DNA from: Escherichia virus TH22
Direction: 5' to 3' (one strand)
Length of the DNA: 64,000 bases
Sequence record: MT446396.1
Below are positions 1-64,000 of the stretch, one piece after another. Position 1 is the first letter of the stretch, and the number at the start of each line of letters is the position of its first letter. Below the pieces are notes generated by a model. The model had not been told where the DNA came from. It ran no database searches and saw nothing but the letters and a program-made list of their open reading frames with translations. The position numbers and the translations under genes are program-made.

Positions 1-10
1 AATCTTAAAT

Positions 11-26
11 GGGGGCGAAAGCCCCC
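11..26 (+). other. GC-rich stem-loop GGGGGC-GAAA-GCCCCC (GNRA tetraloop) just upstream of the first ORF; no U-run
   Basis: Perfect 6-bp inverted repeat with GAAA loop read directly; followed by GAGGA Shine-Dalgarno and ATG at 41. Confidence 0.4.
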
Positions 27-40
27 TTGAGGAAAATACT

Positions 41-331
41 ATGTTTATGACTACTTACTTTGATACACGTAAAAATTTCTGTGAAGTTGTTTTCTCTAAA
101 AAAGGCCCTAATGTTCCTGCTGGGTGTGAACCAACACGTGATTCCATTAAGAACTATGTTGATGTAGTTTGCCCACTAGAATTCCGGACTGTTAATGGAC
201 GCGATACTCTGGCAATCACTAAGCTTAGTCGTGACATTAATATTGACCCAACCGTGGCGCGCGAAATTAATTCATCTGATATTAATGGCGGTAATGTTAA
301 ATCACACGGTTTCCAGATGAGGTTCCAATGA
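41..331 (+). CDS. hypothetical early protein (96 aa)
   Basis: ATG-initiated ORF with upstream GAGGA; stop overlaps the next start (ATGA); no recognisable motif. Confidence 0.4.
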   Translation: MFMTTYFDTRKNFCEVVFSKKGPNVPAGCEPTRDSIKNYVDVVCPLEFRTVNGRDTLAITKLSRDINIDPTVAREINSSDINGGNVKSHGFQMRFQ

Positions 332-522
332 AATTATTCTTATCACAAACTGTTCAGTTAAAAGGTGTGGGTATTCCTGGAATGATTTCAAAGGTCCTGC
401 CTACGTTTAAATTAGGCAATACCCAAATTAAAGAAGCATATGCAGTCTTGTGGGTTGATGGAACTGAAGACGTTCGCATGGGTGGTGAGTTGTCTGTAAT
501 CAAATGCTTAAAGCGAGGATAA
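328..522 (+). CDS. hypothetical early protein (64 aa)
   Basis: ORF coupled by ATGA overlap to the upstream ORF; same strand as the ligase operon. Confidence 0.35.
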   Translation: MKLFLSQTVQLKGVGIPGMISKVLPTFKLGNTQIKEAYAVLWVDGTEDVRMGGELSVIKCLKRG

Positions 523-523
523 T

Positions 524-736
524 ATGTTTAAGAAACTGATTCAGAAAATTTTGGGAACGGAAATGGTTGAAGTTACTTATCGCGTGACTGACGTAAGTCC
601 ATGGGCCCGAAATATTGAACCATATACTAAAACAATTAAAATGCTGAAATCTGACGGTGGATTATCTATTAAAGACCGTTTACCTGGTTATGGTCATTGG
701 GCTGATGTAGAGATTATCAGTGTCAAAAATGTCTGA
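524..736 (+). CDS. hypothetical early protein (70 aa)
   Basis: Tightly packed ORF in the early operon upstream of the ligase. Confidence 0.35.
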   Translation: MFKKLIQKILGTEMVEVTYRVTDVSPWARNIEPYTKTIKMLKSDGGLSIKDRLPGYGHWADVEIISVKNV

Positions 737-1187
737 GTTAGAAATCAGAAGCAATTTCCCATGGCCATCATGTGCATTAAGTAACTTTGCTAAATGGCCT
801 TTTGTTATGGAGGGTATCCAGTTTGGAGGTCTTGAAGGCTTCCTACAAGGGTGCAAGGTGAGAAATCATGAACAACAAAAACGTATATTTGGGATGTCCG
901 GATTGGCCGCCCAGCAAAGTGGAAGAGCTTATGCAAGAGCTGCGGACCGTGGGACGCTTTTCTGGCTTGGAATTCCCTTTTCAAGATACTCTGCAGCATG
1001 GAAAGAGCTGTATACAAATGCATATTTTGAAGCAGCGCTCCAGAACCAAGGATTCCGCAATGCGTTACAATCCACAAAAGGCAAAGTTTTAAAGCATTCG
1101 ATGGCGAGCCACCTTACTGTTCATGATACAATATTGACTGAACAAGAATTTATTGACATACTTAACCAATTGAGAGATGCATTATGA
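729..1187 (+). CDS. NADAR-domain (YbiA/DUF1768-like) protein, putative ADP-ribose N-glycosidase/hydrolase
   Basis: Motif LSNFAKWPFVMEGIQFGGLEGFLQGCKV resembles the YbiA signature FSNFAAWP...SEHYFQAQKF as recalled; internal ATG at 729 chosen over the GTG at 720 in the ORF track. Confidence 0.5.
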   Translation: MSELEIRSNFPWPSCALSNFAKWPFVMEGIQFGGLEGFLQGCKVRNHEQQKRIFGMSGLAAQQSGRAYARAADRGTLFWLGIPFSRYSAAWKELYTNAYFEAALQNQGFRNALQSTKGKVLKHSMASHLTVHDTILTEQEFIDILNQLRDAL

Positions 1188-2008
1188 AACCCGTTATTTT
1201 AACAGATATTGATGGCGTATGTTTGTCATGGCAGTCTGGCTTGCCTTATTTCGCTCAAAAATATAATTTACCCCTGGAACACATCCTTAAGATGATTCAG
1301 GATGAAAAATTTGTGACCCCTGGTAAACTTTTCAATTGTGATGAAGAGTTAGGCGCGCAGTTAATTGAAAAATATAACTGTTCAGACTTTATTCGCTATT
1401 TGTCTCCTTATGCGGATGCATTAAGGGTTATCAATAACCTCAAAGAGCAATATGATTTTGTGGCTGTTACAGCCCTGGGTGATTCTATTGATGCTCGCCT
1501 GAATCGTCAATTCAACCTGAATGCTTTGTTCCCTGGGGCATTTAAAGAAGTGATGATGTGCGGCCATACAGCTTCTAAAGAAGATTTGTTTCAGAAAGCG
1601 AAGACCAAATATAATGTCGTTTGTTATATTGATGACCTTGCCCACCATTGCGACCATGCGAGTGAAATTCTCGAGGTTCCGGTTTATTGGATGGCACGCG
1701 GCGAACGTGATGCTATTCCTAAAACAGCTTCCAAAGTTTTTAATTGGGACGATGTTGCTGGACAGCTTAAACTGAAACACAAAGATGAACCGGTCAAACC
1801 AGAATTCACTCCAGATGAACTCCGTAAACTGGAAGAGCTGTTTCGTGAAACTCGACGCCTTCAACAACAAATGCAGCAAGGCTGGCAGCCTGGTCAACCG
1901 TGGACTCCTGGGTATAATCCAGCATATCCATATCAATATGGTCAGCGTGTAGGTACTGGTATTGAATACTGGTACAATCAACCGACCGGTGGCCAAGGGG
2001 GTAATTGA
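1184..2008 (+). CDS. HAD-superfamily phosphatase, 5'(3')-deoxyribonucleotidase-like, with Q/P/Y/G-rich low-complexity C-terminal tail
   Basis: N-terminal LTDIDGV (HAD motif I DxDG) and later IDDL; C-terminal 50 aa is QQQMQQGWQPGQPWTPGYNPAYPYQYG...GGQGGN; ATGA overlap with upstream ORF. Confidence 0.5.
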   Translation: MKPVILTDIDGVCLSWQSGLPYFAQKYNLPLEHILKMIQDEKFVTPGKLFNCDEELGAQLIEKYNCSDFIRYLSPYADALRVINNLKEQYDFVAVTALGDSIDARLNRQFNLNALFPGAFKEVMMCGHTASKEDLFQKAKTKYNVVCYIDDLAHHCDHASEILEVPVYWMARGERDAIPKTASKVFNWDDVAGQLKLKHKDEPVKPEFTPDELRKLEELFRETRRLQQQMQQGWQPGQPWTPGYNPAYPYQYGQRVGTGIEYWYNQPTGGQGGN

Positions 2009-2286
2009 TGTTTGTCGTTCATACTATTTCTGACCGTGGTCCAACTACCACGATGGATTACGGTCATGTTAACCAGTTTATTCGTCATGTGAATTATAAT
2101 TACTCGTTTGATATTAATCCGGCTAAAGATAACCCCGTTTGGCGTGAATGCGTTGAGCAAGGATTTATCTATGTTCACTTCATGACCAAAATGAAACCAG
2201 ATGGGGCAACTAAATTTGTGTTCACTTATCATAAGCGGCTGGATTTGCTTTTGGAAGACGTGGCATATAATAGAGTCAACGACTAA
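2008..2286 (+). CDS. hypothetical early protein (92 aa)
   Basis: ORF starting at the ATG that overlaps the upstream TGA; GAGG Shine-Dalgarno of the ligase follows its stop. Confidence 0.4.
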   Translation: MFVVHTISDRGPTTTMDYGHVNQFIRHVNYNYSFDINPAKDNPVWRECVEQGFIYVHFMTKMKPDGATKFVFTYHKRLDLLLEDVAYNRVND

Positions 2287-2296
2287 GAGGTGATTA

Positions 2297-3829
2297 ATGA
2301 TTTTAGATATTTTAAATGAAATTGCTGCAACTGATTCTACGAAAGAGAAACAAGCTATCTTGGAATCGTATTCTGATAATGAAACCCTTAAACGTGTGTA
2401 TCGTTTGACATATTCCAAAGGCATCCAGTTCTATATCAAGAAATGGCCAAACGCTGGGTTAACTACCCAAAGCTTTGGCATGCTGAATATCGATGATATG
2501 CTTGACTTTATCGAATTCACATTAGCCGCGCGCAAATTAACAGGTAATGCTGCAATCGAGGAATTATCTGGCTATATTGCAGATGGTAAAAAAGATGATG
2601 TTGAAGTCTTGCGCCGCGTGATGATGCGTGACCTGGAATGTGGTGTGTCTGTATCAATTGCGAATAAGGTTTGGAAAGGTTTAATTCCTGAACAACCACA
2701 GATGCTCGCTTCTTCTTATGATGAAGCCGGTATTGCTAAGAACATTAAGTTCCCGGCATTTGCACAATTGAAAGCCGATGGTGCTCGGTGTTTTGCAGAA
2801 GTTCGTGGCGATGAGTTGGATGATGTTCGATTGCTATCCCGAGCTGGTAACGAATACCTTAAGCTTGACCTCCTTAAAAAGGAATTGATTGAAGCTACCC
2901 GTGAAGCGCGCGAGAGACATCCTGAGGGCGTTTTAATTGATGGCGAGTTAGTATACCATGAGCAGAAAGTAGCTCCCCAGAATGACGGTTTGGGCTTCCT
3001 TTTTGACGATTCAGATGAGATTGCTCCTGCAAAAGAATTTGCAGAATCAAGAACCTTTTCAAATGGCATGGCAAACAAATCATTAAAAGGAACTATTTCT
3101 GCGGCAGAAGCTTCTTGTATGAAATTCCAGGTTTGGGATTATGTTCCACTGATTGAAGTCTATTCTGATGTTAAGATTCTCAATCCACTGAAATATGATG
3201 TGCGTTTTGCTGTTCTGGAAAAGATGATTGCAGATAATGTGGTATTGCATGGTTTTGACCGCATGATTCTGATTGAAAACCATGTTGTTAACAATCTCGA
3301 TGAAGCGAAAGTTATCTATAAGAAATATGTAGATGAAGGTCTTGAAGGTATTATCCTTAAGAACATGGCATCGATTTGGGAAAACAAGCGCTCAAAGAAC
3401 CTGTATAAGTTCAAAGAAGTAATTGACATTGCAATGGAAATCATTGGATATTACGAGCACGATAAAGACCCGAATAAGATTGGCGGTGTGGTGCTTCGTT
3501 CTTCTTGTGGTAAGATTACAAATAACTGTGGTTCTGGTTTTAAAGACACAACTCAAGTCAAAGATAAGAAAACCAAAAAATGGGTTACTATTCCGATTGA
3601 GGAGCGTCATGAAATGGACCGTGAAGCCTTGATGGTTAAAGCACGTAAAGGTGAATTGGTTGGAATGATTGCCGACTGTGAATGCAATGGTTGGTTGACT
3701 TCCGAGACTCGTAAAGATAATACGGTTGCATTGTTCCTGCCGATTATTAAAGGGTTCCGTTTCGATAAAGACCATGCAGACACATTCGAAGATGTATTTG
3801 GCGACTGGTCAAAGACCGGGTTAAAATAA
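2297..3829 (+). CDS. 30: ATP-dependent DNA ligase
   Basis: 510 aa; N-terminus MILDILNEIAATDSTKEKQAILE and long colinear stretches (e.g. FAQLKADGARCFAEVRGDELDDVRLLSRAGNEY) match T4 gp30 as recalled. Confidence 0.95.
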   Translation: MILDILNEIAATDSTKEKQAILESYSDNETLKRVYRLTYSKGIQFYIKKWPNAGLTTQSFGMLNIDDMLDFIEFTLAARKLTGNAAIEELSGYIADGKKDDVEVLRRVMMRDLECGVSVSIANKVWKGLIPEQPQMLASSYDEAGIAKNIKFPAFAQLKADGARCFAEVRGDELDDVRLLSRAGNEYLKLDLLKKELIEATREARERHPEGVLIDGELVYHEQKVAPQNDGLGFLFDDSDEIAPAKEFAESRTFSNGMANKSLKGTISAAEASCMKFQVWDYVPLIEVYSDVKILNPLKYDVRFAVLEKMIADNVVLHGFDRMILIENHVVNNLDEAKVIYKKYVDEGLEGIILKNMASIWENKRSKNLYKFKEVIDIAMEIIGYYEHDKDPNKIGGVVLRSSCGKITNNCGSGFKDTTQVKDKKTKKWVTIPIEERHEMDREALMVKARKGELVGMIADCECNGWLTSETRKDNTVALFLPIIKGFRFDKDHADTFEDVFGDWSKTGLK

Positions 3830-3834
3830 CAAAA

Positions 3835-3852
3835 GGGCTTCGGCCCTTTTTT
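3835..3852 (+). terminator. rho-independent terminator GGGCC-UUCG-GGCCC + U6 after the ligase
   Basis: Hairpin plus T6 run read directly. Confidence 0.8.
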
Positions 3853-3854
3853 AG

Positions 3855-3862
3855 TATAAATA
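3855..3862 (+). promoter_or_regulatory. T4-type late promoter TATAAATA upstream of alt
   Basis: Exact TATAAATA about 25 nt upstream of the alt ATG. Confidence 0.6.
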
Positions 3863-3887
3863 CATCATATTTTATAAGGAACCTATT

Positions 3888-5948
3888 ATGTCTGAACAAT
3901 TAAATGAACTCTTTGACAAATATATCGAAGCCTTCGGTTATCCTGTCATTAATATGAATCCAAAATACAAGGTCCCACAGGTTTGGCAATTTGGTGTTCC
4001 TGGGACCAATTCTCTTATGGCTCGTTTGATGCAATTCACGGGCAAAGAAACAGTTAAACAATATAAACGCGGCGATGCAATTGCCGAGGTATTCCTGTTA
4101 TCCGGAACTTCACACGGTCATGCTGTTCCTCTGAAGGGTGGTTTAGGTGAAAAACCTCTTGATGCAATTAACTTGATTTTTACTACAGTCTGGGAAAGCA
4201 TTAAACTAGGCAAACCTGATGTAGTCTTGTTCCGTTTCCCATCCAAAAAGATGAAAGGACAAGACCAAGCTATTATTCGTATTATGAATCGACTGATTCA
4301 AATGAAAACCAGCGGACGTTATCATGTTCTTCCGAATGCTTCTGGCCTTGGTAAAAAGAACGCTTATGTAATTATGTACAAAAGGGGTGTTGACCTGCTT
4401 TCAGTCGATGGTATGCCACCAGTCCCTGAGAAATATAAAAAAGTCGAAACTAAAGTTGGTGATGTATTCACCAATAAAGATAATGGTGCACAAGTATCCA
4501 AACAAGAAATTGCAGCCGAGATTCTGATTGACGCAGCAAACAAAAAGACCGATGCTGCTGTTGCCCAGAAAACTAAAATCAGTCGCCGAGCTATTGCACA
4601 AGCCCAGTACGCTCCAAGTGATTCCGTGCCAGAAGGTTGGGACGAAATCGATGCAGAAGCTGCTAAGTTTAGTCGACCGGCTACGGCAGAACTTATCGAT
4701 GATTATGAAGAACTGGAAATTTTTGTTCGACCTTCCGAAACGAATACTATGGCTCGTATGCGCGCAGCAGATACGGCTATGCGAGCAAATGGTGTTTGGA
4801 AAGAAGAAATTCGTGTTGAAGACTCTGACCCAATTTTTAACCGTATGCATCGCGAACTTAAACGTGCTCCAGTTGGTAGTATGAAGCAGATGCAGATTTT
4901 TGCCGAATCATGCGCAGAGATTCTTAACCTTCGCAAAGCCGCATTTATCGAAAGAAAAATGAATGATGCTCCTCCTAATGTGGATGCAGCCACTTATGCA
5001 GCCTCGCTCTGGGAAAAAGAATACACAAGCGCCATTCGTGTTGCAGTTAAAGACTTTGCTGAAGAAGCATCAGAAAATACTCTTAATTTCACAGCAGGGT
5101 ATACTGACAACCGTTTCCATTATGGTCAGCGAGAAGCAATTGCAGATTATTGTGGAGCAAACTATGCCGATATTAATAATTATTTGATGGGCAAATATTA
5201 TGAAGAAGAAGCTGAATTCCTAAATCTAGACAGAGTTGTCGAAACAATTAAGGAATTGGATTCGGCCTTTGAAATTGGACATAAGTTGCCACCTAATACA
5301 ACTCTTTGGCGTGGTCAATATTTAAACGTTCCTACATTTGATAAAATTAAGAAATCTAAATTATTTTATTTCAGGAACTATGTATCAACGTCGTTTAAAC
5401 CGATTATCTTTGGTGGCTGGGTGGCGAACGTTGCTATGGCTGCAGTTCATCAGGACTATCGTGATGGGACATCTTTCCAGGCTGATGACGAAATTGTTTT
5501 ACCAGATATGCCGGAAGCACGCCGCGACCACGTAATGATGCATGTTGGTTGGAAAATTTCTGGGGCGGACTTAATTAACGTAATTGTTCCTGGGGAATTG
5601 TCAGGCAACCCATCCGAGCAGGAAGTTATTCTTCCTCGTGGGACTGTAGTTAAGATTACCAAAATTACTGATGCTTCGTATCAAGGAAACGCGAACGTCA
5701 AAATGCTGGAAGCTGATATCCAGACTACGGACCAACTGGATGAAAATGCAGTTATCTATGATGGTGATGTGTTGATGGAAACTGGTGAGCTTGTCGTTTA
5801 TCAGGGCGAGGAAACAGAAGAGCCAGTAGAATCTGTTGACTTTGCATCGTTTGCATCCTCTGGGGTAACGAAGAAAGTCAATCAAGGTCTTGGTATTCTT
5901 GCTAGTTGTATTAATTTGGAAGCTATTCCTCCTAAATTCCTTTCGTAA
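3888..5948 (+). CDS. alt: Alt-like ADP-ribosyltransferase (capsid-packaged, injected)
   Basis: 686 aa (T4 Alt about 682 aa); position between ligase and gene 54 as in T4; C-terminal R-S-E motifs (LWRGQ, YVSTSF, EQEVILPRG). Confidence 0.85.
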   Translation: MSEQLNELFDKYIEAFGYPVINMNPKYKVPQVWQFGVPGTNSLMARLMQFTGKETVKQYKRGDAIAEVFLLSGTSHGHAVPLKGGLGEKPLDAINLIFTTVWESIKLGKPDVVLFRFPSKKMKGQDQAIIRIMNRLIQMKTSGRYHVLPNASGLGKKNAYVIMYKRGVDLLSVDGMPPVPEKYKKVETKVGDVFTNKDNGAQVSKQEIAAEILIDAANKKTDAAVAQKTKISRRAIAQAQYAPSDSVPEGWDEIDAEAAKFSRPATAELIDDYEELEIFVRPSETNTMARMRAADTAMRANGVWKEEIRVEDSDPIFNRMHRELKRAPVGSMKQMQIFAESCAEILNLRKAAFIERKMNDAPPNVDAATYAASLWEKEYTSAIRVAVKDFAEEASENTLNFTAGYTDNRFHYGQREAIADYCGANYADINNYLMGKYYEEEAEFLNLDRVVETIKELDSAFEIGHKLPPNTTLWRGQYLNVPTFDKIKKSKLFYFRNYVSTSFKPIIFGGWVANVAMAAVHQDYRDGTSFQADDEIVLPDMPEARRDHVMMHVGWKISGADLINVIVPGELSGNPSEQEVILPRGTVVKITKITDASYQGNANVKMLEADIQTTDQLDENAVIYDGDVLMETGELVVYQGEETEEPVESVDFASFASSGVTKKVNQGLGILASCINLEAIPPKFLS

Positions 5949-5951
5949 GGG

Positions 5952-5981
5952 GTTTACAAGCACAAGGAAGTGCGATACAAT
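5952..5981 (+). promoter_or_regulatory. early promoter (GTTTAC-18 nt-TACAAT)
   Basis: -35 GTTTAC and -10 TACAAT with 18-nt spacer, then GAGGA and ATG at 6013. Confidence 0.55.
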
Positions 5982-6012
5982 GTTCATATCAATTGTACAT
6001 GAGGAAAACAAA

Positions 6013-6303
6013 ATGAAATCATCTTTTCGCTTTAACGGTCAGGAACTGGTAGTTGAGAATGTTATCCCGGCTTCAGAAGAGTTTGACAGCGCAGTGGGTA
6101 ATGAATTACGCCGTGTATTTGGTGAAGATAAGAAGTTTGACCTTCGCCCTGTTGAGAACTTTGTAAATTCTGAACAAACAGAAAATATTTTTAATGGTGT
6201 AGTAACTGGTCAGCTTGAATCTGAAGCGCCAATTGCAATTACAGTCTTTGCTAAGAAAGAAGCTGTAATGACTGCAGCAGGTTTCATTTCATTCCGCAAA
6301 TAA
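6013..6303 (+). CDS. hypothetical early protein (96 aa) between alt and gene 54
   Basis: ATG with GAGGA Shine-Dalgarno and own promoter; the ORF-track start at 5890 would overlap alt and lacks an RBS. Confidence 0.45.
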   Translation: MKSSFRFNGQELVVENVIPASEEFDSAVGNELRRVFGEDKKFDLRPVENFVNSEQTENIFNGVVTGQLESEAPIAITVFAKKEAVMTAAGFISFRK

Positions 6304-6332
6304 AAAAGGGACCTTCGGGTCCCTTTCTTTTT
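6302..6332. terminator. bidirectional terminator AAAAAA-GGGACC-UUCG-GGUCCC-UUUCUUUUU
   Basis: Hairpin flanked by A-run and T-run; sits between convergent genes. Confidence 0.8.
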
Positions 6333-7290
6333 ATAATATACGTTGACTTCCACCAGAGACTGTTCTCCCAGAACCAGTGAACGTATTGTATAGACTTGTT
6401 AATCCAGATTGGGCACCAGACAAGCGGCTCAATTTGGCAACTTCTGCGTTCAAGTTGTTATCTGAACTAATACCAGATACACCCTTAATAACCTTATCTT
6501 CTAACCATTCCAATGCAGCAGCTCTTCCCACCGCACCAGTTGACATAACGCGATAAGCAAAAGTCACATCAAATGTAGCTATCTGATTATCCCCTTCATA
6601 ACTCAATTCAGGCGCTGATACACTTACAGGAACACAACCAGTTAACATAACAACCGTATGCGGCAATCCATTACGTGAGTGAAGGTTAACCTGAATATCA
6701 GCTTCAACGTCTTCAGGCAAGGCCCTTAGCTGGGTAACCGGGTCTTGCACAGAGTTAACCCAATCGTTAAATGCTCTGTAGTTCCCTGCCTCTGAATCCA
6801 TTCTAAAGCTCAATACCAATGGAGAATATTCTCTTCCTGTTATCTTAATATTTGGTGCGTTATGGTTGAGGTCCATTTCGTAGTTCAACGTGTTATCCGG
6901 AAGCTTAACAGAGTGGACCAATAGACCAGCCGTTGGATATGCCATATTAAAGAAATCAAGCAGGTAAGTACCAACCTCAAATTCCCCCAATAATGATTGC
7001 ACAACACGGTTACTCATTGCCCCGATAAGATATTTGCTTATCCCTGATTTGCGAATAAGCTTTTGTGTCCCAGCAGTAACAAGAGTTGTTATCCCTTGAG
7101 TTAAGTCGCCTTGCGTTAAACCAAACCAATCTGAGTTAACAGGAAGGTTGCTGAATAATGCGCCACCAAACTGGTCCAGAAGATTCTGAGATTTGGAGGA
7201 AGGCGTGGTCGCGAAGACCACACTAAAAAGGTTATTCCTTTGTAAGTCGATATTAATCGCCTGCGTTTGGAATTCTTGTAAAGTAAACAT
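6331..7290 (-). CDS. 54: baseplate tail-tube initiator
   Basis: 319 aa (T4 gp54 about 320 aa); position and order 54-48-29 as in T4. Confidence 0.8.
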   Translation of the reverse strand: MFTLQEFQTQAINIDLQRNNLFSVVFATTPSSKSQNLLDQFGGALFSNLPVNSDWFGLTQGDLTQGITTLVTAGTQKLIRKSGISKYLIGAMSNRVVQSLLGEFEVGTYLLDFFNMAYPTAGLLVHSVKLPDNTLNYEMDLNHNAPNIKITGREYSPLVLSFRMDSEAGNYRAFNDWVNSVQDPVTQLRALPEDVEADIQVNLHSRNGLPHTVVMLTGCVPVSVSAPELSYEGDNQIATFDVTFAYRVMSTGAVGRAAALEWLEDKVIKGVSGISSDNNLNAEVAKLSRLSGAQSGLTSLYNTFTGSGRTVSGGSQRIL

Positions 7291-8384
7291 TAGAAACCCT
7301 CCGCATATAACGAGCCACGGTTAAGCGTAATGATTTCACGGAAAGTGATTTCAAGTACAAAAGTCGATGGCAGGTTAGGAGCAATAGCTAATCCGCCGAA
7401 ATGACCATCCGGAGATTTATCAAATCTTATGCTCTGAATCTGACATGGCCCAAATAGCTCCCCACGACCATCGTACGAGCTTGTATCACCAAAGTTGCGG
7501 ATATACCAGATAGTAGGGTTAGAGACCACCAGAACGTTCGTTAGGAAGCTTGTTATCTCTTCACCGAGCAACTTGCCGTCAAAGTTATCGATTGCTTCCT
7601 TTTTGAAGGTGGATTTATACCATGTATCGATTTTTTCTTTCAGCTCGGAAGCAAACGAACTTTTACCAGTTTCCCCATATGAGTAATAGTTAAAAATCTC
7701 GTATATCTTCACTATCTGGATTAAGTCCTGGGCCGAACGTGGAGTCATTTCCCATGTGTAAACTTTTGTCCTGTTATCCGGGCCAGCGTACATGCTTCTT
7801 GCCGTTGTGTAAATCTGTTCACCGTGGTCGGCCATTACACCGTTTGTAACTGATTCGAGTGCGCCGAAAACTGCAGTCGATGCGATGTTACTAAGAATAC
7901 CGGTGGCTGAGCCACCCCCTTTCGTAATAAGAGATTCACCAACATCATTGAATCGATGCGACACGGATTCTACATCAGACTTCGAACGAGGCAATAGGAT
8001 ATTTGCAACAGCGTTCGAATCAAAACTTTTACCTGTTGAGCCGGCGCCGGTTAATTTCGATTTAGCAAAAGATGTTAAACTTTTAACCGGGTTAAATGAA
8101 GCACCATTTGAAACGTTCTTTAATGAAGTCAATTGGCTTGACCTATCTGAGCGTAATTCCGGAGATGTTCTTGAACTGAAATTGTATGCCGTGAATAACA
8201 GACCATTTTTATAAAGGTCATTAACTCGCATATCATCTGAAGAATCATTACCGGAAGCTCGTTCTGCTGGATATTGCGCCACAATAGTAGCTTGAGTCGG
8301 GGCAGCTTTTGACTGCCCCGCGGAGGTCTTAGAACCTCCGTTAAACAAACCCGCAATATCAATATCGAGTTCTTTTACTTTCAT
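7290..8384 (-). CDS. 48: baseplate tail-tube cap/junction protein
   Basis: 364 aa, same length as T4 gp48; synteny. Confidence 0.8.
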   Translation of the reverse strand: MKVKELDIDIAGLFNGGSKTSAGQSKAAPTQATIVAQYPAERASGNDSSDDMRVNDLYKNGLLFTAYNFSSRTSPELRSDRSSQLTSLKNVSNGASFNPVKSLTSFAKSKLTGAGSTGKSFDSNAVANILLPRSKSDVESVSHRFNDVGESLITKGGGSATGILSNIASTAVFGALESVTNGVMADHGEQIYTTARSMYAGPDNRTKVYTWEMTPRSAQDLIQIVKIYEIFNYYSYGETGKSSFASELKEKIDTWYKSTFKKEAIDNFDGKLLGEEITSFLTNVLVVSNPTIWYIRNFGDTSSYDGRGELFGPCQIQSIRFDKSPDGHFGGLAIAPNLPSTFVLEITFREIITLNRGSLYAEGF

Positions 8385-8392
8385 ATTATTCC

Positions 8393-10138
8393 TTAGTTAA
8401 TTCTCGTAGCCTGTCTCATGCCAGGGGCAGGGGTTGAACTTTGGGGAGGCATATTGTATTGCGTCCTGGAAGTCTTCTGAATATTATTGACTGTGTTAAT
8501 TTGGGCCTGAGCCGGTGCATCCTTGTATTTATTTTCTTTGGCCTTCATGCCTTCATCGACCTTCGCAGCTTGTTGTGCATCTGGAGAAGTCTTAATGTCT
8601 GGCGGTTTAACCTTCGGTTCATCTTTGAACTTCTCAAGAGACTTATCAAGTTTTTCCAGGAGAGCACGCATATTCAAGTCTTTCGGAGCTCCACCTTTCG
8701 CCATAGCAGGGTCAGCTAATTGTTTTTCAATGTTAGCTCTCATTTCCAGCGCATTCTTTTTATCGGTCGCATCTGGCTTCATTAGGTTGTCAGCAGTTTG
8801 GGTCAAACGAATAATATCAGCCTGTGCTTTGTCACGCTTCTTGAAATAGTCCAGACGTTCTTCTTCTGGAAGGTCTCTGAAGCTTGTATCAATACCACCC
8901 GCGCGAAGCTGGTCAGCTTGTTCCTTGGTAAGGTTACCATATTTTTCGGCTTGATTAATTAGTTCAGGTTTATCCTTATACTTCTTATTCATCTTCTCTG
9001 CAGCTTCCATTGCTTCGGCCGAACGTTTGTCATGATATTTTGCTATCTTGGTTTGGTCTTCATCATCCAGAGTTGCCCCTGTATTTTGCTGATAAGACAT
9101 CAAAGCCGAGGCCTCCACATTATCTGCTAAATCACCCATCCCAGGGATTTTGCTTAAGATAGCTGAAATCAGTTTCGAAATCCCAAGCATAAGAAGTTGA
9201 GCCATGTTCTTCGTTAAGTTAACCATCCCACGGATAATAGCTTCAGCTAATCCCAACCAGTTCCTTTCACTAAACATCGCTTCAGCATTCTTAGCCCAAG
9301 TCATTAGTCCTTCGAGTAACGGTCCCCATTCTTTGAACTTGTCATTAAATTCGGCCCATCCTTTTTCGAATTGCTTCATGAAATATTGAAAATAAACTCG
9401 TATCGCATCGATACCAAATACCAACAGCAATAATCCACCAATAAGCTTGGCTGCTTCAGCAGCGGCCGTAATTGTGTATTTGAACAGCATCCCGGAGATT
9501 CGGTCAGCAACAGAAATCGATGCCTTAAATCCTTTTTCGGTTATCTTCGAAAGGGTGTCAAGCTTATCGCCAAGTGACCAGGTATTAGTCTCTTTGCCTT
9601 CTGCATCGTTTTTTGGTTGTTCTGGTTCTGGAATGAAGTCTGCGTCTGGCTTTTGTTCTTCTGGCGGTATGAGCTCTGGAACGCTCGCCGTGGGCTTATT
9701 CTCTTCAGGCTCTGGTAATGCATCCTCCACAGGTTTAAGGCTTTCAGAACCAGCCACAGGAGACGTGACGCCTAGTTTACCGCTTATCATTGCACTGAGT
9801 TTGTCGAGTTTATCCGAGAGAATATCCGTGAGGTTTTTAATCCCTTGTTGAGTCTTCTCGGTGGCTTCGGCCGTCAGTTCGACCCCAGCACTGATATCCT
9901 GGAGGACTCCATTATTGGTTTGGATATTCTCGATAATCTGATTACCCTTATCCTCAATAGCTTCCGACACAAGTTCGGTTGCAGCTTGTGTATTTGTAAG
10001 AGTTGTATTCAGATTCGATAGTTCATCATTCTGTTCGGCAGAGAGGGCTTCCGCCCTCCTTTGTGGTGCTAATTCTTCAATAAGCTTTTTATTCGGTCCA
10101 CTGCGTCTGAAGCTCGTTTGTTCGGAGTTCTTATTCAT
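8393..10138 (-). CDS. 29: baseplate hub subunit / tail-length tape measure
   Basis: 581 aa (T4 gp29 about 590 aa); synteny. Confidence 0.8.
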   Translation of the reverse strand: MNKNSEQTSFRRSGPNKKLIEELAPQRRAEALSAEQNDELSNLNTTLTNTQAATELVSEAIEDKGNQIIENIQTNNGVLQDISAGVELTAEATEKTQQGIKNLTDILSDKLDKLSAMISGKLGVTSPVAGSESLKPVEDALPEPEENKPTASVPELIPPEEQKPDADFIPEPEQPKNDAEGKETNTWSLGDKLDTLSKITEKGFKASISVADRISGMLFKYTITAAAEAAKLIGGLLLLVFGIDAIRVYFQYFMKQFEKGWAEFNDKFKEWGPLLEGLMTWAKNAEAMFSERNWLGLAEAIIRGMVNLTKNMAQLLMLGISKLISAILSKIPGMGDLADNVEASALMSYQQNTGATLDDEDQTKIAKYHDKRSAEAMEAAEKMNKKYKDKPELINQAEKYGNLTKEQADQLRAGGIDTSFRDLPEEERLDYFKKRDKAQADIIRLTQTADNLMKPDATDKKNALEMRANIEKQLADPAMAKGGAPKDLNMRALLEKLDKSLEKFKDEPKVKPPDIKTSPDAQQAAKVDEGMKAKENKYKDAPAQAQINTVNNIQKTSRTQYNMPPQSSTPAPGMRQATRIN

Positions 10139-10649
10139 TTAGGAGTTCCATTATTTTCAGTAACCCCTTAACAGGACCATTCGGTCCCGGGATTGCTAAT
10201 GTGCTTGTGATATCGTCTGCCCACTTAGCAACAAAAGCAGGCATATCCAGAAAGTCTGGAACGTCTTCCCCGAGATAAAGAGTCTCCAGAAGATTGTCAA
10301 CTGGTCCGAATTCTTCATACGGTTTATTAGAGCGGAATTTAAATGTTTTTCCTTGATAAGAGAATTCAAGGCGCTGACAGATATAAACATCATCCAGCTT
10401 ATATGTAAACCCATCAATCTCACGTTTGTCTTTTAGCTTACCATTAAATTCCAGAAGATGTAAAGATACAAAGTCGGATTCAGCTGCTGTAAGATTAGGG
10501 AATATCGATTGCATAATCTTTCTTAATGCAGCGTATGGGTTAGGTTCGTTTTTAATCAGATTGTGATGTTTAAGACCCAGCTTAGGAATGTGAATCTCTT
10601 TATCACCCAGCTGTATTTTCTTCGTCGGCAGAATCAGTTTTAAGTTCAT
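10131..10649 (-). CDS. 28: baseplate distal hub subunit
   Basis: 173 aa from internal ATG with AAAGG Shine-Dalgarno (T4 gp28 about 177 aa); the ORF-track start at 10691 would overlap gene 27 by 89 nt. Confidence 0.65.
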
Positions 10650-11772
10650 TTTTAACCTTTGGTGGCTCTTCAACTTCAATAGGCTTACCATTGGTAAACA
10701 TATAGAGGTTTGTAATTGATGTATTGTTACTCACTTCATGAATAACTTCGTCTACGTAAAAATCATATTTGAATTGGTTCTTCGGGTCATAGAAATTTAT
10801 CTTATCACCCGGGGTTAATTCAAAGTTCCCGTATGTTTTGCAATGCGCGTAACCATCATATTGAGACATGGTTATTAATCGTTGCGCTTCTTCGAAACCG
10901 TTTCGGTATGTATAATCCGAATAGCCGCCTGAACGAGATACCAGAATGCTGTTTTGTCCTTCCCCAAAAGTTATTCTGGTTGCGTTCTTGTCAAGGAATG
11001 AATGTGCATACACGGTTGCGTTTTCGTATGGTTTTCTTGTGTGTTGGTTCGCCTTTGTTAACCATTCAAAATCGAAGGCCAATGGAGTCTCGAGGTTTTG
11101 TACAAACTGGCCAACCAATCGAGGTTCACCCACCACGAAATTAATTGGCTCTTGTGATGTTAACCATTCATAATCCTGGATACTTATTCCATCAATATCT
11201 TCCCATACAAAAACAAATTTATCAGTTTCTACTGCCAAACCAACTTCCCTTATGAATTCCATATATCGGTTCATCGAATCACACCATGGAACGTTAGGAG
11301 CATAAACGTTTATGCCGTTTATTGGTGGAGAAAGCAACGGTCTATCCTGATAAATTACCCCGGTCATTTCGACTAATGTTTCTTGTACACTCGGGTAAAA
11401 CATACGACTAAATTTCAGGTCTTCAATTTCGTGAATAGGAGCCAGCTGAATTGTAATTATATTATCGCCTTTTGAATCCACAGAAACTGCAAAGTGTTTG
11501 CTTCCATATATTCTGGATTGGGTTCGGTCTGAGTTGGCATTCTTAACGGAGACTTGTATAATTTGTTCACCGTTCATTTTTGTATGTAAGTTCTTTGTGT
11601 CGTAGAATTGCAATAGACCTTCGTTTCTTCCGTAAAGGGAATCACGCATGGTCATGGTTGTAAATGTTGCAGCCAGTTCTACAAAACGGTGTTCGAGCCA
11701 GGCATCATAATCTTCGTAAAGGCGTATGCTGATATTAGGAAAGCCTTCACGCTGCATAGATTTAGCTGTCAT
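10603..11772 (-). CDS. 27: baseplate hub subunit
   Basis: 389 aa (T4 gp27 391 aa); [27 protein letters not shown] matches the T4 gp27 N-terminus as recalled. Confidence 0.85.
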
Positions 11773-12521
11773 TTCTTCAAGTCCTTCTCAACTAACGATA
11801 AAGCAATACCTCGTTCGATAGGAATCATGTGCATGATGCTATCCAGTGTATATTGATTCTTTACCAGTAAGTGGTTAATTTGATAAAATACAAAGACTTC
11901 ATCCGGGTTAAGGATAAGCTTAAAGACATCAATCAAGTCTGTATATTCGGTTTTGTGTTTTTCGCAGCAACCATATGTAAATGGAATATAAACTGAATGC
12001 ATTTTCTTAAGGAGCTCTTCGAGACTCTCTATATCAATTGCATCAATAACCTGCATCTTCGTTTCTTCAGGAAGGTCTTCCCAATTGTATTTTTGTTCTG
12101 AGTCTTCGACAGTCTGGATGGTGTTTAGAACAAGCTCTGACTTATCTTTATATTCTACTTCAGGGAACTTAAATTGTATTTTTATCCCCGCGGTTTCCAT
12201 TGTTGGATTTGTCAATGGACCTTGGCTCATATTAAACAAAGTCTGCTTTGTCTTTTTACATTTTTGACATTCGAACGCTACCGGGACTTTTGTCTTACCG
12301 ATAGAGGAAGTGAATACCTTCAAGAATATGTATGGTCTCCATGCTTTCGGATACTCTCCAAAATAATCTTCCAACAGTTCGTCTAATAATTGTTTTTGTT
12401 CTTCGACGGGTTTGTTGTTCATGTCGTTTCGCACAAGCAGTAAATCACGGTAATCAGCGACTGTAAACGGTTTGAAACGATGAACTCCGTCTGGCATTTC
12501 ACATCTTACGATATTGGCCAT
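11769..12521 (-). CDS. 51: baseplate hub assembly catalyst
   Basis: 250 aa (T4 gp51 249 aa); synteny; ATGA overlap with gene 27. Confidence 0.8.
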
Positions 12522-12545
12522 AGAATCCCCTTTTATCTTTATTGA

Positions 12546-12557
12546 TATTTATAAATA
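12546..12557. promoter_or_regulatory. palindromic divergent late promoters TATTTATAAATA (gene 51 on -, gene 26 on +)
   Basis: TATAAATA readable on both strands, overlapping by 4 nt, between divergent late genes. Confidence 0.6.
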
Positions 12558-12574
12558 CAGTAAAGGAGCAAATT

Positions 12575-13198
12575 ATGACTTATGAATTTATTGTCCAAAT
12601 TAAAAATAAAACTATAAATTGTAGGGCTTTTACATTGCGCGAATACAAAGATTTGCTTCAGGCAAAATTAGAAAAGCGTATGGAACCTGCAATAATTGAA
12701 CTGCTTAATAAATGCACTGATGCTAAAGGGTTAAACAAACAGGAAGCCGAGCTGCTTCTTATTAATCTCTGGGCAAATAGTCTCGGAGCTGTTAACGTCG
12801 AGCATACGTGGGTATGTGAGTGTGGAAAGGAACAAGATATTCCTGTGACTATAAGTCGTGCAAGCATCGTGGATGAGTCTGAAGTTATTCGTGATTTCGG
12901 GGCATTTAAAATTAAATTCCGTTATCCTGGGTTGTTTGAAGACGGCGATAAAGGTAAAATGATTGCTTGTTGTATCGAATATATTATCACGGAAGGTGGC
13001 GAGCGCATCGTTGTTGATGACTTAAATGAAGCCGAAATCGAGGACCTATACAACGCAATTACCCTCGATGATATAAATGCACTAACCGAAGAACTTCTCA
13101 AGCCACAGGTCCAAATGGCTATTCCTATCTCTTGCGAGTGCGGAGCGCATTCTGTCCATGTAATTAAGGGGCTTAAAGAATTCTTTAAGTTTATGTAA
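12575..13198 (+). CDS. 26: baseplate hub subunit
   Basis: 207 aa (T4 gp26 208 aa); ATG with AAGGAG Shine-Dalgarno; the ORF-track TTG at 12542 overlaps the promoter and was rejected. Confidence 0.8.
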   Translation: MTYEFIVQIKNKTINCRAFTLREYKDLLQAKLEKRMEPAIIELLNKCTDAKGLNKQEAELLLINLWANSLGAVNVEHTWVCECGKEQDIPVTISRASIVDESEVIRDFGAFKIKFRYPGLFEDGDKGKMIACCIEYIITEGGERIVVDDLNEAEIEDLYNAITLDDINALTEELLKPQVQMAIPISCECGAHSVHVIKGLKEFFKFM

Positions 13199-13588
13199 AT
13201 GAATATAAACAAAATGTATAGCGATGTATCTCCCGACTTATCTACAAGTTGGGATAAAGACGTTGCTAAAGTAACTGGTGCAAGGTCTGTTAAGAACAGT
13301 CTTCTGGGAATAATCACCACAAGAAAAGGGTCACGGCCTTTTATGCCTGAATTTGGATGTGATATAAGTAATCAGCTTTTTGAGAATATCACACCGTTAA
13401 TTACAGATACCATTAAACGCAACATCGTCTCCGCGGTGCGGAACTTCGAACCAAGAATAAGCAATCTACAGGTTGCAGTTGTCCCTATGTATGATGATAA
13501 CTCCATTATCGTAACGGTTCAGTTCAGCATTGTTGATGACCCTGATACCCTCGAACAAATTAGGATTCAGTTAAGTCAAAACGGTTAA
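13199..13588 (+). CDS. 25: baseplate wedge subunit (lysozyme-like fold)
   Basis: 129 aa (T4 gp25 132 aa); TAA/ATG junction with gene 26. Confidence 0.85.
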   Translation: MNINKMYSDVSPDLSTSWDKDVAKVTGARSVKNSLLGIITTRKGSRPFMPEFGCDISNQLFENITPLITDTIKRNIVSAVRNFEPRISNLQVAVVPMYDDNSIIVTVQFSIVDDPDTLEQIRIQLSQNG

Positions 13589-13613
13589 TGCTTTAATTTT
13601 ATGGCTGTATAAT
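13587..13613 (+). promoter_or_regulatory. MotA-dependent middle promoter (MotA box aaTGCTTtA, 12 nt, TATAAT) for uvsY
   Basis: TGCTT at 13589-13593 and TATAAT at 13608-13613 with canonical spacing; followed by conserved GGTTCTAGACCC. Confidence 0.65.
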
Positions 13614-13641
13614 GGTTCTAGACCCTTACATTGGATACATT

Positions 13642-14076
13642 ATGAAAACAGAGATTGAATATAAGTTAGAAGTCTTTCAGGATGAGTTAGATGCGGATTT
13701 AAAAATTGATGGTACGCAACTTCAATATGAAACACAAAACAACGTTTTGTTGCATAGCAAATGGTTGAGATTGTATACCAACTGCAAGAAAGAAATAATG
13801 CGTCTTGAGATTCAGAAGAAAACTGCACTGAAAAAACGACTAGACCATTATACTGGAAGAGGTGACCCAGGGGAAGAGGTATGCATGGATGTATACGAGA
13901 AGTCGGAATTGAAAACAGTCATGGCAGCAGATTCAAACATACTGAAGATTGATACTTCAATTCAGTATTGGGCACTACTCCAGGACTTCTGTAGCGCTGC
14001 ATTAGATGGTGTTAAGTCGCGAAGTTTCGCACTTAAACATATGTTAGAAATAAGACAATTCGAGGCAGGCAAATAA
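13642..14076 (+). CDS. uvsY: recombination mediator UvsY
   Basis: 144 aa from internal ATG; LQYETQNNVLLHSKWL and C-terminal RSFALKHMLEIRQFEAGK match T4 UvsY as recalled. Confidence 0.85.
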   Translation: MKTEIEYKLEVFQDELDADLKIDGTQLQYETQNNVLLHSKWLRLYTNCKKEIMRLEIQKKTALKKRLDHYTGRGDPGEEVCMDVYEKSELKTVMAADSNILKIDTSIQYWALLQDFCSAALDGVKSRSFALKHMLEIRQFEAGK

Positions 14077-14309
14077 TGCGATATTCTATCGACGATGCGT
14101 TTAACCAAGACGAAGAGTTCGAAGAAGAAATTAAGTATATGATGAAGGAATGGAAATTGAATCGTGCAGATATTCGTATCTGCGCTGACCACCCTTGTGG
14201 TGAAGATGTTATCTATGTTAAAGGTAAATTTGCAGGATACATCGATGATGCGTTCTATTCTCACAATATGGGGATAGATACTGGTATGAGATACTTTAAG
14301 GAAAATTAA
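14076..14309 (+). CDS. conserved small protein downstream of uvsY (uvsY.-1-like)
   Basis: 77 aa; TAATG coupling to uvsY; position as in T4. Confidence 0.5.
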   Translation: MRYSIDDAFNQDEEFEEEIKYMMKEWKLNRADIRICADHPCGEDVIYVKGKFAGYIDDAFYSHNMGIDTGMRYFKEN

Positions 14310-14420
14310 ATGAAAAATATTAGTAAGATTCTCGACGAGATGGTTATCTCTGCAAACCGAATAACTGAAATTGTTAATGAGATGAAAGCTCGTGCTGCTA
14401 TTATGAAGAGCACTAAATAG
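14310..14420 (+). CDS. very small ORF (36 aa), uvsY.-2-like
   Basis: ATG immediately after the upstream stop; below the ORF-track size cutoff; weak. Confidence 0.25.
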   Translation: MKNISKILDEMVISANRITEIVNEMKARAAIMKSTK

Positions 14421-14448
14421 ATATGTAAGTTTAACTGAGGAGACAATC

Positions 14449-14616
14449 ATGTCAGATAAGATTTGTGTTGTCTGTAAAACTCCAATCGATTCTGCATTGG
14501 TTGTGGATACAGACCAAGGTCCGGTGCATCCGGGCGCCTGTTATAATTATGTTCAGAGTTTGCCAGTTACGGAAAATACAGAAGAGCAACTGAACGAGAC
14601 CCAACTTTTAATTTAG
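14449..14616 (+). CDS. small CxxC mini-protein (55 aa), possible zinc ribbon
   Basis: GAGGA Shine-Dalgarno then ATG; sequence contains CVVC and HPGAC. Confidence 0.3.
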   Translation: MSDKICVVCKTPIDSALVVDTDQGPVHPGACYNYVQSLPVTENTEEQLNETQLLI

Positions 14617-14643
14617 CTAGTGTTGTTAACCATTTTTGGTTTT

Positions 14644-14674
14644 GCCCCTTCCTTTTGGTTGGGGCCTTTTTATT
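14644..14674 (+). terminator. rho-independent terminator (GCCCC...GGGGC hairpin + U-run)
   Basis: Hairpin GCCCCTTCC-TTTT-GGTTGGGGC followed by CTTTTTATTT. Confidence 0.65.
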
Positions 14675-14901
14675 TAGAAATCTTCGTCTTCATCATCGTC
14701 CATATCCTCAAGCTCGGCGCGTTTACCGGCAAGAGCATCACGAACACTGATATCATCGGAATCTTTTAGTTCAGCTTCTTTGCTGCGTTTTTTATAATAG
14801 CTTTCCAACTCCTTCAGACCGTCTATGGTCTGGCAGGAACCAATCTTAGCCATAAAGCCTTCAATTGATGCTTCGTACATAATTTCTTCAAAGGATTTCA
14901 T
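14674..14901 (-). CDS. uvsW.1: UvsW.1-like small acidic protein
   Basis: 75 aa ending DMDDDEDEDF; own GGTGGA Shine-Dalgarno; TAATG overlap with uvsW. Confidence 0.7.
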   Translation of the reverse strand: MKSFEEIMYEASIEGFMAKIGSCQTIDGLKELESYYKKRSKEAELKDSDDISVRDALAGKRAELEDMDDDEDEDF

Positions 14902-16400
14902 TATATTTCCACCTGTTTAATTACATAATTGAATTTTTCGTCTGCATACCGTTGAATACGTTCTAGTGCATGTTTAAGCGCAAAGTTAATATGAACATAT
15001 TTCTTTTTAGCGTTTGCTGATTTGGGTTTGACCCCCATATCATCCACAATGTCCCACACGTTTGCGGTCGATTTAGATTCATGTTTTCGAAGCACACGGC
15101 CAATTGTCTGGAGTACAATTACCTTTGATTTGACCGGGTGAGCGAAAATAATATGATGGAGGTTTTTAACGGAAATACCCGTCGAGAATACACCATATGA
15201 AGCTACAACGATAATTCCCTTTCCATTCTCTGCCATGACCTTCAGAGCATTACGGGTTTCGGTATCAACTTCCCCGGAAACATAATACACTTTCTCATGC
15301 CCAGCTTCCTTAAGCATTTCAAACATCGATTTGCCATGCTCGATATTCTTAAACATCAAAAAGACGTTTTCATCTTTTTTAGCAAGCTTGATAGCAAGAT
15401 TTGTTACCCATTTATTTCGGCGCGTAGCTTTTGTAATTACCTTAATTTCATCCTGATAAGTTTTACCTTTCATTTTAACGGTAAATTCATCAGGGTAACG
15501 AAGGAAAATACTATTTATTTTAAGGTCAGTGACCTGACCATCTTCCATCAATTTAGATGTTGATACTGGTTTAAAGATATCACCAAACAGACCCATATAT
15601 TGCATAAGGTTGGCTTTGCCGTCACGGAGTGAACCGGACAAACCAAATTTAAACATACAATTCGTAAGGCCTTCGATAACCGTCGAAATTGATTTACCTG
15701 TAGCCATATGACATTCGTCATTCATAAACTGACCAAACTGTTCAAACCATTCTTTAGGTTGTTTTACAGCCGTCTGATAAGTCGATACATAAATCATCGC
15801 ATCAGAATCGCGTTTGGTACCAGAACGAATACCCAGACAAGCTTCACGAGGGAACAGACGATAATCAACAAAGTCATTAATCATCTGGTCAACAAGCGCG
15901 GTTGTAGGAACAAGGATAAGTACCTTGCCTTCATAGTTCTCGAGATAATATCGCGCCAGAAGCGCCTGGATGAGACTTTTACCTGCAGACGTAGGTAAGT
16001 TCAGAATCTTTCTTCTGTTGACCAGACCATCATATACGGCGTCAGATTGATACCAATGGGGCGTTATCTTAGTATTGCCTGAATAGATTTCTTTTGACTC
16101 AACCCATTTGTCGAATTCTTCGCGAGAGATTTCTTCTTTCTCGGTGATTTGTGGGTCAATCCAGAATGAATAGCCAAACTGGTCAGCGAACTTTTTAATT
16201 TGATTAACCAAACCGTATGGTAATTTACGATTGTAATCCAGGAGGCGGATTCGTCCGTCCCAAACTCCCTGCTTGAATTTTGGATTGAAGCGATAGTTTT
16301 CAGCTTCGAAGCTGAAGTAATCACGGAGTTCGTAGAAGATTCCATCTTCACATTCAACATGCACGTGACTAAAATTTAGAAAGTTGATTTTAATATCCAT
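14901..16400 (-). CDS. uvsW: UvsW RNA-DNA / DNA helicase (SF2)
   Basis: 499 aa from MDIKINFLNFSHVHVECEDGIFYELRDYF, matching the T4 UvsW N-terminus as recalled; helicase motifs present; the ORF-track start at 16439 overlaps the late promoter. Confidence 0.9.
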   Translation of the reverse strand: MDIKINFLNFSHVHVECEDGIFYELRDYFSFEAENYRFNPKFKQGVWDGRIRLLDYNRKLPYGLVNQIKKFADQFGYSFWIDPQITEKEEISREEFDKWVESKEIYSGNTKITPHWYQSDAVYDGLVNRRKILNLPTSAGKSLIQALLARYYLENYEGKVLILVPTTALVDQMINDFVDYRLFPREACLGIRSGTKRDSDAMIYVSTYQTAVKQPKEWFEQFGQFMNDECHMATGKSISTVIEGLTNCMFKFGLSGSLRDGKANLMQYMGLFGDIFKPVSTSKLMEDGQVTDLKINSIFLRYPDEFTVKMKGKTYQDEIKVITKATRRNKWVTNLAIKLAKKDENVFLMFKNIEHGKSMFEMLKEAGHEKVYYVSGEVDTETRNALKVMAENGKGIIVVASYGVFSTGISVKNLHHIIFAHPVKSKVIVLQTIGRVLRKHESKSTANVWDIVDDMGVKPKSANAKKKYVHINFALKHALERIQRYADEKFNYVIKQVEI

Positions 16401-16428
16401 GATGATTCCAAGGTAATAAATATATCTA

Positions 16429-16436
16429 TATTTATA
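16429..16436 (-). promoter_or_regulatory. late promoter TATAAATA (minus strand) for uvsW
   Basis: Plus-strand TATTTATA is TATAAATA on the minus strand, about 30 nt upstream of the uvsW ATG. Confidence 0.6.
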
Positions 16437-16454
16437 CACTAACCGAGGTTCATC

Positions 16455-17123
16455 ATGATTGACAAGAACTACATTGAGGAAATTCGTGTCCTCGAGAAAA
16501 AAGAAGCTAAAGAAAAATTAGCCGAATACGCAGCATCACTTGGCGTTGATGTTAAGAAAACAAAAACCTTTGATAATATGTTGGCTGACCTGGAAGCAGG
16601 ACTTAAAGCATTTGCTGACATGCCTATGCCTGATGATAATGAAGGTCTGAGCATCACTGACCTTATCGATGCCGACGATGAATTATCTGGTGCTAAATTC
16701 GAAGGCGATGAGTCTGCTAAAGAAGAAGCCAAACTATTATTTGATGCTCCGACCGAAGCAAAGGTTGAAGTTGTAGAAATTGAAAAACCTGCAACAGTTT
16801 TGGTTGAAGAAGATGTTCCTTTTATCGAAGAAAAGTTCGAAGCAGCTGTTGCTAAGGTTATCGAATCTGAAAAACCTGTATTTGCTCTACCAAAAAACTT
16901 TAGTCCAAATCTTATGCTTATTGGCAAGAACCCTGGATTCTGTACTGTTCCATGGTGGATTTATCAGTGGATTTCTGAGACTCCGGATTGGAAAGAACGT
17001 CCAACTGCTTTCCCACATCCCACCGCACATCAAACCCTATTCAGTTTGATTTATTACATCAATCGTAATGGGTCTGTTCTAGTACGAGAAACTCGTAACT
17101 CATCTTTTGTCACTTTAAAATAA
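16455..17123 (+). CDS. inh: Inh-like inhibitor of prohead protease
   Basis: 222 aa (T4 Inh about 226 aa); position next to hoc as in T4; acidic A/E-rich N-terminal half. Confidence 0.65.
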   Translation: MIDKNYIEEIRVLEKKEAKEKLAEYAASLGVDVKKTKTFDNMLADLEAGLKAFADMPMPDDNEGLSITDLIDADDELSGAKFEGDESAKEEAKLLFDAPTEAKVEVVEIEKPATVLVEEDVPFIEEKFEAAVAKVIESEKPVFALPKNFSPNLMLIGKNPGFCTVPWWIYQWISETPDWKERPTAFPHPTAHQTLFSLIYYINRNGSVLVRETRNSSFVTLK

Positions 17124-17132
17124 GGGTTTATT

Positions 17133-18266
17133 ATGGCTTATACCGTAGCTATTGCTCCTTTGGCGGCTACGGCCGTTATTGGAGCAACAACCAATTTCAC
17201 TGCAACCGGCTCTGGTGCTGCAGCTGAAGGTGTTGAATCATTTGTATGGACCGTTGATGGCGTTCCTCAATCTTCTGTGACTGCAGCAATGGCTTATGTC
17301 GCTGTTGGCCCAGCAGGCAGTAAGACTATTAAAGTTGTTGCAACAACTACACCAGCGGACGGCGAACCGGAAACTGCTGAGGCTGAGACGACTTTAACTA
17401 TCCAGAATAAAACAATGCCGGCAATCACGCTGACTTTAGACCCAGCCTCTGTTACTAAAGAAATAGGACAATCTCAAGTTGTTACTGCTAACGTGACAGG
17501 CGCTCCTTCTGGTGCAACAATCGCTTACGTTTGGAAACGTAACACTAGCGTAATCGCAGGTCAAACTGGTAAAACTATTACCGTCACCGAATCAGCAGAA
17601 GCAAATTATACATTGAACTGTGAAGTTACTGTTTCTGCACCCGATTATAATAATGGCACCGCATCTAAAGGAGCTGCGGTAACTTTTGTTAAGAAAACTA
17701 TGTCGGGTGTTTCTGTTACTTTAGCACCGACCTCTATTAATGTTCCTGAAGGAACTCCGGCTTCTTTTAAAGCTACTGTAGCCGGTGCGCCTGCTGGTGC
17801 TACTTTTGCCTATTCTTGGAAGAAAGATGGTTCACCAGTCGCTGGTACCACGGATACTTTAGCAATCGATACAAGCGCCGAAGGTTCCCAGTTAATTGAA
17901 GTTTCTGTTGTTGTATCTGCTACAGATTATAACCCTGTAACCGTTACCAAAACTGGTAATGTAACAGTCACGGCTAAAGTCGCACCAGTTCCAGATGGCG
18001 AATTACCATATATTCACCCATTGCCAGTACGTAATTCAGCTTATATCTGGTGTGGTTGGTGGGTTATGGATGAAATTCAGAAAATGACTCTTGCCGGACA
18101 AGACTGGAAAACTGATGACCCAGATAGCCCGTATTATTTGCACCGATACACACTTCAAAAAATGATTACCGACTATCCAGAGGTTGATGTACAAGAATCT
18201 CGTAATGGTCGAGTTATTCATCGCACCGCTTTAGAAACTGGTATTATATACGATTACGTTTATTAA
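17133..18266 (+). CDS. hoc: Hoc, highly immunogenic outer capsid protein (Ig-like domains)
   Basis: 377 aa (T4 Hoc 376 aa); repeated Ig-like segments and conserved C-terminal capsid-binding region. Confidence 0.85.
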   Translation: MAYTVAIAPLAATAVIGATTNFTATGSGAAAEGVESFVWTVDGVPQSSVTAAMAYVAVGPAGSKTIKVVATTTPADGEPETAEAETTLTIQNKTMPAITLTLDPASVTKEIGQSQVVTANVTGAPSGATIAYVWKRNTSVIAGQTGKTITVTESAEANYTLNCEVTVSAPDYNNGTASKGAAVTFVKKTMSGVSVTLAPTSINVPEGTPASFKATVAGAPAGATFAYSWKKDGSPVAGTTDTLAIDTSAEGSQLIEVSVVVSATDYNPVTVTKTGNVTVTAKVAPVPDGELPYIHPLPVRNSAYIWCGWWVMDEIQKMTLAGQDWKTDDPDSPYYLHRYTLQKMITDYPEVDVQESRNGRVIHRTALETGIIYDYVY

Positions 18267-18273
18267 TTAAAAA

Positions 18274-18299
18274 GGGACCTTCGGGTCCCTTTATTTTTA
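18274..18299 (+). terminator. rho-independent terminator GGGACC-UUCG-GGUCCC + U-run after hoc
   Basis: Hairpin plus TTTATTTTTAT read directly. Confidence 0.8.
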
Positions 18300-18388
18300 T
18301 GGTACTGAGCAAACGTTGCCTGGCCCCCTTTCTCTAGTGAGTCCTTGTGGTCATACCATAACAATTGTTCATCTGGCATAAAAATCAT

Positions 18389-18418
18389 GTTTACAAGTTA
18401 AAAATTCCATGTTAAGAT
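18389..18418 (+). promoter_or_regulatory. early promoter (GTTTAC-18 nt-TAAGAT)
   Basis: -35 and -10 hexamers with 18-nt spacer upstream of ORF 18436. Confidence 0.5.
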
Positions 18419-18435
18419 AGCTTCACTAACTCAAC

Positions 18436-18639
18436 ATGAGAATCATTATGGATAAGGTTAAAGTACATTTTCTGCATGAATCTGGCATGACATTTATTGA
18501 AATCGCCAAGGTATTAGGCGGGACTGCTAAAGAGATGGCAAAGGCCTGGGTTGATGTAGAACAAGCCAAAGCTAAATTTAAAGCGAAAGAAAAGATTGTT
18601 TATCGTAAACGTTTGAATAACAAAAAGGTGAAGAAATGA
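18436..18639 (+). CDS. hypothetical small basic protein (67 aa)
   Basis: ORF after an early promoter; lysine-rich C-terminus. Confidence 0.4.
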   Translation: MRIIMDKVKVHFLHESGMTFIEIAKVLGGTAKEMAKAWVDVEQAKAKFKAKEKIVYRKRLNNKKVKK

Positions 18640-18899
18640 CATTCGCAGAAGAACTACGCCAAATAGCCAAAGAGTCACAAGATAAAGTTGCAAATGACTT
18701 TATTTCTATATTTCGCAAAGTGGCTATTGCCGCCGCCGAGAACGGCAAAGATGCTGTTAATATGGCAGTTTCTGAAAAAGAGTATGAAGAAGGAAACCGT
18801 GCAAAGATATCTGAATTTCTGCGAGCAGAAAAATTTACATCTTTTACCTGGAATTATGATTGGCAAGAATCCAAGCCAATGCTGTATGTAAAATTCTGA
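18636..18899 (+). CDS. hypothetical protein (87 aa)
   Basis: ATGA-coupled to the upstream ORF. Confidence 0.4.
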   Translation: MTFAEELRQIAKESQDKVANDFISIFRKVAIAAAENGKDAVNMAVSEKEYEEGNRAKISEFLRAEKFTSFTWNYDWQESKPMLYVKF

Positions 18900-18903
18900 C
18901 CCT

Positions 18904-18932
18904 TTTTGCTTCAAATAAAAATGCGGTATAAT
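18904..18932 (+). promoter_or_regulatory. MotA-dependent middle promoter (tttTGCTTcA, 13 nt, TATAAT) upstream of rnlB
   Basis: TGCTT at 18907-18911 and TATAAT at 18927-18932; followed by conserved GGTTCTAGACCC. Confidence 0.6.
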
Positions 18933-19029
18933 GGTTCTAGACCCTTTGCAACTATTAATTCCTTTCAGAGAAAGAAAGTATAGTGGGTCTAATTTATAAT
19001 GATATTTATAACATCAAAAGTGAGAGATT

Positions 19030-20037
19030 ATGTTTAAGAAATACAACAGCCTTGAAAATCACTATAATAACAAGTTCATTGAAAAGATTCGCCTGCAAGG
19101 CTTCACCAGCGGTGAATGGGTAGCTCGTGAAAAGATTCATGGTACCAACTTTAGTTTAATCATTGAACAAGACAATGTGACATGCGCGAAACGCACTGGA
19201 CCTATTCTACCTGCAGAAGATTTCTATGGTTATGAAATTGTATTAAAGAACTACGCAGATTCTATTAAATCTGTGCAGAAACTTTTACAGGATATTAATT
19301 ACCAGGCTTACCAGATTTATGGCGAGTTTGCTGGTACAGGTATTCAGAAGAATGTGGATTACGGCGATAAAGATTTCTATGTGTTTGATATCCGCGTTAC
19401 TAAGGAAGATGGCTCTGAATCCGTCCTGACTGACACACTTATGGAAGCCTTTTGTATTATTCATAAGTTTAAAGTTGCCCCACGCCTGGCCACAGGTAGC
19501 TTTGAAGACTTGATTAAGCTCCCTAATGACCTGGATTCTGTGGTCCCTGATTACAATTTTACAGTGGATAACGCAGGATTGACTACAGCAAATACCACTG
19601 ATTTTGATGCAAAGGTGGAAGGTAAAGTATTCACTGCTGAAGGATTTGTATTAAAACCTGATGTTCCTGCATGGTTACCTAACGGCGAGCGTGTAGCGAT
19701 TAAATGTAAGAACTCTAAATTCAGCGAAAAGAAAAAGTCTGATAAGCCTATTAAGGCTGCTGTTGTGTTGTCCCAGGAAGACCTGGATGTTTTATGGAAG
19801 TTTACTGATTATGTGACTGTCAACCGTATCAATAATGTTATCAGTAAGATTGGGGAAGTAACACCTAAGGATTTTGGGAAGGTAATGGGTTTGACTGTCC
19901 AGGATATCCTGGAAGAAGCGGGTCGTGAAGGCCTTGAATTGACCCAAACAGAAAATCCTGTTGAAGTTAAAAAGCAACTTATCGCAAATGTAAGAGAAAC
20001 ATTAAGACATGTTTGGATTGCATTAATTAGTGAATAA
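19030..20037 (+). CDS. rnlB: RNA ligase 2 (Rnl2)
   Basis: 335 aa; [19 protein letters not shown]...[12 protein letters not shown] and [18 protein letters not shown] match T4 Rnl2 as recalled, including the KxHGxN nucleotidyltransferase motif. Confidence 0.9.
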
Positions 20038-20068
20038 AAAAAGGGCCGCAAGGCCCTTATTCTTTTTC
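20036..20068. terminator. bidirectional terminator AAAAAAA-GGGCC-GCAA-GGCCC-UUAUUCUUUUU
   Basis: Hairpin flanked by A-run and T-run between convergent rnlB and gene 24 paralog. Confidence 0.8.
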
Positions 20069-21340
20069 CAGCGGTGGAAGTTTAACACCAAGATAAGAAC
20101 TCAATTGACTTTGGTTAGCCATCTTATCCATATCAGCTCCATCAATAAGGCGAGCTTCTTTATCATCTTTAGCAACGGTGTAAGGGTTCGCAGTCAAAGC
20201 ATAACGAGCTAACAGTGCAACCGTAGGCTGTAAGCTTTCAGGGTCAACAATAACCTTGAATTCCCCAACCGAGGTATCACCCTCATCATCAACTTCGCTA
20301 AGCCCTTCCGTATAAGGCGCATAATACAAAGATGCGACCGTCTGACCTTCACCCATATCTGCATTTACACCAACAATAACATAATCACATGGACTATTCA
20401 TATCAGCGTAAAGAGGCAAACCGTTCTTCAGAACACCATAGGCCAATTCATCCTGGTCTTCCTTTTTCTCAACCCAGCCAGAAGCGGCTAAAATAGCTGC
20501 ACAACGGGAAGAAGCAACCGCATATGTACCAGCAAACGAAGTCTGACGTTGAACTGCAGAATTCATTTCACACATATAATAATACAGGGTTCGCGCGCGG
20601 TCCTGCGCGTTATCATATTTCGGGTCAGTAAGATTCAATACACCTTTTTCCGAAACACCTTGCACCTTGAAGCGGGAACTAACAGTAATAAGGGATTGCA
20701 ATACATCCTTATTAATTTCCTCTGCCATTTGAATGCCGAGAATATTATCGATGAAGTCTGTTGCATCAAAACCGTTTGCTTCCAGGTCCTGGGCAAGCTC
20801 GACAGTTAAAGAAGTTTTCAACTTTCTGGATTTAACTTCAGTCTGCCATTTATCGATACGAAAACCAGCTTCAGCAATTTCAGGATGCCCCTTTTCAAAT
20901 TTATCAGTGAAAGCAGCATCTGACATCATTCTTATATGCCCAGCAGCAATGGCTTCAGAAATAACTTCACCTAAATCAGTTTCGAGTGTACCGGCGAATG
21001 GGGATGCTTCCAAAACTTTGAACACAACACTTTCAAACTGGAACATATCGCCGACTGCATAAGCTTCGTCTTTGTTTGTAAATTCTGGAATATTCTTACG
21101 CTCGAACATACCAATCTGACCTGCAAATGTTGCTCCACCGAGATAAGTCATTTTATCATCTGGGTTCAGAACACGAACACCATACAGCGCTGCAACAGGC
21201 TGGGTAGTTTTCTGTTCGGCCACGAGCGCTTTAAAAATTCGTTTATTCGTGGCTTGAGTATAAGAAAGCAAATTAGGACGGGCGACCTGGTTGGCCGCCG
21301 TTAATGTTGATTCGTGAATTAGTGCATTAATCTTTTGCAT
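20057..21340 (-). CDS. capsid vertex protein paralog (divergent second copy of gene 24)
   Basis: 427 aa; colinear with the adjacent gp24 (MQKINALIHEST versus MAKINKLLREST, shared RKLKT..TVELAQDLEANGF, ANPYTVAKDDKEARLIDG) but clearly more divergent. Confidence 0.8.
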   Translation of the reverse strand: MQKINALIHESTLTAANQVARPNLLSYTQATNKRIFKALVAEQKTTQPVAALYGVRVLNPDDKMTYLGGATFAGQIGMFERKNIPEFTNKDEAYAVGDMFQFESVVFKVLEASPFAGTLETDLGEVISEAIAAGHIRMMSDAAFTDKFEKGHPEIAEAGFRIDKWQTEVKSRKLKTSLTVELAQDLEANGFDATDFIDNILGIQMAEEINKDVLQSLITVSSRFKVQGVSEKGVLNLTDPKYDNAQDRARTLYYYMCEMNSAVQRQTSFAGTYAVASSRCAAILAASGWVEKKEDQDELAYGVLKNGLPLYADMNSPCDYVIVGVNADMGEGQTVASLYYAPYTEGLSEVDDEGDTSVGEFKVIVDPESLQPTVALLARYALTANPYTVAKDDKEARLIDGADMDKMANQSQLSSYLGVKLPPLEKE

Positions 21341-22621
21341 TTACGCCTCATAAATGATTGGCGGAAGTTTAACACCGAGCAGATAAGACATATTGCTCTG
21401 ACCGGCCATTAAATCCATATTGGTTGCATCGATAATACGAGCTTCTTTATCGTCTTTAGCAACGGTGTACGGGTTAGCTGAAAGTGCGTAACGAACCATC
21501 AGAGAGATAGATGGCTGCAAGCTGTCTGGGTCCACAATGACCTTAAACGCACCAACGTGCTCTTCATCATCCAAGTCCAGGCCTTCGGTATAAGGAGCAT
21601 AGAAAATTGCGCCTACGACTTCGTTTCCGCCGTAATTTTCTTTAACACCAACAGTTACATAATCCAATGGACTGTTAACATCACAGAATACAGGGAGGCC
21701 ATTAATCAAATAACCGTACGCTGTTTCGGGGAGCCACTGTTCGTCTTCTGGTCTGTGTTTCAACCAACCAGAACCGGCCAACATAGCAGCAACACGGCTA
21801 GAGGCAACAACAAAGGTACCGGAATAAGATGTAGTTTTCTGAATTTCGGAGTTCATTTCGCAAACCAGTTCGTACAGTTTACGTGCACCTTCTGGGGCTG
21901 CATCGTATGTTAAATCGATGGTGCCATTGTCAGAAACGCCAGTTACTTTATAACGCTTGGAAACGGTAATAAGAGACTGAAGAACATCTTTGTTAATTTC
22001 ATCTGCCATAATAGTGGCAAGCAGGTCTTCTAAGAAAGCAGGAGCATTAAAACCATTTGCTTCCATATCCTGGGCAAGTTCAACAGTTAATGCAGTTTTC
22101 AATTTACGTGTTTTAACCGGAGCATTCCATTTGTTAACCTGGAATACAGCATTGCTAATTTCAACATCACCGGCTTCGAATTTTTCAGTGTGTGCGGCAT
22201 CAGGAACAAGGCGAATAGTCGATGCAATAAGACCTTCTTGCAGAACATCAGATAACACTGTTTCTGTGGTCGATGCAAATGGATTATCAACCAGAGCTTT
22301 GTAAACGATATTTTGGTATTTTATATATTCGCCTTTAGCCACAGGCTGAGTGGCTGTAGTTAATTCTGGAATAGTTGTGCGGTCTTTAGAACCGACTTCG
22401 CCTCCATAAGTAGCGCCCGTCTGGAAACTGAATTCATTATCAGGAGTAAGATATTTAACACCATACAGTGCAGCAACAGGTTGGTTAGTACGTTGTTCAG
22501 CGATGATATCGCGGTAAATCAATTTAGTCGTAGCGCGGGTCAAAGCAACAAGATTCGGGCGGCCCAAGGAGTTGCTGGTAGTAATAGTTGACTCGCGCAG
22601 TAATTTGTTAATCTTTGCCAT
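21341..22621 (-). CDS. 24: capsid vertex protein
   Basis: 426 aa; MAKINKLLRESTITTSNSLGRPNLVALTRATTKLIY closely matches T4 gp24 (427 aa) as recalled. Confidence 0.9.
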   Translation of the reverse strand: MAKINKLLRESTITTSNSLGRPNLVALTRATTKLIYRDIIAEQRTNQPVAALYGVKYLTPDNEFSFQTGATYGGEVGSKDRTTIPELTTATQPVAKGEYIKYQNIVYKALVDNPFASTTETVLSDVLQEGLIASTIRLVPDAAHTEKFEAGDVEISNAVFQVNKWNAPVKTRKLKTALTVELAQDMEANGFNAPAFLEDLLATIMADEINKDVLQSLITVSKRYKVTGVSDNGTIDLTYDAAPEGARKLYELVCEMNSEIQKTTSYSGTFVVASSRVAAMLAGSGWLKHRPEDEQWLPETAYGYLINGLPVFCDVNSPLDYVTVGVKENYGGNEVVGAIFYAPYTEGLDLDDEEHVGAFKVIVDPDSLQPSISLMVRYALSANPYTVAKDDKEARIIDATNMDLMAGQSNMSYLLGVKLPPIIYEA

Positions 22622-22647
22622 TTGCGCTTTCCTTTTGTGATATACTT

Positions 22648-22655
22648 TATTTATA
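22648..22655 (-). promoter_or_regulatory. late promoter TATAAATA (minus strand) for gene 24
   Basis: Plus-strand TATTTATA about 27 nt upstream of the gene 24 ATG. Confidence 0.6.
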
Positions 22656-22661
22656 AAAGTT

Positions 22662-22708
22662 GTTTACAACCAGATTAAGATAAGACATAATGATTCCATA
22701 CTGAGTTA
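22662..22708 (+). promoter_or_regulatory. early promoter GTTTAC-18 nt-CATAAT followed by conserved leader GATTCCATACTGAGTTA
   Basis: Hexamers read directly; the same leader recurs at 60795, 61681 and 62209. Confidence 0.6.
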
Positions 22709-22733
22709 ACAAACAAAACCTTGGAGTTTAAAA

Positions 22734-23015
22734 ATGAACAAAGCAACTTTCCTTCTGAACACCTTTAAAAAATTGGAAATTGAAGTTATTACATTGGTCA
22801 ACAAATACCCAAATGGTGTTAATGGTAATGCTCTGAACAAACTAGTTAAAAAATATGAAAACTTAGCATATGACACTGATTTCTGGTGGAATGGTAATTA
22901 TTCTACTCACACTAAAGATAAAAATGGTAACTGGTTGAAACTTCAAGAAAACAATGTTAACTTCAGAGACCTCATCAAGCGCCGGGTAGAAGTTCATTTA
23001 AATGGTATGGTATGA
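22734..23015 (+). CDS. hypothetical early protein (93 aa) between genes 23 and 24, opposite strand
   Basis: ORF with own promoter, GGAG Shine-Dalgarno and downstream terminator; N/K/W-rich. Confidence 0.45.
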   Translation: MNKATFLLNTFKKLEIEVITLVNKYPNGVNGNALNKLVKKYENLAYDTDFWWNGNYSTHTKDKNGNWLKLQENNVNFRDLIKRRVEVHLNGMV

Positions 23016-23023
23016 AAACAAGA

Positions 23024-23050
23024 AAGGGACCTCAAGGGTCCCTTTTTATT
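23024..23050. terminator. terminator GGGACC-UCAA-GGGUCCC + U-run (A-rich on the other side)
   Basis: Hairpin between convergent ORF 22734 and gene 23. Confidence 0.75.
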
Positions 23051-23065
23051 TAACTTAATCTAGGA

Positions 23066-24625
23066 TTAAATTCCTTTAACATATACGCGGCGGAAGTAAC
23101 CGTTCAAGCCGAGGCTGTTAACGATGTCTGGCATGCCGTTCTGAATGCGCTTGGTCGGAGCCTGAGCTACCGGGTCAGCGAACGGGTTAATACCGATACC
23201 GTAACGGGTTTTGAAGCCCATAACCGGCTGGAAGTTTTTCGGGTCAGAGCCACGCAGCGGGGTCAGTGCAACATATGGTGCGTAGTAGATACCAGCATCC
23301 ATTTCGTTAGCGCCTTTGTAACCGATGGTGAAATAGTCTGCACGAGCATACTGGTCGATGTATACACGGTATTTGCCACCCAGAACACCAGCGAACACAG
23401 CTTTAGTGGTGTCAACGTTGAAACCTTTACCCAGACCCTGAGCAGCATAAGATACGGAGGTATCAACTGCAGCCAGTACGTTAACTACGTTACGGGAAGC
23501 GATGATGAAGTTACCTGCACCACGGCCAGTCTGACGAGCGATTTCAGCGGCTTCTTTATCAATCTGGAACAGTAAAGCTTTGAAGCTTTCACCAGCCCAA
23601 CGAGCGCCACGGATATCAATCGGGTCCTGGAAGTCAAACACACCAGCTTTAGCGCCAACGGTGTTGGTCATACCAGATTTACCAACCTGTGCGGAGTAGT
23701 TAATCCAATCGATAACTTCGCGGTTGATTTCCAGCATAATTTCGGTAGCCAGAATACCACTCAATTCGGCATCAGCATCCATACCATGAACAGCGCGCAG
23801 GTCCTGTGCCAGTTCGATGGAGTAACTTGCTTTCAGCTGACGGGATTTAGCTTCGATAACTTGTTTATCGATACGGAAGCCCATTTCGTTCCACGGGTTA
23901 TCAGTAGAACCGTTGAAGCCTTCCTGCAATTCGGCGATAGAGGTAGCCATACCTTCAGCGATTTCGGCCAGCTTACCAGCTTCGAGCAGTTTGGTAACTT
24001 CGGCGTCAAGTTTAGCGGCATCAGTAGCAGCAGCATCAACGGTTACAGCTTCAACAGCCTGGAAGTGCGCGGCACCGGTTGCTTCGAAGAAGTGAGAATA
24101 AATTTTACCAACGGTAAGAACTTTGCTTGCAGCCAGAGCTTCGAAAGCCTCAGCAGCGCCCTGACCAGAGAACATAGCATTTGGAGCATACATCGGGTGG
24201 AAAGCTTCTTTAGCACCAGCAGCTACAGGGTCTTTACCGTAAACTGCACGCAGGGCAAATACCTGGCCAGTCGGGTTGTTCAGAGGCTGTACGCCACAAA
24301 TATCAAACGCAATCAGATGTGGGATAGCACGACGAACCATACCCATAACTGCCGGCCCAATCTGAGTTACTGCACCAGAGGTCTGGCCAGCAGCGATATT
24401 GGTAGCATCATAACCATGGTCACCACCGATTTCAGCTTCGGTCAGGAAAGAACCAAATGCTTCGGAGATTTTTTCGTCACGGTATTCAGGAGCGGTCAGA
24501 ATATCTTGTTCCTGGTTTTCAAAGATTTTAGCGATGATAGCTTGTTTAGAAGCACCAACGATTTCCGGAAGAGCTTCGTTTTCCAGCAGAGCGGACCATT
24601 TTTGAACTAATGCATTCTTTTTCAT
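23066..24625 (-). CDS. 23: major capsid protein
   Basis: 519 aa (T4 gp23 521 aa); paralogous to gp24; position between 22 and 24. Confidence 0.95.
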   Translation of the reverse strand: MKKNALVQKWSALLENEALPEIVGASKQAIIAKIFENQEQDILTAPEYRDEKISEAFGSFLTEAEIGGDHGYDATNIAAGQTSGAVTQIGPAVMGMVRRAIPHLIAFDICGVQPLNNPTGQVFALRAVYGKDPVAAGAKEAFHPMYAPNAMFSGQGAAEAFEALAASKVLTVGKIYSHFFEATGAAHFQAVEAVTVDAAATDAAKLDAEVTKLLEAGKLAEIAEGMATSIAELQEGFNGSTDNPWNEMGFRIDKQVIEAKSRQLKASYSIELAQDLRAVHGMDADAELSGILATEIMLEINREVIDWINYSAQVGKSGMTNTVGAKAGVFDFQDPIDIRGARWAGESFKALLFQIDKEAAEIARQTGRGAGNFIIASRNVVNVLAAVDTSVSYAAQGLGKGFNVDTTKAVFAGVLGGKYRVYIDQYARADYFTIGYKGANEMDAGIYYAPYVALTPLRGSDPKNFQPVMGFKTRYGIGINPFADPVAQAPTKRIQNGMPDIVNSLGLNGYFRRVYVKGI

Positions 24626-24646
24626 GTGTTGTATAACCTTATTAAA

Positions 24647-25465
24647 TTAAGAAATTCGTGATGCTGCGAGAGCAGACAAGTCCGCGAAGGACAGGGTAGG
24701 CTTGGCGCCTTTTTCTTCAACTGCTTCTGAAATGTAATTCAGTGCCGCAGCATCGTCTACATTTTTATTTATAGCGGCTTCGGTGATTGGTTTGTCGGTG
24801 GGTTCTACCTGACCTTTAACCATTTCAACGATAGCGCCAATTTTGGTACCGAATGCATCAGAGTATTCCATGCCTTCTACCAGAGAACCAACTTTTTCTT
24901 TTTGAGATTCAGTCAGGTCTTTAGTCGCTTCAGTCAACGCAACTTCACGTTGGACATAATTGATATAAGCATCACGCTTAGCAACTTCTTCGAACAGATT
25001 AGCGGTTTCTTCTTTCTGTTCAGCCAGTTCTTCCTGCATTTCTGCAACAACATCGACAGATTCTTCTGGAACAACAACGTTGTGCTCAACGAACAGTTCT
25101 TTCATGCCGGTGAACATGGATTCGAACAGGTCAGCTTTAATGCCACGGTCGACAGCCAGTTTATTTTCAGCGAGCCATTCTTTAGCAACGTGGTCCAGGA
25201 ATTTAGCTGCAGATTCTTTCAGTTTTTTCTCTGCTTTTTCGTCGGCTTCTTCTTTATTCTTTTCGACTTCTTCTTCAGCTTTTTCAGCGATGGCGTGAAT
25301 GTGAGATTCTGCCAGTTTGATGGCGTGTTGCTTGACGGTAGCTTCGAATACAGTGCCGAAGGTAGCTTTCGCTTCCGGGGACAAATTAACTGATTCGAAA
25401 ATACTATCGAGAGCAACGGAAGCATCGATATTCTGAGCTTCAGAAATGAGTTGTTCTTTAAGCAT
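24647..25465 (-). CDS. 22: prohead core scaffold protein
   Basis: 272 aa (T4 gp22 269 aa); E/K-rich coiled-coil; synteny. Confidence 0.85.
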   Translation of the reverse strand: MLKEQLISEAQNIDASVALDSIFESVNLSPEAKATFGTVFEATVKQHAIKLAESHIHAIAEKAEEEVEKNKEEADEKAEKKLKESAAKFLDHVAKEWLAENKLAVDRGIKADLFESMFTGMKELFVEHNVVVPEESVDVVAEMQEELAEQKEETANLFEEVAKRDAYINYVQREVALTEATKDLTESQKEKVGSLVEGMEYSDAFGTKIGAIVEMVKGQVEPTDKPITEAAINKNVDDAAALNYISEAVEEKGAKPTLSFADLSALAASRIS

Positions 25466-25497
25466 TTTGTAGTCCTGTTGTTAAGATATACATTTAT

Positions 25498-26136
25498 TTA
25501 TAACGTCTTTAAAGCCTCTGCGAGAGCCATAAAGGCGTCATCGGCACTGGTATCGGCAACTGCCGTTTGTGATTCTGTAATCTGCTTTGGTTTGACCCAA
25601 GCGTCCGGAGCACTTGGCCCCCATACTGCATCTACTCCAACCGTCAATTTAAAACCTTCATTAACGATGCTATAACCTTTTGCTGATTTAGTCAAGGAAC
25701 CAAGTCCACGACTAGATACACCTGGAATCCAACCTGCTCTTATATTTGCAGCAAGTTTATCACCTGGGCCATGGTCGCCTTCGATAATGCGCGCGCGACC
25801 ATATACATCATTACCTTTCCACCACATATCTTCAATAATAATAGCGGCTTGCATAGGGTCGACGTTAGCACGGGGCGGATGATTTAATTCTCCTAAAGCT
25901 TGTTTAGTAGCAACCTGTTCTGCCATATAATCAGCAACGGCTTTTTCCAAAATATGTTTAGGATAAAGTCGTTTATTACGGTTAACAACTTCAGCTTGTA
26001 GGAAAATACCTTCAATATAAAGTCCTGGCTTTAAATCGCTGTTGGAACCGTCATGAGATTCCAACATCGGTACACCATCTTTAATTTCGCCCGGTTGACC
26101 CCAGTGTTCGATTAGTAACTCTGGTTTCTGTTCCAT
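25498..26136 (-). CDS. 21: prohead core protein / maturation protease
   Basis: 212 aa, same length as T4 gp21; synteny. Confidence 0.9.
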   Translation of the reverse strand: MEQKPELLIEHWGQPGEIKDGVPMLESHDGSNSDLKPGLYIEGIFLQAEVVNRNKRLYPKHILEKAVADYMAEQVATKQALGELNHPPRANVDPMQAAIIIEDMWWKGNDVYGRARIIEGDHGPGDKLAANIRAGWIPGVSSRGLGSLTKSAKGYSIVNEGFKLTVGVDAVWGPSAPDAWVKPKQITESQTAVADTSADDAFMALAEALKTL

Positions 26137-26564
26137 TAATCAAGTCCGAATGCTTTACGCTTAGCTCGAGCTTTTTTGCGCTTGCGCTCTGCTCTGATTT
26201 GCGTAGATGGGTTTGCTCTTTTCGTTTTAGTAGCCAGACGGGCAATTTGACGACGTTTAGCTTTAGAAAGACCAGTTGTTTGGAAAGCATTACGCTTACG
26301 AGTAGCTAGGTCTTTTGTGCGGGTTAACTCACCGCGAGACGATACATGTTTAACGATAAATTCGTTAAGCTGAACACCTTCATTCAGCGCGCCGATAACC
26401 GTTGCTTTTTCATATTCACCGGCTGCAAACATGTTTTCTACAATAATATTTATATCGTCTTTTTCTAAGGCTTCAGATAATGAATCAAATTGTCCCTGAG
26501 CTTCTTCGGAAACACTTTCAATGTTTTCAAGAGTTAATTCGTAATCATCAGGGATAATAAACAT
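26136..26564 (-). CDS. 68: prohead core protein
   Basis: 142 aa (T4 gp68 141 aa); basic C-terminus; synteny. Confidence 0.75.
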
Positions 26565-26818
26565 TATTCATCGTCCTCATCATCATCTTCGTCATCGTCG
26601 CCTTCGTCGGCGTCATCAGATTCTTTTTTGTCTTTCTTTTCTGCTTTACCGTCTTCATCATCTTCTTTAGGCTCTTCGCCTTCAATCATGATGGAACGTG
26701 CAATTTCAATCTTACGTTCTTCAATCAAACTACCGCATACTGGGCCAATGTTTTCAGCAAAATATTTGCGAACGGCTACGAGGTCGTTTGATTTAATGGC
26801 TTCAAATAAATCATCCAT
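26564..26818 (-). CDS. 67: prohead core protein (acidic)
   Basis: 84 aa with poly-D/E C-terminus (T4 gp67 about 80 aa); synteny. Confidence 0.75.
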
Positions 26819-28392
26819 TAGAAATCCTCTTCTTCTTCTTCAGGGTTTTGGAAACGAGCCTCTTTGGACTCCAATTCAATTTGCTTAGCTTCTTGATTAA
26901 TTTCTTCATCAGACATCTGGAGGAAGTCCTTCATAGCCGTTTGATGCGAAATATATTTACCGATAAACGGTTCAGCCATCGTTAGCATATTGATTCTGCG
27001 TTCCATGATTTCTGCGTCTTTCATTTCGGTGAAATAGCTATCACGGTTGAACGTAACTTTAATATTATTTAGTTCCTTTTCCCATTCCTCTTCTGAAATA
27101 ATTTTTTTCAGGATAAGGTTGGTTTTAAGCGGGTCGAGGAAAACTTCTTCAAATTTATTCTGTAGCTGCCTAATCCATTTAGAGAAATTCAATTCATCGC
27201 GAGTAATTGTCGCGCCCGCATCAAACATAACGCCGCTGTTTTGGTCATTAGGGATACGAGATAATGGAATTCGGAGAGCCTGATATAGGTTGTTCTTAAA
27301 CCAGCGAACATCGTCCATATCCGACATGCCTTGTGCACCCGGGAGTGTATCAACTTCGGTGACTGCTTTACCATCACGACGTTGCAACCAATAGTCTTCT
27401 GTCATTGACATGTTGTGCTGTTGGTTTTTGATTTTACCCGTGGTTGCATCATATACGACACGGTTTTTCATCGTATTCATAATATGTTGCATGTGTGCTG
27501 CTGCTTTACGAGACGGCATATTCCCAGTATCGATATAAAAGACTCGGCGGTCTGGGGCACGAGTTATACGATAAATGACTAAAGCATCTTCTAATAGTTT
27601 TAATTGGTTTGCAGGTTTAATTGCTCGTTGTAAGTATCCGATGATATTCTTGCCACAGCAATCGAGTAATCCAGAATGCGCATATACAATCGCCGCACGA
27701 GGAATTTTTATTTTAGTACCTGCTTCATATATACGACCATCGGCACAATAACTTTCGTGGCCAGTATCGTATACAAAATATTCTCTGTAACCGTCGACAA
27801 TTTTTGTGCCATTTTCCATGCGTGTAACGATTTCACGGATGAACTGGATTTGTCTTGGGTCAAGGCGACGAAGTTCTTGAACTCCATCTTTAAGTTTTGA
27901 AGGGTTGATAATTTTGTGGAAGAAAATTCGAGAATCCACATACCAACGTTTAAAGTGGTCAGAACCTTTACGCTCGAAATTAAGGAGGTTATTAACTTCC
28001 GCGAATTCTTCGAGGATTCGGTCTTTAATTTTCTGACTAAATTCGGTAGCATCAAGATTAAGAGCTACAACATCTTTACCGTCTTCAAAAACGATAGCAT
28101 CAGACACAATTTCTTGCACCGCGTTATCAACTTCATAATTATTTAGTAAGTTGCGGTAGGTGTCAATTAATTCCCTGGTATTTTTTACTTCAGGTTCATT
28201 ACTCCCGAACATCTGTTGCATCAATGCATTATACGGGACGTTTTGTTCTTGTGACTCAATTTCGCGAGCCCCATCGTCAAACTTCGGCCCGGTCATTGAC
28301 TCTAAATTATTTTTTTCTTGTTGCTTATATTCTTGTTCATCTTCTTTAGCCCAAGGCTTAAGAAAATTTAGTATTGTGTTAAAACCTGCCAT
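26818..28392 (-). CDS. 20: portal vertex protein
   Basis: 524 aa, same length as T4 gp20; synteny. Confidence 0.95.
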
Positions 28393-28440
28393 TAGAGTCT
28401 CCGAAGTTTGGGAAATGAGGCCGAAGCCTCATAATAACTT

Positions 28441-28448
28441 TATTTATA
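28441..28448 (-). promoter_or_regulatory. late promoter TATAAATA (minus strand) upstream of gene 20
   Basis: Plus-strand TATTTATA about 50 nt upstream of the gene 20 ATG. Confidence 0.5.
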
Positions 28449-28449
28449 C

Positions 28450-28941
28450 TTATTCCCACCAGTCAATTGCGAACGTTGCTTCGAACGTTTCAATTTCGTT
28501 GTTACTGTCCCAATCCATCTGGACTTCCCCAACGTTGGTTGGCCACATGCCGGTAATAACAACTTCTTTCGTAACGGTCTTACCATCACGATGGAACTGA
28601 CGAACAGTAGCGGTTTTCTTATAATCAGCAGGAGCTGCACCGGTGATTTCGTTAGTCATACCGTGACACAGGTTTTGCCAATCAACAATTGCTTGACGAA
28701 CTTTATGAGCATCGTCGTTATAAATCGTAATAGTCCAGTCATCAAATGTACGGTCGCCCGCAACGTTGATTTTACGGTTCATGTAACCGACAGGAACTTT
28801 TTCTACAATGCCTGCTGGCATCGGGGCTGCTTTACAATGGAAAGCAAAGTTTTTACCCAGGAATGGGATTTCGACTTCGAACAGGTTAGGGCGAGCAAAG
28901 TCGCCGGATTCGAAAGCGCGTGTGATATCGGTCAACTCCAT
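28450..28941 (-). CDS. 19: tail tube protein
   Basis: 163 aa from MELTDITRAFESGDFARPNLFEVEIPFLG, matching the T4 gp19 N-terminus as recalled; GAGGA Shine-Dalgarno; the ORF-track start at 28992 was rejected. Confidence 0.9.
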   Translation of the reverse strand: MELTDITRAFESGDFARPNLFEVEIPFLGKNFAFHCKAAPMPAGIVEKVPVGYMNRKINVAGDRTFDDWTITIYNDDAHKVRQAIVDWQNLCHGMTNEITGAAPADYKKTATVRQFHRDGKTVTKEVVITGMWPTNVGEVQMDWDSNNEIETFEATFAIDWWE

Positions 28942-29072
28942 TAAGGAATCCTCTTTATAGACACAGGTCGCGCGAACGCGTCCCTGATGCATGTATTTAT
29001 ACTAGGTAATATGATTCATCATCTCAAGATAATGGCTTCCCAGAATCAACCACAGGAGCCCGTAGAACCGAT

Positions 29073-29110
29073 TATGCTTTTATTTATATCACTGTATAAT
29101 GGTTCTACGG
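29073..29110 (+). promoter_or_regulatory. orphan MotA-box middle-promoter-like element (TGCTT, 13 nt, TATAAT, GGTTCTACGG) pointing antisense into gene 18
   Basis: Same architecture as the uvsY and rnlB middle promoters; no plus-strand gene downstream. Confidence 0.4.
29081..29088 (-). promoter_or_regulatory. late promoter TATAAATA (minus strand) for gene 19
   Basis: Plus-strand TATTTATA in the 18-19 intergenic region. Confidence 0.55.
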
Positions 29111-29145
29111 TTTCTAACTGATTAATTCATTCTAAGCGATGATAA

Positions 29146-31125
29146 TTATTGTGGCCCAATCAGCTCATCAAAATCAGCACCAGTGCTAGTGGCTACGAAG
29201 TTAAGAGTGATGTAGTTGATGCTGCGCGCAGGTTTAAAATAAATGCTAGCAACAAACTCATTTCGGTCTATGACCGACGGGGTGTTGTTAGTAGTATCAC
29301 AAACTACACGACCTTCATAAATGCCACCAAGTGCACGAATACCATCCAAGTATTGAGAAGTTTCCATACGGAATGATGCACGAGTGAAGTTATCGTTAAG
29401 CTCAAACAGTTTATATTTGGATGCATCACCGATATTTTTCTTCAGCATATTCGTAAGACGACGAACGTTAATATGGTCCATCGGAGATGGAACTTTAGTT
29501 GCAGTCTTATCACCATACAGAACAAAACCATCACCACCTGCGAAACCAACAACCGGGTTGATAGCTTCTTGATACATGCGGTCACGTTGGGTCTGACGTG
29601 GTTCAACAGCCAATTTCAGAACGTTCAGAATCTGACCGCGGTTATAACCAGCCGGAGACATCCAAGGCTGAGAAACATCATCAGTACGAGCACACAGACC
29701 AGCCATATCAGCTGCCAGAGGAACCCAACGGTTAACGTCATTATATTTATCATACTGATATTTATAGTTGCCATCAATCGCTGCATAAGTCGTGCTGATA
29801 TTCATGTTATCAGTATCAAATGCGCCAGCACCTGTACGCCAGTCAATCAGGTTATCCACTGCACGGGTCAGAGGAACGTTAACCAACAGACCTTTCGGCG
29901 GGGAAATAAATGCCAGACAATCCTGACGTTCGTCAGCAATAGAAACCACGTGTTTCTGAACAGTGGAAGCGGTTGCATCACCTTCACCAGCTACTGCACC
30001 AGCGATAAGCAGGTTAATATGCAGTGCTTCACGGTCAGCAAACAGGTCCCAACCTTGCATCAAATCACCAGCGGTAATCTTATCGTTTGCAGAAATACCA
30101 CCTGACAGATTGATGATACCACTGAAGCCTGCAGGCCAGTTGCGAGATGTTGCATAGATGTAGTTGGAAGTACCTTTTGCAAAGTAGTCATCCAAGTAAA
30201 TGTTATTACCGTAAACATCTTTTTCGCCCTGCTTGGTAGACAAAACAACGTTTTCGACGATTGCACCATCGCGGCGAACGATAATTGCATATTGGTTTTC
30301 AGACTGTGGGCCATAGTTAAACACGGCACGAGCCACAGAAGCACGCGTTCCGCCGCCCGGGAAAATATTCAGATTTGCAGCTGCGCCTTTTTCAAATTCA
30401 GCTTTAGATACGATTTCAACTTCCAGAGTCGAACCGATTTCACCTGGATAAAGAGCAACAACACCTGGCATTGCATATTTTGCTAATGATGCCTGGAATT
30501 CCAGAGAAGTAATTGCTTCTTCACTATTTTCTGCTTCAGTCAACAGAATGCCAGAATCGGTAACAATTTTCCCAACGGTGATGGTACCAGATACGCCAGA
30601 AGAAGTGGTTGTAACTTCTGCAGTCCATGCACTACCTAAATTAGGATACTGGTTAATAGTTTTGGCAAATGCAATAATCTTATCGGTAGGAATAAAGATT
30701 GCCTGAATTTTACCATCAACGTCGACCTTGGTCACACGGCCAGCCGGTTCAACAACAGTCTGGTTGTGTTTAACCTGAATAACATCACCGACAGCATAGT
30801 TTGTACCAGCAGTTACGATGGTAGTTTCAATATTGCCAGCAATAGGGGATGCGTTTTTAGCTTCGTCACGGTTAACAACACGTACAGTACGGAGGTCGTT
30901 ACCATATTGCAGGAAGTTCATCCCACTCATAAAGTAATCTGCTGTTTCATTATTCGGACCACCAAACAAATCAACAAGTTCAACTTCGTTTGTAATTTGA
31001 GTTACCTGGAAAGCTGGGCCCCACTGGAATTTACCAACCAGCGCCGCACGACCCGTCGCGTTACGAACAACAGTGCTTTGTACCGTTGTTTCTTTGAGCT
31101 CAATGCCCGGGGATAATAAAGCCAT
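29146..31125 (-). CDS. 18: tail sheath protein
   Basis: 659 aa, same length as T4 gp18; synteny; GAGGA Shine-Dalgarno. Confidence 0.95.
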   Translation of the reverse strand: MALLSPGIELKETTVQSTVVRNATGRAALVGKFQWGPAFQVTQITNEVELVDLFGGPNNETADYFMSGMNFLQYGNDLRTVRVVNRDEAKNASPIAGNIETTIVTAGTNYAVGDVIQVKHNQTVVEPAGRVTKVDVDGKIQAIFIPTDKIIAFAKTINQYPNLGSAWTAEVTTTSSGVSGTITVGKIVTDSGILLTEAENSEEAITSLEFQASLAKYAMPGVVALYPGEIGSTLEVEIVSKAEFEKGAAANLNIFPGGGTRASVARAVFNYGPQSENQYAIIVRRDGAIVENVVLSTKQGEKDVYGNNIYLDDYFAKGTSNYIYATSRNWPAGFSGIINLSGGISANDKITAGDLMQGWDLFADREALHINLLIAGAVAGEGDATASTVQKHVVSIADERQDCLAFISPPKGLLVNVPLTRAVDNLIDWRTGAGAFDTDNMNISTTYAAIDGNYKYQYDKYNDVNRWVPLAADMAGLCARTDDVSQPWMSPAGYNRGQILNVLKLAVEPRQTQRDRMYQEAINPVVGFAGGDGFVLYGDKTATKVPSPMDHINVRRLTNMLKKNIGDASKYKLFELNDNFTRASFRMETSQYLDGIRALGGIYEGRVVCDTTNNTPSVIDRNEFVASIYFKPARSINYITLNFVATSTGADFDELIGPQ

Positions 31126-31154
31126 TTTGAGTCCTCTAATAGTTTGCTTTACTT

Positions 31155-33461
<2,307 letters not shown>

Positions 33462-33465
<4 letters not shown>

Positions 33466-34337
33466 AGTGGTACCCTATTTTTTCTTGGGGCTGGCGGTGC
33501 TGGGTCAACCGGTACAGGAATATCCTGCGAATATGTTTGAACAGATTCACCTTGCCAGTCTTCTTGGTCGACGTCTCGTGGAACAGCTTCCGAGTCAACA
33601 GATTCGAAATTGCCCTCCGGTGCAAGCTCTCTGGAATTTGCAAAGAAGTCAAGATAGATAGTACGGATTTCCCCGGCTACTTCCTTGACCGGTGGATATA
33701 ACCAACCGTTAACTTCGAACATAATGGACCATTCGAGTCTACGACGAGTCATTGCATCACCTTCAATTTGCTCATCCATTGCTATGGACTGCAATACGAT
33801 TCTTATATCACGTTCGAACGTAATTTCATTCGTATAAAGTTCAGTGATGGTTGTATTAAAATGTGGCTGGAAGTAAGGCATGATTTGTTCGATAATCTGG
33901 AACATATCATCTTGATGCCTTGTATATATTCCAAGCTCGAAAATCATTTTGACCGGTACAGGAGAATATTGAGATATCTGCTTGCGAGGGTCGTTATTAG
34001 CAAATCGCGCCTGTGTGTGATTCTGGAGAGCCGTTTTATATTGCCCATTATACATCAAGTCAACCATATGTAGGTTCATACGGGGCAATATGGTCTCGAT
34101 TTTAGCCTTCTGAGCAGCACGTTCTTGTGGTGACATGTCAGGAGTCGGTGTATTCTGAATAGCGGTCCATTTTCCAAGCTGCATCATGAATTTTTCTTTT
34201 GAAGCATAAGAAATAGGGACCTTAATATATTTAAGTCCAGTGTCTTCTCTGGTTCTGGCCACTTGTACATGGGAAAATAAATCGCCCATTAAAACGATAT
34301 AGCGACGCAGAGACGAATTATAAAAATGCCCAAACAA
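33462..34337 (-). CDS. 15: tail sheath stabiliser / tail completion protein; apparent TTG start
   Basis: N-terminus [13 protein letters not shown] matches T4 gp15 MFGYFYNSSFRRY as recalled; first codon reads TTG, preceded by GGAGG 5 nt upstream. Confidence 0.85.
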
Positions 34338-34380
34338 AGTAACCTCCAGGCGCCCAGTTCGGGCGCATTAATAAATGTAT

Positions 34381-35166
34381 TTATTCATCAAAGAAACTAT
34401 CGTCAAAGCTATCCTGTTTTGCCTTAGGTGGAGCCTCAAGTCCACGACCATTCTGCACAAAATATGGTTTAACATATTCAGCTGCTTCTGCGTTAATCTC
34501 ATTGGATTCAGCATAAGGGATATCGCTGATATCTGTAAGACCATCGATATTGTGGATTGGTTGTAAATCGAGCTCACTGAATTCTGGAATATTAATACCT
34601 TCATTTCGTTGCAATTCGGGTTTAAGCTCTTCTCCGGAGTAAATGTATTTGCTCGCGGTGATTTTACGGATAGCATTTTGACCTACCTGATAGAATGGGT
34701 CATAAGGTTGCACCCATGTAATTTCGAACAGGCTGTTATCAAGAGGGAAATAAATCAAATCCCCGGCAATAGGTTCAGTTCCATTGCATTGGTGTTTAAA
34801 CAGATTAGGGTTAATGGATATTGTAATTTCATCGTTCACAGTCATACCGAATTTACTAAAGATAGAACCATCACCCTGATATGCATCGAACGTATCCAGA
34901 TATCCAGCAAATTTCCATGCTTTATCAAATTTACTCTGGAGGTCTTCACCAAATAACAAATCCGGTTTAACGAATTGCCTTGGGATATAATAAAGAGACA
35001 TTCCGCGCATCTGAATACTTTCAGCAACAATAGCATCGGCTAAAGTCTGGGTATTTTCATGATGCATAAAGTTTACATAAGGGTTCAATATCTCTGTAGC
35101 ATTGGTATTGTCATACCCGGTCCCGTCTTCGAGCCGGGCGAATAATCTTGCGTCATAAGTAGCCAT
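34381..35166 (-). CDS. 14: neck protein
   Basis: 261 aa (T4 gp14 256 aa); synteny. Confidence 0.85.
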
Positions 35167-36104
35167 TAGCCCACCAATATAGGAGTCGGTGCATCCAGCA
35201 GGTCAAGTTCCTCACGAAGACGTTCTTTTTCCATACGAGCTTCTTCAATTAAACGAACACCATCAACCGTGGTACCACCTGGCATCATCATCCCCTGGTG
35301 TTTAGCCAATACGTTGCCGTTAACTTCCTTAACGAGCGCCGTGGCATAGTCTTTCACCCAACGGTTGTTGTATGCGCCATCTTGAAGTCCAAGGTCCTCA
35401 CCTGCTCTCATGCCGCTTATTCTGCGTGCCGGGTTATCCCACTGTGCGCCAGCATTCCACGGATTATCACAATCGGCCGAAGCAAAACCATATCCAGCTG
35501 TATTACCTACCATTGAATCCACGCCGTTATACGATTTGGTATAAACTTCAATTACAATCACATCTCCCTGACGGAAGTTGCCCATAATTTTAAGTTGTTC
35601 AGTATCGTCATTATACCAGTAATCCGGAAGCGGAACCATCAGGTCTTGCATCATTGAACGATATTGCATAAGCTGTGTAAAATAACCAAGGTCTGCACCA
35701 AAAGCATTTGGACCAAAGCTGTTACATGAGCTACCCATTCCACCGTTAATCCCGGCCAGTCCCAGAACAAAATCTGTGAACCATGGATATGTAGCTTGAC
35801 CATCCATCGAAGTTAATGAACCGACGTTAGTACGAATAATCTGCGTTACTGCAAAAATATTACGGCCTTTTAAATCGAAAACACCATCGCGAAATTTCTG
35901 TTGTGAAACGTCATCATGACCGATATAAAAAGCCTGATAACCTTTGTTATAACCATTATAATGATATTCGCCATATAATTCTAATGCACGCTGGATGCAA
36001 TCATAGACCTGTTCGGTCGTAACTTCGATATTCGTAATTGGAGCACCAAGACGTCGAAGGATTGCATCTTTTAATTGTTTCGGGTTGTATGATTCAGTTG
36101 CCAT
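35166..36104 (-). CDS. 13: neck protein
   Basis: 312 aa (T4 gp13 309 aa); synteny. Confidence 0.85.
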
Positions 36105-36122
36105 ATGTTTTCCTCTTTACTG

Positions 36123-36130
36123 TATTTATA
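36123..36130 (-). promoter_or_regulatory. late promoter TATAAATA (minus strand) for gene 13
   Basis: Plus-strand TATTTATA 19 nt upstream of the gene 13 ATG. Confidence 0.55.
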
Positions 36131-36132
36131 CG

Positions 36133-36154
36133 AAAAAAGGGCCGAAGCCCTTTT
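36133..36154. terminator. terminator AAAAAA-GGGCC-GAAG-CCC-UUUU after wac
   Basis: Hairpin flanked by A-run and T-run. Confidence 0.7.
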
Positions 36155-36155
36155 G

Positions 36156-37781
36156 TTATGGTCCAACAGTCACGAATGTAGACAAAAGAACCCATGCATT
36201 ATCAACGAGCACATAAGGGAGACCATCAGCTGCAGGAGCGACAGGAGGCCTTTTGGCGAGCTCTGTTTCTAAGGCTGATACTTTACCTTCTAAAGTAGTT
36301 ATCTTCGCCTCGGCCGCATCCAGGCGACCAGGGAGCGGAGTTACTGTACCTTCAAGGGTTGTCACGCGAGTGGTTAATGGTGCAATTTTTGCAGTATCGA
36401 GTTTAATTGCATCAATCTCGGTTCTGGTATCGATAATTTCAGTCCAGTTTCCTTGCTTGCGACCATATAACTTATTGTCCAATGGTGCGTCGTTCAGCTT
36501 GGACGCCATCAGCATATCCAAGTTAATTACAACCGGAAGAACACCACGTTCAGCCACGGTAGCACCGTTAGGGTTTGTACCATTCATCTGGCTAGTTAAA
36601 GTCAAAATAGAGCCTTTCATACCAGTGTTATTTGTACCGATTTCGGCCTGTACATCCTGAAGGCCTGATGCAGTTTCGTTAGCCAGTGTAGTGGTCGCAT
36701 TCAACTTATACGTGATAGTGTTTGGCTCCGGAGATTGCTCTGTACCGATTCTCTGAGAAAGCCATGCAGTGGTTCCGCGTAAACCAGAGCTTGAATCCTG
36801 GCCAACAACAACCTGTAAGCCATTAACATCCGAACGCAAAGCACTGATTCGACCATTAATTGTTAACGGTTCCAGAGCGGTGCCGATATCAGCTTCAACC
36901 TTAGCAAGTCTTGGTTTGATATCCACAATATCTGTTTCATTGACCGAAACACGTCCACCAAGATTTTCAACGCGAGTTGTAATTGCAAGTCCGGTACCAA
37001 AACCAATAGCTTCTTGAATGTTGGCAATATCTTCGTCAATTTCAACTGCTTTACCATCAAGAGTATTCAGTCGAACAAATACAGCCGGTTTACCTGTTGC
37101 TAAAGTAGACTCACCTAATTCTTCACGAATTTTAATTACTTTTACGTTAAGAGAACCAACATCAGAATCATGATAGTTATCTTCAAGAGTCTTAATACGA
37201 ACTCCATGAGCAACAATAGCCGAACTGTTATCGATGATGCGGCGTTTCATGCCTTTTGACGGATTGCCGATAACCTGGAGACCATTTATATCTTGGTCAA
37301 CATACTGGCCTAATTCATTTTTAATCCATACGAGGTCATTACGAACTGTGCGATAATATGAATCGGTTAACGGGTCATAAACACCAACATCTTCTTTTAA
37401 CTTTTTAAGGTCTTCAGATGTTTCGCTTGATAACAATTCGGTATTAAATTGACGTTCATCAAGGTCAAGAATATCCGTACGGTTTTTTTCAATTTGTTTA
37501 ACAACTTCCGTGTTAGTTGTTATATTCAAAGCTTCCTGAATATTATTGACGTTATCAATAATTTCGTTTATTTTTTCTTTAGATGCATTTGAGTTGTCGT
37601 CGAGTGTATCTACGTTTGTTTGAACGCCAACTGCAGCGGCGTTCAAATTACCATCATGACCATATTTGGTACTGGCCGCAGTCATACAATCGCCGTTTTG
37701 TATCCAACGAATTCTCTGTTGACCTTCGTCTGGAATACCGATGCTATACGGCAGTTCTTTGAGACTGAGTTTATTAATCAT
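36156..37781 (-). CDS. wac: fibritin (whiskers) with C-terminal foldon
   Basis: 541 aa from MINKLSLKELP; N-terminal GQQRIRWIQNG and C-terminal DGLPYVLVDNAWVLLSTF resemble T4 fibritin and its foldon as recalled; longer coiled-coil than T4 (487 aa). Confidence 0.85.
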   Translation of the reverse strand: MINKLSLKELPYSIGIPDEGQQRIRWIQNGDCMTAASTKYGHDGNLNAAAVGVQTNVDTLDDNSNASKEKINEIIDNVNNIQEALNITTNTEVVKQIEKNRTDILDLDERQFNTELLSSETSEDLKKLKEDVGVYDPLTDSYYRTVRNDLVWIKNELGQYVDQDINGLQVIGNPSKGMKRRIIDNSSAIVAHGVRIKTLEDNYHDSDVGSLNVKVIKIREELGESTLATGKPAVFVRLNTLDGKAVEIDEDIANIQEAIGFGTGLAITTRVENLGGRVSVNETDIVDIKPRLAKVEADIGTALEPLTINGRISALRSDVNGLQVVVGQDSSSGLRGTTAWLSQRIGTEQSPEPNTITYKLNATTTLANETASGLQDVQAEIGTNNTGMKGSILTLTSQMNGTNPNGATVAERGVLPVVINLDMLMASKLNDAPLDNKLYGRKQGNWTEIIDTRTEIDAIKLDTAKIAPLTTRVTTLEGTVTPLPGRLDAAEAKITTLEGKVSALETELAKRPPVAPAADGLPYVLVDNAWVLLSTFVTVGP

Positions 37782-37789
37782 TTTGGTCC

Positions 37790-39340
37790 TTAGTAATGAA
37801 TTTTGATAATATAGTTTAAAGACATATTCCATGGGCGAGTTTCATAACCAATAAGACCTTCACGGTTTAACGTACCTAAAGCATCTCTGCCGCCACCGAG
37901 TTCAAATCCATCGTTAGTAAAATATGAAGCGTTATCCCAGTCTGCATATTTTCTTGTACCCAGATAACCTTGATAAACTGATGCACCAAATGGAGCTTCG
38001 TTACGTTGGTATTCACCCCAACCACCCGCGTGTTTATGATATGACATTTGCTGAGCTTGTACACCACCGACCCATGAACCATCACAACCAACACCCAAAC
38101 GGTCTTTGCCATAACCATCTTGACCGCGGTTATTCAGAATATGTCCACCGGTACCAGCACCACGAACAAACAAACCACGCATATCAGGAATACCGACGTT
38201 GGTCCAATCGCCACCGAAACGAGTTCCAACAGTATTTCGATAGTCAGGGAATTGGTCACCATTAACGGTGCCGCCGTGACACATAATCCAGCCAGGAGGA
38301 GCACTATCACCTGCGAACATCATCACCGTTCCAACTGGAACCCGTTCAGAAGCATAACGCTGTGTAGAAAGTAATTGACCGCCCATATGAGCTGTATTGG
38401 AATCAAAATTGCCGGTGGAAATATAATCTAAAGAAAGACTTCCATTAATTCGTTGACCACCGCGAGTGTTGATTACATCAGCATTCCAAGCCAGTGCACC
38501 GGCACCATCACCACCAGGAGCAACCCCAGCCTGAGTAGTTAATCTAACGACGCCGCGATTATCGGTTGTGGCTCCACGACCATTAAGAGTTGCGCCAGTT
38601 ACCGCAACACCATCAGCACTGTTATTAATCTCTGACTGATTACCAAGACGAATAATCCCAGCGCGGTCTTGTGTTGCTGTACGAGCATTTAAACCTGCTG
38701 GAGAAATTGCTACACCGTCACCCAGGGTTCCTGCTTGCACTTCAGCATTTGTAGCAATTCGTACTAAACCAGAAACAGTTTGTGTGGCAGTTGAATAAGT
38801 TGGAAGCGCCGCTGTTGCTTTGCCAATTGCCAGAGCAACTTTCAACGGAGACATAGCGGTTGTGTCATCTGTGCCAGCTAAAGCTGCATCCTCGGTACTA
38901 ATACGAAGAACACCCAGGTTATTTTCAGTACCAACACGAACAGTAAAAACATCATCAATTGTTGCTTTTAATGAAGATGGAACAATAGCTGCATCGGTTA
39001 CTGTCCCGGCAATTGCTTCGGCATTGGTTGCATAACGGGTAATACCTACATAAGTTTCTGTAGCTTGCGTAGGAATGTCTAAACGAGCTTTTAAGGTCGC
39101 TGGAGTAACTGCAGAGTCTGGACTAATACCATCAATAACTTCTTGTGTGGTGGCTAGCCTGATGAGTCCTGCGGTCGTTTCGGATGAGGCTGGGATATAT
39201 CCATCTAACGCAATTTTATTAAGAGACCCTAAAGCCTCTTGCACGTTGGTAACAGTCGACGGGAAAGCTGTTCCCGTCGGGTCGAATGTTTTATATTCGG
39301 ATTTATCGCTAATGTGTTTTAGCGTGTTAGTCGTTGTCAT
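37790..39340 (-). CDS. 12: short tail fibre protein
   Basis: 516 aa (T4 gp12 527 aa); synteny. Confidence 0.85.
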   Translation of the reverse strand: MTTTNTLKHISDKSEYKTFDPTGTAFPSTVTNVQEALGSLNKIALDGYIPASSETTAGLIRLATTQEVIDGISPDSAVTPATLKARLDIPTQATETYVGITRYATNAEAIAGTVTDAAIVPSSLKATIDDVFTVRVGTENNLGVLRISTEDAALAGTDDTTAMSPLKVALAIGKATAALPTYSTATQTVSGLVRIATNAEVQAGTLGDGVAISPAGLNARTATQDRAGIIRLGNQSEINNSADGVAVTGATLNGRGATTDNRGVVRLTTQAGVAPGGDGAGALAWNADVINTRGGQRINGSLSLDYISTGNFDSNTAHMGGQLLSTQRYASERVPVGTVMMFAGDSAPPGWIMCHGGTVNGDQFPDYRNTVGTRFGGDWTNVGIPDMRGLFVRGAGTGGHILNNRGQDGYGKDRLGVGCDGSWVGGVQAQQMSYHKHAGGWGEYQRNEAPFGASVYQGYLGTRKYADWDNASYFTNDGFELGGGRDALGTLNREGLIGYETRPWNMSLNYIIKIHY

Positions 39341-40005
39341 TACGATACTCGCTTATAATGGTAAAGTGAAATTGCGCCATCTGCTGTGCCACCTGATAAT
39401 GTCTGGGTTGAAGTTCCAAGATATTCCCAGGAACCATAACCACCGCGCGGTTGCTGTATAATAGTCTGGCTAAGCGTACAACCATATTGAGCAAAAGGTG
39501 CAAAATTATGGTTTTGATAGTCGTTATATGTAATATTTAATATAGACTGGTCTACACTATCAATTGCAGAGCTTGACACAATTAAACTATCAGCAACAGC
39601 CGCCAGCAAAGCATCGTTAACCTTGGAAGCAACTAATACAGCCGAATCCCCGACAATAACCTCAACTGGAATACCAAAAATGAAAAATAAAACAGTATCA
39701 CCAACCCCAGCACCAGAAATAGACCCGGTAAATTTAATTTTATCCGACTGACTGATTGCTGCAGGAGAAAGGTTATTCGTATTAGTAATTACACTGCCAA
39801 CCGGAAGCTCATATCGAAACGCAATATCATCTATTGCGCTCTGAACTGTTGGATAAAAAATACCTTCGGTTGTTTGTGTTGCGGATGGGCCGCCGATTGC
39901 TCGTTGACCCATGACAGCCGTAATATTTTTTGATGTATTTTGAAATTCTAAGCAACTAGCAAGGCGGGAAATTACTCCAGCCTTTTTATTCGTTAATGTT
40001 TTCAT
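39340..40005 (-). CDS. 11: baseplate wedge subunit / short tail fibre attachment
   Basis: 221 aa (T4 gp11 219 aa); synteny. Confidence 0.85.
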   Translation of the reverse strand: MKTLTNKKAGVISRLASCLEFQNTSKNITAVMGQRAIGGPSATQTTEGIFYPTVQSAIDDIAFRYELPVGSVITNTNNLSPAAISQSDKIKFTGSISGAGVGDTVLFFIFGIPVEVIVGDSAVLVASKVNDALLAAVADSLIVSSSAIDSVDQSILNITYNDYQNHNFAPFAQYGCTLSQTIIQQPRGGYGSWEYLGTSTQTLSGGTADGAISLYHYKRVS

Positions 40006-41816
40006 TAAGCAATCCTTACCCAGCGATGAGCAATCAAATATGGAGGCATTGTATAAACCGGTTGAGCTTGAGGGTCTTGCGCCTGATTAATGGTGGCTTT
40101 GTCTTCTCTGTATTTGGTATAGGCTGGACCTTGTGCATCTGGGTCTACCTGACAACCACCGACAACAATCGGGCCATTATCATCAACAACTAAAACCTTC
40201 TCATCAGTTTCAAGTTTAGGTACGTTTATATCTTTAATATGAACTTCAACGCTACCACCTGTACCACCTGCTGTCGCTTGTGGGTTACCACCAGAATCCA
40301 GGTCATTATTGTTTGTATGGAAGTTTGAGGCAGGGTCGTCTGACCAGGCAACAATTACACGTTCTTTCAAACGTTTCCATGAACCAAATCCCATATAAGT
40401 AACCGGGTTATTTGGGTTAACCGTATTTTCGTAAATTGTACCGACCGGATAGAATAATTCAAAGATAACGCCAACAGAAGATGGAACAACTTCCTGAAGA
40501 CCGACTGGTTCAACGTTTGGTGCAAACGGATTATCAAAATCTGTAATACGCACACGACCGGTTAGGCTCAACGTATTTCCCTGAGAAACATAAAGAGTAT
40601 CAGTCTCATCACGGATTTCATCCATGGTCATAGTTGTGCCGATATCGTTATTGTACCAAATGACTGACAGAATATCACCGTCTTCAAATTCACGGTAAAT
40701 GCTAATGCCTTCGATACGGTTATCATCATCAAATTGCAGCAAATAATCCTGGTTTGATTCAGACCAGCTACCACCATTTGCACTACATTCTGCAGCAGTA
40801 GAACCTTGTGCACCTTCACAATAAAATACTGGAGTTCCCGCAGTACCAGCTTGATGTTGCAAAATACTGTTAATGAATACCTGACATGCGTTTGGGTTAA
40901 TTGGGCTACCAGGAGAAATACCAAGTTCTTCAATTGTAAAGGTGTGTTTGGTTGTCAAATCTGTAACAATCAAAGAACCATTAATTGTTGTTTCTTTGGT
41001 CCTGTCTTGACTACGAACAAGTATATCACGACGATTATACGAACTACGCCATTGAGCAATACCATCATTAAATGTTCGGATGATAACAGTATCACCTTCA
41101 GCACATGGCATTTTCAGACGGATGCTTTTACCATCAAGCGCAACGATTTCACCAGGGTTTGCACCAGGGGAACCAAATTCAGCATTCACCGGGTCAAAAA
41201 TATCATCTTTACCATAAAACAGGTCGTTACCACGATGTTTGACTTCTAAGTTCGATACGCTATATGGAATAGCACCAAACACATTGATAAAGTCAGTTTG
41301 TCCTTCGGTGGCAATAAACTGTTGGGATGCAACTGTGGCAACGTCGTTATTTGAAATTTTATCGACTTGTTTATTATCGATATATTCCCAACGACCTGGT
41401 GAACAATATACAAGTTCAAGGTCAGCTAAGTTGCGTTTAATTTCTACTGGATTCGGTGAGCCTTTAATCGTATCCCCGACTGCAGGAACAATTGTCACCG
41501 GGTTGATTTGCCAGGTAGCAAACACATCACGCAAGCGAATTACATAATTGTATTCTTGAGTTGTTCCTTTCGGAAGGACGACTCGAACGGCACCCGCTGA
41601 TGTATCGATGGTATAGCTTCGGCCCATAACAGCGGACAACTCGGTACCTTCTTGCGTAGTCCAAGTTTTCCATGCACCAGCTGCATGGGGATTTTCACCG
41701 TCCCCTAGCTGATAATAAAGGTCATCAAAGTTATTATTTATTTTTTGACCGCCGAGACGAAGGTAATCACCAGTACCATCATCAACCATATTGCCAATTT
41801 TTAAATTCTGTTTCAT
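40005..41816 (-). CDS. 10: baseplate wedge subunit and tail pin
   Basis: 603 aa (T4 gp10 602 aa); synteny. Confidence 0.85.
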   Translation of the reverse strand: MKQNLKIGNMVDDGTGDYLRLGGQKINNNFDDLYYQLGDGENPHAAGAWKTWTTQEGTELSAVMGRSYTIDTSAGAVRVVLPKGTTQEYNYVIRLRDVFATWQINPVTIVPAVGDTIKGSPNPVEIKRNLADLELVYCSPGRWEYIDNKQVDKISNNDVATVASQQFIATEGQTDFINVFGAIPYSVSNLEVKHRGNDLFYGKDDIFDPVNAEFGSPGANPGEIVALDGKSIRLKMPCAEGDTVIIRTFNDGIAQWRSSYNRRDILVRSQDRTKETTINGSLIVTDLTTKHTFTIEELGISPGSPINPNACQVFINSILQHQAGTAGTPVFYCEGAQGSTAAECSANGGSWSESNQDYLLQFDDDNRIEGISIYREFEDGDILSVIWYNNDIGTTMTMDEIRDETDTLYVSQGNTLSLTGRVRITDFDNPFAPNVEPVGLQEVVPSSVGVIFELFYPVGTIYENTVNPNNPVTYMGFGSWKRLKERVIVAWSDDPASNFHTNNNDLDSGGNPQATAGGTGGSVEVHIKDINVPKLETDEKVLVVDDNGPIVVGGCQVDPDAQGPAYTKYREDKATINQAQDPQAQPVYTMPPYLIAHRWVRIA

Positions 41817-42685
41817 TATACCGGTACTCCGATTGTTTGGGCGGAAATTACTTTAATAGCGAGCTTCATGGCAGTGGGTGAGCTTATAGCCGCCTGTATG
41901 ATGTCCTGGTTATCAATTCTAAAATCGATAGCATATATCTCATCATCGTCGTTAGCTTGTCCACGTCTGATTACAGCGTATTCTGTGCTATATACCTTGC
42001 GGTCCTTAAGGTCGATGTAAAGTAACATTTCTGATGCTTTGTATTTAGTTTCGTCTGTTGAAATAGCCGTAAGCATCAATTTGATAGTTTTATAATCTGC
42101 GCGGTAAGCGATTGGAATATCACGAACAACCGAGCTCATATTGTATGTTTTGTCGAGCAATACAGATTGGTTACCAAACATACTTTCAATTTTGTAGTCC
42201 CAGGTCCCTACGCCGTTAGCATCGTCAATACACCACAATGTAATTTTTGTATAAGGCTGAGTAAATTTCATTTTGTTCGTTGCAGCGGTCAGGAATGAAT
42301 CCGTGCCTTGTAGTTCAACTTCCAGAGGCATCGAGGTAGATAATGAACCATTGGAGTTAATAAAGATAACACCTTCGCCTGCTTTACCTTTTGCAATTCT
42401 TGCGGTGATAACACCTTCGGCAGTATTGACATCACGCATAGAACCGAGAGCAACAGTTGAGTTCCATTCGATGATATTTGTAGCTTTTTGATAGTACCCA
42501 GTCGCATGAAGGACCTGGGTGTTTTCTCCATTGTTCACAGAGTACAGACGTTGGTCGCCAAATGTATTATACAAACTGTCTAAATCCACGTTCAGTTTAC
42601 GACCGCCTTCATATAGAATATCACCGGTGCTAGCGTTACCAATCTCGCCGATGTCTACTAATAATTTTGGGGTTTGATTAATCAT
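41816..42685 (-). CDS. 9: baseplate wedge, long tail fibre socket
   Basis: 289 aa (T4 gp9 288 aa); synteny. Confidence 0.85.
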   Translation of the reverse strand: MINQTPKLLVDIGEIGNASTGDILYEGGRKLNVDLDSLYNTFGDQRLYSVNNGENTQVLHATGYYQKATNIIEWNSTVALGSMRDVNTAEGVITARIAKGKAGEGVIFINSNGSLSTSMPLEVELQGTDSFLTAATNKMKFTQPYTKITLWCIDDANGVGTWDYKIESMFGNQSVLLDKTYNMSSVVRDIPIAYRADYKTIKLMLTAISTDETKYKASEMLLYIDLKDRKVYSTEYAVIRRGQANDDDEIYAIDFRIDNQDIIQAAISSPTAMKLAIKVISAQTIGVPV

Positions 42686-42712
42686 AGGTAAGCCTCGTTA
42701 TTGATATAGCTA

Positions 42713-42720
42713 TATTTATA
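42713..42720 (-). promoter_or_regulatory. late promoter TATAAATA (minus strand) for gene 9
   Basis: Plus-strand TATTTATA about 28 nt upstream of the gene 9 ATG. Confidence 0.55.
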
Positions 42721-42723
42721 GAA

Positions 42724-42746
42724 TAAAAAAGGGACCCGAAGGTCCC
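42724..42746 (-). terminator. terminator after gene 8 (GGGACC-CGAA-GGUCCC then U-run on the minus strand)
   Basis: Hairpin with A7 on the plus side. Confidence 0.7.
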
Positions 42747-42749
42747 TAG

Positions 42750-43754
42750 TTAGAATTCAAAAATAATGTTAACTTCTTCTGTCTGGTCCATTGCACGAAT
42801 AATTGGTGGGCGGTTTTCCATATAAATCATTTCCCCAGAATGACGGTCCAAATCAATTGCATCGTAGTATTCTTTGATTGCTTTGATATTTGGGTCATTA
42901 GGATGTACTTTAACTTCAAGTGGGTTGGATATAATCGACAGCTGTCGGAAGCCTTTGTTTCCCGGGAGACTGAATTCCGGGAAGTAAATGGAATCCATAA
43001 ATGCTTTAAATCTGATTGTATATCCTTTGATTCTATATATTAAACCGAAATCATCTTGTTGCCAGCTGATATTATCTTTGTAACCCCAGCGTGACGGGTC
43101 TTCTTCGATTTCTTCAGGCCATGGAACAACAATATATTCGTTAGTACAACGGTTGATGGATACATCAGGCGGAATCTCATACAAATATTCCCAGAGATAA
43201 CCATCGCCCATATCAACTCGTCCTTCAGTGTCGCCAGTCCCTGCTGGAGCTCTCGTCGAGTTATATTCTGCCGTCCATTTACCACCGAGTTTTAAGCACT
43301 CTTCTTTATTGATAATGGAATAAATGGAGCAAGTCCCAACATCAGGAACATCCACGCAACGATAAACCATCCAACCTTTACCAACATCAGTTCGGTTATA
43401 TGGAGCACTGTTAGCTACAACAATTTCCCCTACCTGGAAGTTAAGCGGATTAGGATATCTGATATCGCCCCAGTCTTTACGTGGGACAACACAATCAAGC
43501 ATTGACTTATAAACTTTGACTGCCCCCATCATATTGGTCCAAGTATCTTCAACACCTTGTGCTGTATCAACCGGATAAGGAGGGGCGAACCCCGGGTCAT
43601 TCTCATTCGAAGCCCAGGGTTCAGCCCGACCGAATGTTACATACATCGTATTCTGGTCAGGCTCGTTACCAATCATTTTATAAAAGTTATACATTTTTTC
43701 AGTTCGAAATTTCGAGGTAATTATCGAACGATAAACTACAGATGAATTATTCAT
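42750..43754 (-). CDS. 8: baseplate wedge subunit
   Basis: 334 aa, same length as T4 gp8; synteny. Confidence 0.85.
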   Translation of the reverse strand: MNNSSVVYRSIITSKFRTEKMYNFYKMIGNEPDQNTMYVTFGRAEPWASNENDPGFAPPYPVDTAQGVEDTWTNMMGAVKVYKSMLDCVVPRKDWGDIRYPNPLNFQVGEIVVANSAPYNRTDVGKGWMVYRCVDVPDVGTCSIYSIINKEECLKLGGKWTAEYNSTRAPAGTGDTEGRVDMGDGYLWEYLYEIPPDVSINRCTNEYIVVPWPEEIEEDPSRWGYKDNISWQQDDFGLIYRIKGYTIRFKAFMDSIYFPEFSLPGNKGFRQLSIISNPLEVKVHPNDPNIKAIKEYYDAIDLDRHSGEMIYMENRPPIIRAMDQTEEVNIIFEF

Positions 43755-46700
43755 TTACCTTTACCTGTGTGGGTTCTTTCGGGTCGCGTGGATTACCAAT
43801 ATCATCCTTAAGACGTTGATTAACCAAATTGCGCCAGTTAGCAAAAGTCACGGCAGACTGGTCAAACAATGGACTGTATTTTTTACGACGTTCAGACGGG
43901 AGAGTCCCATGAAAATCTGAAAAATCGTTTTCGGCATCATAATCTGCTGGTAATGGGAATGGTAAACCTGCATTAGGAGCAATATTATATACCGCTTCAC
44001 CTGTAACAGGACTACGCTCAATGTTTCCATCGGCCCCAATAACTGCGATACGGTCGCACCATTCTGACGGAATACCTGACGACCAACGATAGTTGTTCAG
44101 TTTATTGATAATAGTTTCGGTATGTTTTAATGACAGACCAGCATTAACAAACATTGTCAATAATGTAATTCCAACGAATCCAAATCCAACCGGATGAACA
44201 AATCGCAATACGTCATTACGATAACGAGATGTTGGGAGACTTGATTTAATGGTCATTACATAGTAAGAACGATTTCGGTTGATATAATCGATGTTGTTGC
44301 TAAGTAATTCTTTCCCACGAACACCCTGAACAATCATACCTTCAAAGGAAGTCCTTTCGGATTTAATTTCTTGCCCAACAATAAAGCGACCAAGTAAGTT
44401 ATGAATCGTGATACGCCATCTCAATTTACCCTGTTTGTAGTCACGTTCCATATAAGTAACGTTACTGCGACCAGTTGGTGTGTAAATTGTTTGTCCAACA
44501 ATATCTTCGCTGATGTTATCAGATTCGACGATTATGTCATACTCGGTTCCGTTCTTGGATTCAATATCGATTTCAACGTCTTCATTATATAACAATTTGA
44601 ACAAAAATTTATAGGATGCTTCAGTACCCTTAGTGGCCCAAAAATCAGACTGTCTTGCTTCAAAGAAACGAACTACTTCGTCACGCTTGGTCTTTGACAA
44701 ATATATATTTCTTTTGTACATTTCGCTCCAAAGGTATTCCCATGCATCTTCCTCGCGCGGGTACTGGTTGCGAATTAAGTTCAAAAGGTTGTTATAATAT
44801 GTACCAGAGCCATCACTGATAAACTGCAAATAATATTCACAGAATTTTTCAAAGTTGCTATCCTGGAGCAAATAACTATCTGGAACCATCTTTGTTAAAA
44901 GAGGACGCAAGTCTGGGTCTTTCTCTTGTTCGTCATTATCTGGTGTCCATGGAATATCATGTTCCTGGTTCTGTAATTCTGCAGTGAACATAACTTCTTT
45001 CGGTTTCCAGATTAATCTAACTTCATCACGCCTACGATAGTCAAATTCAAAATAGCCAATAAGCTCTCCAGTATTTTTGTGTAACATAATACCCGAGGCG
45101 TATTTTTTAAAGCCATTGAATTCGATGTTAGGAGAAGTAACTTTTACTTGACCTTTATTCCAGTATTCGTGTACAATACGTTCAGGGGATGAACCACCAA
45201 AGGTATCGATAATCTTTTGATACAGCATGTCATTATATACAACCAGAGCTCTGTCTGACGTAGTAATCCAACAACGAGTATCATCACGACGAGACCAGTT
45301 AAAGAACGGTTCAGCGTAATATGACATACGGCCAGGTTTAAACTCTTCCCAACCTGAATCTTTATTCGACCTAAAACTCATCATCAAATAATGCTTGTCA
45401 TGTATCCATTGTTCGTCATACACATATTTGACTGCTTCATTAACTTCTTCAGGATACTTAGCAGGGAGTTCAGTATCCGGCTCTACGGAATAACGGAAGT
45501 TACTTGAACTGATAAAAAGTTCAATTCCGTCGGTTGACATGCTTGTGTAACCATGTTCAATACGTCGACGTTCATCCTCTGTGTTACCAAAAACTCGTGT
45601 CCATGTATCGGTGTCAGCATTTAATTTATAAACGCCCTTAGATAACGAATCGACAACGTTTTCAGGTTTAGTCGGGTCTTGTCGCTCTTCTTTTACTTCC
45701 CCCGTGATTAATGCAAATACTTCACCATCAATTGCATCCATCTTATAACAAACAGCTTTTGGATTACCACTTATTGTGCTATATCCAGCTTCAAATAATT
45801 TTTCACCGAATGTTGGGGAGTTGGGGTCGTTATCAATTGGAGCATCAGAAGATTTAGCTTTGTACACACGGTCGCGCCCGGCAACGTAAATCATGGAATC
45901 GGTCGTAGTGATTGCTTCAGCAATTGTCGAGATATAAGCAGGAAGTCTTGCGTATGTGCCAAATATTTCAATATCAAATCCAAGATTGATATCCGAACCA
46001 ATTTTTGCAAATGTTATATCCTGGGAACTGAATCGAACATCATCAGCAGACCATCTTATGTCACTTGATTTGCGGCCGTAAAAAATTCGGTCATACCCGA
46101 GTACGTAAGTTGTCGTATCTGATTGATAATAAATTGTGCGCGATACTGGGTTACCGATACGGTCATTAAACAATTTTACATAATACCAGTTCTGCCCTTT
46201 ATCATTGGAGACTTTGACAGTTGTCTGGAATCGTTCAAACAAATACAGTACGCCACCGAGTTCAGCAATCATTGTACGATTAACATCGTTACATACCGGC
46301 TGAATGCTACCCTGGATTTCGTGGTATTGGTCTTCTTTTAATACATAGTTTGAAATTGAAGACAAATGAGAATACGCAGGAGTAAAGCTAAAATCTTCAG
46401 ACATCAGCGATGCCATAATTGCATCATTATTAAAGTTGATATAAGCTTGGTTATTGTTTGTAAATTTTTCTTCGATGAATTTATTTGTTAATGTAAATTC
46501 ACGCATGTGCTCAAATGTGTATGCGTTAGTTGCAAAGGTTTCAAATTCTTCGGTATAAACCCAATCAGATTGTTCAAAACCCATTGCTGCAACAGCAACA
46601 CGCATTTTGTAAAATGATACTGGACGAATAAAATCTTGTTCGAACCATTCATTGTCTGGAGTATAACCTAAATTCCTCCATAACAGATTTTCTTCTGGAA

Positions 46701-46845
46701 TAGCAACACCATTTTCTTTTGTCGTAGCAATCTCAACAAAATAATAAAAGTTGGCGCCAACATTATCCCATTTTATGCTAACCTGGTTAGCAGATAGTTT
46801 ATCAATCCGTAAGCTGGTTACATAAGGGGCTTTAACACTCATCAT
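43747..46845 (-). CDS. 7: baseplate wedge initiator
   Basis: 1033 aa from MMSVKAPYVTSLRIDKLSANQ (T4 gp7 MTVKAPSVTSLRISKLSANQ, 1032 aa, as recalled); AAGGA Shine-Dalgarno; the ORF-track start at 46938 would overlap gene 6. Confidence 0.9.
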   Translation of the reverse strand: MMSVKAPYVTSLRIDKLSANQVSIKWDNVGANFYYFVEIATTKENGVAIPEENLLWRNLGYTPDNEWFEQDFIRPVSFYKMRVAVAAMGFEQSDWVYTEEFETFATNAYTFEHMREFTLTNKFIEEKFTNNNQAYINFNNDAIMASLMSEDFSFTPAYSHLSSISNYVLKEDQYHEIQGSIQPVCNDVNRTMIAELGGVLYLFERFQTTVKVSNDKGQNWYYVKLFNDRIGNPVSRTIYYQSDTTTYVLGYDRIFYGRKSSDIRWSADDVRFSSQDITFAKIGSDINLGFDIEIFGTYARLPAYISTIAEAITTTDSMIYVAGRDRVYKAKSSDAPIDNDPNSPTFGEKLFEAGYSTISGNPKAVCYKMDAIDGEVFALITGEVKEERQDPTKPENVVDSLSKGVYKLNADTDTWTRVFGNTEDERRRIEHGYTSMSTDGIELFISSSNFRYSVEPDTELPAKYPEEVNEAVKYVYDEQWIHDKHYLMMSFRSNKDSGWEEFKPGRMSYYAEPFFNWSRRDDTRCWITTSDRALVVYNDMLYQKIIDTFGGSSPERIVHEYWNKGQVKVTSPNIEFNGFKKYASGIMLHKNTGELIGYFEFDYRRRDEVRLIWKPKEVMFTAELQNQEHDIPWTPDNDEQEKDPDLRPLLTKMVPDSYLLQDSNFEKFCEYYLQFISDGSGTYYNNLLNLIRNQYPREEDAWEYLWSEMYKRNIYLSKTKRDEVVRFFEARQSDFWATKGTEASYKFLFKLLYNEDVEIDIESKNGTEYDIIVESDNISEDIVGQTIYTPTGRSNVTYMERDYKQGKLRWRITIHNLLGRFIVGQEIKSERTSFEGMIVQGVRGKELLSNNIDYINRNRSYYVMTIKSSLPTSRYRNDVLRFVHPVGFGFVGITLLTMFVNAGLSLKHTETIINKLNNYRWSSGIPSEWCDRIAVIGADGNIERSPVTGEAVYNIAPNAGLPFPLPADYDAENDFSDFHGTLPSERRKKYSPLFDQSAVTFANWRNLVNQRLKDDIGNPRDPKEPTQVKVNE

Positions 46846-46852
46846 GGTTTCC

Positions 46853-46876
46853 TTAAAAAGCCTCCGAAGAGGCTTA
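46853..46876 (-). terminator. intra-operon hairpin/terminator between genes 6 and 7 (AGCCUC-CGAA-GAGGCU + U5)
   Basis: Hairpin overlapping the gene 6 stop, followed on the minus strand by a U-run; probably partial. Confidence 0.45.
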
Positions 46877-48820
46877 TAGTGTAATCGGTTCAAGGTCAAT
46901 CTTTGTATATTGCGGACGAAGGTCATTCTCAAATACAATCAGTGAACCATCTTGCGTGTATATATTATCTTGGTTGGGACTTGCATAAAGTTCGATTGAT
47001 TGAACTTCAAAGCGCTCGGAGGTCAATCCAATCGCGGCGATATCCCAAAAAATATAATCAGAGTAATAGTCAATTTCGCCAATTGCGTAATAAACTGTTT
47101 GGTCAGCCGGAGCTTCCATTTTATTAAAGTCATCTTGGAGGTAAGGCTGGATGTTTACGTTTTCGATAACATCACCCGGACGGAATGGACCAATTACCAT
47201 TTTGCCATCACCGCGAGAATCTTTATCAGTTGCAACAATGCGAACGTTATAGGCTTCACCCGTAGTCGGAACAAATTCAAATTCGCTTGATTCGACTGAA
47301 CGGTTGCCATACTGGTTATAGTATTTAATGCCGGATTCCGGAGTCTTAAAGAAGTTCAGGACTTCACGCACCATCGAAATGGTTGCAGACGAGCCAAGAA
47401 TACTATGGTCGGTATTATCCACATATGTAAGCATTTTTGACTTAGCAAAACTTCTGTTAAAGATTTCAACTTCATCGATATAATAACGGTCAATCTGATT
47501 AATGATTTGTGCTTGCAACCATTGTTCAGATTCTTGCAATTTGTTCAGCGCATAAGACACTTTGATATTATGTTTAAGGAACAAATAATCCGGAGAAATT
47601 ACCGATGGTGTAATTGTTGATACGTTGAACTCGCTAAGGTAGTTCTGGATGTCCTCACGCTGCACTGCAGTGAGATACAAGCCCGATTTAGGCTTAACTG
47701 ATATAAACGCATATCCAGGTTTATTAGCGTCTGTAAACGTCTGCACGGCTTGTACAATTGACCCAAATCTTTCGGATACGAAGGTATCATAATCTGTTCC
47801 GGTGACAGCACGCATCTGCGCTTCACGTTTAACAACAGCCAGTTCACGGATACGTTCGATATCTTCTGGGTCACCACCACCATCAGCACCGACATAATCA
47901 GGGTCATTATTGTAGTTTTCAGTAATCTTATCCACTGTGATATAAGACAACGTATCAGCATAACTGAAATCGACAGCGCCGTTTGCATCTGCCCCGGAAG
48001 TACGAAGATACTCAATAACAATTGTTGAATCTTGCACAGGTTTAAGACCGCCAATATAGTTGGCTTCCATAACGCCACCGGCCACAGATTTGGTGGATTC
48101 GCCTTCACCGAAGAAAAATTCGGTATAGCCATCGATTGTTTCACGCATATAAAATATGGTGGAAGTCGAACCAGCGTGAACCATTGATTTGTTCGTCCAG
48201 TCATCCCACTCAACACCATTCACATATAACTTAACTTCTTTGCGGTCAATATCCGGGTCGCGGATAAGAATAGGTTGTTTCGGGTCATATAAAAGTTCCG
48301 TACGAATAATACGACCCTGTGCCAGAGATACAATCGGAAGGTATTGGTTGTTAATATCTTTAACCGCGATAACGTTTTCCGTGGTAACAAAAACATAAGG
48401 GTCAGCTGATGTATCACGAGCATAAGCCAGGAATTTAGTTCCTCGTGGGATTTCAATATTCGACGGCTGCAAAGCATGAGAACATGTCAACATAACCGAA
48501 GTCTTTGCAGCCGAGCGAGAAGATGGAAGATATCCATTATCCTGCGCAGCCTGAACAACTGAAGACCTTAAGTTTGCAGTTCCAATAAATGATTCATAAA
48601 CCGCTGTATTAGCAAACTGCTGCATATACAATGTATTATATGCAAGCATGTCAATCAGGATATTCATTCGCGAACCTACGAAATCATAATCCTTAAATTC
48701 ATCCTGGCTTGATAACCAGTCGATGATATTCTTTTTAATTTCTTCAAACGTAGCTCCCACAAATACTTTTGGGATAGCGTTAACGGTTCTTGTTAATTGG
48801 TAATTCGTAGGAGTAGCCAT
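46874..48820 (-). CDS. 6: baseplate wedge subunit
   Basis: 648 aa; MATPTNYQLTRTVNAIP matches T4 gp6 MANTPVNYQLTRTANAIP as recalled. Confidence 0.9.
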   Translation of the reverse strand: MATPTNYQLTRTVNAIPKVFVGATFEEIKKNIIDWLSSQDEFKDYDFVGSRMNILIDMLAYNTLYMQQFANTAVYESFIGTANLRSSVVQAAQDNGYLPSSRSAAKTSVMLTCSHALQPSNIEIPRGTKFLAYARDTSADPYVFVTTENVIAVKDINNQYLPIVSLAQGRIIRTELLYDPKQPILIRDPDIDRKEVKLYVNGVEWDDWTNKSMVHAGSTSTIFYMRETIDGYTEFFFGEGESTKSVAGGVMEANYIGGLKPVQDSTIVIEYLRTSGADANGAVDFSYADTLSYITVDKITENYNNDPDYVGADGGGDPEDIERIRELAVVKREAQMRAVTGTDYDTFVSERFGSIVQAVQTFTDANKPGYAFISVKPKSGLYLTAVQREDIQNYLSEFNVSTITPSVISPDYLFLKHNIKVSYALNKLQESEQWLQAQIINQIDRYYIDEVEIFNRSFAKSKMLTYVDNTDHSILGSSATISMVREVLNFFKTPESGIKYYNQYGNRSVESSEFEFVPTTGEAYNVRIVATDKDSRGDGKMVIGPFRPGDVIENVNIQPYLQDDFNKMEAPADQTVYYAIGEIDYYSDYIFWDIAAIGLTSERFEVQSIELYASPNQDNIYTQDGSLIVFENDLRPQYTKIDLEPITL

Positions 48821-48828
48821 TTTATTTC

Positions 48829-49122
48829 CTATTTTATAAAGACTTTTGATGAGGCTTGAGCCACAGTATCACCACATGAAATCGGGTCTGCCATTTGAAC
48901 AGCTTTCTTACCAGTAACAAATACCTTTGATGTACGCGGTTGTGTTACTCCGCCGTGGGTTTCATATGGTTTTTTAATTTCGGTATGCTCGGTAATAGGG
49001 TCTCCGGCGACTAATACTGGAATTCCCCCGGTGAATACTTTACCTTGAGTTGCATTAATTACAGTCGGCGGCCATGCTTCGTGGCCTGCTGTAACACATT
49101 GATTAAAACTTAATCCAGCCAT
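48829..49122 (-). CDS. 5.4: PAAR-repeat spike tip protein
   Basis: 97 aa, same length as T4 gp5.4; position next to gene 5. Confidence 0.75.
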
Positions 49123-49643
49123 TAATCCCTCGCGTATACGTATGAACGCAATTTATCGGCCCATCTTGACCAGTTGCCAACGATAGTTTTTGTGTAAACT
49201 TTTGTCATTGTCTTTCTTACTGGAGCAGGAGGTGGGTCGGTCTCATTACCTGTACGGCTATTACTGCCACCAGAGTTCCCTGTGTCTCCGCCAGAGCTCT
49301 CTTCTTGAAAATCATAGGTTAGGGTTACCGTGTATGAAAAGACCTTCTGGAGGCTCGATGGGGCCCTCCAGAGATACAATTGAGTACTCTTATCGGTAGG
49401 AAGGTCTTCCCATGAACCAGCAGTTTTAAATTCATCATTAAGCCGATATTTAAGTGCATCATCTGCAAATCCAAACACGGATTCATAAACACCATAAAGA
49501 TGATTTCCCTCAACATTAACGCCAGGGGTGACCTCATATTCAGTTATATTTATTTCGACTAATGTTTCGTTTGTTTCTAATTGAGCTGTAAACGTAACAT
49601 CGATTGAGGCTCCTTCCATGGAGTCTCCTAGGTCAGTGCTCAT
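49122..49643 (-). CDS. 5.1: gene 5.1-like hypothetical protein
   Basis: Start uncertain: the ORF-track start is TTG inside gene 5; ATGs at 49679 or 49643, neither with a clear Shine-Dalgarno. Confidence 0.45.
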
Positions 49644-49653
49644 CGGAAGTATA

Positions 49654-51396
49654 TTAGCCAATGTCAATCCTCGAACCATCAATAGTATATTGACCAGATG
49701 CAATAGAACTCATTGAAGCCATAGTCTCGGACCAAGCACCTGCACAAGTCCAAGATACGGTACCATTTACAGTCCAGTTTAAATTACCATTAGTCGTGCG
49801 AGTTTCATTACCTTCTACTAAGGTAGTCGCATCACCCTTAACAGTAACATCAGCATTTCCTTCAACAATAACAGTAACGTTGCCTTTAACTCTGAGTGTT
49901 CCATTACCTTCTACAGTTTTCTCTTCGTTACCACGAATATGGATGGTTTCGTTTCCATCGGTCTGACGACGAACGTTAGCCATATTGTAATAGGTTTCAT
50001 CACCACCAACGTTGACTTTATTATTCCCACCAACATAAGTGCTTGAATCGCCCTGGGTCATATAATAGCCATCGGCTACCGTCTTCGAAGTCTTACGACC
50101 ATCTGGTGCAACTTCCTCATAGGAACCGGTCGGATGAATCAGTCGATAACGTTCTTGTCCTGGAGTGTTATCAAATTCCTGAATATGACCGCCTTCAGTT
50201 TGCATTGTCTGCACGTAAGGATATTCACCTTTGTAACTTGATTCTGGCTCTTTAAATAGAATCCTCGTATCTTCTGGAGTCCACGGGTCGGCCGGGTCGG
50301 AATTTGTAGGGGCCACAAAGGTTTGAATCATCCTGTATGAACGCCCTTTAAATGACCTTTCTTTAGGGGCCATAATACCATATGATTCCATGTTACCTGT
50401 GAGGATAATCATTGATACCCTTGATGCACGGCCTTTAGTTTGGTTAAACCATACAGAATCACGAGCGGCATCAAATGCTTTCTTATAATCTCCGGCTAAC
50501 ATTGCAGCGAGCATCGTTTTAAATTTAGCAAGTCCACCTAATCCCATTTGGAAAGCCATGTTTTCAAGAGCCATTTGTCTTGAACGGTTTTCTTTATTGT
50601 AAACCGGACCTACAACACTATGTCTACCTATATCATTTTGGACTTTTTTAAGGTCTTCTTGGAATAACTTAGAAGCCTCGTCCATTGATATTGCACCAGG
50701 GTTACCTTTAACTTCACGGCCTATTTGATTGGATAATATTTTGTTTATCTGATTCATATCTCTAATAGGTTGTGGTGTAATTAAGTGTCCTATACCTATA
50801 GTAGGATAACCTTCAGTGTCCCAATATACTTTCAGACGAAGACCTTCATCGCGGTGAAGCATGTTTTCTATTGTGAAATTAGGATTATCATCAGGCTTAA
50901 CTTGGCTTAAATCTAACCCGTCTGGATTAATACCTACATCAGTGTTTGCATCTTGTATTACGTTTGAAGTGTCATCATAACCGACCTCACCGCCTCGGTT
51001 AAGCGCAGCAGCATCATTGCCCACATAAAGCGGATATTGCCCTGTGGGGTCACTAAAACCTTCTGTTGTGTTTGCCTTCTGTCTTGATGCTGAGCCATAT
51101 GTACCAAGGACTAATCCATTGAGCTTCCACTTGTCCAAAAAGTGACCATATACTTGAGTACCCGGGACCATACCAGTCATGGCAGTTTGAATACCGGAAA
51201 CCGATGCAGATGATGTTGGCATCAATACAGACATCCAGGGCAGGTCTTCAGTTCTGATACCTTTTACAGGCCCTTGCGATTTCTCATATGGATGCATACC
51301 CCATACACGAACACGAACACGACCTTGTTGAAGTGGGTCCATTCGGTCTTCGACAACACCGACGAACCAACTTACACTATCTGACATATTAATCAT
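49654..51396 (-). CDS. 5: baseplate hub/central spike with lysozyme domain
   Basis: 580 aa (T4 gp5 575 aa); C-terminal beta-helix repeats (VEGN/VKGN) ending IDGSRIDIG. Confidence 0.9.
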   Translation of the reverse strand: MINMSDSVSWFVGVVEDRMDPLQQGRVRVRVWGMHPYEKSQGPVKGIRTEDLPWMSVLMPTSSASVSGIQTAMTGMVPGTQVYGHFLDKWKLNGLVLGTYGSASRQKANTTEGFSDPTGQYPLYVGNDAAALNRGGEVGYDDTSNVIQDANTDVGINPDGLDLSQVKPDDNPNFTIENMLHRDEGLRLKVYWDTEGYPTIGIGHLITPQPIRDMNQINKILSNQIGREVKGNPGAISMDEASKLFQEDLKKVQNDIGRHSVVGPVYNKENRSRQMALENMAFQMGLGGLAKFKTMLAAMLAGDYKKAFDAARDSVWFNQTKGRASRVSMIILTGNMESYGIMAPKERSFKGRSYRMIQTFVAPTNSDPADPWTPEDTRILFKEPESSYKGEYPYVQTMQTEGGHIQEFDNTPGQERYRLIHPTGSYEEVAPDGRKTSKTVADGYYMTQGDSSTYVGGNNKVNVGGDETYYNMANVRRQTDGNETIHIRGNEEKTVEGNGTLRVKGNVTVIVEGNADVTVKGDATTLVEGNETRTTNGNLNWTVNGTVSWTCAGAWSETMASMSSIASGQYTIDGSRIDIG

Positions 51397-51995
51397 AGCG
51401 CCTTCTCCATCTCGCGGATTAATGCCGAAATAAATGATTCGATATCATTAGGGTCGATTATCTTTATTTCTCGTTTATATTCATTTTTGCGAATAGCATC
51501 TTCGTAGATATCCACTGCAGCTAATGGGCCTTCATACTGTGGGTATAATTTGTTCTTATCACCTTTATCATACCATGTGTATGGATTATCAGGATAAGAA
51601 ACAAGATTCCAGAATTTTTCACCATCTTCATTTACATGATAAAGAACCTGATTACCACCTATATTCGAATAGCGTTGAATTGATGCCTGATATGATGATT
51701 CTTGTGAACATATCCAACCATAATACGGGTCATAGATATTATTAAGCATAAGGAGAACCCAATAGAGTTGAGTATTACCATAGAGCTGATATGCAAGTTC
51801 TTCAGGTCTCGGAGCTCCGGCGATGTAATATGTTTTCGGTGTATAATTAACCGCGACCTTATCAAAATATGCACGATAGTTTCTGAAGATGTCAGTCATT
51901 GGGATGCTTAAGACATCTTCTTTCGTTAATGATGCCGAGTTTTTTCTGATTGTTTTAGCATCATAATCAATTGGGTTAAAAAATGAAAAAAGCAT
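51393..51995 (-). CDS. 53: baseplate wedge subunit
   Basis: 200 aa (T4 gp53 196 aa); ATGA overlap with gene 5. Confidence 0.8.
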   Translation of the reverse strand: MLFSFFNPIDYDAKTIRKNSASLTKEDVLSIPMTDIFRNYRAYFDKVAVNYTPKTYYIAGAPRPEELAYQLYGNTQLYWVLLMLNNIYDPYYGWICSQESSYQASIQRYSNIGGNQVLYHVNEDGEKFWNLVSYPDNPYTWYDKGDKNKLYPQYEGPLAAVDIYEDAIRKNEYKREIKIIDPNDIESFISALIREMEKAL

Positions 51996-52035
51996 AAAGC
52001 CTCCATTTACAATATGGTTTAAGTATGATATACTC

Positions 52036-52047
52036 TATTTATAAATA
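52036..52047. promoter_or_regulatory. palindromic divergent late promoters TATTTATAAATA (gene 53 on -, HNH/gene 4 on +)
   Basis: Same 12-mer palindrome as at 12546. Confidence 0.6.
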
Positions 52048-52065
52048 CATATGAGGAAAATATAA

Positions 52066-52773
52066 ATGAACTATCTAAAACATTACAATAACTTAATCCA
52101 ACGAGCTAAAAATCGAGCACCCATTGATGGTTACAAAGAGAAACATCACATTATTCCAAGATGTATGGGCGGATTAGATACTGATGAAAATTTAGTCGAG
52201 CTTACCGCTCCTGAACATTTTGTCGCCCACCTGTTATTGGTTAAAATTTATCCAGATAATCACTCGTTAGCACATGCTGCGAAAATTCTAATGGGTTCCA
52301 ACAATTACAATAACAAACAATTTGAATGGGTGCGCATCCGCGCTGTTGAGACTTCCATTAAGTTTCACACTGGACGTAAACGTTCAAAACAAACATGTGA
52401 AAATATTTCAAAAGCTCTTAAAGGTAAGAAATATGGCCCGCGCTCTGAAGAGCATTGCAAAAAGTTGTCAGAAGCAGCAAAGGGTAAAAAGTTCTCTGAA
52501 GAACATTGTAAGAAATTATCAGAAAGAGTGTTTACAGATGATTGGCGAGCAAAAATATCCAAGGCAAATAAAGAAAGAGTTTTGGTAAATCATAGCGAGA
52601 AAATAAAGCAAGGTATTACTGATGATGTCAGAAAACGTTTATCAGAGCTTAATAAAAATGCTCCCCGTCACACCTGTGAACACTGTGGAAAAATAACAAA
52701 TCCAGGCAACTATAAACGTTGGCATGGTGAAAATTGTAAGGTACTTAAAAATGGCGTACTCCGGGAAGTTTAA
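52066..52773 (+). CDS. HNH homing endonuclease (Mob-like) inserted between genes 53 and 4
   Basis: 235 aa; HHIIPRCMGG...ENLVELTAPEH HNH core, C-terminal CEHCGK...NC zinc-binding motif; 3' end overlaps the gene 4 start by 23 nt. Confidence 0.8.
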   Translation: MNYLKHYNNLIQRAKNRAPIDGYKEKHHIIPRCMGGLDTDENLVELTAPEHFVAHLLLVKIYPDNHSLAHAAKILMGSNNYNNKQFEWVRIRAVETSIKFHTGRKRSKQTCENISKALKGKKYGPRSEEHCKKLSEAAKGKKFSEEHCKKLSERVFTDDWRAKISKANKERVLVNHSEKIKQGITDDVRKRLSELNKNAPRHTCEHCGKITNPGNYKRWHGENCKVLKNGVLREV

Positions 52774-53200
52774 ACCAACAAATCTAGAAAAATATAAAGG
52801 TGATTGGAAGAAAATACAGTACAGGTCGAGTTGGGAGGCATATATGTTCAAGTGGCTCGACACTCACCCCAATGTTGTTCAATGGGGTTCTGAGACTGTT
52901 GTTATTCCATATTTTAGCAATGCTGATGGCAAAAAGCGCCGTTACTATATGGATATATGGTGTAAATTTGATACCGGCCAGCAATTTTTTATTGAAATAA
53001 AACCATTCAAAGAAACACAGCCCCCAAAAATTCCTGTAAATAATACAGCAGCCAGTAAGAAACGTTATATAAACGAAATGTACACTTATTCTGTGAACAG
53101 GGATAAGTGGAAAGCTGCACAAGCTACCGCAGATAAAATGGGTATTACATTTCGCATTCTAACCGAAAACGGCCTGAAAAAATTAGGATGGAAAGGATGA
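52751..53200 (+). CDS. 4: head completion protein
   Basis: 149 aa from [18 protein letters not shown], matching T4 gp4 [18 protein letters not shown] as recalled. Confidence 0.85.
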
Positions 53201-54024
53201 GTATTTTTACATTTATCAATGAATCTGCAGATAAACCAGGTCCGAAACCCAGTAAATCAGAACAACAATGGGTTGAGATAGGGGTTGAATTTTATACAGC
53301 AAAAGAAAAAGGAATGACCTCGAAGAAGTTTGCTGAAGAGAAAGGAATCAACTATTCGACCTTTACCAAAAGCATGTCGAGGTATCATTCAAGAATTCAG
53401 ACTGCTTATAAAGTATCCAAGCTCAAAAAGAAACCTGCTGGTAAACTTACGAAGGCTGAACGCCAGCTGATAATGGTGAATAGCTTTAGGAAGAGCATAA
53501 GAGATAAGATTGCTAACGAAGGCGCTGCAAGCAACACCAAATCTGCCAGATGGTTCGCAGAGACAATTAAGAAATCAGTTCGCGGCCACGTAACGGCTAA
53601 ACCTCAACCAGGTAAACTTTATGCTTATATCTATGATGCAAAGCATAAGGATACTCTTCCATACTGGGACAAATATCCGTTAATCATTTATCTTGGTCTA
53701 GGTAAGCATAATTTGATGTACGGTTTGAACTTGCACTATATTCCACCGAAGGCACGTCAAGAGTTCCTTGAGGAACTTCTTAAGCAATATGCTAATACTC
53801 CTACGATTACAAACAAGACTCATCTGAAGATTGATTGGTCAAAGGTGAAGGGATTTAAAGGGGCTGACCAGATGATTAAAGCATATATACCCGGCAATAT
53901 AAAAGGTACTATCACTGAAATCAAGCCCAGCGACTGGGCAAATGTGGTATTACTCCCCCTTCAGCAGTTTTTTTCAAAAGGCAAAAGATATTCTTCCCAG
54001 AAAGTATGGAGAAATTCACTTTGA
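53197..54024 (+). CDS. 2: DNA end protector protein
   Basis: 275 aa from [16 protein letters not shown] (T4 gp2 about 274 aa); ATGA overlap with gene 4. Confidence 0.8.
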
Positions 54025-54680
54025 ATTATCAGTTTATATATTCATCGTTAATTGAAAGGGCCTGTAACAGGGTCCTGATTTCATATAAAGAATCTCATCA
54101 CATCATTCCGAAATGTATGGGTGGTTCAAATGACCCAGATAATCTGGTCGATTTGACTCCTGAGGAACATTATGTAGCCCATCAACTATTGGTTAAAATA
54201 TATCCTACAAATCCAGGTTTAAGTTTTGCTGCTACATCCATGTGCCAGTCAAGCAAGTATTTGAAACGCAATAATAAATTATTTGGTTGGTTAAGACGTA
54301 GACACGCTGACAATATTTCTAAAAGTCAAACCGGTAAAGTTTACTTTAATAATGGTGTCAAATCGATAAAACTATTTCCATGGGAAAATATTCCGGATGG
54401 GTTTGTCAAAGGAAGACATTACAGTCCAACCAAGGGTACAAAACATTCTCGCAATAATGGTCATTTTAAAAATAAAGAGATTCAGGATGAATTGAGAAAG
54501 CGCCGGTGGGAAAAAGATAGGCAAGAAATGTGTAAAAACTTCGGAGTTGATACCGTCGAGCAAGCTCGAGAGTTGGTCTTAGCATATAAAAAGGAATTGC
54601 ATCCTCGATACTGGGTAAAGCCAATGTTGGAACGTTATCCGTTTATGACTAAGCTAAGACTTAACACATTAATAAAATAA
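54006..54680 (+). CDS. HNH homing endonuclease (Mob-like), second copy, inserted between genes 2 and 3
   Basis: 224 aa; [10 protein letters not shown]...[11 protein letters not shown], paralogous to ORF 52066; 5' end overlaps the gene 2 stop by 19 nt. Confidence 0.8.
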
Positions 54681-54715
54681 TCTATTATCGGTCAGTGTTA
54701 TTGGTAAGGACAAAA

Positions 54716-54754
54716 GGTCTAGAACCATTATAACACTGATTGTTTTAAAGCAAA
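54716..54754 (-). promoter_or_regulatory. orphan MotA-box middle-promoter-like element on the minus strand (TGCTTTA, 13 nt, TATAAT, GGTTCTAGACC), pointing antisense into the HNH gene
   Basis: Reverse complement of 54716-54754 reads tttGCTTTAaaacaatcagtgtTATAATGGTTCTAGACC. Confidence 0.4.
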
Positions 54755-54765
54755 CAAGGTGCATT

Positions 54766-55365
54766 ATGTCAGGTTTATATAATCAAACTAACACGACTAA
54801 CTTTATATTAGAGGTAAGCGATTCAAACCTCACACAGACCTTTAAACTCAACGTTCAAGACGTTACCCTCCCAGGGGTTCACATCCCTGTGACAGATGTT
54901 CCTGGGGGAACACAAGGTATAAATCGCTCCAGTCTTCCTGGTAGTACAATAGAATTCGACCCACTGATTGTTAACTTTCTGTGTGACAAAGACCTAAGAG
55001 CATGGCTTGACATTTATAAATGGATGCTCTCGCTCAACAACTACATCACACACGAATCAAAAGCATGGCATCCGAAGGGTCGTCCCGAAGCGGTCACGCT
55101 TCATATCTTAGATAACAACAAGGACAAAATTGTCATGTCAATCCATTACTATGGAGCATGGCCGTCCGACCTGTCAGAGATTCAGTATTCATATAAAGAA
55201 GATTCTGACCCGGCTATCAATGCAACAGCAACTTTTAACTTTAAGTCTTTTGCTGTAGAAATTGATGGTATAATAATAGAAGGTAGACCACAGATTGATA
55301 GTAATGCAGCAATGCAACAGGAAATCAGGTCTAAGTCAATGCATCCATCTATGAGAAACGTATGA
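54766..55365 (+). CDS. 3: tail completion / sheath terminator protein
   Basis: 199 aa; position between genes 2 and 1 as in T4 (T4 gp3 about 176 aa). Confidence 0.7.
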   Translation: MSGLYNQTNTTNFILEVSDSNLTQTFKLNVQDVTLPGVHIPVTDVPGGTQGINRSSLPGSTIEFDPLIVNFLCDKDLRAWLDIYKWMLSLNNYITHESKAWHPKGRPEAVTLHILDNNKDKIVMSIHYYGAWPSDLSEIQYSYKEDSDPAINATATFNFKSFAVEIDGIIIEGRPQIDSNAAMQQEIRSKSMHPSMRNV

Positions 55366-56038
55366 AATTAATTGCGATTGTGGGTAAAAAACGCAGTGGT
55401 AAAGATACGACTGCTGATTATGTTATTAGTCAAAACGGAACAAAGTGGCAGCTTGCAGGTCCGATTAAAGAAGCGCTTTATAAAGCGTGGATTCGTCAAG
55501 ACCTGCCACACAATTTGACCCTGGAAAATTTTGATGGACAAGGTTATGACCGTGAAAAAACCTTGATAATGAACAACACCGAAGCTTATATTCTTCTGGT
55601 TGATGCTCTTGAATGGTTGAAACAACAATACAATCTTGACCTTCCGAATCCAGATATGGTTCGTAAAATCATTGAATTTCACACACTAAATAATGTTGAG
55701 CCCTGGACAGTTAGACGTTTCATGCAGACCCTTGGAACTGACATCGTTTGTACAGAGTTCGACAGCATGTTTTGGATTAAAACTTTTGCGTGCGATTATC
55801 TTGACAACCTCTATTCTGGATATAAATATTACGTTGTCCCAGATGTTCGTCAAAAGAACGAACTTGATTCGCTTCGGGCGATGGGTGCTACAATAATCTT
55901 TGTAGAGCGCGATGAAGCAAATCATTCTACTGATACACACATTACGGAAGCTGGACTTCCACCACTAGCTAGTGACATTGTTATTAAAAACGATGGCACA
56001 CTCGAAGAACTTTTTGATAAAATTAATAAGGTAATATA

Positions 56039-56039
<1 letters not shown>
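55362..56039 (+). CDS. 1: deoxynucleoside monophosphate kinase
   Basis: 225 aa; P-loop VGKKRSGKDT near the N-terminus; position before 57A as in T4. Confidence 0.85.
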
Positions 56040-56729
<690 letters not shown>

Positions 56730-56730
<1 letters not shown>

Positions 56731-56759
56731 TGTACAAATGAGTGTAGGTGCAGTATTAT
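56730..56759 (+). promoter_or_regulatory. early promoter (ATGTAC-18 nt-TATTAT)
   Basis: Hexamers with 18-nt spacer upstream of ORF 56791. Confidence 0.5.
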
Positions 56760-56790
56760 GTTCCTACACCAACGAACAAACGGAGTTAAT

Positions 56791-57123
56791 ATGAACATCA
56801 AAACTTACAACGAGTTTTTAGCCGAATCCGCCATCAATGAGACCAAATCAATTGATGATAGTGAAGGCTCTCTGAAATTTGGTTTAACCAAAAATGCAGA
56901 TGGTGTTTTCTTTCAGATTGGTAATGAACGTTTTCAAACGTCCAAATATTCCAAAGCTGCAGTTGAAGCTGTCCTGAAATCTGGTGGCAAGTGGAAAGGC
57001 AAAGAAGGTACTAAAGAAATTGGTATCGCTGTTGACGGTGGTATGGCTTATTTTAAAATTGGCGATGAACAATTTATTATGTCTGCTCGCGGACGTAAAG
57101 AACTGGCAAAACTTTATAAATAA
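56791..57123 (+). CDS. internal-protein-like small protein with N-terminal capsid-targeting-like sequence (MNIKTYNEFLAE)
   Basis: 110 aa from ATG with GGAG Shine-Dalgarno; N-terminus resembles the T4 IP capsid-targeting sequence MKTYQEFIAE as recalled. Confidence 0.6.
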   Translation: MNIKTYNEFLAESAINETKSIDDSEGSLKFGLTKNADGVFFQIGNERFQTSKYSKAAVEAVLKSGGKWKGKEGTKEIGIAVDGGMAYFKIGDEQFIMSARGRKELAKLYK

Positions 57124-57131
57124 GGTTTCTT

Positions 57132-57404
57132 ATGAAAACTTTCAATGAATTTTTCAACGAGTCCCAACTGAATGAAGAAGTAAAAATTAGTAAAGCAGTC
57201 AAAGCTATGATTGACAATATCAATCACCTGTATAGCATTGACTTGACTGACCATATAACAATTGGTAACAAACGCAACTTTTTCGCGTTTGACATTTCAG
57301 AACTTGACCAGAACCAAATTAATAACATTGAGCGTTTTGCCAATGACAAGGGTCTCCGCCATGAGACAGCTGGTTATAAAAAATACGCAATTTATCTAAA
57401 ATAG
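57132..57404 (+). CDS. internal-protein-like small protein (MKTFNEFFNE)
   Basis: 90 aa; capsid-targeting-like N-terminus ending in Glu. Confidence 0.6.
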   Translation: MKTFNEFFNESQLNEEVKISKAVKAMIDNINHLYSIDLTDHITIGNKRNFFAFDISELDQNQINNIERFANDKGLRHETAGYKKYAIYLK

Positions 57405-57412
57405 GATTTCAA

Positions 57413-57712
57413 ATGCAAACGCTCCATGAATTTTTGGTAGAAAACAATTATCTGGCAGAAGCAAAAACCTGGCCTCTGGGCCTTCAGAAGAAAAACACCT
57501 ACAAATGGGTTGACTTCAAAGGTAAAGGCGACGCTGAAGACTTTGACCAGCTGTGTAAAAATGGTTATACCTTCCTTGACTCTAACTATAATAAAATTAC
57601 CTCATTTAGTCAGAAATCCAGCATTGCATATATTGAAACTGGTAAGAACACCCCTAAGAACATCACTGACGACTTCGCAGCTTATGGCGTGATTCGCGGT
57701 TCAAAAATGTAA
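57413..57712 (+). CDS. internal-protein-like small protein (MQTLHEFLVE)
   Basis: 99 aa; degenerate capsid-targeting-like N-terminus. Confidence 0.55.
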   Translation: MQTLHEFLVENNYLAEAKTWPLGLQKKNTYKWVDFKGKGDAEDFDQLCKNGYTFLDSNYNKITSFSQKSSIAYIETGKNTPKNITDDFAAYGVIRGSKM

Positions 57713-57748
57713 TGTACATGATGGGATAACTGCAGTATAATTATCCCA
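57712..57748 (+). promoter_or_regulatory. early promoter inside inverted repeat TGGGATAA...TTATCCCA (promoter stem-loop cassette)
   Basis: -35 ATGTAC, 18 nt, -10 TATAAT at 57736-57741; 8-bp inverted repeat brackets the -10. Confidence 0.6.
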
Positions 57749-57781
57749 TCAACTACTGGAGACAACATGAAAACTTATCAA
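57715..57781 (+). repeat. 67-bp perfect direct repeat, copy A (promoter + RBS + first 5 codons)
   Basis: Identical to 58013-58079. Confidence 0.85.
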
Positions 57782-58009
57782 ACATTTATAACAGAATCTT
57801 CCCATGGTATGGAAGTTAAACTTGGTCAAGCCCTTGCTGAAGCAGAGCGCCTGTTTGCACGTATCAAAGAACTTGCTGATTCTGTAGATGCATCATCTTT
57901 TAAAGGCGACCAGGGTAAAGTTAAAGCTCTCCTTGCTCTTTGTTCTGATGCAGGCGAAATTGCTAAGAATGGTACCAAGATGAAAAAACGCCTAGAAGAC
58001 TTAAAATAA
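57767..58009 (+). CDS. internal-protein-like small protein (MKTYQTFITE)
   Basis: 80 aa; capsid-targeting-like N-terminus. Confidence 0.65.
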   Translation: MKTYQTFITESSHGMEVKLGQALAEAERLFARIKELADSVDASSFKGDQGKVKALLALCSDAGEIAKNGTKMKKRLEDLK

Positions 58010-58048
58010 GTATACATGATGGGATAACTGCAGTATAATTATCCCATC
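58010..58048 (+). promoter_or_regulatory. early promoter inside inverted repeat TGGGATAA...TTATCCCA (promoter stem-loop cassette)
   Basis: -35 GTATAC, 18 nt, -10 TATAAT at 58034-58039. Confidence 0.6.
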
Positions 58049-58079
58049 AACTACTGGAGACAACATGAAAACTTATCAA
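58013..58079 (+). repeat. 67-bp perfect direct repeat, copy B
   Basis: Identical to 57715-57781. Confidence 0.85.
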
Positions 58080-58298
58080 GAATTTATTAATGAAACTGCT
58101 GATGTTAAAGTGCAATTCATTTACACCGGCAAGAAAGATAAAATGGGCGAAATGCCTTATGGAACTCTCCGCGACGCCTTAGATAATTACGGTCAGCTCG
58201 GCGGTGAAGAGTTTGGGGACTATTTTGTTATCCAGGGTCCGGCAGAAGTTATCGAGAAATGGGCTAACAAGTATAAATCAATTTTCCGTAAAAAATAA
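58065..58298 (+). CDS. internal-protein-like small protein (MKTYQEFINE)
   Basis: 77 aa; N-terminus nearly identical to the T4 capsid-targeting sequence MKTYQEFIAE as recalled. Confidence 0.65.
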   Translation: MKTYQEFINETADVKVQFIYTGKKDKMGEMPYGTLRDALDNYGQLGGEEFGDYFVIQGPAEVIEKWANKYKSIFRKK

Positions 58299-58340
58299 GT
58301 GTACTTTTAGATATGGGATAGTGTATAATTATCCCATCAA
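58299..58340 (+). promoter_or_regulatory. early promoter inside inverted repeat GGGATA...TATCCC (third cassette copy)
   Basis: -35 GTGTAC, -10 TATAAT at 58324-58329, then GAGGAG and ATG at 58358. Confidence 0.55.
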
Positions 58341-58357
58341 CTACTGAGGAGAATAAA

Positions 58358-58543
58358 ATGAAACGTTGCGAATTAATTAGAAATGTTACTGCCCTTGTTG
58401 CTGTTACCGCTTTTGGTTTTAGCATGTTTGCTGGCTTTATGTTGAATATGCTTTCAACTTCTGAGAATATAATCTCTTTAGTAGTTGCATTCTTAATTGG
58501 TTCAATCTCTTTCGTTATGGATAAAATCTCTAAAGGTGAATAA
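58358..58543 (+). CDS. small hydrophobic protein (61 aa, probably two transmembrane helices)
   Basis: Hydrophobic stretches VTALVAVTAFGFSMFAGFML and IISLVVAFLIGSISFV. Confidence 0.45.
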   Translation: MKRCELIRNVTALVAVTAFGFSMFAGFMLNMLSTSENIISLVVAFLIGSISFVMDKISKGE

Positions 58544-58950
58544 TGAACGTTGAATATTATGTATATGCAGATTATGAAAATAATCCGTCTAAAGATGAAG
58601 ATAATCGTTTAGGTGTAGATGCTTTCGATTCCCCTGCTGCCGCGTGGCAATGGGTTGAAAGAACCGATATTCCTTACCGTTATATTGAAGTGGTCGACCA
58701 CGCAGGAAACAAGTATCCTAAGGAAGCATATGTTCCTTCTGGGAAGGTGAATTTCCTTCTGTTTGCAGGTGATAACTATTATCCACGCGGTGGGTATACC
58801 GATTTAATCGCTAAAGCATTTTCTGAAGATGAACTGCGTGAAATTATAGAACAGAACAGTAGAAAACCGATGTATGGTTCTGACCGTTTTGACTGGTGGC
58901 AAATTGTTAATGCCAATACCCATACTGTTGTTGATGAGGGTTGTTTATGA
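58543..58950 (+). CDS. hypothetical protein (135 aa)
   Basis: ATG overlapping the upstream stop (TAATG). Confidence 0.45.
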   Translation: MNVEYYVYADYENNPSKDEDNRLGVDAFDSPAAAWQWVERTDIPYRYIEVVDHAGNKYPKEAYVPSGKVNFLLFAGDNYYPRGGYTDLIAKAFSEDELREIIEQNSRKPMYGSDRFDWWQIVNANTHTVVDEGCL

Positions 58951-59423
58951 ATATTAAATTTGGACAGACTATCCCTAAAGGTTATGTTGTTGAAATTGAA
59001 ACCTGGGAAAATGACGGTGATAACTATAAAACCCAGACAATATTTGGTGTAGAAGAACAAGAAATCCAACAGTACAAATATATCCTAGAACTTTTCCATG
59101 GTTCGCATTGCAACAACCCGGATAAATGTGGTAATTCAGAATGGGACGTAGTTAAAGACTTTATTATCGCACACATTGAATCTGGTGTAAAATCTGGCCA
59201 ATTAACTCCTGAATTCATTAACAAAACACTTTGTATTGAAAATCTGGAAAACCTGGTTGAAGGTGGCAATGGCCAGGAATTTGAATTATTGTGTTCTCTC
59301 CAGGAATTGCTGGGCGAGCCGGTGGAATATGATAGCGTTTTGCGCGTAGTTTCGTGGGTAAAATTATACATCATCGAAGAAGAAATCCAAATACCAAACG
59401 TTAAAGCACTTGATATGCTTTAA
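58947..59423 (+). CDS. hypothetical protein (158 aa)
   Basis: ATGA-coupled; the ORF-track TTG start at 58941 rejected. Confidence 0.45.
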   Translation: MNIKFGQTIPKGYVVEIETWENDGDNYKTQTIFGVEEQEIQQYKYILELFHGSHCNNPDKCGNSEWDVVKDFIIAHIESGVKSGQLTPEFINKTLCIENLENLVEGGNGQEFELLCSLQELLGEPVEYDSVLRVVSWVKLYIIEEEIQIPNVKALDML

Positions 59424-59501
59424 TAAAAACGCGTTATTATTAATAAGTACCCTCTATTACCAAAGGTTCTTCCCTCAAAGAGCCTTTCATAATAGAATTA
59501 A

Positions 59502-59575
59502 GGCCCTGTAGCTGGACGGTCAAGCGAGCGACTCATAATCGCTGGATGGTGGTTCGATTCCACCCAGGGCCACCA
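59502..59575 (+). tRNA. tRNA with CAT anticodon (Met, or Ile if lysidine-modified)
   Basis: Hand-folded cloverleaf: acceptor GGCCCTG/CAGGGCC, anticodon stem AGCGA/TCGCT with loop CTCATAA, T-arm GGTGG-TTCGATT-CCACC, encoded CCA. Confidence 0.75.
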
Positions 59576-59595
59576 AACTTATTTTAAATTATCAT

Positions 59596-59700
59596 GGCGA
59601 TAGGTATTGTAGATGCGGTTCGATTCCGTCCGGGGTAAGTGCCCTAGCATGCTTGGAGCATGAGTGACTTAATATTGGTGGTTCGAGTCCACCCCGCTAT
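59596..59700 (+). ncRNA. tRNA-like / degenerate tRNA region with two T-arm-like motifs but no canonical cloverleaf
   Basis: GCGG-TTCGATT-CCGT and GGTGG-TTCGAGT-CCACC present; no matching 7-bp acceptor stem found by hand. Confidence 0.25.
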
Positions 59701-59709
59701 GAACAAACA

Positions 59710-59785
59710 CGAGGCATAGCTCAGAAGGAAGAGCAAGGACCTTCTAAGTCCTAGGTCGTAGGTTCGATTCCTACTGTCTCGACCA
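59710..59785 (+). tRNA. tRNA-Arg (anticodon TCT)
   Basis: Hand-folded cloverleaf: acceptor CGAGGCA/TGTCTCG (one G-U), D-stem GCTC/GAGC, anticodon stem AGGAC/GTCCT with loop CTTCTAA, T-arm GTAGG-TTCGATT-CCTAC, encoded CCA. Confidence 0.8.
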
Positions 59786-59958
59786 AACAAGAAACCGGGT
59801 CGCTACCGGTAAGTCGTCGGACTGAAGTTCCCTGTTTAAGGACTGGCATTAATAAATCTTTACGATTTGTTGATGTCCCCTTATATCACAGCTGAAACGG
59901 CGCACCTAATTAACGATTCGAGGAAATATCTTTGCCGTAAGCCGAGTAGCGTTTTTGA

Positions 59959-60050
59959 CGGAACGTTCGGATATGGTCGAGATATGGCCTTTTAAAAATA
60001 TTGAGTAGCGTCAACTACTTGATAACCGGGTTCAAATCCCGGCGTTTCGT
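59959..60050 (+). ncRNA. tRNA-like RNA (92 nt) with acceptor stem, T-arm and a long internal hairpin but no canonical anticodon arm
   Basis: CGGAACG pairs with CGTTTCG; T-arm CCGGG-TTCAAAT-CCCGG; internal hairpin AGTAG-CGTCAA-CTACT. Confidence 0.3.
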
Positions 60051-60101
60051 ACAAACACTTGCCTAGCAGGTGGAACCCCGACAAGGTTGCCACAAGGTAT
60101 A

Positions 60102-60129
60102 GCCCCTTCCGAAAGGTTGGGGCTTTTTT
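60102..60129 (+). terminator. rho-independent terminator after the tRNA cluster
   Basis: GCCCCTTCC-GAAA-GGTTGGGGC hairpin followed by T6. Confidence 0.8.
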
Positions 60130-60136
60130 ATAAATA
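60129..60136 (+). promoter_or_regulatory. late-promoter-like TATAAATA upstream of ORF 60163
   Basis: Exact TATAAATA about 27 nt upstream of the ATG. Confidence 0.45.
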
Positions 60137-60162
60137 TAACGTACCCATAACTAAGGAAATTT

Positions 60163-60717
60163 ATGAAACTTTTAAAATATCTAAGCTGGATTCTGTTAGT
60201 ACCACTGGATTTCATTTCAATGATTCTGGCTGTTATCCTTGCACCATTTGTAGTGCCGTTCCATAACAAAAAGACTGGTAAGCTTCCGTTCGGATTTGAC
60301 TGGATGATGACATACGATAATCCAATTGATGGTGACCGTGGTCATGTTAAACGCTGGGAAAAAATCAGAAAATGGCCGTTAGGCGTTTACTTCCAGCGAG
60401 TGGCCTGGCTCTGGCGAAACAAAGCCTACAATTTTGCTTATCATAAGCTGGGCCGCGATTGCGATTCTAAATTCCATTATAAAGGTAATCCTGATGTTGA
60501 ATCGGGCTCCCCGGATAAAGCTCACCATGGCTGGCTCTGGATGTGGAATGATAATGCATGGGGCGTGTTCGCTTCCGTACCTTATCTTAAAGTTGGTGGA
60601 ATCACCTTTTATCTGCGCGTGTATTGCGGTTGGAAGCTCAAAAGTCTTCTGTCCCGTCCTATCCCGAAAGCTATGTTAGCCTTTCATATCAATCCCTTCC
60701 GTTTTTATAAGAACTAA
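60163..60717 (+). CDS. hypothetical protein with N-terminal transmembrane segment (184 aa)
   Basis: AAGGA Shine-Dalgarno; hydrophobic N-terminus LSWILLVPLDFISMILAVILAPFVV; Trp/His-rich body. Confidence 0.5.
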   Translation: MKLLKYLSWILLVPLDFISMILAVILAPFVVPFHNKKTGKLPFGFDWMMTYDNPIDGDRGHVKRWEKIRKWPLGVYFQRVAWLWRNKAYNFAYHKLGRDCDSKFHYKGNPDVESGSPDKAHHGWLWMWNDNAWGVFASVPYLKVGGITFYLRVYCGWKLKSLLSRPIPKAMLAFHINPFRFYKN

Positions 60718-60720
60718 TCA

Positions 60721-60746
60721 AACCCGCTCCGGCGGGTTTATTTTTA
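60721..60746 (+). terminator. rho-independent terminator (AACCCGC-UCCG-GCGGGUU + U-run)
   Basis: Hairpin plus TATTTTTA read directly. Confidence 0.8.
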
Positions 60747-60764
60747 ATATTTCTTCAAAAAGTA

Positions 60765-60812
60765 GTGTACATCCGAATTGACCGGGTGCATAATGATTCC
60801 ATACTGAGTTAC
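60765..60812 (+). promoter_or_regulatory. early promoter GTGTAC-18 nt-CATAAT with conserved leader GATTCCATACTGAGTTAC
   Basis: Same module as at 22662, 61651 and 62179. Confidence 0.6.
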
Positions 60813-60844
60813 ACACTGAATCACAAAAACTTTGGAGAAATAAA

Positions 60845-61270
60845 ATGAACTTTCTGACCCTGACCTCTGCATTTTCTGTTACCCGCATCACTAACAAAAT
60901 GGTTGCTGACGAAGTATGTGAAATCTGCATTCGTGAAGATGCACTTATCCATCTGACTTCAACCCAGATTGTTGCCATCGCTAAGTCCCTTAATTCTGAA
61001 CTGAAGGTAAACACCAAACAGTCAAAAGAATCCATCATTGAATTAATCCAAGCTGAAATGATTGAATTCCCAATTGAAGAAGTTAAAGAAGAAAAAATCC
61101 AGTCCAAATCTGGTAACGCCCGTGACATTTGCTTCCAGGCATTTGCAGAAATTGATATGAATGATAATGCAGCTCGCCGCGCTCTGATTGATGTTCTGGT
61201 TACCACCCATGATATCAAAAAGACTGTTGTTCAGTCATATGCTTCCAACTTCCGCAAAGCTCAAAAATAA
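60845..61270 (+). CDS. hypothetical early protein (141 aa), paralog of ORF 61723 in its C-terminal domain
   Basis: C-terminus NDNAARRALIDVLV...VVQSYASNFRK shared with ORF 61723. Confidence 0.5.
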   Translation: MNFLTLTSAFSVTRITNKMVADEVCEICIREDALIHLTSTQIVAIAKSLNSELKVNTKQSKESIIELIQAEMIEFPIEEVKEEKIQSKSGNARDICFQAFAEIDMNDNAARRALIDVLVTTHDIKKTVVQSYASNFRKAQK

Positions 61271-61282
61271 TTGAGAAAAGTG

Positions 61283-61316
61283 TTTTACTTCCAGGTGGGA
61301 TAGTGTATAATTATCC
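61283..61316 (+). promoter_or_regulatory. early promoter inside inverted repeat GGGATA...TATCCC
   Basis: -35 TTTTAC, -10 TATAAT at 61306-61311 flanked by GGGATA/TATCCC; leader variant CATACTGAGTTG. Confidence 0.5.
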
Positions 61317-61352
61317 CATACTGAGTTGCCAAATAAAACACTGGAGAATAAA

Positions 61353-61649
61353 ATGTTTAACGCACCTGCATGGCACGCTACCCAAGCTCAAGAAGAAAAC
61401 AAAGCAATCATTTCTGCTAAAATTGAAGCTCAACTGAATGAATTGTGCGAAACTGCTTCTGAAGAAGTTGTTGCAATCATCAAACAGTATCCTGCATCCA
61501 ACTATTCTCTGGCATGCATTAAAACAGAAATGGTTAACTTATGGCGCAAGAACAAGAAAACTTTCTTGGGTATGCAGTATCAAGCAATTGCATCTGCAGT
61601 AGTAAACATGTATGACTTTGAAGTTTATTTCCCAACTTCTGAAAATTAA
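61353..61649 (+). CDS. hypothetical early protein (98 aa)
   Basis: ATG with CTGGAG Shine-Dalgarno; the ORF-track start at 61326 lies inside the leader. Confidence 0.45.
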   Translation: MFNAPAWHATQAQEENKAIISAKIEAQLNELCETASEEVVAIIKQYPASNYSLACIKTEMVNLWRKNKKTFLGMQYQAIASAVVNMYDFEVYFPTSEN

Positions 61650-61650
61650 T

Positions 61651-61698
61651 GTGTACTTTGGAATTTGACTAAGGCATAATGATTCCATACTGAGTTAC
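61651..61698 (+). promoter_or_regulatory. early promoter GTGTAC-18 nt-CATAAT with conserved leader GATTCCATACTGAGTTAC
   Basis: Read directly; third copy of the module. Confidence 0.6.
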
Positions 61699-61722
61699 CA
61701 AATAAACAAACGGGATAATAAA

Positions 61723-62166
61723 ATGAAAACTTCAAAACTGGTTAAGTACGTTAAACTGGCATTAAACAACTCTTCTGAAGCTGAAGCACAATCCGCAGCA
61801 CGTATGTTCTTCAAACGTCTGACAGCTGAAGGTATTTCATTTAACCCGGCAGTATTTGGTATCACTCGTGGCGAAGCTGTTAAACTGGCAACTCTGGCAG
61901 GTAAAATTTTTAAAGGTCTGAATGATGGACAGGTTAAAGCAGAAGTTAAACCTACTCCTAAAGCTGAACCAAAAGCTGAGCGTAAGGCACCTAAACGCTC
62001 CGGTATGAGCAACAAAGATTTATGCTATGATATGTTCAAAACTGTTAATATGTCTAATGGTGCCGCTCGTAGGGCTGTTATTGATATGATTGTGCGTGAG
62101 TTTGGATTCAACAAAGCATCAGTTCAGTCTTATGCTTCCAACTTCCGCAAAGAATTTGAAATTTAA
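61723..62166 (+). CDS. hypothetical early protein (147 aa), paralog of ORF 60845 in its C-terminal domain
   Basis: C-terminus SNGAARRAVIDMIV...SVQSYASNFRK. Confidence 0.5.
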   Translation: MKTSKLVKYVKLALNNSSEAEAQSAARMFFKRLTAEGISFNPAVFGITRGEAVKLATLAGKIFKGLNDGQVKAEVKPTPKAEPKAERKAPKRSGMSNKDLCYDMFKTVNMSNGAARRAVIDMIVREFGFNKASVQSYASNFRKEFEI

Positions 62167-62174
62167 TTCAAAAA

Positions 62175-62226
62175 GGGGGTATACAAGCCCCCTGCTTTAA
62201 GGCATAATGATTCCATACTGAGTTAC
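62175..62226 (+). promoter_or_regulatory. terminator-like hairpin (GGGGGU...AGCCCCC) overlapping an early promoter GTATAC-18 nt-CATAAT plus conserved leader
   Basis: The -35 hexamer lies in the hairpin loop; leader GATTCCATACTGAGTTAC at 62209-62226. Confidence 0.5.
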
Positions 62227-62249
62227 ACAATAAAACACTGGAGAATAAA

Positions 62250-62555
62250 ATGAAATTCATCATCAACCTGGCGCTTGTTGACTTTGATAAAACTGGTAAT
62301 TTCGCATCTGCTGAAAATATGATTCGTAACACCAAGTTTAAAGTGCAAGTTCAACAGGCGGTAGCAAAAGAGTTCTTTACTGATAAATTAACTAACGTTG
62401 TTAATCACCTGAATGTGCAAGTTAAATTTACTCGTGAAGCAGAAACTACTGTTGCATTTGATTTTGACTGCCAATACCATGATGAATATGTTCGCCGTAT
62501 CCTGGATATTGTGTCTGATGAACTTTACTATGGTGTGCAGGAAAATAAAATCTAA
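62250..62555 (+). CDS. hypothetical early protein (101 aa)
   Basis: CTGGAG Shine-Dalgarno and ATG. Confidence 0.45.
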   Translation: MKFIINLALVDFDKTGNFASAENMIRNTKFKVQVQQAVAKEFFTDKLTNVVNHLNVQVKFTREAETTVAFDFDCQYHDEYVRRILDIVSDELYYGVQENKI

Positions 62556-62559
62556 ATCA

Positions 62560-62595
62560 GTGTACACTTTAATGGGAACATGATAGTATGTTCCC
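62560..62595 (+). promoter_or_regulatory. early promoter (GTGTAC-18 nt-TAGTAT) with -10 bracketed by inverted repeat GGGAACA...TGTTCCC
   Basis: Read directly; a different inverted-repeat sequence but the same stem-loop architecture. Confidence 0.5.
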
Positions 62596-62631
62596 TGGAT
62601 AATAAAACATTAACCAACTGAAGGAAATACC

Positions 62632-63225
62632 ATGAATACTTTAAAGAAACTTGTTGAATTCATCCGCTCCAAACTGGGTACTGCAATGGCAAAAAACCTG
62701 TCTATTGAAGACCAATATACTCAAGCGGCGTCTACCCTGATTGACAAGATTACTGAGCTCCAGACTGCACACGTTAAGTCTGTTAATGAAGAAAAACGCA
62801 TCCGCGAATTAGCAAATGAAAAAGACCAACTCGCCGCTTCAAAAGAGCGGGAAATCCGCAAACTGATTGCTGATGGTGCTGATGTCCAGGTCCATGCTAA
62901 ACTGGGCCTCCTGTATCGTCGCACTGCTAAACAACTTCGTAAGAAGGCAGATGATTATGTTGAAATGCGTAATGAAATTAAATTGAAAGTTAAAGAGCTG
63001 GATGATTCTCGTCAGGAACTAGCTGTTAAACTGGAATACATCCGCGAAACCCGTAAGGTATCTGCCCTGGGTATTGCGACTGCAGATGATGTTGTTGAAA
63101 TCGCTGCATTGACTAAGATTGATATTGAAGACACCCTGATGCGTGTTGAAACCTTCAAAGGTCCACAGGTTGGTGTGGATACCACGTCAGCTGACATTGA
63201 AGAATACATCAATTCACTTAAGTAA
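62632..63225 (+). CDS. hypothetical coiled-coil protein (197 aa)
   Basis: AAGGAAA Shine-Dalgarno; heptad-like charged helical sequence; family assignment not possible by eye. Confidence 0.45.
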
Positions 63226-63233
63226 GATAAAAG

Positions 63234-63248
63234 GGGGCTTTGCCCCCT
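63234..63248 (+). terminator. hairpin GGGGGC-UUU-GCCCCC (weak U tract)
   Basis: Perfect 6-bp stem; downstream TTAATT only. Confidence 0.4.
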
Positions 63249-63269
63249 TAATTGGGAGAGGAGAATATT

Positions 63270-63824
63270 ATGACTTCATACGATAATCTTATATCAAATG
63301 TAGACTGGTTTGGTGGTAGTGGCCTTGCTACTGAAACTAATACAGTTCTTTATAGAATCCGTGGTGACTTGGGTTATTCCAATGATTTCTTAAGAAGAAC
63401 AACAAGTCGCGGCGATACTACCAAATTGCCTTTTATTTTTGCTTTAGCTGAAGACCTTTCTTTCGCAGATGCCTTGGAAATTATTGACGTAAATCTGGGT
63501 ATTCAACGAGTGGAATTCGCTGGACTACGTTATTCAGTATATGCTTTAAACGAGAGCAATGATTGCATACTTCTTAATATGGCAGATGATGATTACCATT
63601 TAGTATGTTATGTGGCGCTAGAAAATGGTGATGTATTTGGAATGGTTGACCGACGGCCAGCTTATACTGATATTAAAAATTATGATAAAGCTGAGCTTGC
63701 TATTTTGACTAATGAGTACACATTAGAATGTCATAAACAAAAACGAAAGCTTAATCGTTTTATTACTGAATGTCGTGAATATGCTAAAGGGGTTCAAAAT
63801 GCGAACGCTATATCTGCCAAGTAA
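63270..63824 (+). CDS. hypothetical early protein (184 aa)
   Basis: ATG with GGAGAGGAG Shine-Dalgarno; the ORF-track TTG at 63252 rejected. Confidence 0.45.
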   Translation: MTSYDNLISNVDWFGGSGLATETNTVLYRIRGDLGYSNDFLRRTTSRGDTTKLPFIFALAEDLSFADALEIIDVNLGIQRVEFAGLRYSVYALNESNDCILLNMADDDYHLVCYVALENGDVFGMVDRRPAYTDIKNYDKAELAILTNEYTLECHKQKRKLNRFITECREYAKGVQNANAISAK

Positions 63825-64000
63825 ACCAGAAAAATTTGTATATGCAGACAAAATTGATAAAGACCTTATGCCTCCATTTGGGGCTCTGTCCATGTGCATC
63901 GTTGGGGTTATAATGATGGTGCTTTGTGGGGATATGGGTATCATTAGTGTTGGAGCCGCCTGGGCACTAATAATTGCAGCTCCTTTTATTACAGTCCTGG
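63799..64000 (+). CDS. partial ORF (5' end) of a small membrane protein, continuing beyond the window
   Basis: ATG at 63799 opens a frame with no stop to the window end; hydrophobic ALSMCIVGVIMMVLCG...GAAWALIIAAPFITVL. Confidence 0.35.
   Translation, partial: MRTLYLPSKPEKFVYADKIDKDLMPPFGALSMCIVGVIMMVLCGDMGIISVGAAWALIIAAPFITVL

Follow-up and report, generated by a model that had tools for sequence, protein, structure and literature searches.

The window analysed here is a 64,000-nucleotide stretch of the Gaprivervirus Escherichia virus TH22 (sequence record MT446396.1). It raises the question of why a phage should carry a gene resembling the NADAR proteins, which act on ADP-ribose linkages, on the same strand as and within 3 kb of alt, which encodes an ADP-ribosyltransferase. 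A preliminary description had noted this NADAR-like gene and a HAD phosphatase gene close to DNA ligase and alt, an arrangement that we confirm (Table 1). It proposed two purposes, self-protection or counter-defence against ADP-ribosylating host systems. We are confident that the second is the better account: the NADAR-like protein is very probably a DNA guanine-ADP-ribose eraser that would counter DarTG1.

Table 1. Features of the locus, in window coordinates
Feature	Position	Strand	Basis or remark
gp30.6, gp30.5 and gp30.4 homologs	41-331, 328-522, 524-736	+	PHROG matches, T4 synteny
gp30.3/AdfN ortholog, phage-type NADAR, 152 aa	729-1187	+	predicted guanine-ADP-ribose DNA glycohydrolase
Predicted catalytic E36 (834-836) and K43 (855-857) codons, GLEGFLQGCKV motif	834-857	+	T4 AdfN mutant positions
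H123 codon, His replacing last-strand Glu/Asp of other NADARs	1095-1097	+	conservation, structure model
C-terminal helix, aa 138-151, intact	1140-1181	+	structure model
gp30.2, predicted HAD-superfamily hydrolase; core aa 1 to about 200, helix, disordered Q/P/G/Y-rich tail	1184-2008	+	
gp30.1 homolog (DUF3045)	2008-2286	+	PF11243 E=9e-18, T4 30.1 synteny
gp30, ATP-dependent DNA ligase, 510 aa	2297-3829	+	PF01068 E=2e-28, phrog_114 E=1.6e-155
GC-rich palindromic hairpin then T run, terminator-like, in ligase-alt gap	3831-3850	.	
T4 late-promoter consensus TATAAATA	3855-3862	+	26 nt upstream of alt ATG
alt, Alt-like R-S-ExE mono-ADP-ribosyltransferase, 686 aa	3888-5948	+	phrog_802 E=1.7e-224, PF03496 E=1.3e-19
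alt.-3 homolog (DUF5498)	6013-6303	+	PF17602 E=1.9e-33
Terminator hairpin after alt.-3 homolog	6305-6326		terminator scan

Identity of the NADAR-like gene

The identity of the protein, its fold, the conservation of its motifs and the layout of its genes can be read from the window itself. The locus is syntenic with T4 30.6-30.3-30.2-30.1-30-alt, and by sequence comparison the NADAR-like gene is, with little doubt, orthologous to gene 30.3 (adfN) of T4. The two proteins are equal in length and align without gaps at 84% identity, with differences at 25 of the 152 residues. The expectation of a NADAR profile match is borne out for Pfam PF08010, which is covered from position 2 to 138 of 138 (E=1.1e-62; score 210 bits, cutoff 36), and not for the NADAR model PF08719, which the protein does not match directly at E<=0.1; 18 of 49 gp30.3 relatives do match it, the best with an E-value of 1.5e-7. 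NCBIfam has no model for gp30.3, and a phmmer search against PDB sequences gave no match. A comparison of folds was required because Escherichia coli YbiA is reached only by the gp30.3 family profile, and weakly (E=0.013). The structure model, whose alignment was built without the T4 sequence, has a predicted YbiA-like fold. The predicted catalytic residues within the GLEGFLQGCKV motif are also conserved: across 49 homologs E36 is invariant and K43 is found in at least 90%, and the two residues align with the Glu and Lys of YbiA. These results confirm the NADAR assignment. The GenBank UPEC07 record, which is 100% identical to the window, labels the gene 'hypothetical protein'.

Predicted function, by analogy with T4

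The function that we propose, that of an anti-DarTG1 NADAR, is already known from T4 30.3. Its product, AdfN (anti-DarT factor NADAR), works as a glycohydrolase on guanine-ADP-ribose in DNA; T4 and T2 cannot escape DarTG1 without it, and it suffices for their escape (Johannesman et al., Nat Commun 2025, PMC11825919). The phages tested and named in that study are T2, T4, T6, RB69 and Bas35-47. Without adfN, T4 and T2 fail to plaque on DarTG1 cells, RB69 is rescued there by adfN expression, and purified AdfN alone strips ADP-ribose from DarT1-modified DNA (PMC11825919). Hydrolysis of guanosine-ADP-ribose in vitro was reported in a separate study (PMC11125620). The activity of NADARs is reported on guanine-ADP-ribose in DNA, not on thymidine-ADP-ribose (PMC11125620; PMC11825919), and we found no report in the literature of activity on Arg-ADP-ribose.

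The tables of a T4 transposon screen (bioRxiv 10.1101/2025.11.20.689424) also bear on this. Insertions in 30.3 are depleted in one condition table only, with a 150-fold drop (log2FC -7.25, adjusted p 0); from the order of the sheets and the 30.3 phenotype, this table appears to be the one for DarTG1. In the same table insertions in 30.2 (log2FC -0.12, p 0.61) and alt (log2FC -0.01, not significant) are neutral. On E. coli K-12, according to these data, 30.3 is dispensable, with insertions tolerated at 27 of 28 sites.

From the published T4 experiments we infer the enzymatic activity and DarTG1 phenotype of the window protein. It would be a small, single-domain NADAR enzyme, produced from a tightly packed run of genes from 30.6 to 30, in which the 30.4 stop and 30.3 start overlap by 8 nt; the first letters of the window already lie inside this cluster. 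As in T4, it would hydrolyse the N-glycosidic bond that joins ADP-ribose to guanine N2 in phage DNA, and so remove the replication-blocking marks of the host DarT1 toxin; with these marks gone, the phage would be able to grow on DarTG1-carrying E. coli. The counter-defence proposal thus describes what has been demonstrated for an ortholog of 84% identity.

In the proposed mechanism E36 and K43 would be the residues that bind ADP-ribose, through its ribose and phosphate. These are the positions mutated in T4 AdfN, where E36A and K43A mutants are impaired (PMC11825919), and their catalytic Glu/Lys counterparts are E43/K50 in PnNADAR and E88/K95 in E. coli C7 (PMC11825919; PMC11543638). H123 may substitute for the third catalytic acid of other NADARs. 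It is invariant in the 49 homologs and lies directly after strand 120-122 in the structure model; a His where other NADARs have a Glu or Asp in the last strand is the signature of the phage gp30.3-type NADAR subfamily (PMC11543638; PMC11125620). Full activity would also require the C-terminal helix, as the RB69 allele, in which a frameshift removes the final 15 residues, does not function (PMC11825919).

The RB69 frameshift illustrates that inactive alleles do occur naturally, and the family in the database includes truncated and fused members (P0013-P0019). The window gene could likewise be a decayed allele kept by synteny alone, a reading that we regard as extremely unlikely given a full-length ORF with its conserved catalytic residues and helix 138-151 present. 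Four further loci (L011-L014) were suspected of RB69-like truncation, as tblastn covered residues 1-144 only; all four translate to 152 aa, and the apparent loss is an artefact of the alignment ends.

The window protein has in common with T4 AdfN its length, E36, K43, H123, the C-terminal helix and its place between 30.4 and 30.2. It differs by 25 substitutions and in coming from a Gaprivervirus, where T4 is a Tequatrovirus. The closest relatives of the gp30.3 subfamily are DarT1-associated NADARs (PMC11825919). Among these, the antitoxin DarG1 (the BC4488 family, G. lovleyi 8bat and the E. coli C7 NADAR; PMC11543638) differs in having Asp at the position of the phage His123, a basic N-terminal extension and a location in a toxin-antitoxin operon, and T4 AdfN cannot replace it in uninfected cells. 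E. coli YbiA, in turn, has a last-strand Glu where gp30.3 has His, and sits in a LexA-controlled operon. One could imagine gp30.3 as a YbiA-like metabolic N-glycosidase that detoxifies riboflavin-pathway intermediates or another small ribosyl compound rather than DNA. With the YbiA-defining Glu replaced by His, nearest relatives associated with DarT1, and a T4 ortholog that acts directly on DNA and has a DarTG1 phenotype (PMC11825919), we give this virtually no credence.

The adjoining HAD hydrolase

The preliminary description's HAD assignment for the next gene, 30.2, is well founded on sequence motifs and a predicted fold. The protein is 66% identical to T4 gp30.2 and carries all four HAD motifs (DxD, T/S, K and DD): D8, D10, K132, D150 and D151 are invariant in 39 homologs, and T96 is present in at least 90%. 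The structure model (pLDDT 87, core above 90) shows a Rossmannoid HAD fold with a cap. Its best Foldseek match is the 5'(3')-deoxyribonucleotidase 2jao (E=1.4e-8), with numerous HAD hydrolases ranking next; PDB matches at E<=1e-3 number 103, and all of the 50 listed come from the HAD superfamily or were engineered from its members. No curated HAD model in Pfam or NCBIfam was matched, and NCBIfam has none for gp30.2; PHROG gave weak matches only, to PNK and heptose-phosphatase families, a PDB profile search was not significant (E=0.13), and a literature search on gp30.2 found nothing. The cdN/mdN 5'(3')-deoxyribonucleotidases resemble it in their Rossmannoid HAD core, inserted helical cap and DxD, T, K and DD motifs. 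However, the identity is only 15-17%, and gp30.2 carries an additional helix and a disordered tail at its C-terminus.

T4 AdfN is fully effective in T-even infections only (PMC11825919), so the activity of gp30.3 in the window phage may depend on a partner. Could that partner be gp30.2, as a T-even-specific protein that AdfN requires in a two-step process, e.g. to process ADP-ribose once it is released, or an intermediate that carries a phosphate? The 30.3 and 30.2 genes overlap by 4 nt (ATGA), they sit side by side in every close Tevenvirinae locus and in a few loci at 42-45% identity, and gp30.2 retains every HAD catalytic motif. We nevertheless judge this very unlikely: AdfN, once purified, clears the modification from DNA in vitro by itself (PMC11825919; PMC11125620), 30.2 insertions are neutral in the screen table in which 30.3 drops 150-fold, and gp30.2 is absent within 4 kb of the NADAR gene in 60 of 80 loci.

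Alt and the writer/eraser question

The window Alt is, judging by its sequence, a genuine R-S-ExE ADP-ribosyltransferase, with motifs R475, S500-T-S502 and E577-Q-E579 aligned with those of T4 Alt; NCBIfam has no model for it. The two proteins have in common homology over their full length, the R, STS and ExE motifs and a position after the ligase, but they are only 35% identical, and T4's alt.1, alt.-1 and alt.-2 are absent from the window. T4 Alt targets arginine on proteins. The late-promoter consensus has 22 matches across the window against 4.9 expected, and the match upstream of alt is the sole one in the first 12 kb.

If the NADAR served for self-protection, it would reverse ADP-ribosylation by the phage's own Alt, ModA and ModB, on proteins or off-target on guanine in phage nucleic acid, and alt and 30.3 would then be a writer/eraser pair. 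Their closeness is compatible with this, and Alt, as an R-S-ExE (ARTC-type) enzyme, falls in the broad class that also includes pierisin and ScARP, two transferases specific for guanine in DNA (PMC11543638). We consider it highly improbable all the same, and the weight that the preliminary description gave to the proximity of alt does not survive. T4 Alt is a mono-ADP-ribosyltransferase packaged in the capsid (T4 record), and the window alt has its own late promoter behind a hairpin; Alt is arginine-directed, whereas NADARs are reported to act on guanine-ADP-ribose DNA only. The T4 transposon tables fit self-protection poorly, with 30.3 dispensable in the absence of DarTG1 and both alt and 30.2 neutral.

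The linkage is not conserved either. Among the 80 viral loci surveyed, alt lies no more than 4 kb from the gp30.3-type NADAR gene in just 14, and gp30.2 in 20, which rules out either adjacency as a conserved module, and alt alleles of 33-98% identity are swapped among phages whose 30.3 is 86-96% identical. We also looked for gp30.3-type NADARs in a bacterial-chromosome setting. One of them, P0118, lies on a 466-kb contig, and the annotated genes near it include no member of an ADP-ribosyltransferase family; the mostly unannotated small genes of the contig look phage-like, and the contig is possibly a jumbo phage.

The writer/eraser pairing of alt and 30.3 is therefore not supported, and we found nothing that would link the function of gp30.3 to that of Alt or of the HAD protein encoded beside it. 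There is a very small chance that the T-even AdfN has a second, DarT-independent role, either clearing guanine ADP-ribosylation by the phage's own ARTC enzymes (Alt, ModA and ModB) or acting jointly with the co-translated gp30.2, which would explain why full AdfN activity is limited to T-even infections. The evidence above weakens both versions and leaves a redundant or condition-specific form. Within our account of gp30.3 as an anti-DarTG1 eraser, gp30.2, ligase and Alt most probably do not form an ADP-ribosylation module with it; they would be neighbours by synteny, inherited from an ancestor that was T4-like.

The window gene could be renamed adfN, or anti-DarTG1 NADAR; the importance of this beyond annotation is small. 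It does predict that this Gaprivervirus would resist DarTG1-carrying E. coli, which bears on host-range prediction for therapeutic T4-like phages.

Membership of the gp30.3/AdfN family

By every testable feature, the ORF at 729-1187 belongs to the gp30.3/AdfN family (AdfN, anti-DarT factor NADAR, is the product of T4 gene 30.3). Its start codon is ATG 729 rather than GTG 720. This gives the N-terminus MSELEIRSNF, which is that of T4 gp30.3, and agrees with the annotation of Escherichia phage UPEC07 (MW250787) which, like TH55, is 100% identical to window bases 1-6400. The preliminary description had quoted a NADAR/YbiA-like motif from this ORF, and both of its parts are there (LSNF at residues 17-20, GLEGFLQGCKV at residues 34-44). 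The profile evidence is mixed in form: the protein matches Pfam PF08010 (Phage_30_3, E=1.1e-62) but has no direct match to the Pfam NADAR family PF08719, which 18 of 49 family members match individually (best E 1.5e-7). The family profile also reaches E. coli YbiA (2b3w, E=0.013), with the SNF and E..Q..K motifs aligned, and the AlphaFold2 model (48 homologs) has a pLDDT of 94 and a pTM of 0.88. Taken together, these matches and the model put the NADAR call far beyond chance; despite the missing PF08719 match, its fold and its catalytic residues place the protein in the NADAR superfamily.

An overlapping +1-frame ORF inside 30.3 is the equivalent of the annotated T4 30.3'. It is open for 76 codons in 14 of 15 close relatives and for 61 codons in the remaining one (L009), and its start codon is not strictly conserved among the 15.

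Gene order and the neighbours of 30.3

TH22 belongs to the T4-like genus Gaprivervirus. The + strand order is that of T4, namely 30.6, 30.5, 30.4, 30.3, 30.2, 30.1, 30 (DNA ligase), alt and alt.-3, followed by the convergent genes 54 and 48 on the opposite strand (see table). The window lacks the T4 small genes alt.1, alt.-1 and alt.-2 (gaps 3829-3888 and 5948-6013), and the ligase gene leads directly into the alt promoter region and alt into the alt.-3 homolog. The hairpin beyond the latter looks like a bidirectional terminator.

Features of the window
Feature	Position	Strand	Remark
30.4	524-736	+	
30.3 (adfN)	729-1187	+	
30.3'-like ORF	868-1092	+	
30.2	1184-2008	+	66% identity to T4 gp30.2
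30.2 C-terminal extension	1784-2008	+	residues ~200-274
30 (DNA ligase)	2297-3829	+	
GC-rich hairpin with T run	3831-3850		in ligase-alt spacer
T4 late-promoter box	3855-3862		TATAAATA, in ligase-alt spacer
alt	3888-5948	+	full-length Alt homolog; phrog_802, E=1.7e-224; PF03496
alt.-3 homolog	6013-6303	+	DUF5498
Bidirectional-terminator-like hairpin	6305-6326		9 bp, GC-rich, A and T runs at flanks, between convergent alt.-3 homolog and gene 54
Acb1	56275-56730	+	PF23474, E=1.2e-59
tRNA-Met(CAT)	59502-59575	+	
tRNA-Arg(TCT)	59710-59785	+	

From 30.6 to 30 the junction gaps are, in order, -4, +1, -8, -4, -1 and +10 nt, where the -1 assumes the annotated 30.1 ATG at 2008. Since these genes overlap or nearly abut, one transcription unit is plausible, and the layout is consistent with it. 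The early operon proposed previously is thus plausible for this tightly packed part; alt stands apart behind a hairpin and its own late-promoter box in a spacer of 58 nt. The box occurs 22 times in the window against 4.9 expected, and this copy is the sole one in the first 12 kb. Such a position fits the T4 record, which describes Alt as a capsid-packaged, injected protein and calls it an RNA polymerase ADP-ribosyltransferase. Naming this gene an Alt ADP-ribosyltransferase was correct, with the R475, S500-T-S502 and E577-Q-E579 motifs in place.

The 'HAD phosphatase' label for gp30.2 is likewise justified at the level of motif and fold. The protein matches nothing in Pfam or NCBIfam. All four HAD motifs are nevertheless accounted for: D8, D10, K132, D150 and D151 never vary among 39 homologs, and T96 is kept in at least 90% of them. 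The model core has a pLDDT above 90, and the PDB matches listed are HAD hydrolases throughout, the best being the 5'(3')-deoxyribonucleotidase 2jao (E=1.4e-8); a weak sequence-profile match to the same enzyme (E=0.13) agrees. With four motifs and a HAD-like model, gp30.2 is a predicted HAD phosphatase. A literature search found no publication on it. Past the HAD core of ~200 residues, the C-terminal extension consists of a predicted helix (residues 210-233) and a disordered tail, rich in Q, P, G and Y, whose last residues form the motif G-I-E-Y-x-x-x-(Q/R)-P-T, common to T4 and several homologs at 50% identity and missing in the short (~200 residues) forms of other T4-like phages; this motif may be a docking peptide.

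Alt and AdfN as a proposed writer-eraser pair

Locus counts, sequence comparison and T4 transposon data all speak against the idea that alt and 30.3 form a functional pair. Within 4 kb of a gp30.3-type NADAR, alt is found at 14, gp30.2 at 20 and the ligase gene at 19 of 80 viral-contig loci, and none of the three at the ~58 more distant loci (36-42% identity). One distant homolog (36% identity) lies at 6001-6468 of L083, a 466-kb metagenomic contig, possibly of a jumbo phage; its neighbourhood is unrelated, with a NUDIX hydrolase and a Thg1-like gene ~3-4 kb off and no alt, gp30.2 or ligase nearby. Another homolog, P0043, is chromosomal in Methylocystis bryophila.

Among close relatives 30.3 is steady at 86-96% identity while alt varies from 33% to 98%, so that, judged by these sequences, the two do not co-evolve. 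Identity to T4 Alt is only 35%, with flanking genes at 66-84%. When alt is compared with the viral loci L003-L014 and L024, it is 97-98% identical in L003-L005 and 33-35% in L006-L009 and L024, where 30.3 is still at 86-92%. This pattern suggests a swapped allele, through allelic replacement or mosaicism at alt.

Alt modifies arginine on proteins. The NADAR activity reported is always on N2-guanine ADP-ribose in DNA (PMC11125620, PMC11825919), and we found no test on arginine-linked ADP-ribose in the NADAR papers covered.

In the T4 transposon data, one table is taken to be that of DarTG1 from the sheet order and the 30.3 phenotype. In this table 30.3 has a log2FC of -7.25 (adjusted p 0), while 30.2 (-0.12, p 0.61) and alt (-0.01, p 0.97) are neutral and 30.1 stands at -0.01. 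Among 30.1, 30.2, 30.4 and alt only 30.4 is depleted, mildly (-1.79, adjusted p 0.014). The 8-nt overlap between the end of 30.4 and the start of 30.3 suggests polarity or translational coupling as the cause; alternatively, gp30.4 may itself have a role in the condition where 30.3 is lost. In the reference library, 27 of 28 sites in 30.3 tolerate insertions, therefore 30.3 is not needed against the phage's own enzymes under those conditions, and the self-protection reading fits these data poorly. A second, DarT-independent role for AdfN, in erasing self-inflicted guanine ADP-ribosylation or in cooperation with gp30.2, is highly improbable given this dispensability, the neutrality of 30.2 and alt, and the many NADAR loci with neither gene nearby.

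Probable counter-defence against DarTG1

All 152 residues of the protein align with T4 gp30.3, at 84% identity and with 0 gaps. E36 and K43 lie at the same positions as in T4 AdfN; 49 homologs (35-88% identity) all share E36 and H123, and at least 90% of them K43. In the model H123 directly follows the last strand and the C-terminal helix (residues 138-151) is intact. Phage gp30.3 proteins form a NADAR subfamily with histidine replacing the last-strand Glu/Asp (Schuller 2023, PMC11543638; Cihlova 2024, PMC11125620), a recognition that both papers credit to de Souza and Aravind. In vitro, phage NADAR hydrolyses guanosine-linked but not thymidine-linked ADP-ribose on DNA (Cihlova et al., PMC11125620). 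Johannesman et al. (Nat Commun 2025, PMC11825919), who named AdfN, report that T4 and T2 deleted for adfN form no plaques on DarTG1 cells, that E36A, K43A and C-terminal truncation impair AdfN, that AdfN, once purified, removes ADP-ribose from DNA modified by DarT1, and that its expression rescues RB69, in whose own allele a frameshift has cost the last 15 residues. In an independent T4 transposon screen (bioRxiv 10.1101/2025.11.20.689424), 30.3/adfN is dispensable on K-12 and lost on DarTG1 hosts.

Given the shared E36 and K43, the invariant H123 and the intact helix, we read the ORF as very probably a functional adfN ortholog, whose activity and phenotype would be those of T4. The suggested counter-defence against a DarT-type host system thereby matches the published DarTG1 phenotype of T4 AdfN. 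By analogy the product would work like the DarG1 antitoxin, although it has His for Asp, and lacks a basic N-terminal extension and a toxin partner. The window also holds a second known counter-defence gene, Acb1 (anti-CBASS nuclease, T4 57B), and two tRNA genes only.

The gene is already known, and it matches the published picture fully, with no departure. The sole increment is an intact adfN allele in Gaprivervirus, with predicted activity, that is 'hypothetical' in GenBank.

What the first reader, a model, noticed from the sequence alone, without database searches (positions are those of the whole stretch)
1184..2008. HAD-type phosphatase with an unusual Q/P/Y/G-rich low-complexity C-terminal tail
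The first 220 residues look like a HAD-superfamily 5'(3')-deoxyribonucleotidase (DIDGV motif I, IDDL later). The last 50 residues are a strongly biased low-complexity segment (QQQMQQGWQPGQPWTPGYNPAYPYQYG...GGQGGN), reminiscent of disordered or prion-like regions. This is unusual for a phage nucleotide-metabolism enzyme and may mediate condensate formation or protein interactions.
Basis: seen in the sequence. Interest (0 to 1): 0.4.

Follow-up and report, generated by a model that had tools for sequence, protein, structure and literature searches.

The report
Phage phosphatase with portable docking tail
This is the T4 gene 30.2 protein, a HAD-type phosphatase of unknown role, and its odd tail is not filler: it ends in a strictly conserved short peptide that an unrelated phage family also carries on a different small protein, both times beside the DNA ligase gene.

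Summary
Window 1184..2008 (+) encodes a 274-aa protein with a HAD core and a very biased tail. It is the ortholog of T4 gp30.2, a gene of unknown function, non-essential in T4, found in more than 1,400 T4-like phage genomes and always just upstream of DNA ligase. All four HAD motifs are invariant. The fold is a C1-capped HAD, and 5'(3')-deoxyribonucleotidase (NT5C) is the nearest specific family, but only below threshold.

The tail is translated and constrained: indels are in frame and dN/dS is 0.05, against 0.03 for the core. It is not prion-like filler. It consists of a confident helix, a Pro/aromatic-rich disordered linker, and a conserved tip (PWxPG ... GxGIEY[W/L]xNQPT).

The new finding is that the same tip, identical over GIEYWYNQPT, sits on a small Zn-ribbon-like protein in Salmonella phage 7-11 and its relatives. 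That gene overlaps their DNA ligase gene. All nucleotide differences in the shared decapeptide are synonymous.

I read the tip as a portable docking peptide whose partner is unidentified. The T4 sliding clamp gp45 looked plausible but is essentially excluded, because phage 7-11 has no gp45 homolog. No paper describing the motif was found.

The parts
1184..2008 (+). Gene 30.2 ortholog, 274 aa plus stop. Its start ATG overlaps the stop of 30.3 (ATGA), and its stop overlaps the start of 30.1 (TGATG).
   Evidence: PHROG 420 at E 1e-78. 66% identical to T4 gp30.2.
1184..1780 (+). HAD core with a helical C1 cap, residues 1-199.
1205..1219 (+). HAD motif I, DIDGV (D8 nucleophile, D10). The following W16-Q-S-G-L aligns with F-E-S-G-L of mouse cdN.
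   Evidence: D8, D10 and W16 are invariant in A1. Alignment to 2jao.
1469..1471 (+). HAD motif II, T96 (VAVTALG).
   Evidence: Kept in at least 90% of 114 homologs.
1577..1579 (+). HAD motif III, K132.
   Evidence: Invariant.
1631..1636 (+). HAD motif IV, D150-D151 (YIDDL).
   Evidence: Invariant.
1811..1879 (+). Amphipathic helix, residues 210-232 (TPDELRKLEELFRETRRLQQQMQQ).
   Evidence: AF2 models a helix with pLDDT about 88-94. dN/dS is 0.10 for residues 200-232.
1880..1951 (+). Disordered Q/P/G/Y/W-rich linker, residues 233-256. It contains the conserved PW-x-PG element (PWTPG, 1898..1912).
   Evidence: pLDDT 42-63. W and P are enriched 2.9-fold and 2.8-fold in tails across the family. The W-x-x-P element is aligned.
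1952..1987 (+). Conserved tip of the tail, GTGIEYWYNQPT (residues 257-268): the portable module.
   Evidence: Present in 19 of 60 tailed cluster representatives. Alignments A2 and A3. Identical decapeptide in phage 7-11 gp042, pSal-SNUABM-01 and P0117, with only synonymous nucleotide differences.
1988..2005 (+). GGQGGN C-terminus. GGQ(GG) also follows the module in 7-11-like phages.
729..1187 (+). Context: gene 30.3 = adfN, a NADAR DNA ADP-ribosylglycohydrolase that counters DarTG1. It is full length and keeps E36 and K43.
   Evidence: PF08010 at E 1e-62. 127 of 152 residues identical to T4 AdfN. Function taken from PMC11257639.
2008..2286 (+). Context: gene 30.1 (DUF3045), function unknown.
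   Evidence: PF11243 at E 9e-18.
2297..3829 (+). Context: ATP-dependent DNA ligase (gp30). Its loop GLGFLF (2987..3004) corresponds to the T4 gp45-binding LDFLF loop.
   Evidence: Loop function in T4 taken from PMC6212786.

Best explanation
The gene encodes the gp30.2 protein of a Gaprivervirus-type T4-like coliphage.

Shown:
- It is a catalytically competent-looking, C1-capped HAD phosphomonoesterase.
- It carries a helix, a flexible Pro/aromatic-rich linker and a strictly conserved tip, PW-x-PG ... G-x-G-I-E-Y-[W/L]-x-N-Q-P-T.
- The tail is translated and is under purifying selection nearly as strong as on the enzyme core.
- The tip is a portable module. It also sits on an unrelated small Zn-ribbon-like protein in 7-11-like Grimontviridae phages.
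- Both carrier genes lie directly beside the phage's ATP-dependent DNA ligase gene.

Inferred:
- The core hydrolyses a small phosphorylated metabolite, most likely a (deoxy)nucleoside monophosphate or a related nucleotide-derived phosphate.
- The tail works as a leash plus short linear docking motif that holds the enzyme on a partner.
- The partner is shared by T4-like and 7-11-like infections of Enterobacteriaceae. It is either a conserved host protein or the phage DNA ligase / DNA-end machinery. Its identity is not established.
For: Identity and synteny.

Tail is real and constrained: 10 genomes are in frame, all indels are multiples of 3, and tail dN/dS is 0.049 against 0.030 for the core. 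In the tail, 19 variable codon columns are synonymous-only and 6 change the residue.

Tail is disordered beyond residue 232: pLDDT 36-63.

Motif conservation across genera whose cores are only about 47-66% identical.

Portability: a profile of the tails finds the non-HAD protein P0117 at E 8.9e-5 among 1.84e9 proteins. Phage 7-11 gp042 reads IPWRNPGAGGIEYWYNQPTAIGGQ. pSal-SNUABM-01 reads RPWRDFLSGPGGIEYWYNQPTALTGGQGG. A further variant, STGIEYWMNQPTS, is in L039. In the shared decapeptide, 23-26 of 30 nucleotides are identical and every difference is synonymous.

Ligase adjacency: it holds in T4-likes including distant ones that lack 30.1 and 30.3, and in 7-11, SE131, pSal, A24, PKM.Lu and ECO319P1.
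Against: No partner has been identified and no binding has been shown.

About half of the gp30.2 homologs have no tail. These include the closely related E. coli Dhakavirus phages, whose protein is 212 aa with a clean end. T4 30.2 is dispensable on E. coli K-12. So the tail is accessory.

Other tail classes carry different tips, such as L[RK]AYY or YxLLNKVxANDS. One closest relative of the 7-11 protein replaces the core decapeptide (P0122). The motif is therefore replaceable.

Ligase adjacency in each lineage is inherited synteny, so it amounts to only two independent events.

Confidence: 0.5

Rival explanations
1. The tail is a prion-like, low-complexity region. It drives phase separation or partitioning into condensates (for example SSB-like or replication foci), and works through its composition rather than its sequence.
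For: Composition is extreme: 78% Q/P/G/Y/W/N in the last 50 aa, unique in the window. The model is disordered there. A repeat unit can duplicate: NPAYPYQY occurs twice in phage 212. From general knowledge, G/Q/P-rich linkers such as that of E. coli SSB can phase-separate.
Against: The Q/G richness is confined to this genus. Across the family the enriched residues are W, P and T, while Q is enriched only 1.45-fold and G 1.2-fold. The sequence itself is conserved, not just the composition: dN/dS is 0.05, and the decapeptide is identical in an unrelated phage with saturated synonymous sites. The biased stretch is only about 45 aa.
Confidence: 0.1
2. The tip is a sliding-clamp (gp45) binding motif. 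It would tether the phosphatase to the replisome as the LDFLF/LDFLY motifs of T4 ligase, gp43, gp55 and gp33 do.
For: T4 gp30.2 KPGG-IEYLY-N is a conservative match to the ligase loop PEG-LDFLF-D and to the gp55 tip LDFLY. The motif lies at the end of a flexible tail. The gene sits next to the ligase gene, whose product binds gp45.
Against: Phage 7-11 carries the identical decapeptide but has no gp45 or clamp-loader homolog. The best tblastn hit is E 0.3 over 18 aa, and it uses a Pol I-type polymerase with a primase-helicase. The gp55 and gp43 tips stay LDFLY and LFDMFDF in SP18 and IME523, and gp55 stays LDFLY in Cronus, while their gp30.2 tails differ completely. The 5-residue pattern is expected 1.4 times by chance in the window's ORFs. 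The conserved N-Q-P-T part has no counterpart in clamp motifs.
Confidence: 0.04
3. The tail acts within the enzyme itself. It would be an autoinhibitory or oligomerisation element that folds onto the HAD core or onto a neighbouring subunit.
For: Helix 210-232 is modelled with high confidence next to the core. From general knowledge, related nucleotidases (cdN, mdN) are dimers.
Against: AF2 does not dock residues 233-274 on the core (pLDDT 36-63). The same module occurs on a protein with no HAD domain. Many active-looking homologs have no tail.
Confidence: 0.1
4. The tail is an annotation or frameshift artefact, or evolutionarily neutral junk.
For: Tails vary greatly in length and sequence between genera, and about half of the homologs lack one.
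Against: The frame is kept in all 10 close genomes, indels are multiples of 3, and dN/dS is 0.05. T4 itself has a 279-aa protein with the same motifs. The motif is conserved across phage families.
Confidence: 0.01

Closest known systems
Bacteriophage T4 gp30.2 (PHROG 420, annotated as hypothetical protein)
   Same: It is the ortholog: 66% identity over 270 aa. The operon position is the same (30.3-30.2-30.1-30), as is the layout of HAD core, helix, P/W-rich linker and IEY[L/W]YN[R/Q]PT tip.
   Different: The tail here is richer in Q and G and ends GGQGGN. The T4 tail is richer in H, P and N and ends GDNIFQGAF. The tip variant here (IEYWYNQPT..GGQ) is closer to the 7-11-like version than to the T4 version.
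5'(3')-deoxyribonucleotidases cdN/mdN and bacterial dNT-like proteins (Pfam NT5C, PF06941; PDB 2jao, 2i7d, 1q92, 3bwv)
   Same: Both are HADs with a four-helix C1 cap. Both have the DxDGV motif I followed by an aromatic residue and xSGL (W16-QSGL here, F-ESGL in cdN). These are the top Foldseek hits and the only specific Pfam subfamily seen.
C-terminal or loop clamp-binding peptides of T4 gp43, gp55, gp33 and DNA ligase (LDFL[FY])
   Same: A short aromatic/acidic peptide on a flexible segment of variable length and sequence, used as a tether. It works like this in architecture.
   Different: The motif is longer (G-x-G-I-E-Y-[WL]-x-N-Q-P-T). It does not co-vary with those peptides. It also occurs in a phage without gp45, so the partner is different.
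Small ligase-adjacent proteins of Grimontviridae (PHROG 38244, unknown function; phage 7-11 gp042)
   Same: They carry the same PWR..GGIEYWYNQPT..GGQ module, and their gene is translationally coupled to an ATP-dependent DNA ligase gene.
   Different: The carrier domain is entirely different: N-terminal helices plus CPxCG..H[FY]C, with no HAD. Some members (A24, PKM.Lu.22.1, P0122) lack the core motif.

Membership tests
HAD superfamily phosphatases | Motif I, DxDx[TV], with the nucleophile Asp | tested here: met
   D8-I-D10-G-V. D8 and D10 are invariant in 114 homologs.
HAD superfamily phosphatases | Motif II (Thr/Ser), motif III (Lys), motif IV (DD) | tested here: met
   T96 is kept in at least 90% of homologs. 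K132, D150 and D151 are invariant.
HAD superfamily phosphatases | Rossmannoid core fold with a cap inserted after motif I (C1) | tested here: met
HAD superfamily phosphatases | Passes a curated Pfam HAD model threshold | tested here: not met
   HAD_2 scores 13 bits against a cut-off of 23.8. Among homologs the best PF00702 E-value is 1e-4. The family is too divergent for the current models.
HAD superfamily phosphatases | Mg-dependent phosphomonoesterase activity | not testable with these tools
   Needs an enzyme assay.
5'(3')-deoxyribonucleotidase (NT5C, PF06941) | Sequence membership at the Pfam threshold | tested here: not met
   19 of 114 homologs match, with a best E-value of 0.002. The window protein itself does not match.
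5'(3')-deoxyribonucleotidase (NT5C, PF06941) | Closest solved structures, and a shared base-stacking aromatic after motif I | tested here: inconclusive
5'(3')-deoxyribonucleotidase (NT5C, PF06941) | dNMP phosphatase activity | not testable with these tools
   Needs a substrate panel.
T4 gp30.2 family (PHROG 420) | Profile match and a conserved position upstream of DNA ligase | tested here: met
   E 1e-78. Synteny.
gp45 sliding-clamp binding peptides | A hydrophobic/acidic [LI][DE]FL[FY]-type peptide on a flexible end, conserved together with a cognate clamp | tested here: not met
   The pattern matches in class A tails only. There is no co-variation with the gp55 and gp43 tips. The identical peptide is present in a clamp-less phage.
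Prion-like / low-complexity domains | A long Q/N-rich stretch (usually at least 60 aa) constrained in composition rather than in sequence | tested here: not met
   The stretch is about 45 aa. The Q/G bias is genus-specific. The constraint is on the sequence. The 60-aa criterion comes from general knowledge of PLAAC-type predictors; no predictor was run.
Short linear docking motif in a disordered tail | A conserved short peptide in a disordered, fast-evolving region that is portable between unrelated carrier proteins | tested here: met
Short linear docking motif in a disordered tail | A demonstrated binding partner | not testable with these tools
   No complex prediction or experiment was available.

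The most novel reading that the evidence does not exclude
PW-x-PG ... G-x-G-I-E-Y-[W/L]-x-N-Q-P-T is a previously undescribed phage docking peptide. It would recruit accessory proteins encoded next to ligase genes (a HAD nucleotidase in T4-like phages, a Zn-ribbon protein in 7-11-like phages) to one conserved target in infected Enterobacteriaceae. That target would be either the ATP-dependent DNA ligase or nick-sealing machinery, or a host replication/repair hub protein. The peptide would define a new, exchangeable address tag for DNA-end metabolism or counter-defence.
Probability: 0.3. Interest if true: 0.7.

Novelty: new variant of a known kind. Interest (0 to 1): 0.5.

Why it matters
gp30.2 is one of the widely conserved T4 genes still labelled 'hypothetical'. 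It sits between the anti-DarT enzyme AdfN and DNA ligase.

The tail tip is a mobile peptide under strong selection, shared with an unrelated phage family and linked to ligase genes both times. That gives a concrete handle: a 12-residue peptide that can serve as bait to find the partner and hence the pathway.

If the partner is a host hub or the ligase, this would add a new docking motif to the small set known for phage replication and repair proteins. It would also explain why an apparently ordinary nucleotidase is kept beside the ligase gene across the T4-like phages examined here.

If no partner is found, the result is still useful. The protein can be annotated as a HAD phosphatase, NT5C-like, with an accessory and frequently lost tail.

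Tried and rejected
1. gp45 clamp binding. This was attractive because IEYLY resembles LDFLF/LDFLY. I rejected it for three reasons. The gp55 and gp43 tips are invariant while gp30.2 tails change class. The pattern is expected 1.4 times by chance. Phage 7-11 has the peptide but no clamp.

3. Host mimicry. DNA-pattern scans of 185,579 bacterial and archaeal genomes found no copy of the W-variant. The relaxed pattern gave two hits, against about 3 expected by chance. One is a stray phage-like 568-bp scaffold and the other is noise.

4. Other carriers of the module.
- Scans of IMG/VR and JGI metagenomes returned only T4-like and 7-11-like loci.
- A tblastn search with the tail against 50,697 phage records hit only 30.2 loci.
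- A word-indexed profile search returned only tail fragments.

5. Functional link to AdfN. 30.3 is absent next to 30.2 in some distant T4-likes, whereas ligase is always adjacent, so the link is not required.

6. Rosetta-stone fusion of 30.2 with 30.1 (P0020). It rests on a single 1.4-kb contig, which is too weak to use.

7. Literature. I found no paper on gp30.2 or on the peptide.

8. Promoter and terminator scan of 1..4200. Nothing exceeded the shuffled controls.

9. A fused-chain AlphaFold test of tail against ligase or gp45 was not attempted.

Full report
**Observation.** Window 1184..2008 (+) is an intact ORF of 274 codons.
- Residues 8-12 are DIDGV and residues 149-152 are IDDL.
- The last 50 residues are RLQQQMQQGWQPGQPWTPGYNPAYPYQYGQRVGTGIEYWYNQPTGGQGGN.
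- Q, P, G, Y, W and N make up 78% of that stretch. No other 50-residue stretch reaches this among 15,888 taken from the 55 window ORFs of at least 150 aa. Its entropy (3.27 bits) is the minimum of the protein, whose mean is 3.91 (sd 0.18).

**What the gene is.**
- The DNA is 100% identical to Escherichia phages TH55 and UPEC07 and 92-98% identical to Gaprivervirus phages (SP18, VR7, VR20, VR26).
- The protein matches PHROG 420 ('unknown function') at E 1e-78. It is 66% identical to T4 gp30.2.
- The neighbours are the T4 set: 30.3 (PF08010) upstream, with ATGA start/stop overlap; 30.1 (DUF3045) downstream, with TGATG overlap; then DNA ligase gp30 and Alt.
- Homologs occur in 1,439 of 50,697 phage records, essentially all T4-like.
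- In divergent T4-likes that lack 30.1 and/or 30.3, the gene still abuts the ligase gene (L012, L014, L015).
- In T4 the gene is non-essential on E. coli K-12: 72 of 72 insertion sites are hit in the HIDEN-SEQ supplement.
- I found no paper on gp30.2.

**The enzyme core.**
- In an alignment of 114 family members, D8, D10, K132, D150 and D151 are invariant, and T96 is kept in at least 90%. That is the full set of HAD motifs I-IV.
- AlphaFold2 with this alignment gives pLDDT 87 overall and above 90 for nearly all of residues 1-199. The fold is a Rossmannoid core with a helical cap inserted right after motif I.
- Foldseek against the PDB puts mouse cytosolic 5'(3')-deoxyribonucleotidase first (2jao, E 1.6e-8). 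Other deoxyribonucleotidases have the lowest rmsd.
- A profile search of PDB sequences gives only two near-equal weak matches: an unrelated GTP-binding protein (2cxx, E 0.18) and 2jao (E 0.24), the only HAD. The 2jao alignment pairs DGV..W16-QSGL with cdN DGV..F-ESGL.
- Scanning all members against Pfam gives only sub-threshold hits: PF00702 in 23 members, NT5C in 19, HAD_2 in 10.
- Conclusion: this is an active-looking, C1-capped HAD of a family of its own. NT5C-type nucleotidases are the nearest specific relatives. The capped architecture points to a small-molecule substrate (inference from established HAD structure-function knowledge).

**The tail is real and constrained.**
- Nine relatives at 92-98% DNA identity all keep the frame. 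Indels are +24 nt (a duplicated NPAYPYQY), -6, -9 and -12 nt.
- Pairwise Nei-Gojobori dN/dS is 0.030 for residues 1-199, 0.10 for residues 200-232 and 0.049 for residues 233-274. In the tail, 19 variable codon columns are synonymous-only and 6 change the residue.
- The frameshift-artefact reading is refuted.

**Anatomy and evolution of the tail.**
- AF2 models residues 210-232 as a confident helix (pLDDT about 88-94). Residues 233-274 are disordered (pLDDT 36-63).
- Across the family, 52 of 114 proteins have at most 25 residues after the core and 54 have more than 50.
- The closely related E. coli Dhakavirus phages have a clean 212-aa protein with no tail.
- In tails, W and P are enriched 2.9-fold and 2.8-fold, while Q (1.45-fold) and G (1.2-fold) are barely enriched. 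The Q/G-rich, 'prion-like' look is therefore peculiar to this genus.
- What is shared is a motif array: W-x-x-P, then P-[WY]-Y, then G-x-G-T-G-I-E-Y-[LW]-x-x-Q-P-T-[AS]. It occurs in 19 of 60 tailed cluster representatives. These include T4, this phage, and Enterobacter/Klebsiella/Citrobacter/Cronobacter phages such as CC31, PG7 and KaAlpha, whose cores are only about 47-66% identical.
- Other lineages end in different tips: L[RK]AYY, LRA[ST]F, Y-x-LLNKV-x-ANDS, DWWNN-x-RIT. Some of these look like diverged versions of the same array.

**The unexpected part.**
- A profile of the class-A tails was searched against 1.84 billion representative proteins. Besides a known homolog, it returned P0117 (E 8.9e-5). 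This is a 152-aa non-HAD protein containing KPYGVGTGIEYWYNQPTS.
- Its relatives are in Salmonella phages 7-11, SE131 and pSal-SNUABM-01 (Grimontviridae), which are unrelated to T4.
- Phage 7-11 gp042 (123 aa) has N-terminal helices and a CPTCG..AHFC element, followed by IPWRNPGAGGIEYWYNQPTAIGGQ.
- pSal-SNUABM-01 has RPWRDFLSGPGGIEYWYNQPTALTGGQGG. A stray scaffold has STGIEYWMNQPTS.
- So both tail elements (PW-x-PG and the tip), and even the trailing GGQ(GG), recur on a different carrier protein.
- Codon comparison of GIEYWYNQPT shows 23, 26 and 24 of 30 nucleotides identical to the window. Every difference is synonymous. This indicates long-term selection on the peptide rather than a recent DNA transfer.
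- The carrier gene overlaps the stop codon of the ATP-dependent DNA ligase gene in 7-11, and is likewise ligase-adjacent in SE131, pSal-SNUABM-01, A24, PKM.Lu.22.1 and ECO319P1. The family is PHROG 38244, of unknown function, with no Pfam match.
- Some members (A24, PKM.Lu, P0122) lack the core decapeptide. The module is therefore an add-on in both families.
- Two independent ligase-adjacent carriers of one peptide is unlikely by chance, roughly 1-2% for each lineage. That figure is my estimate and is post hoc.

**Who is the partner?**
- The T4 clamp gp45 was my first idea. The T4 ligase loop EPEGLDFLFD and the gp43 tip SLDFLFG bind gp45 (PMC6212786). The gp55 tip here is LDFLY. T4 gp30.2 reads KPGGIEYLYN.
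- The idea fails on three counts:
  - The gp55 and gp43 tips are unchanged in SP18 and IME523, and gp55 is unchanged in Cronus, while the gp30.2 tails of these phages belong to different classes.
  - The 5-residue pattern is expected 1.4 times by chance in the window's ORFs.
  - Phage 7-11 has no gp45 or clamp-loader homolog and uses a Pol I-type polymerase.
- Scans of bacterial genomes found no host copy of the peptide, so there is no evidence for mimicry of a host protein.
- What the two systems share is an enterobacterial host and an ATP-dependent DNA ligase. The two ligases are 26% identical over 304 aa (E 1e-12).
- The partner is therefore most likely a conserved host protein or the ligase / DNA-end machinery. 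This is inference; nothing here shows binding.

**Context.**
- The upstream gene 30.3 is AdfN, the NADAR DNA ADP-ribosylglycohydrolase that defeats DarTG1 (PMC11257639). Here it is full length, 84% identical to T4 AdfN, and keeps E36 and K43.
- HAD 5'-nucleotidases are found coupled to ADP-ribose-releasing enzymes in other systems (PMC9503650). Clearing ADP-ribose-derived phosphates is therefore a possible substrate context.
- However, 30.3 is not always next to 30.2, whereas ligase is.

**Verdict.**
- The tail is better described as a leash with a portable, strongly selected docking peptide than as a prion-like region.
- The protein is a known but uncharacterised family. As far as I could search, the shared module and its association with ligase genes are new.
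- Mechanism confidence is moderate for 'docking motif' and low for any particular partner.

Noticed in passing
window 729..1187 (+): Gene 30.3 is a full-length AdfN, the NADAR DNA ADP-ribosylglycohydrolase that counters DarTG1. It is 127/152 identical to T4 AdfN, keeps catalytic E36 and K43, and is not truncated as in RB69. The phage should therefore resist DarTG1.
   Followed up: partly
window 2987..3004 (+), inside the ligase gene 2297..3829: The ligase loop that binds gp45 in T4 (LDFLF) reads GLGFLF here. The acidic residue is replaced by Gly, and an acidic run (DDSDE) follows.
   Followed up: no
window 3831..3850: A perfect GC-rich hairpin (AAAAGGGCCGAAGCCCTTTT) sits between ligase and alt and has a T-run on the minus strand. 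It looks like a terminator; it was picked up on the minus strand by the scan.
   Followed up: no
L006 (Escherichia phage 212), tail of gp30.2: There is a 24-nt in-frame tandem duplication, giving NPAYPYQY twice. Phage MN01 has lost QQM and VR7 has lost QR. The linker changes length by whole repeat units while the tip stays fixed.
   Followed up: partly
P0020 / L022 234..1142: This is a 302-aa natural fusion of the gp30.2 core with a DUF3045 (gp30.1) domain. It is seen on one 1.4-kb contig only. It may hint that 30.2 and 30.1 act together, or it may be an assembly or indel artefact.
   Followed up: partly
P0063, P0064 (Yersinia phage phiR1-RT type) and P0096: Some gp30.2 homologs replace the tail with a C-terminal extension of about 110-150 aa of ordinary (non-biased) composition. 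P0096 carries a Cys-rich end (CVGC...YYCGGAPWCCP). So the C-terminus of this enzyme is a general site for swapping modules.
   Followed up: no
L032 8303..8545 and L024 3853..4092 (7-11-like phages): The ORF after the module-bearing protein is another small Cys-containing protein. It has a low-complexity SSPSYDSSPSCDYSSPSCD tail.
   Followed up: no
L047/L048 (Salmonella phage 7-11): Phage 7-11 carries several genes annotated as similar to T4-like accessory genes: Tk.4 (reported as an anti-DarTG2 hit in T4), Srd, gp30.9, RB51ORF087 and RB49p189. This shows gene flow between the two phage groups, which could have moved the peptide module.
   Followed up: no
L016 (Agrobacterium phage Atu_ph07), 3986..4606: A distant gp30.2-like HAD (25% identity) lies two genes downstream of a clamp-loader (RFC small subunit) gene and next to PhoH, with a Nudix gene nearby. 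There is no ligase within 4 kb.
   Followed up: no
window 1421..1996 (-): A 191-codon antisense ORF overlaps most of 30.2. The codon-level selection pattern fits the plus frame, so this ORF is probably spurious.
   Followed up: partly

Follow-up and report, generated by a model that had tools for sequence, protein, structure and literature searches.

Escherichia virus TH22 carries two adjacent genes for the capsid vertex protein gp24, and both genes most likely encode functional vertex subunits, as judged from sequence. The gene pair is real, old and conserved. The second gp24 is already known, having been annotated in public genomes since 2007, and the observation itself adds nothing new, as the genes have been named for years in JS98, IME08, VR7, S16 and others. 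We describe the pair with respect to its family membership, expression, distribution, selection and possible role. The window analysed was a stretch of 64,000 nucleotides of the TH22 genome (MT446396.1), in which the following features were located.

23023 to 23045, minus strand: terminator after gene 23, by which transcription of gene 23 is kept apart from the 24-24 operon
22648 to 22655, minus strand: T4-type late promoter TATAAATA, located 26 nt ahead of the ATG of copy 1
22630 to 22634, minus strand: Shine-Dalgarno sequence AAGGA of copy 1, 8 nt ahead of its start codon
21341 to 22621, minus strand: gene 24 copy 1, 426 aa, orthologous to T4 gp24 and the conservative one of the two paralogues
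21346 to 21349, minus strand: Shine-Dalgarno sequence GAGG of copy 2, within the final codons of copy 1 and 5 nt from the copy 2 start codon
20057 to 21340, minus strand: gene 24 copy 2, 427 aa, the derived paralogue
20041 to 20058, minus strand: intrinsic terminator, GGGCCttgcGGCCC and then a run of T, sharing positions with the stop codon of copy 2

The two genes adjoin on one strand and are colinear throughout, forming a tandem arrangement within the local gene order 20-67-68-21-22-23-(small ORF)-24-24-rnlB. By BLASTP, 235 of 428 positions were identical between copy 1 and copy 2 (55–55.5%, with 75% positives and an E value of 3e-173), and the alignment extended from end to end with 10 gap positions. 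An earlier note on this DNA had given the coordinates, strand and lengths of both open reading frames exactly, and its description of two colinear gp24 paralogues in tandem was borne out by this alignment. The absence of a gap between the genes was also as described (junction ...GAGGCGTAA/ATGCAA), and the core motifs that it had quoted for copy 2 are there, in SRKLKTSLTVELAQDLEANGFDA and ANPYTVAKDDKEARLIDG. The upstream copy is indeed the T4-like one, with 69% identity to T4 gp24 as against 56% for copy 2. The wording 'very close' to T4 gp24 was, however, an overstatement, because gp23 of the same phage is 85% identical to T4 gp23; copy 1 has thus drifted further from its T4 counterpart than the neighbouring gp23 has from its own.

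Alignment of both copies with gp23 (ORF at 23066 to 24625), proposed in the same note as a check, gave 28–29% identity over the C-terminal approximately 250 residues, with E values of 2e-18 and 2e-22 for the two copies. The duplication from gp23 to gp24 represents the same process at an earlier time, in which an HK97-fold shell protein was duplicated beside its parent and specialised. The division of labour between gp23 in hexamers and gp24 in pentamers has been established by structures and bypass-24 genetics (PMC9958956), whereas that between copy 1 and copy 2 is putative.

Both copies are homologous over the full length to T4 gp24 (PDB 1YUE, 5VF3, 7VRT/7VS5, 8GMO). Copy 1 matched the T4 gp24 structures 1YUE/7VS5 with an E value of 1.1e-193 and copy 2 matched T4 gp24 with an E value of 4.3e-148, in each case over residues 1–424. 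The two proteins belong to the same Pfam family as T4 gp24, PF07068 (Gp23/Gp24 HK97-fold shell protein), with scores of 328.5 bits for copy 1 and 327.5 bits for copy 2 against a gathering cut-off of 24.4 bits, and both were assigned to PHROG 138; none of the NCBIfam models matched copy 1 or copy 2. The AF2 model of copy 2 (mean pLDDT 73.6, pTM 0.71) gave its best match to gp24* in the T4 capsid (5VF3_a, TM 0.82, E 2e-49), and lower scores to gp23* chains (TM 0.58–0.62). The N-arm in this model is of low confidence (pLDDT about 31).

The site for the prohead protease gp21, between E10 and S11, is kept in both copies. Both residues were invariant in 59 diverse gp24 sequences, the two paralogues among them, and the motif around the site (the slash marking the cleavage position) was LLRE/ST in every copy 1 and LI-x-E/S in every copy 2. 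Mature gp24* chains in the PDB begin at the position corresponding to residue 11 of the query.

Sequence signals around the pair were compared with those of other two-copy phages. TATAAATA is the only late promoter serving the pair and none is located inside copy 1; the whole window contained 22 matches to the late promoter, as against 4.9 expected. T4 gene 24 likewise lies downstream of gene 23 under the same type of late promoter, and its product has the same E10/S11 site. The promoter was found at the same position in 12 of 12 two-copy phages examined, and the Shine-Dalgarno sequence of copy 1 is kept as AAGGAAAGCGCA in Gaprivervirus, Dhakavirus and S16 phages. At the junction, the copy 1 stop codon TAA (21341–21343) abuts the copy 2 ATG (21338–21340) with a gap of 0, and the stop-to-start spacing stayed between −4 and +1 nt across the 12 two-copy phages of six genera; the copy 2 Shine-Dalgarno sequence is weaker in Marfavirus and Cronus. 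The terminator after copy 2 works in both directions and serves the convergent rnlB gene as well, and a hairpin terminator was present at the same position in all two-copy phages compared. No internal promoter or terminator was detected within the pair in 12 phages of six genera. Co-expression of the two copies, for which the earlier note had considered co-translation probable, fits this architecture of one late promoter, a TAA-ATG junction with embedded GAGG and one terminator. T4 has one gene 24 and one kind of penton, whereas TH22 would co-express two paralogues.

Two other readings of the junction were rejected. A regulatory or sequestering RNA structure was considered, but folds at the junction were no more stable than those of shuffled sequence in four genera (z −0.8 to +0.8). 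In TH22, copy 2 is in frame with copy 1 behind a single TAA; a conserved read-through fusion protein was nevertheless discarded, because the frame relation of the copies is 0, 1 or 2 depending on the genus.

The TH22 window belongs to Gaprivervirus and shows 100% identity in this region with TH55 and UPEC07, while DNA identity over the gene pair was 91.9% for VR7 and 82% for JS98. Orthologues of copy 2 occur in 116 phage records, which were deposited independently and cover at least six genera; 17 IMG/VR loci carry the same arrangement. In all of these, copy 2 is located directly downstream of copy 1. Copy 2 alone was never seen in the records, the IMG/VR loci or the trees, nor was a double-cassette copy 1 without copy 2. 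By this comparison with relatives, the arrangement is an old one and no peculiarity of the TH22 genome.

The same pair has been named 24a/24b in JS98 (EF469154, NC_010105) and IME08, 24(1)/24(2) in VR7 (HM563683), 'capsid vertex protein I/II' in VR5, VR20, VR25 and VR26, gp108/gp109 in S16, and 'head vertex protein I/II' in CGG4-1. The JS98-like and VR7-like pairs agree with that of TH22 in genes, order, junction and operon, with no difference of substance. In the records of the JS98/VR7 group the genes are named only, and no functional statement on the second copy was found there. In the searchable literature, nothing was found on what the second gp24 does, whether it is part of the virion or how it is built, nor did proteomic, genetic or cryo-EM work on any two-copy phage turn up. 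Among gp24 structures, the PDB holds that of T4 only, and none from a two-copy phage.

Both paralogues are under strong purifying selection, copy 2 at least as constrained as copy 1. For unsaturated pairs, omega was 0.039–0.066 for copy 1 and 0.007–0.030 for copy 2. Of 14 fixed differences between the paralogue groups, 8 fall within residues 8–57, corresponding to the N-terminal arm (P = 5.5e-5). The outgroups carry the copy 1 state at 12 of the 14 positions, copy 2 being the derived one there. Positions that discriminate the paralogues include 34 (L/R), 57 (Y/V) and 415 (L/Y) in T4 numbering. In the expanded T4 shell, the N-arms touch neighbouring subunits (PMC9958956). No gene conversion between the copies was detected. 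Nucleotide identity between copy 1 and copy 2 was about the same within a genome (0.60–0.62) as between genomes (0.595–0.61), indicating that the copies evolve independently. The subtrees of copy 1 and copy 2 mirror each other. Within the JS98/VR7 group, recombination has brought together different combinations of copy 1 and copy 2 alleles. Such reshuffling speaks against a tight co-adaptation of pairs, for example in an obligate hetero-oligomer.

In phylogenetic trees, all copy 2 genes formed one clade with 100% bootstrap support, and copy 1 formed a clade with gp24 of T4, Merlin and Karamvirus (98–99%). The copy 2 clade was attached at a polytomy that also comprises the Jiaodavirus/Tegunavirus and Acinetobacter-phage lineages (bootstrap 9–44%), its support being low in both the tree of 24 taxa and that of 134 taxa. 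In terms of identity, copy 1 is closer to gp24 of T4 (69%) and of Jiaodavirus (about 64%) than to copy 2 (about 55%); for gp24 of KP1079, identity to copy 1 was 63.7%. The term 'tandem duplication' used in the earlier note is thus correct as to tandem colinear paralogues, but the copies are not each other's closest relatives. Accordingly, either the duplication is very old or a foreign gp24 has been acquired in tandem. The possibility that T4 gp24 is a chimera of copy 1 and copy 2, generated by unequal crossing-over, was rejected, as T4 has the copy 1 state at 14 of 14 positions between residues 8 and 415.

As to acquisition, copy 2 could be a xenologue from a divergent T4-like phage inserted in tandem, or the two-gene cassette could have moved between genera via recombination in conserved flanks. 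We consider such an origin rather unlikely. It is favoured by the position of copy 2 within the polytomy and by the identity of 62.7% between copy 2 and Jiaodavirus gp24, which exceeds that with copy 1 of the same genome. Exchange of cassettes is favoured by the neighbouring genes: rnlB groups JS98/VR7 with T4 (99%) and gp23 groups S16 with Merlin (100%), whereas the gene 24 tree consists of a single-type clade and a double-type clade, each at 100%. Because these groupings clash, the history of locus 24 differs from that of its neighbours. On the other hand, the perfect tandem, same-strand and coupled placement is the expected product of unequal crossing-over, and one duplication followed by one loss explains the gp24 tree, in which the single-type clade of T4, Moonvirus and Karamvirus is monophyletic with 100% support. 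The derived state of copy 2 at most of the fixed differences is consistent with divergence after duplication, and a potential donor, meaning a phage whose sole gp24 is of the copy 2 type, was not found in the records or IMG/VR loci.

For the role of the two copies, we propose that the products of both genes are functional gp24-type subunits of the capsid vertices (pentons). The genes would be transcribed as one bicistronic late mRNA, from the single promoter to the single terminator, and copy 2 would be translated by ribosomes terminating at the abutting copy 1 stop codon. Both proteins would then enter the prohead, where gp21 protease presumably cuts each after Glu10. Copy 1 would keep the role of T4 gp24, and copy 2 would be a derived, specialised paralogue with its specific changes concentrated in the N-arm; in T4, the N-arm shifts to the outside of the shell when the capsid expands, where it locks onto adjoining subunits. 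On this scheme, two kinds of gp24 subunit probably make up the eleven non-portal vertices of the prolate head. The intact genes, the gp24 fold, purifying selection, co-inheritance, the operon layout and the cleavage motif are observed, and from these we infer translation coupling, virion incorporation, processing and the division of labour among vertices. Taken as a whole, this scheme of a coupled late pair, with both products trimmed by gp21 in the prohead and used for two-subunit vertices, appears to us the more probable account.

Separate homopentamers on geometrically non-equivalent vertices are the likeliest arrangement, with mixed pentamers as the alternative; the earlier note had raised heterogeneous vertices or a specialised vertex as a possibility. 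A second subunit is not required by geometry, since T4 and many genera build the same prolate head with one gp24. An extended form of the proposal, that the paralogues occupy different vertex classes and that single and double locus-24 cassettes are swapped between Tevenvirinae genera independently of the flanking head genes, is put forward tentatively, as we think it possible but doubtful. For instance, one paralogue may serve the apical vertex and distal ring and the other the portal-proximal ring. If this is true, the shell would consist of three specialised HK97-fold paralogues (gp23, gp24-1 and gp24-2).

A different use of copy 2 would be as a conditional or back-up vertex protein, employed when copy 1 is targeted or sensed, for instance by a gp24-responding host defence, or else under particular physical conditions. 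It would then not be a constitutive second building block. The two copies diverge most in the surface-exposed segment of residues 61–155 (39% identity), and copy 2 of Erwinia phage Cronus naturally has Val at residue 380, the site of Thoeris escape in T6. Elsewhere, however, Ala380 is conserved in both paralogues, Cronus copy 2 being the sole exception, and a difference in immune evasion at this site was rejected on this ground. A back-up role also sits poorly with the coupling to one late promoter, by which both proteins would be made in every infection, with the stronger constraint on copy 2 than on copy 1, the opposite of that expected for an arms-race gene, and with the strict co-occurrence of the two copies. 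We regard this role as improbable.

Copy 2 could also have left the vertex role, acting as an assembly factor (in gp21 activation or as a transient vertex cap) or at a non-vertex position in the shell, with copy 1 alone forming the pentons. Attachment of gp24 to T4 prohead vertices is thought to trigger the protease (PMC9958956), a function separable in principle, and the derived N-arm of copy 2 could mean different partners. Nevertheless, copy 2 keeps the entire gp24 architecture, with 139 alignment columns invariant over all gp24s including copy 2, and there is no domain gain or loss beyond a 3-residue difference in one acidic loop, which is the longer in copy 2 (residues 348–359). The maturation cleavage site is retained, and the predicted copy 2 structure superposes best on capsid gp24*. 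Such a departure from the vertex is thus very improbable. Decay, lack of expression or misassembly of copy 2, in favour of which nothing speaks beyond the bare duplication, can be practically dismissed: the ORF is intact in the 116 records of at least six genera, its omega is 0.007–0.03, the Shine-Dalgarno sequence, junction and terminator are conserved, and an assembly artefact is excluded because the copies differ at 45% of residues, incompatible with a collapsed or expanded repeat, and recur in the same arrangement in these records and the 17 IMG/VR loci. The earlier note had named a second copy absent from virions and unexpressed, or an artefact, as what would overturn its view; as far as sequence tells, neither applies, with strong purifying selection on the pair.

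The gene pair is of value as a natural experiment on the question of why phages of the T4 type have a protein dedicated to the pentons at all. The maintenance of two pentons under strong selection through the divergence of at least six genera suggests that the vertices are more specialised than in the T4 model. The constraint on copy 2, its N-arm changes, and the discordance of single and double cassettes with the genes on either side offer handles for cryo-EM and proteomics. Recent work has implicated gp24 as a trigger component of type IV Thoeris, so that a second gp24 could bear on how these phages interact with host defences and on which phages are chosen for therapy.

The earlier note had described two adjoining minus-strand ORFs as colinear paralogues of the capsid vertex gene 24 that abut without a gap, and each part of this observation was borne out. 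The boundaries were confirmed exactly, with the upstream paralogue (copy 1, the orthologue of T4 gp24) at 21341..22621 (426 aa) and the downstream paralogue (copy 2) at 20057..21340 (427 aa). Pairwise alignment ran end to end with 55% identity, 75% positives and an E-value of 3e-173, and the junction reads GAGGCGTAA followed by ATG, the copy 1 stop standing directly against the copy 2 start. T4 gp24 residues 1-424 were matched by both copy 1 (E 1e-193) and copy 2 (E 4e-148), and both copies matched PF07068 and PHROG 138. The ORF for the major capsid protein gp23 (23066..24625) aligned with either copy at 28-29% identity across the C-terminal ~250 residues.

By megablast, 92 phage records matched the pair, including Escherichia phages TH55 and UPEC07 (100%), vB_EcoM-VR7 of Gaprivervirus (91.9%) and JS98 of Dhakavirus (82%). 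Both genes carry names in deposited annotations: '24a/24b gp24 head vertex protein' in JS98 and IME08, '24(1)/24(2)' in VR7, 'capsid vertex protein I/II' in VR5, VR20, VR25 and VR26, gp108/gp109 in S16, and 'head vertex protein I/II' in CGG4-1. The finding was therefore already known at the annotation level; the gene 24 pair is widely annotated and has no novelty as a discovery. Among the full-text papers searched, none discussed the function or virion presence of the second copy, and the gp24 structures in PDB are from T4, with none from other phages.

Using copy 1 as the tblastn query, gp24 was detected at 1541 places in 1418 phage records. Orthologues of copy 2 were found in 116 records (copy 2 query, E < 1e-170), from phages of Escherichia, Klebsiella, Salmonella, Enterobacter, Kosakonia, Erwinia, Yersinia and Proteus. 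Copy 1 lay immediately upstream of copy 2 in every locus retrieved and in 17 of 17 copy 2 loci from IMG/VR, four metagenomic contigs among them; no genome in either set had a copy-2-type gene as its sole gp24.

The signals for transcription and translation of the pair are arranged as follows.

Transcription and translation signals of the gene 24 pair
22648-22655, minus strand: T4-type late promoter TATAAATA, 26 nt upstream of the copy 1 ATG
Between the late promoter and the copy 1 ATG, minus strand: AAGGA Shine-Dalgarno sequence of copy 1
Within the last codons of copy 1, minus strand: GAGG Shine-Dalgarno sequence of copy 2, 5 nt before the copy 2 ATG
20058-20041: terminator (GC-rich hairpin and T run) overlapping the copy 2 stop and also serving the convergent rnlB

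The pair is served by this one late promoter, with no TATAAATA inside copy 1 and no terminator between the copies; a further terminator follows gene 23. Both strands of the window together contained 22 matches to TATAAATA, an enrichment over the 4.9 predicted by shuffling. Most of the matches were on the minus strand, upstream of structural genes, consistent with late transcription of the T4 type throughout this 64-kb morphogenesis region. The same layout was observed in 12 of 12 two-copy phages compared (Gaprivervirus, Dhakavirus, Gelderlandvirus, Kanagawavirus, Marfavirus and Roskildevirus): in each, a single late promoter serves the pair, the junction gap is -4 to +1 nt, and copy 2 is directly followed by a terminator. 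The junction RNA folded no better than shuffled sequence, so any coupling of copy 2 would depend on proximity alone. Copy 2 of the window, VR7 and JS98 shares the frame of copy 1, from which a single TAA separates it (window 21338-21343), such that read-through would yield an 853-aa fusion. We rejected this fusion as a conserved feature; the frame relation varies among genera, and the in-frame state of these three phages is therefore probably incidental.

We then estimated selection by the Nei-Gojobori method for pairs with unsaturated dS (0.1-0.4). Omega was 0.039-0.066 for copy 1, 0.007-0.030 for copy 2 and 0.03-0.10 for gp23, indicating that copy 2 is a functional gene constrained at least as much as copy 1. 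A pseudogene or artefact is excluded for copy 2. No gene conversion between the copies was detected, their nucleotide identity being ~0.61 both within and between genomes.

An AlphaFold2 model of copy 2 (59-sequence alignment; mean pLDDT 73.6, pTM 0.71) superposed best on mature gp24* of the T4 capsid (TM 0.82 for 5VF3_a, 0.77 for 7VRT, 0.68 for 1YUE), above the 0.58-0.62 obtained for gp23* chains. Glu10-Ser11 was invariant in all 59 gp24 sequences, position 8 being L or I, and the gp24* chains in PDB begin at residue 11. The T4 prohead protease cuts off a 10-residue propeptide at this site (PMC9958956). Across 32 gp24 sequences, 139 of 442 alignment columns were invariant and 14 separated the copy 1 group from copy 2 by a fixed difference. 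Eight of the 14 (L8I, V25L, A26S, T32N, L34R, Y36F, K56R and Y57V) fall in residues 8-57, an excess over a uniform distribution (binomial P = 5.5e-5). This segment is the N-arm, which in T4 reaches the outside of the capsid when the shell expands and contacts neighbouring subunits extensively (PMC9958956). The arm is disordered in the copy 2 monomer model (pLDDT ~31). The most divergent region between the copies is residues 61-155 (39% identity), also the most variable inside each clade, which we take to be the gp24 surface insertion domain. Single-copy outgroups carry the copy 1 state at 12 of the 14 fixed differences, which marks copy 2 as the derived paralogue.

In a 24-sequence NJ tree the copy 2 genes formed one clade (100% bootstrap), and the copy 1 genes were joined (98%) by the gp24 of phages with one copy, namely T4, EC128, Merlin (Moonvirus) and a Karamvirus; the internal branching orders of the copy 1 and copy 2 clades mirrored one another. 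An enlarged tree of 134 sequences, metagenomic proteins included, gave 100% for copy 2, 99% for copy 1 plus singles, and 100% for copy 1 of the two-copy phages. The position of the copy 2 clade with respect to the Jiaodavirus/Tegunavirus and Acinetobacter-phage lineages and to the clade of copy 1 and singles had low bootstrap support (9-44%) in both trees. Copy 2 is nearer to outgroups than to copy 1 (55.5%), with 62.7% identity to the outgroup KP1079, to which copy 1 shows 63.7%. Taken together, the trees and identities indicate that the pair is the product of a single, old event. This may have been an in-situ duplication, with a single later loss in the T4/Moonvirus/Karamvirus cassette, or a divergent gp24 may have been taken up in tandem; such a xenologous origin of copy 2 is an alternative that concerns history, not function.

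The gp24 grouping differs from that of the flanking genes. JS98 and VR7 group with T4 in flanking-gene trees (rnlB 99%), S16 with Merlin in the gp23 tree (100%; 91% identity), and Marfa with the Karamvirus (85%). For gp24, identity was 84% between window copy 1 and S16 copy 1 and 85% between T4 and Merlin, against 69% between window copy 1 and T4 and 67% between S16 copy 1 and Merlin. Single and double cassettes at locus 24 are thus interleaved over the backbone, which implies probable cassette exchange by recombination. JS98 copy 2 was 95% identical to Gaprivervirus copy 2 and ~90% to other Dhakavirus copy 2 (VR5, Bp7), while its copy 1 showed the opposite affinity, 95% to VR5 and Bp7 and 89% to the window (L003, the JS98 locus, 2496-5060 versus window 20057-22621); these opposite affinities indicate recombination between the two genes. 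The window rnlB (19030-20037) groups with Dhakavirus alleles (100% bootstrap), and that of VR7, also Gaprivervirus (L001, the VR7 locus, 4976-5980), with T4 (93%). The discrepancy suggests a recombination breakpoint within the genus, immediately downstream of the gp24 pair.

Other differences were noted in the surroundings. Between genes 23 and 24 the window has a 93-aa ORF on the opposite strand (22734-23015, plus), where the segD homing endonuclease is located in T4. It matched PHROG 6003 (unknown function; E 2.5e-46) and gave no Pfam match; stretches just upstream (22663-22691 and 22706-22735) match sigma-70-like promoters. Annotated homologues are found at the corresponding place in JS98 (orf173), VR7 (ORF190c), VR5, VR20, Bp7 and MN01. 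S16, Marfa and Cronus lack the ORF at this locus, and it is therefore not linked to the gp24 pair. Yersinia phage TG1 has a 1.5-kb hypothetical gene between genes 23 and 24, on the opposite strand (L010, the TG1 locus, 906-2420), and its rnlB (3810-4797) is annotated as two separate ORFs and thus possibly disrupted. Between hoc and 24.3, VR7 carries two additional minus-strand genes (L001 2022-4251), which encode another Hoc-like decoration protein and a 'tail fiber' protein with collagen repeats. The window lacks both, hoc ending at 18266 and the 24.3 homologue starting at 18436.

The earlier note's interpretation, a second vertex paralogue that could imply heterogeneous or specialised vertices, is supported in part. 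On the reading with the best support, each gene encodes a functional vertex subunit. Copy 1 and copy 2 would be co-produced from one late bicistronic mRNA, both proteins would enter proheads and be trimmed by gp21, and copy 2 may be specialised in N-arm engagement of neighbours. Vertices could hold separate homopentamers, on non-equivalent vertex classes of the prolate head, or mixed pentamers. Alternatively, copy 2 may be a conditional or back-up vertex protein, possibly tied to gp24-responsive defence: phage T6 evades type IV Thoeris through the gp24 substitution A380V (PMC13243611). The corresponding position is naturally Val in copy 2 of Erwinia phage Cronus (L007), and every other gp24 sequence examined, whether copy 1, copy 2 or single, has Ala there. 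An assembly role of copy 2 away from the vertex is a further alternative. The second gene, probably for a penton protein, is strongly conserved, and the comparative handles from this analysis make its role directly testable.

Follow-up and report, generated by a model that had tools for sequence, protein, structure and literature searches.

What is a 93-codon open reading frame (ORF) doing on the opposite strand between the capsid genes 23 and 24 of a T4-type phage, and does it form a self-contained early transcription unit there? We addressed this question in a 64,000-nucleotide stretch of DNA from Escherichia virus TH22 (MT446396.1; hereafter, "the window"), a virulent member of Gaprivervirus (Straboviridae, Tevenvirinae). 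An initial annotation, made from the window alone, had described a moron-like gene with its own early promoter, ribosome-binding site, and terminator. The ORF is present at the described place and on the described strand (Table 1). The region around it is 100% identical to those of Escherichia phages UPEC07 and TH55 and 91 to 99% identical to those of VR7, VR25, VR26, SP18, and other Gaprivervirus members.

Table 1. Coordinates of the features discussed in the text (window positions unless another sequence is named)
Feature	Position	Strand	Details or basis
rnlB	19030-20037	+	ORF list
Second gene 24 paralog	20057-21340	-	ORF list
Gene 24(1)/24a, capsid vertex protein	21341-22621	-	ORF list; VR7 and JS98 annotation
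T4-type late promoter TATAAATA for gene 24(1)	22648-22655	-	Exact motif match
Early-type sigma-70 promoter (predicted)	22662-22691	+	-35 GTTTACA, 22662-22668; 17-nt spacer; -10 CATAAT, 22686-22691
Shine-Dalgarno sequence GGAG	22723-22726	+	7 nt upstream of ATG; read from sequence
Small ORF, 93 aa	22734-23015	+	ATG start; stop codon included in coordinates; ORF list
Bidirectional intrinsic terminator (hairpin and T-run)	23021-23047	both	Terminator scan
Gene 23, major capsid protein	23066-24625	-	ORF list; annotation of identical records
T4 segD candidate promoter	~107253-107281 of T4 NC_000866 (locus 5254-5282)	- of locus	Sigma-70-like match

The small ORF is a genuine protein-coding gene under purifying selection. 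Among eight Gaprivervirus alleles, pairwise dN/dS values ranged from 0.05 to 0.36, and the variable sites were distributed over the three codon positions in a ratio of 7:5:15. Frame +1 alone was open in all 10 homologs compared, at identities down to 25 to 37%, and each of the remaining five frames was broken in its own way (n = 10). An ATG-initiated ORF of at least 93 codons arose in 57 of 20,000 shuffles (0.3%) of the 444-bp gap between genes 23 and 24. The ORF is thus conserved as coding in relatives, one of the points on which the initial annotation had made its reading depend. Divergence of the protein is fast (37% identity where gp23 keeps 84%), and the G+C content of the small ORF is 0.33, as opposed to 0.49 for gene 23, 0.43 for gene 24, and 0.41 for the whole window.

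As a gene, the small ORF is already annotated, ordinary in kind, and without novelty. It belongs to the phrog_6003 family (i.e., VR7ORF190c, SP18 gp189, JS98 orf173, and RB69ORF188c), which it matches over its full length (residues 1 to 90 against profile positions 1 to 90 of 90; E = 2.5e-46). Homologs were detected by tblastn in 237 phage records, and dozens of GenBank records already carry it as a hypothetical protein, including one from UPEC07 that is 100% identical. Protein identity is 90 to 98% for other Gapriverviruses, approximately 61% for Dhakavirus alleles, and approximately 37% for Mosigvirus alleles. The gene occupies the same place, in the same orientation, between genes 23 and 24 of VR7, VR25, VR26, SP18, JS98, and PhAPEC2. 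No paralogs were found within the window. A literature search returned no mention of RB69ORF188c or phrog_6003, and the literature on VR7, JS98, and gene 24 yielded nothing relevant to the small ORF and no report of a transcript, protein, or phenotype. Some records place the start 12 to 15 nt further upstream (e.g., CJ20, locus 817-1110, and IME08, locus 2442-2723, the latter reading MRRLK-MNK...); this upstream start would overlap the Shine-Dalgarno sequence, and the ATG equivalent to window position 22734 is the start kept across lineages.

The protein is rich in N (17%), K (12%), and W (3%), as described initially, and basic, with a pI of approximately 9.5 (8.0 to 9.8 in all eight family members tested). 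AlphaFold2, run on a 10-sequence alignment, predicted a compact structure (mean pLDDT, 91; pTM, 0.75) composed of a helix at residues 3 to 24, a second helix at residues 31 to 48, a beta-hairpin (52 to 61 and 67 to 71), and a third helix at residues 77 to 91. The most conserved feature is an NGNAxN motif that opens helix 2, and the invariant polar residues of the family are K3, N32, N35, and Q71. Searches of Pfam, NCBIfam, and PADLOC gave no match for the 93-aa protein; the initial statement that it has no recognizable motif thus holds for Pfam and NCBIfam but not for phrog_6003. A sequence-profile search of the PDB returned noise only (best E = 0.0055, to a designed coiled coil). Foldseek found no match in the PDB with E < 2 and, in BFVD, a single family member (A0A346FIP4). 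The predicted fold is therefore a confident one without detectable structural relatives in these searches.

When 1.84 billion representative proteins were searched exhaustively with the family profile, approximately seven real clusters were recovered, all consisting of phage proteins of 84 to 93 aa. The same profile matched a 1,347-aa protein (P0015) and a 3,916-aa protein (P0018) in 9 and 11 repeated stretches, respectively, which we rejected as homologs. The matched regions of P0015 are Ig-like tandem repeats with a W..SSD..VATVD..G pattern, and the matches to both giant proteins probably reflect composition and repeats rather than homology. A 90-aa homolog (P0010) on a 173-kb contig has been named "NADPH-dependent curcumin reductase CurA" by JGI, an evident misannotation. 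Three distant family members (25 to 31% identity) occur in unrelated phages: (i) in Acinetobacter phage ABPH49 (Vequintavirinae), amid small hypothetical genes; (ii) on a contig carrying tail genes of the lambda-J type, downstream of a terminator and a TTGACG-17-TATATT promoter; and (iii) on a contig that is a long array of small genes, where it has its own sigma-70-like promoter. No conserved partner gene and no adjoining nuclease was found next to these three. This lack of a conserved neighbor suggests that, in several phage lineages, the family behaves as a stand-alone accessory gene that comes with its own promoter.

The capsid neighbors of the small ORF in the window are typical for the group: the gene 23 product is 97.5% identical to JS98 gp23, and the gene 24(1) product is 89% identical to JS98 gp24a. 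The 3' ends of the small ORF and gene 23 face each other, and its 5' end faces that of gene 24; the unit therefore converges on gene 23 and diverges from gene 24, and is not convergent with gene 24 as originally stated. Downstream of gene 24(1), a second gene 24 paralog abuts the first, stop next to start. The two paralogs share only approximately 55% identity with each other, and each is 89 to 96% identical to its JS98 counterpart (24a or 24b). This duplication is annotated in JS98, IME08, and VR7, and the gene is single copy in T4, PhAPEC2, and F2.

Between the converging ends of the small ORF and gene 23 lies a hairpin with folding energies of -17.0 kcal/mol on the + strand and -15.9 kcal/mol on the - strand (z ~ -3.3). 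Its minus-strand tail is UUUCUUGUUUU, and it receives a terminator score there for gene 23. Compensatory changes maintain the stem among relatives (GGGACC/GGTCCC, GGGACTC/GAGTCCC, and GGGAGAC/GTCTCCC), and an equivalent hairpin occupies the same position in gaps that have no small ORF, namely, those of TH57 and T2. A search of Rfam gave nothing above threshold, and the subthreshold matches corresponded to the terminator hairpin only. The hairpin is the resident gene 23 terminator, common to the small ORF and gene 23. A terminator was thus correctly seen behind the small ORF, but it is not private to it; since this hairpin is shared and present at empty gaps, the unit supplies only a promoter and the ORF and falls short of a complete promoter-ORF-terminator module.

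The T4 early promoter consensus, attributed to Miller et al. (2003), comprises a GTTTAC-type -35 element, a 17-nt spacer, and a TAnnnT-type -10 element, and GTTTACA is a typical T4 early -35 form. A promoter scan of the window identified an element of this type upstream of the small ORF, in which TTTACA (22663-22668)-17-CATAAT agrees with the sigma-70 consensus at 10 of 12 positions and the predicted transcript start lies near 22698. The position of this putative early promoter is conserved across four to six lineages, from Gaprivervirus to T4, and its -35 element is invariant. The spacer has diverged, and the -10 hexamer stays in one alignment column (CATAAT in the window; TATAAT in TH15; TACTAT in JS98, F2, and PhAPEC2; and TATTAT in T4), with A at position 2 and T at position 6 in six of six sequences. 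Such constancy of position in a changing sequence is the strongest computational argument for the reality of the predicted early promoter, which the initial annotation had already proposed. Gaprivervirus, Dhakavirus (JS98), and Mosigvirus (PhAPEC2) all carry the block TATTTATAAA(A/G)(G/A)TTGTTTACA without change, and the T4 counterpart of this block is recognizable as TATTTATAAAGTTATTTACA. The GGAG ribosome-binding site was likewise read correctly at the outset, and the motif precedes the start codon in all seven aligned sequences. A motif scan found no TATAAATA on the + strand upstream of the small ORF.

The early-type promoter is set back to back with the late promoter of gene 24. The late motif TATAAATA occurs 22 times in the window versus 4.9 expected, and the copy for gene 24 precedes the ATG of that gene (22621) by 27 nt, with a gap of only 6 nt between it and the opposite-strand early -35 element. 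In the aligned sequences, this copy is invariant in Gapriver-, Dhaka-, and Mosig-type phages and in T4. The A/T tract of the late promoter falls at the expected place of an UP element, approximately 43 to 50 nt before the predicted early start, and may thus contribute to both promoters. TH57 has the octamer AATAAATA in place of TATAAATA as the late promoter of gene 24. Elsewhere in the window, further + strand matches to the GTTTACA...-10-like pattern occur at 18389-18418, approximately 600 nt upstream of rnlB, and at 5952-5981; these may drive other opposite-strand early genes in a mostly late region. As a whole, the GTTTACA...-10 pattern is not enriched (14 matches versus 9 expected by chance).

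Comparison of related genomes at the junction of genes 23 and 24, a check that the initial annotation had suggested, revealed a cargo slot that occurs in four states: (i) empty, in T2, CC31 (Karamvirus), a Jiaodavirus, and Gaprivervirus TH57, where nothing but the terminator of gene 23 and the late promoter of gene 24 occupies the 80- to 90-bp gap; (ii) the small ORF only, in the window, which is without segD, and in VR7, SP18, JS98, and PhAPEC2; (iii) segD only, in T4, on the same opposite strand, and in Gaprivervirus TH15; and (iv) the small ORF followed by segD, in F2, the LF82 phages, and IME08, with one promoter, one terminator, and a 3-nt gap between the two genes. The junction of the small ORF and segD was spanned in 38 records, and 49 further records matched the ORF part only. 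The initial annotation had not mentioned that this slot is the SegD homing-endonuclease site of T4. The slot ORF of TH15 (219 aa) matches SegE_GIY-YIG and homing-endonuclease models, is 72% identical to T4 SegD, and follows a promoter with the same GTTTACA -35 element and its own TATAAT. The slot is thus polymorphic within one genus, TH57 being empty and TH15 carrying segD in place of the small ORF. The small ORF is dispensable in nature.

The TH57 empty gap (locus 745-815) resembles segD-bearing TH15 (locus 1470-1520) on either side of the hairpin. The matching flanks read CAATAAAAAAGGGACTCC...CCCTGAAATTT, and ORF-bearing relatives differ there. This resemblance suggests that segD was recently gained or lost between TH57 and TH15.

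Because the slot is a homing-endonuclease site, the small ORF might be taken for a functionless, decayed fragment of a homing endonuclease or other mobile element, and the match of the TH57 empty site to the TH15 segD site on both sides of the hairpin would be consistent with the gain and loss of such cargo. The gene itself does not have the look of debris: the reading frame is unbroken in each of the 10 homologs examined and in the 237 tblastn records; dN/dS is far below 1; a compact fold is predicted with confidence; and neither Pfam nor PADLOC detected a GIY-YIG or HNH signal in its product. We also compared the family with SegD directly by hhalign, which gave a probability of 1%, and rejected the small ORF as a SegD fragment. 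The decayed-fragment reading is disfavored, and we give it almost no credence.

A role in cis deserves more attention, since the initial annotation had proposed that convergent transcription could modulate late readthrough. On this view, gene 23 termination or gene 24 expression would be tuned by early transcription that is antisense or convergent, or else by an occupied divergent promoter, and the ORF would be incidental. The architecture is suggestive in this respect: the early promoter and the late promoter of gene 24 form one physical block, gene 23 uses the same terminator, and an opposite-strand transcription unit is kept in several lineages whatever the cargo. Selection, however, acts on the amino acid sequence, and alleles at 31 to 37% identity keep their length and predicted fold. 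T2, CC31, and TH57 do without such a unit, and in other phages, family members lie far from capsid genes. Moreover, T4-type phages transcribe their early and late genes at different times, which speaks against interference of this kind. The selection on the protein sequence makes the late-readthrough idea unnecessary to explain the conservation of the small ORF, and we regard a cis role as highly improbable.

The T4 occupant of the slot bears on when this unit would be expressed. Upstream of T4 segD lies a TTTACA-17-TATTAT element with an upstream TG, at the same position as the early promoter of the window. In a 2010 review, no segD-specific promoter had been found, transcript levels were described as perhaps vanishingly low, and the antisense orientation was described as unusual (PMC2988022). 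According to the supplements of a 2022 time-resolved omics study (PMC9697503), T4 segD is classed as "early RNA, middle protein," and the SegD protein was detected. We therefore propose TTTACA-17-TATTAT as a candidate T4 segD promoter, in agreement with the early class in those supplements. Given the homologous promoter block, the early segD RNA recorded there indirectly supports early transcription of the window slot. From the promoter consensus and the example of T4 segD, we infer that the small ORF is expressed early.

The small ORF and segD have also traveled together. Phage F2 (MN864145), which is filed under Tequatrovirus, has a mosaic locus between genes 23 and 24. At the amino acid level, its gp23 and gp24 are 97.5% and 99.5% identical, respectively, to those of Mosigvirus PhAPEC2 and approximately 95% identical to those of T4, and its flanking 400-nt segments are 96 to 99.5% identical to PhAPEC2 at the nucleotide level. 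The small ORF of F2 is 93 to 94% identical to those of JS98 and IME08 at the amino acid level (92% to IME08 at the nucleotide level), whereas its identity to the PhAPEC2 allele is only 31% (amino acids) and 53% (nucleotides). The breakpoints lie at the ORF start, where the alignment with PhAPEC2 persists until 8 nt before, and at the segD end/terminator. These alignment breaks indicate that an ORF-segD cassette replaced the resident allele in F2, and the combination of a Mosigvirus-type capsid backbone with a Dhakavirus-type cassette indicates that the cassette moves between lineages. T4 SegD is reportedly active and expressed but does not home its own gene, a finding attributed to Sokolov et al. 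(2018, Virology 515:215), so that SegD may not have driven the spread of the cassette. The F2 mosaic could have arisen by ordinary recombination, and transfer of the cassette would be most simply explained by recombination or gene conversion around segD.

This joint transfer into the F2 backbone raises the possibility that the small protein is a partner of SegD (e.g., a modulator, a self-protection factor, or an expression leader) and that the small ORF, where it stands alone, is the relic of a two-gene cassette. Several features fit such a partnership: the two genes form an operon with a 3-nt gap, the same junction recurs in the 38 records, and the segD genes of the slot are all orthologs (59 to 72% identical). 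The lack of an obvious Shine-Dalgarno sequence before segD also suggests translational coupling with the small ORF. Nevertheless, each gene is found without the other. T4 and TH15 have segD alone; the ORF-bearing Gapriverviruses examined, the JS98-type phages, and PhAPEC2 have the small ORF alone; and the distant family members have no nuclease neighbor. Purifying selection on the small ORF persists in lineages that are without segD. Taken with these points, a dedicated SegD partnership appears improbable to us.

The explanation that we consider likely as a whole is that the small ORF is an ordinary accessory gene with an early-type promoter, one of the interchangeable cargoes of a conserved slot, whose product is directed at the host or at nucleic acid. 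Host sigma-70 RNA polymerase would start at the T4-early-type promoter, back to back with the gene 24 late promoter, whose A/T-rich TATAAATA tract may sit in the place of an UP element. The polymerase would read through the 93 codons in the orientation opposite to that of the capsid genes and stop at the hairpin that also terminates gene 23. The gap serves T-even phages as a conserved slot that holds nothing, the small ORF, the GIY-YIG nuclease SegD, or an operon of both, and the cassette may have moved between lineages via recombination or gene conversion around segD. The product is a small, soluble, basic protein of predicted helix-helix-beta-hairpin-helix topology that is dispensable for growth and under purifying selection. 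It may act early on a host component or on nucleic acid, in host takeover or counter-defense, with a benefit on some hosts only and no part in capsid assembly. This functional class is the most likely one by analogy with small early T4 genes and in view of the basic charge and dispensability of the product; domain, profile, and Foldseek searches gave no homology or fold match pointing to any target. A more specific version, in which a new-fold effector (either a counter-defense or host-takeover protein with a host target or a SegD modulator) has spread via the SegD homing slot and the gap is an early-expressed cargo bay with the promoter and terminator belonging to the backbone, seems to us unlikely, if less so than a dedicated SegD partnership.

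In itself, the small ORF is of little significance, being one of many small dispensable early phage genes. The natural knockouts available in the same genus (i.e., the empty TH57 and the segD-only TH15) make it easy to screen for effects on host range or anti-defense. The 23/24 intergenic slot is also of modest interest, being conserved as a site of expression, with cargo that passes from one lineage to another along with SegD. The slot provides a compact test system for whether free-standing homing endonucleases carry neighboring genes along. The T4 element described above is, in addition, a candidate for the segD promoter that was missed in the 2010 review (PMC2988022).

Among known systems, the closest are the phrog_6003 family members, which are the same gene as the small ORF, with no difference and no published characterization found. 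The segD cassette of T4 shares the slot, the opposite-strand orientation, the divergent promoter block, and a hairpin of the gene 23 terminator type. It differs in its content, segD encoding a GIY-YIG nuclease of approximately 220 aa and the small ORF a 93-aa protein without nuclease motifs or similarity to the SegD profile. In Dhakavirus- and F2-type phages, segD lies directly behind the small ORF.

Morons, as described by Hendrix and colleagues, are extra genes of temperate phages, with their own promoter and terminator, located between conserved genes. The likeness suggested by the initial annotation extends to an opposite-strand coding unit with a predicted promoter and a ribosome-binding site, a low G+C content, a position inside a late structural operon, and absence from close relatives. 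It does not extend to the terminator, which is resident and not brought by the insert, and the promoter is part of a block conserved across different cargoes. Since the phage is virulent, there is no prophage expression, and lysogenic conversion is not applicable to the small ORF. The small nonessential early genes of T4-type phages, which lie in plastic regions and serve in host takeover and counter-defense, offer a further comparison. The small ORF differs from them in lying in the capsid late-gene cluster and not in the usual early clusters. Like them, it is short, A/T rich, dispensable, patchily distributed, and fast diverging, with a predicted promoter for the host RNA polymerase, and its relatives reside inside small-gene arrays of unrelated phages.
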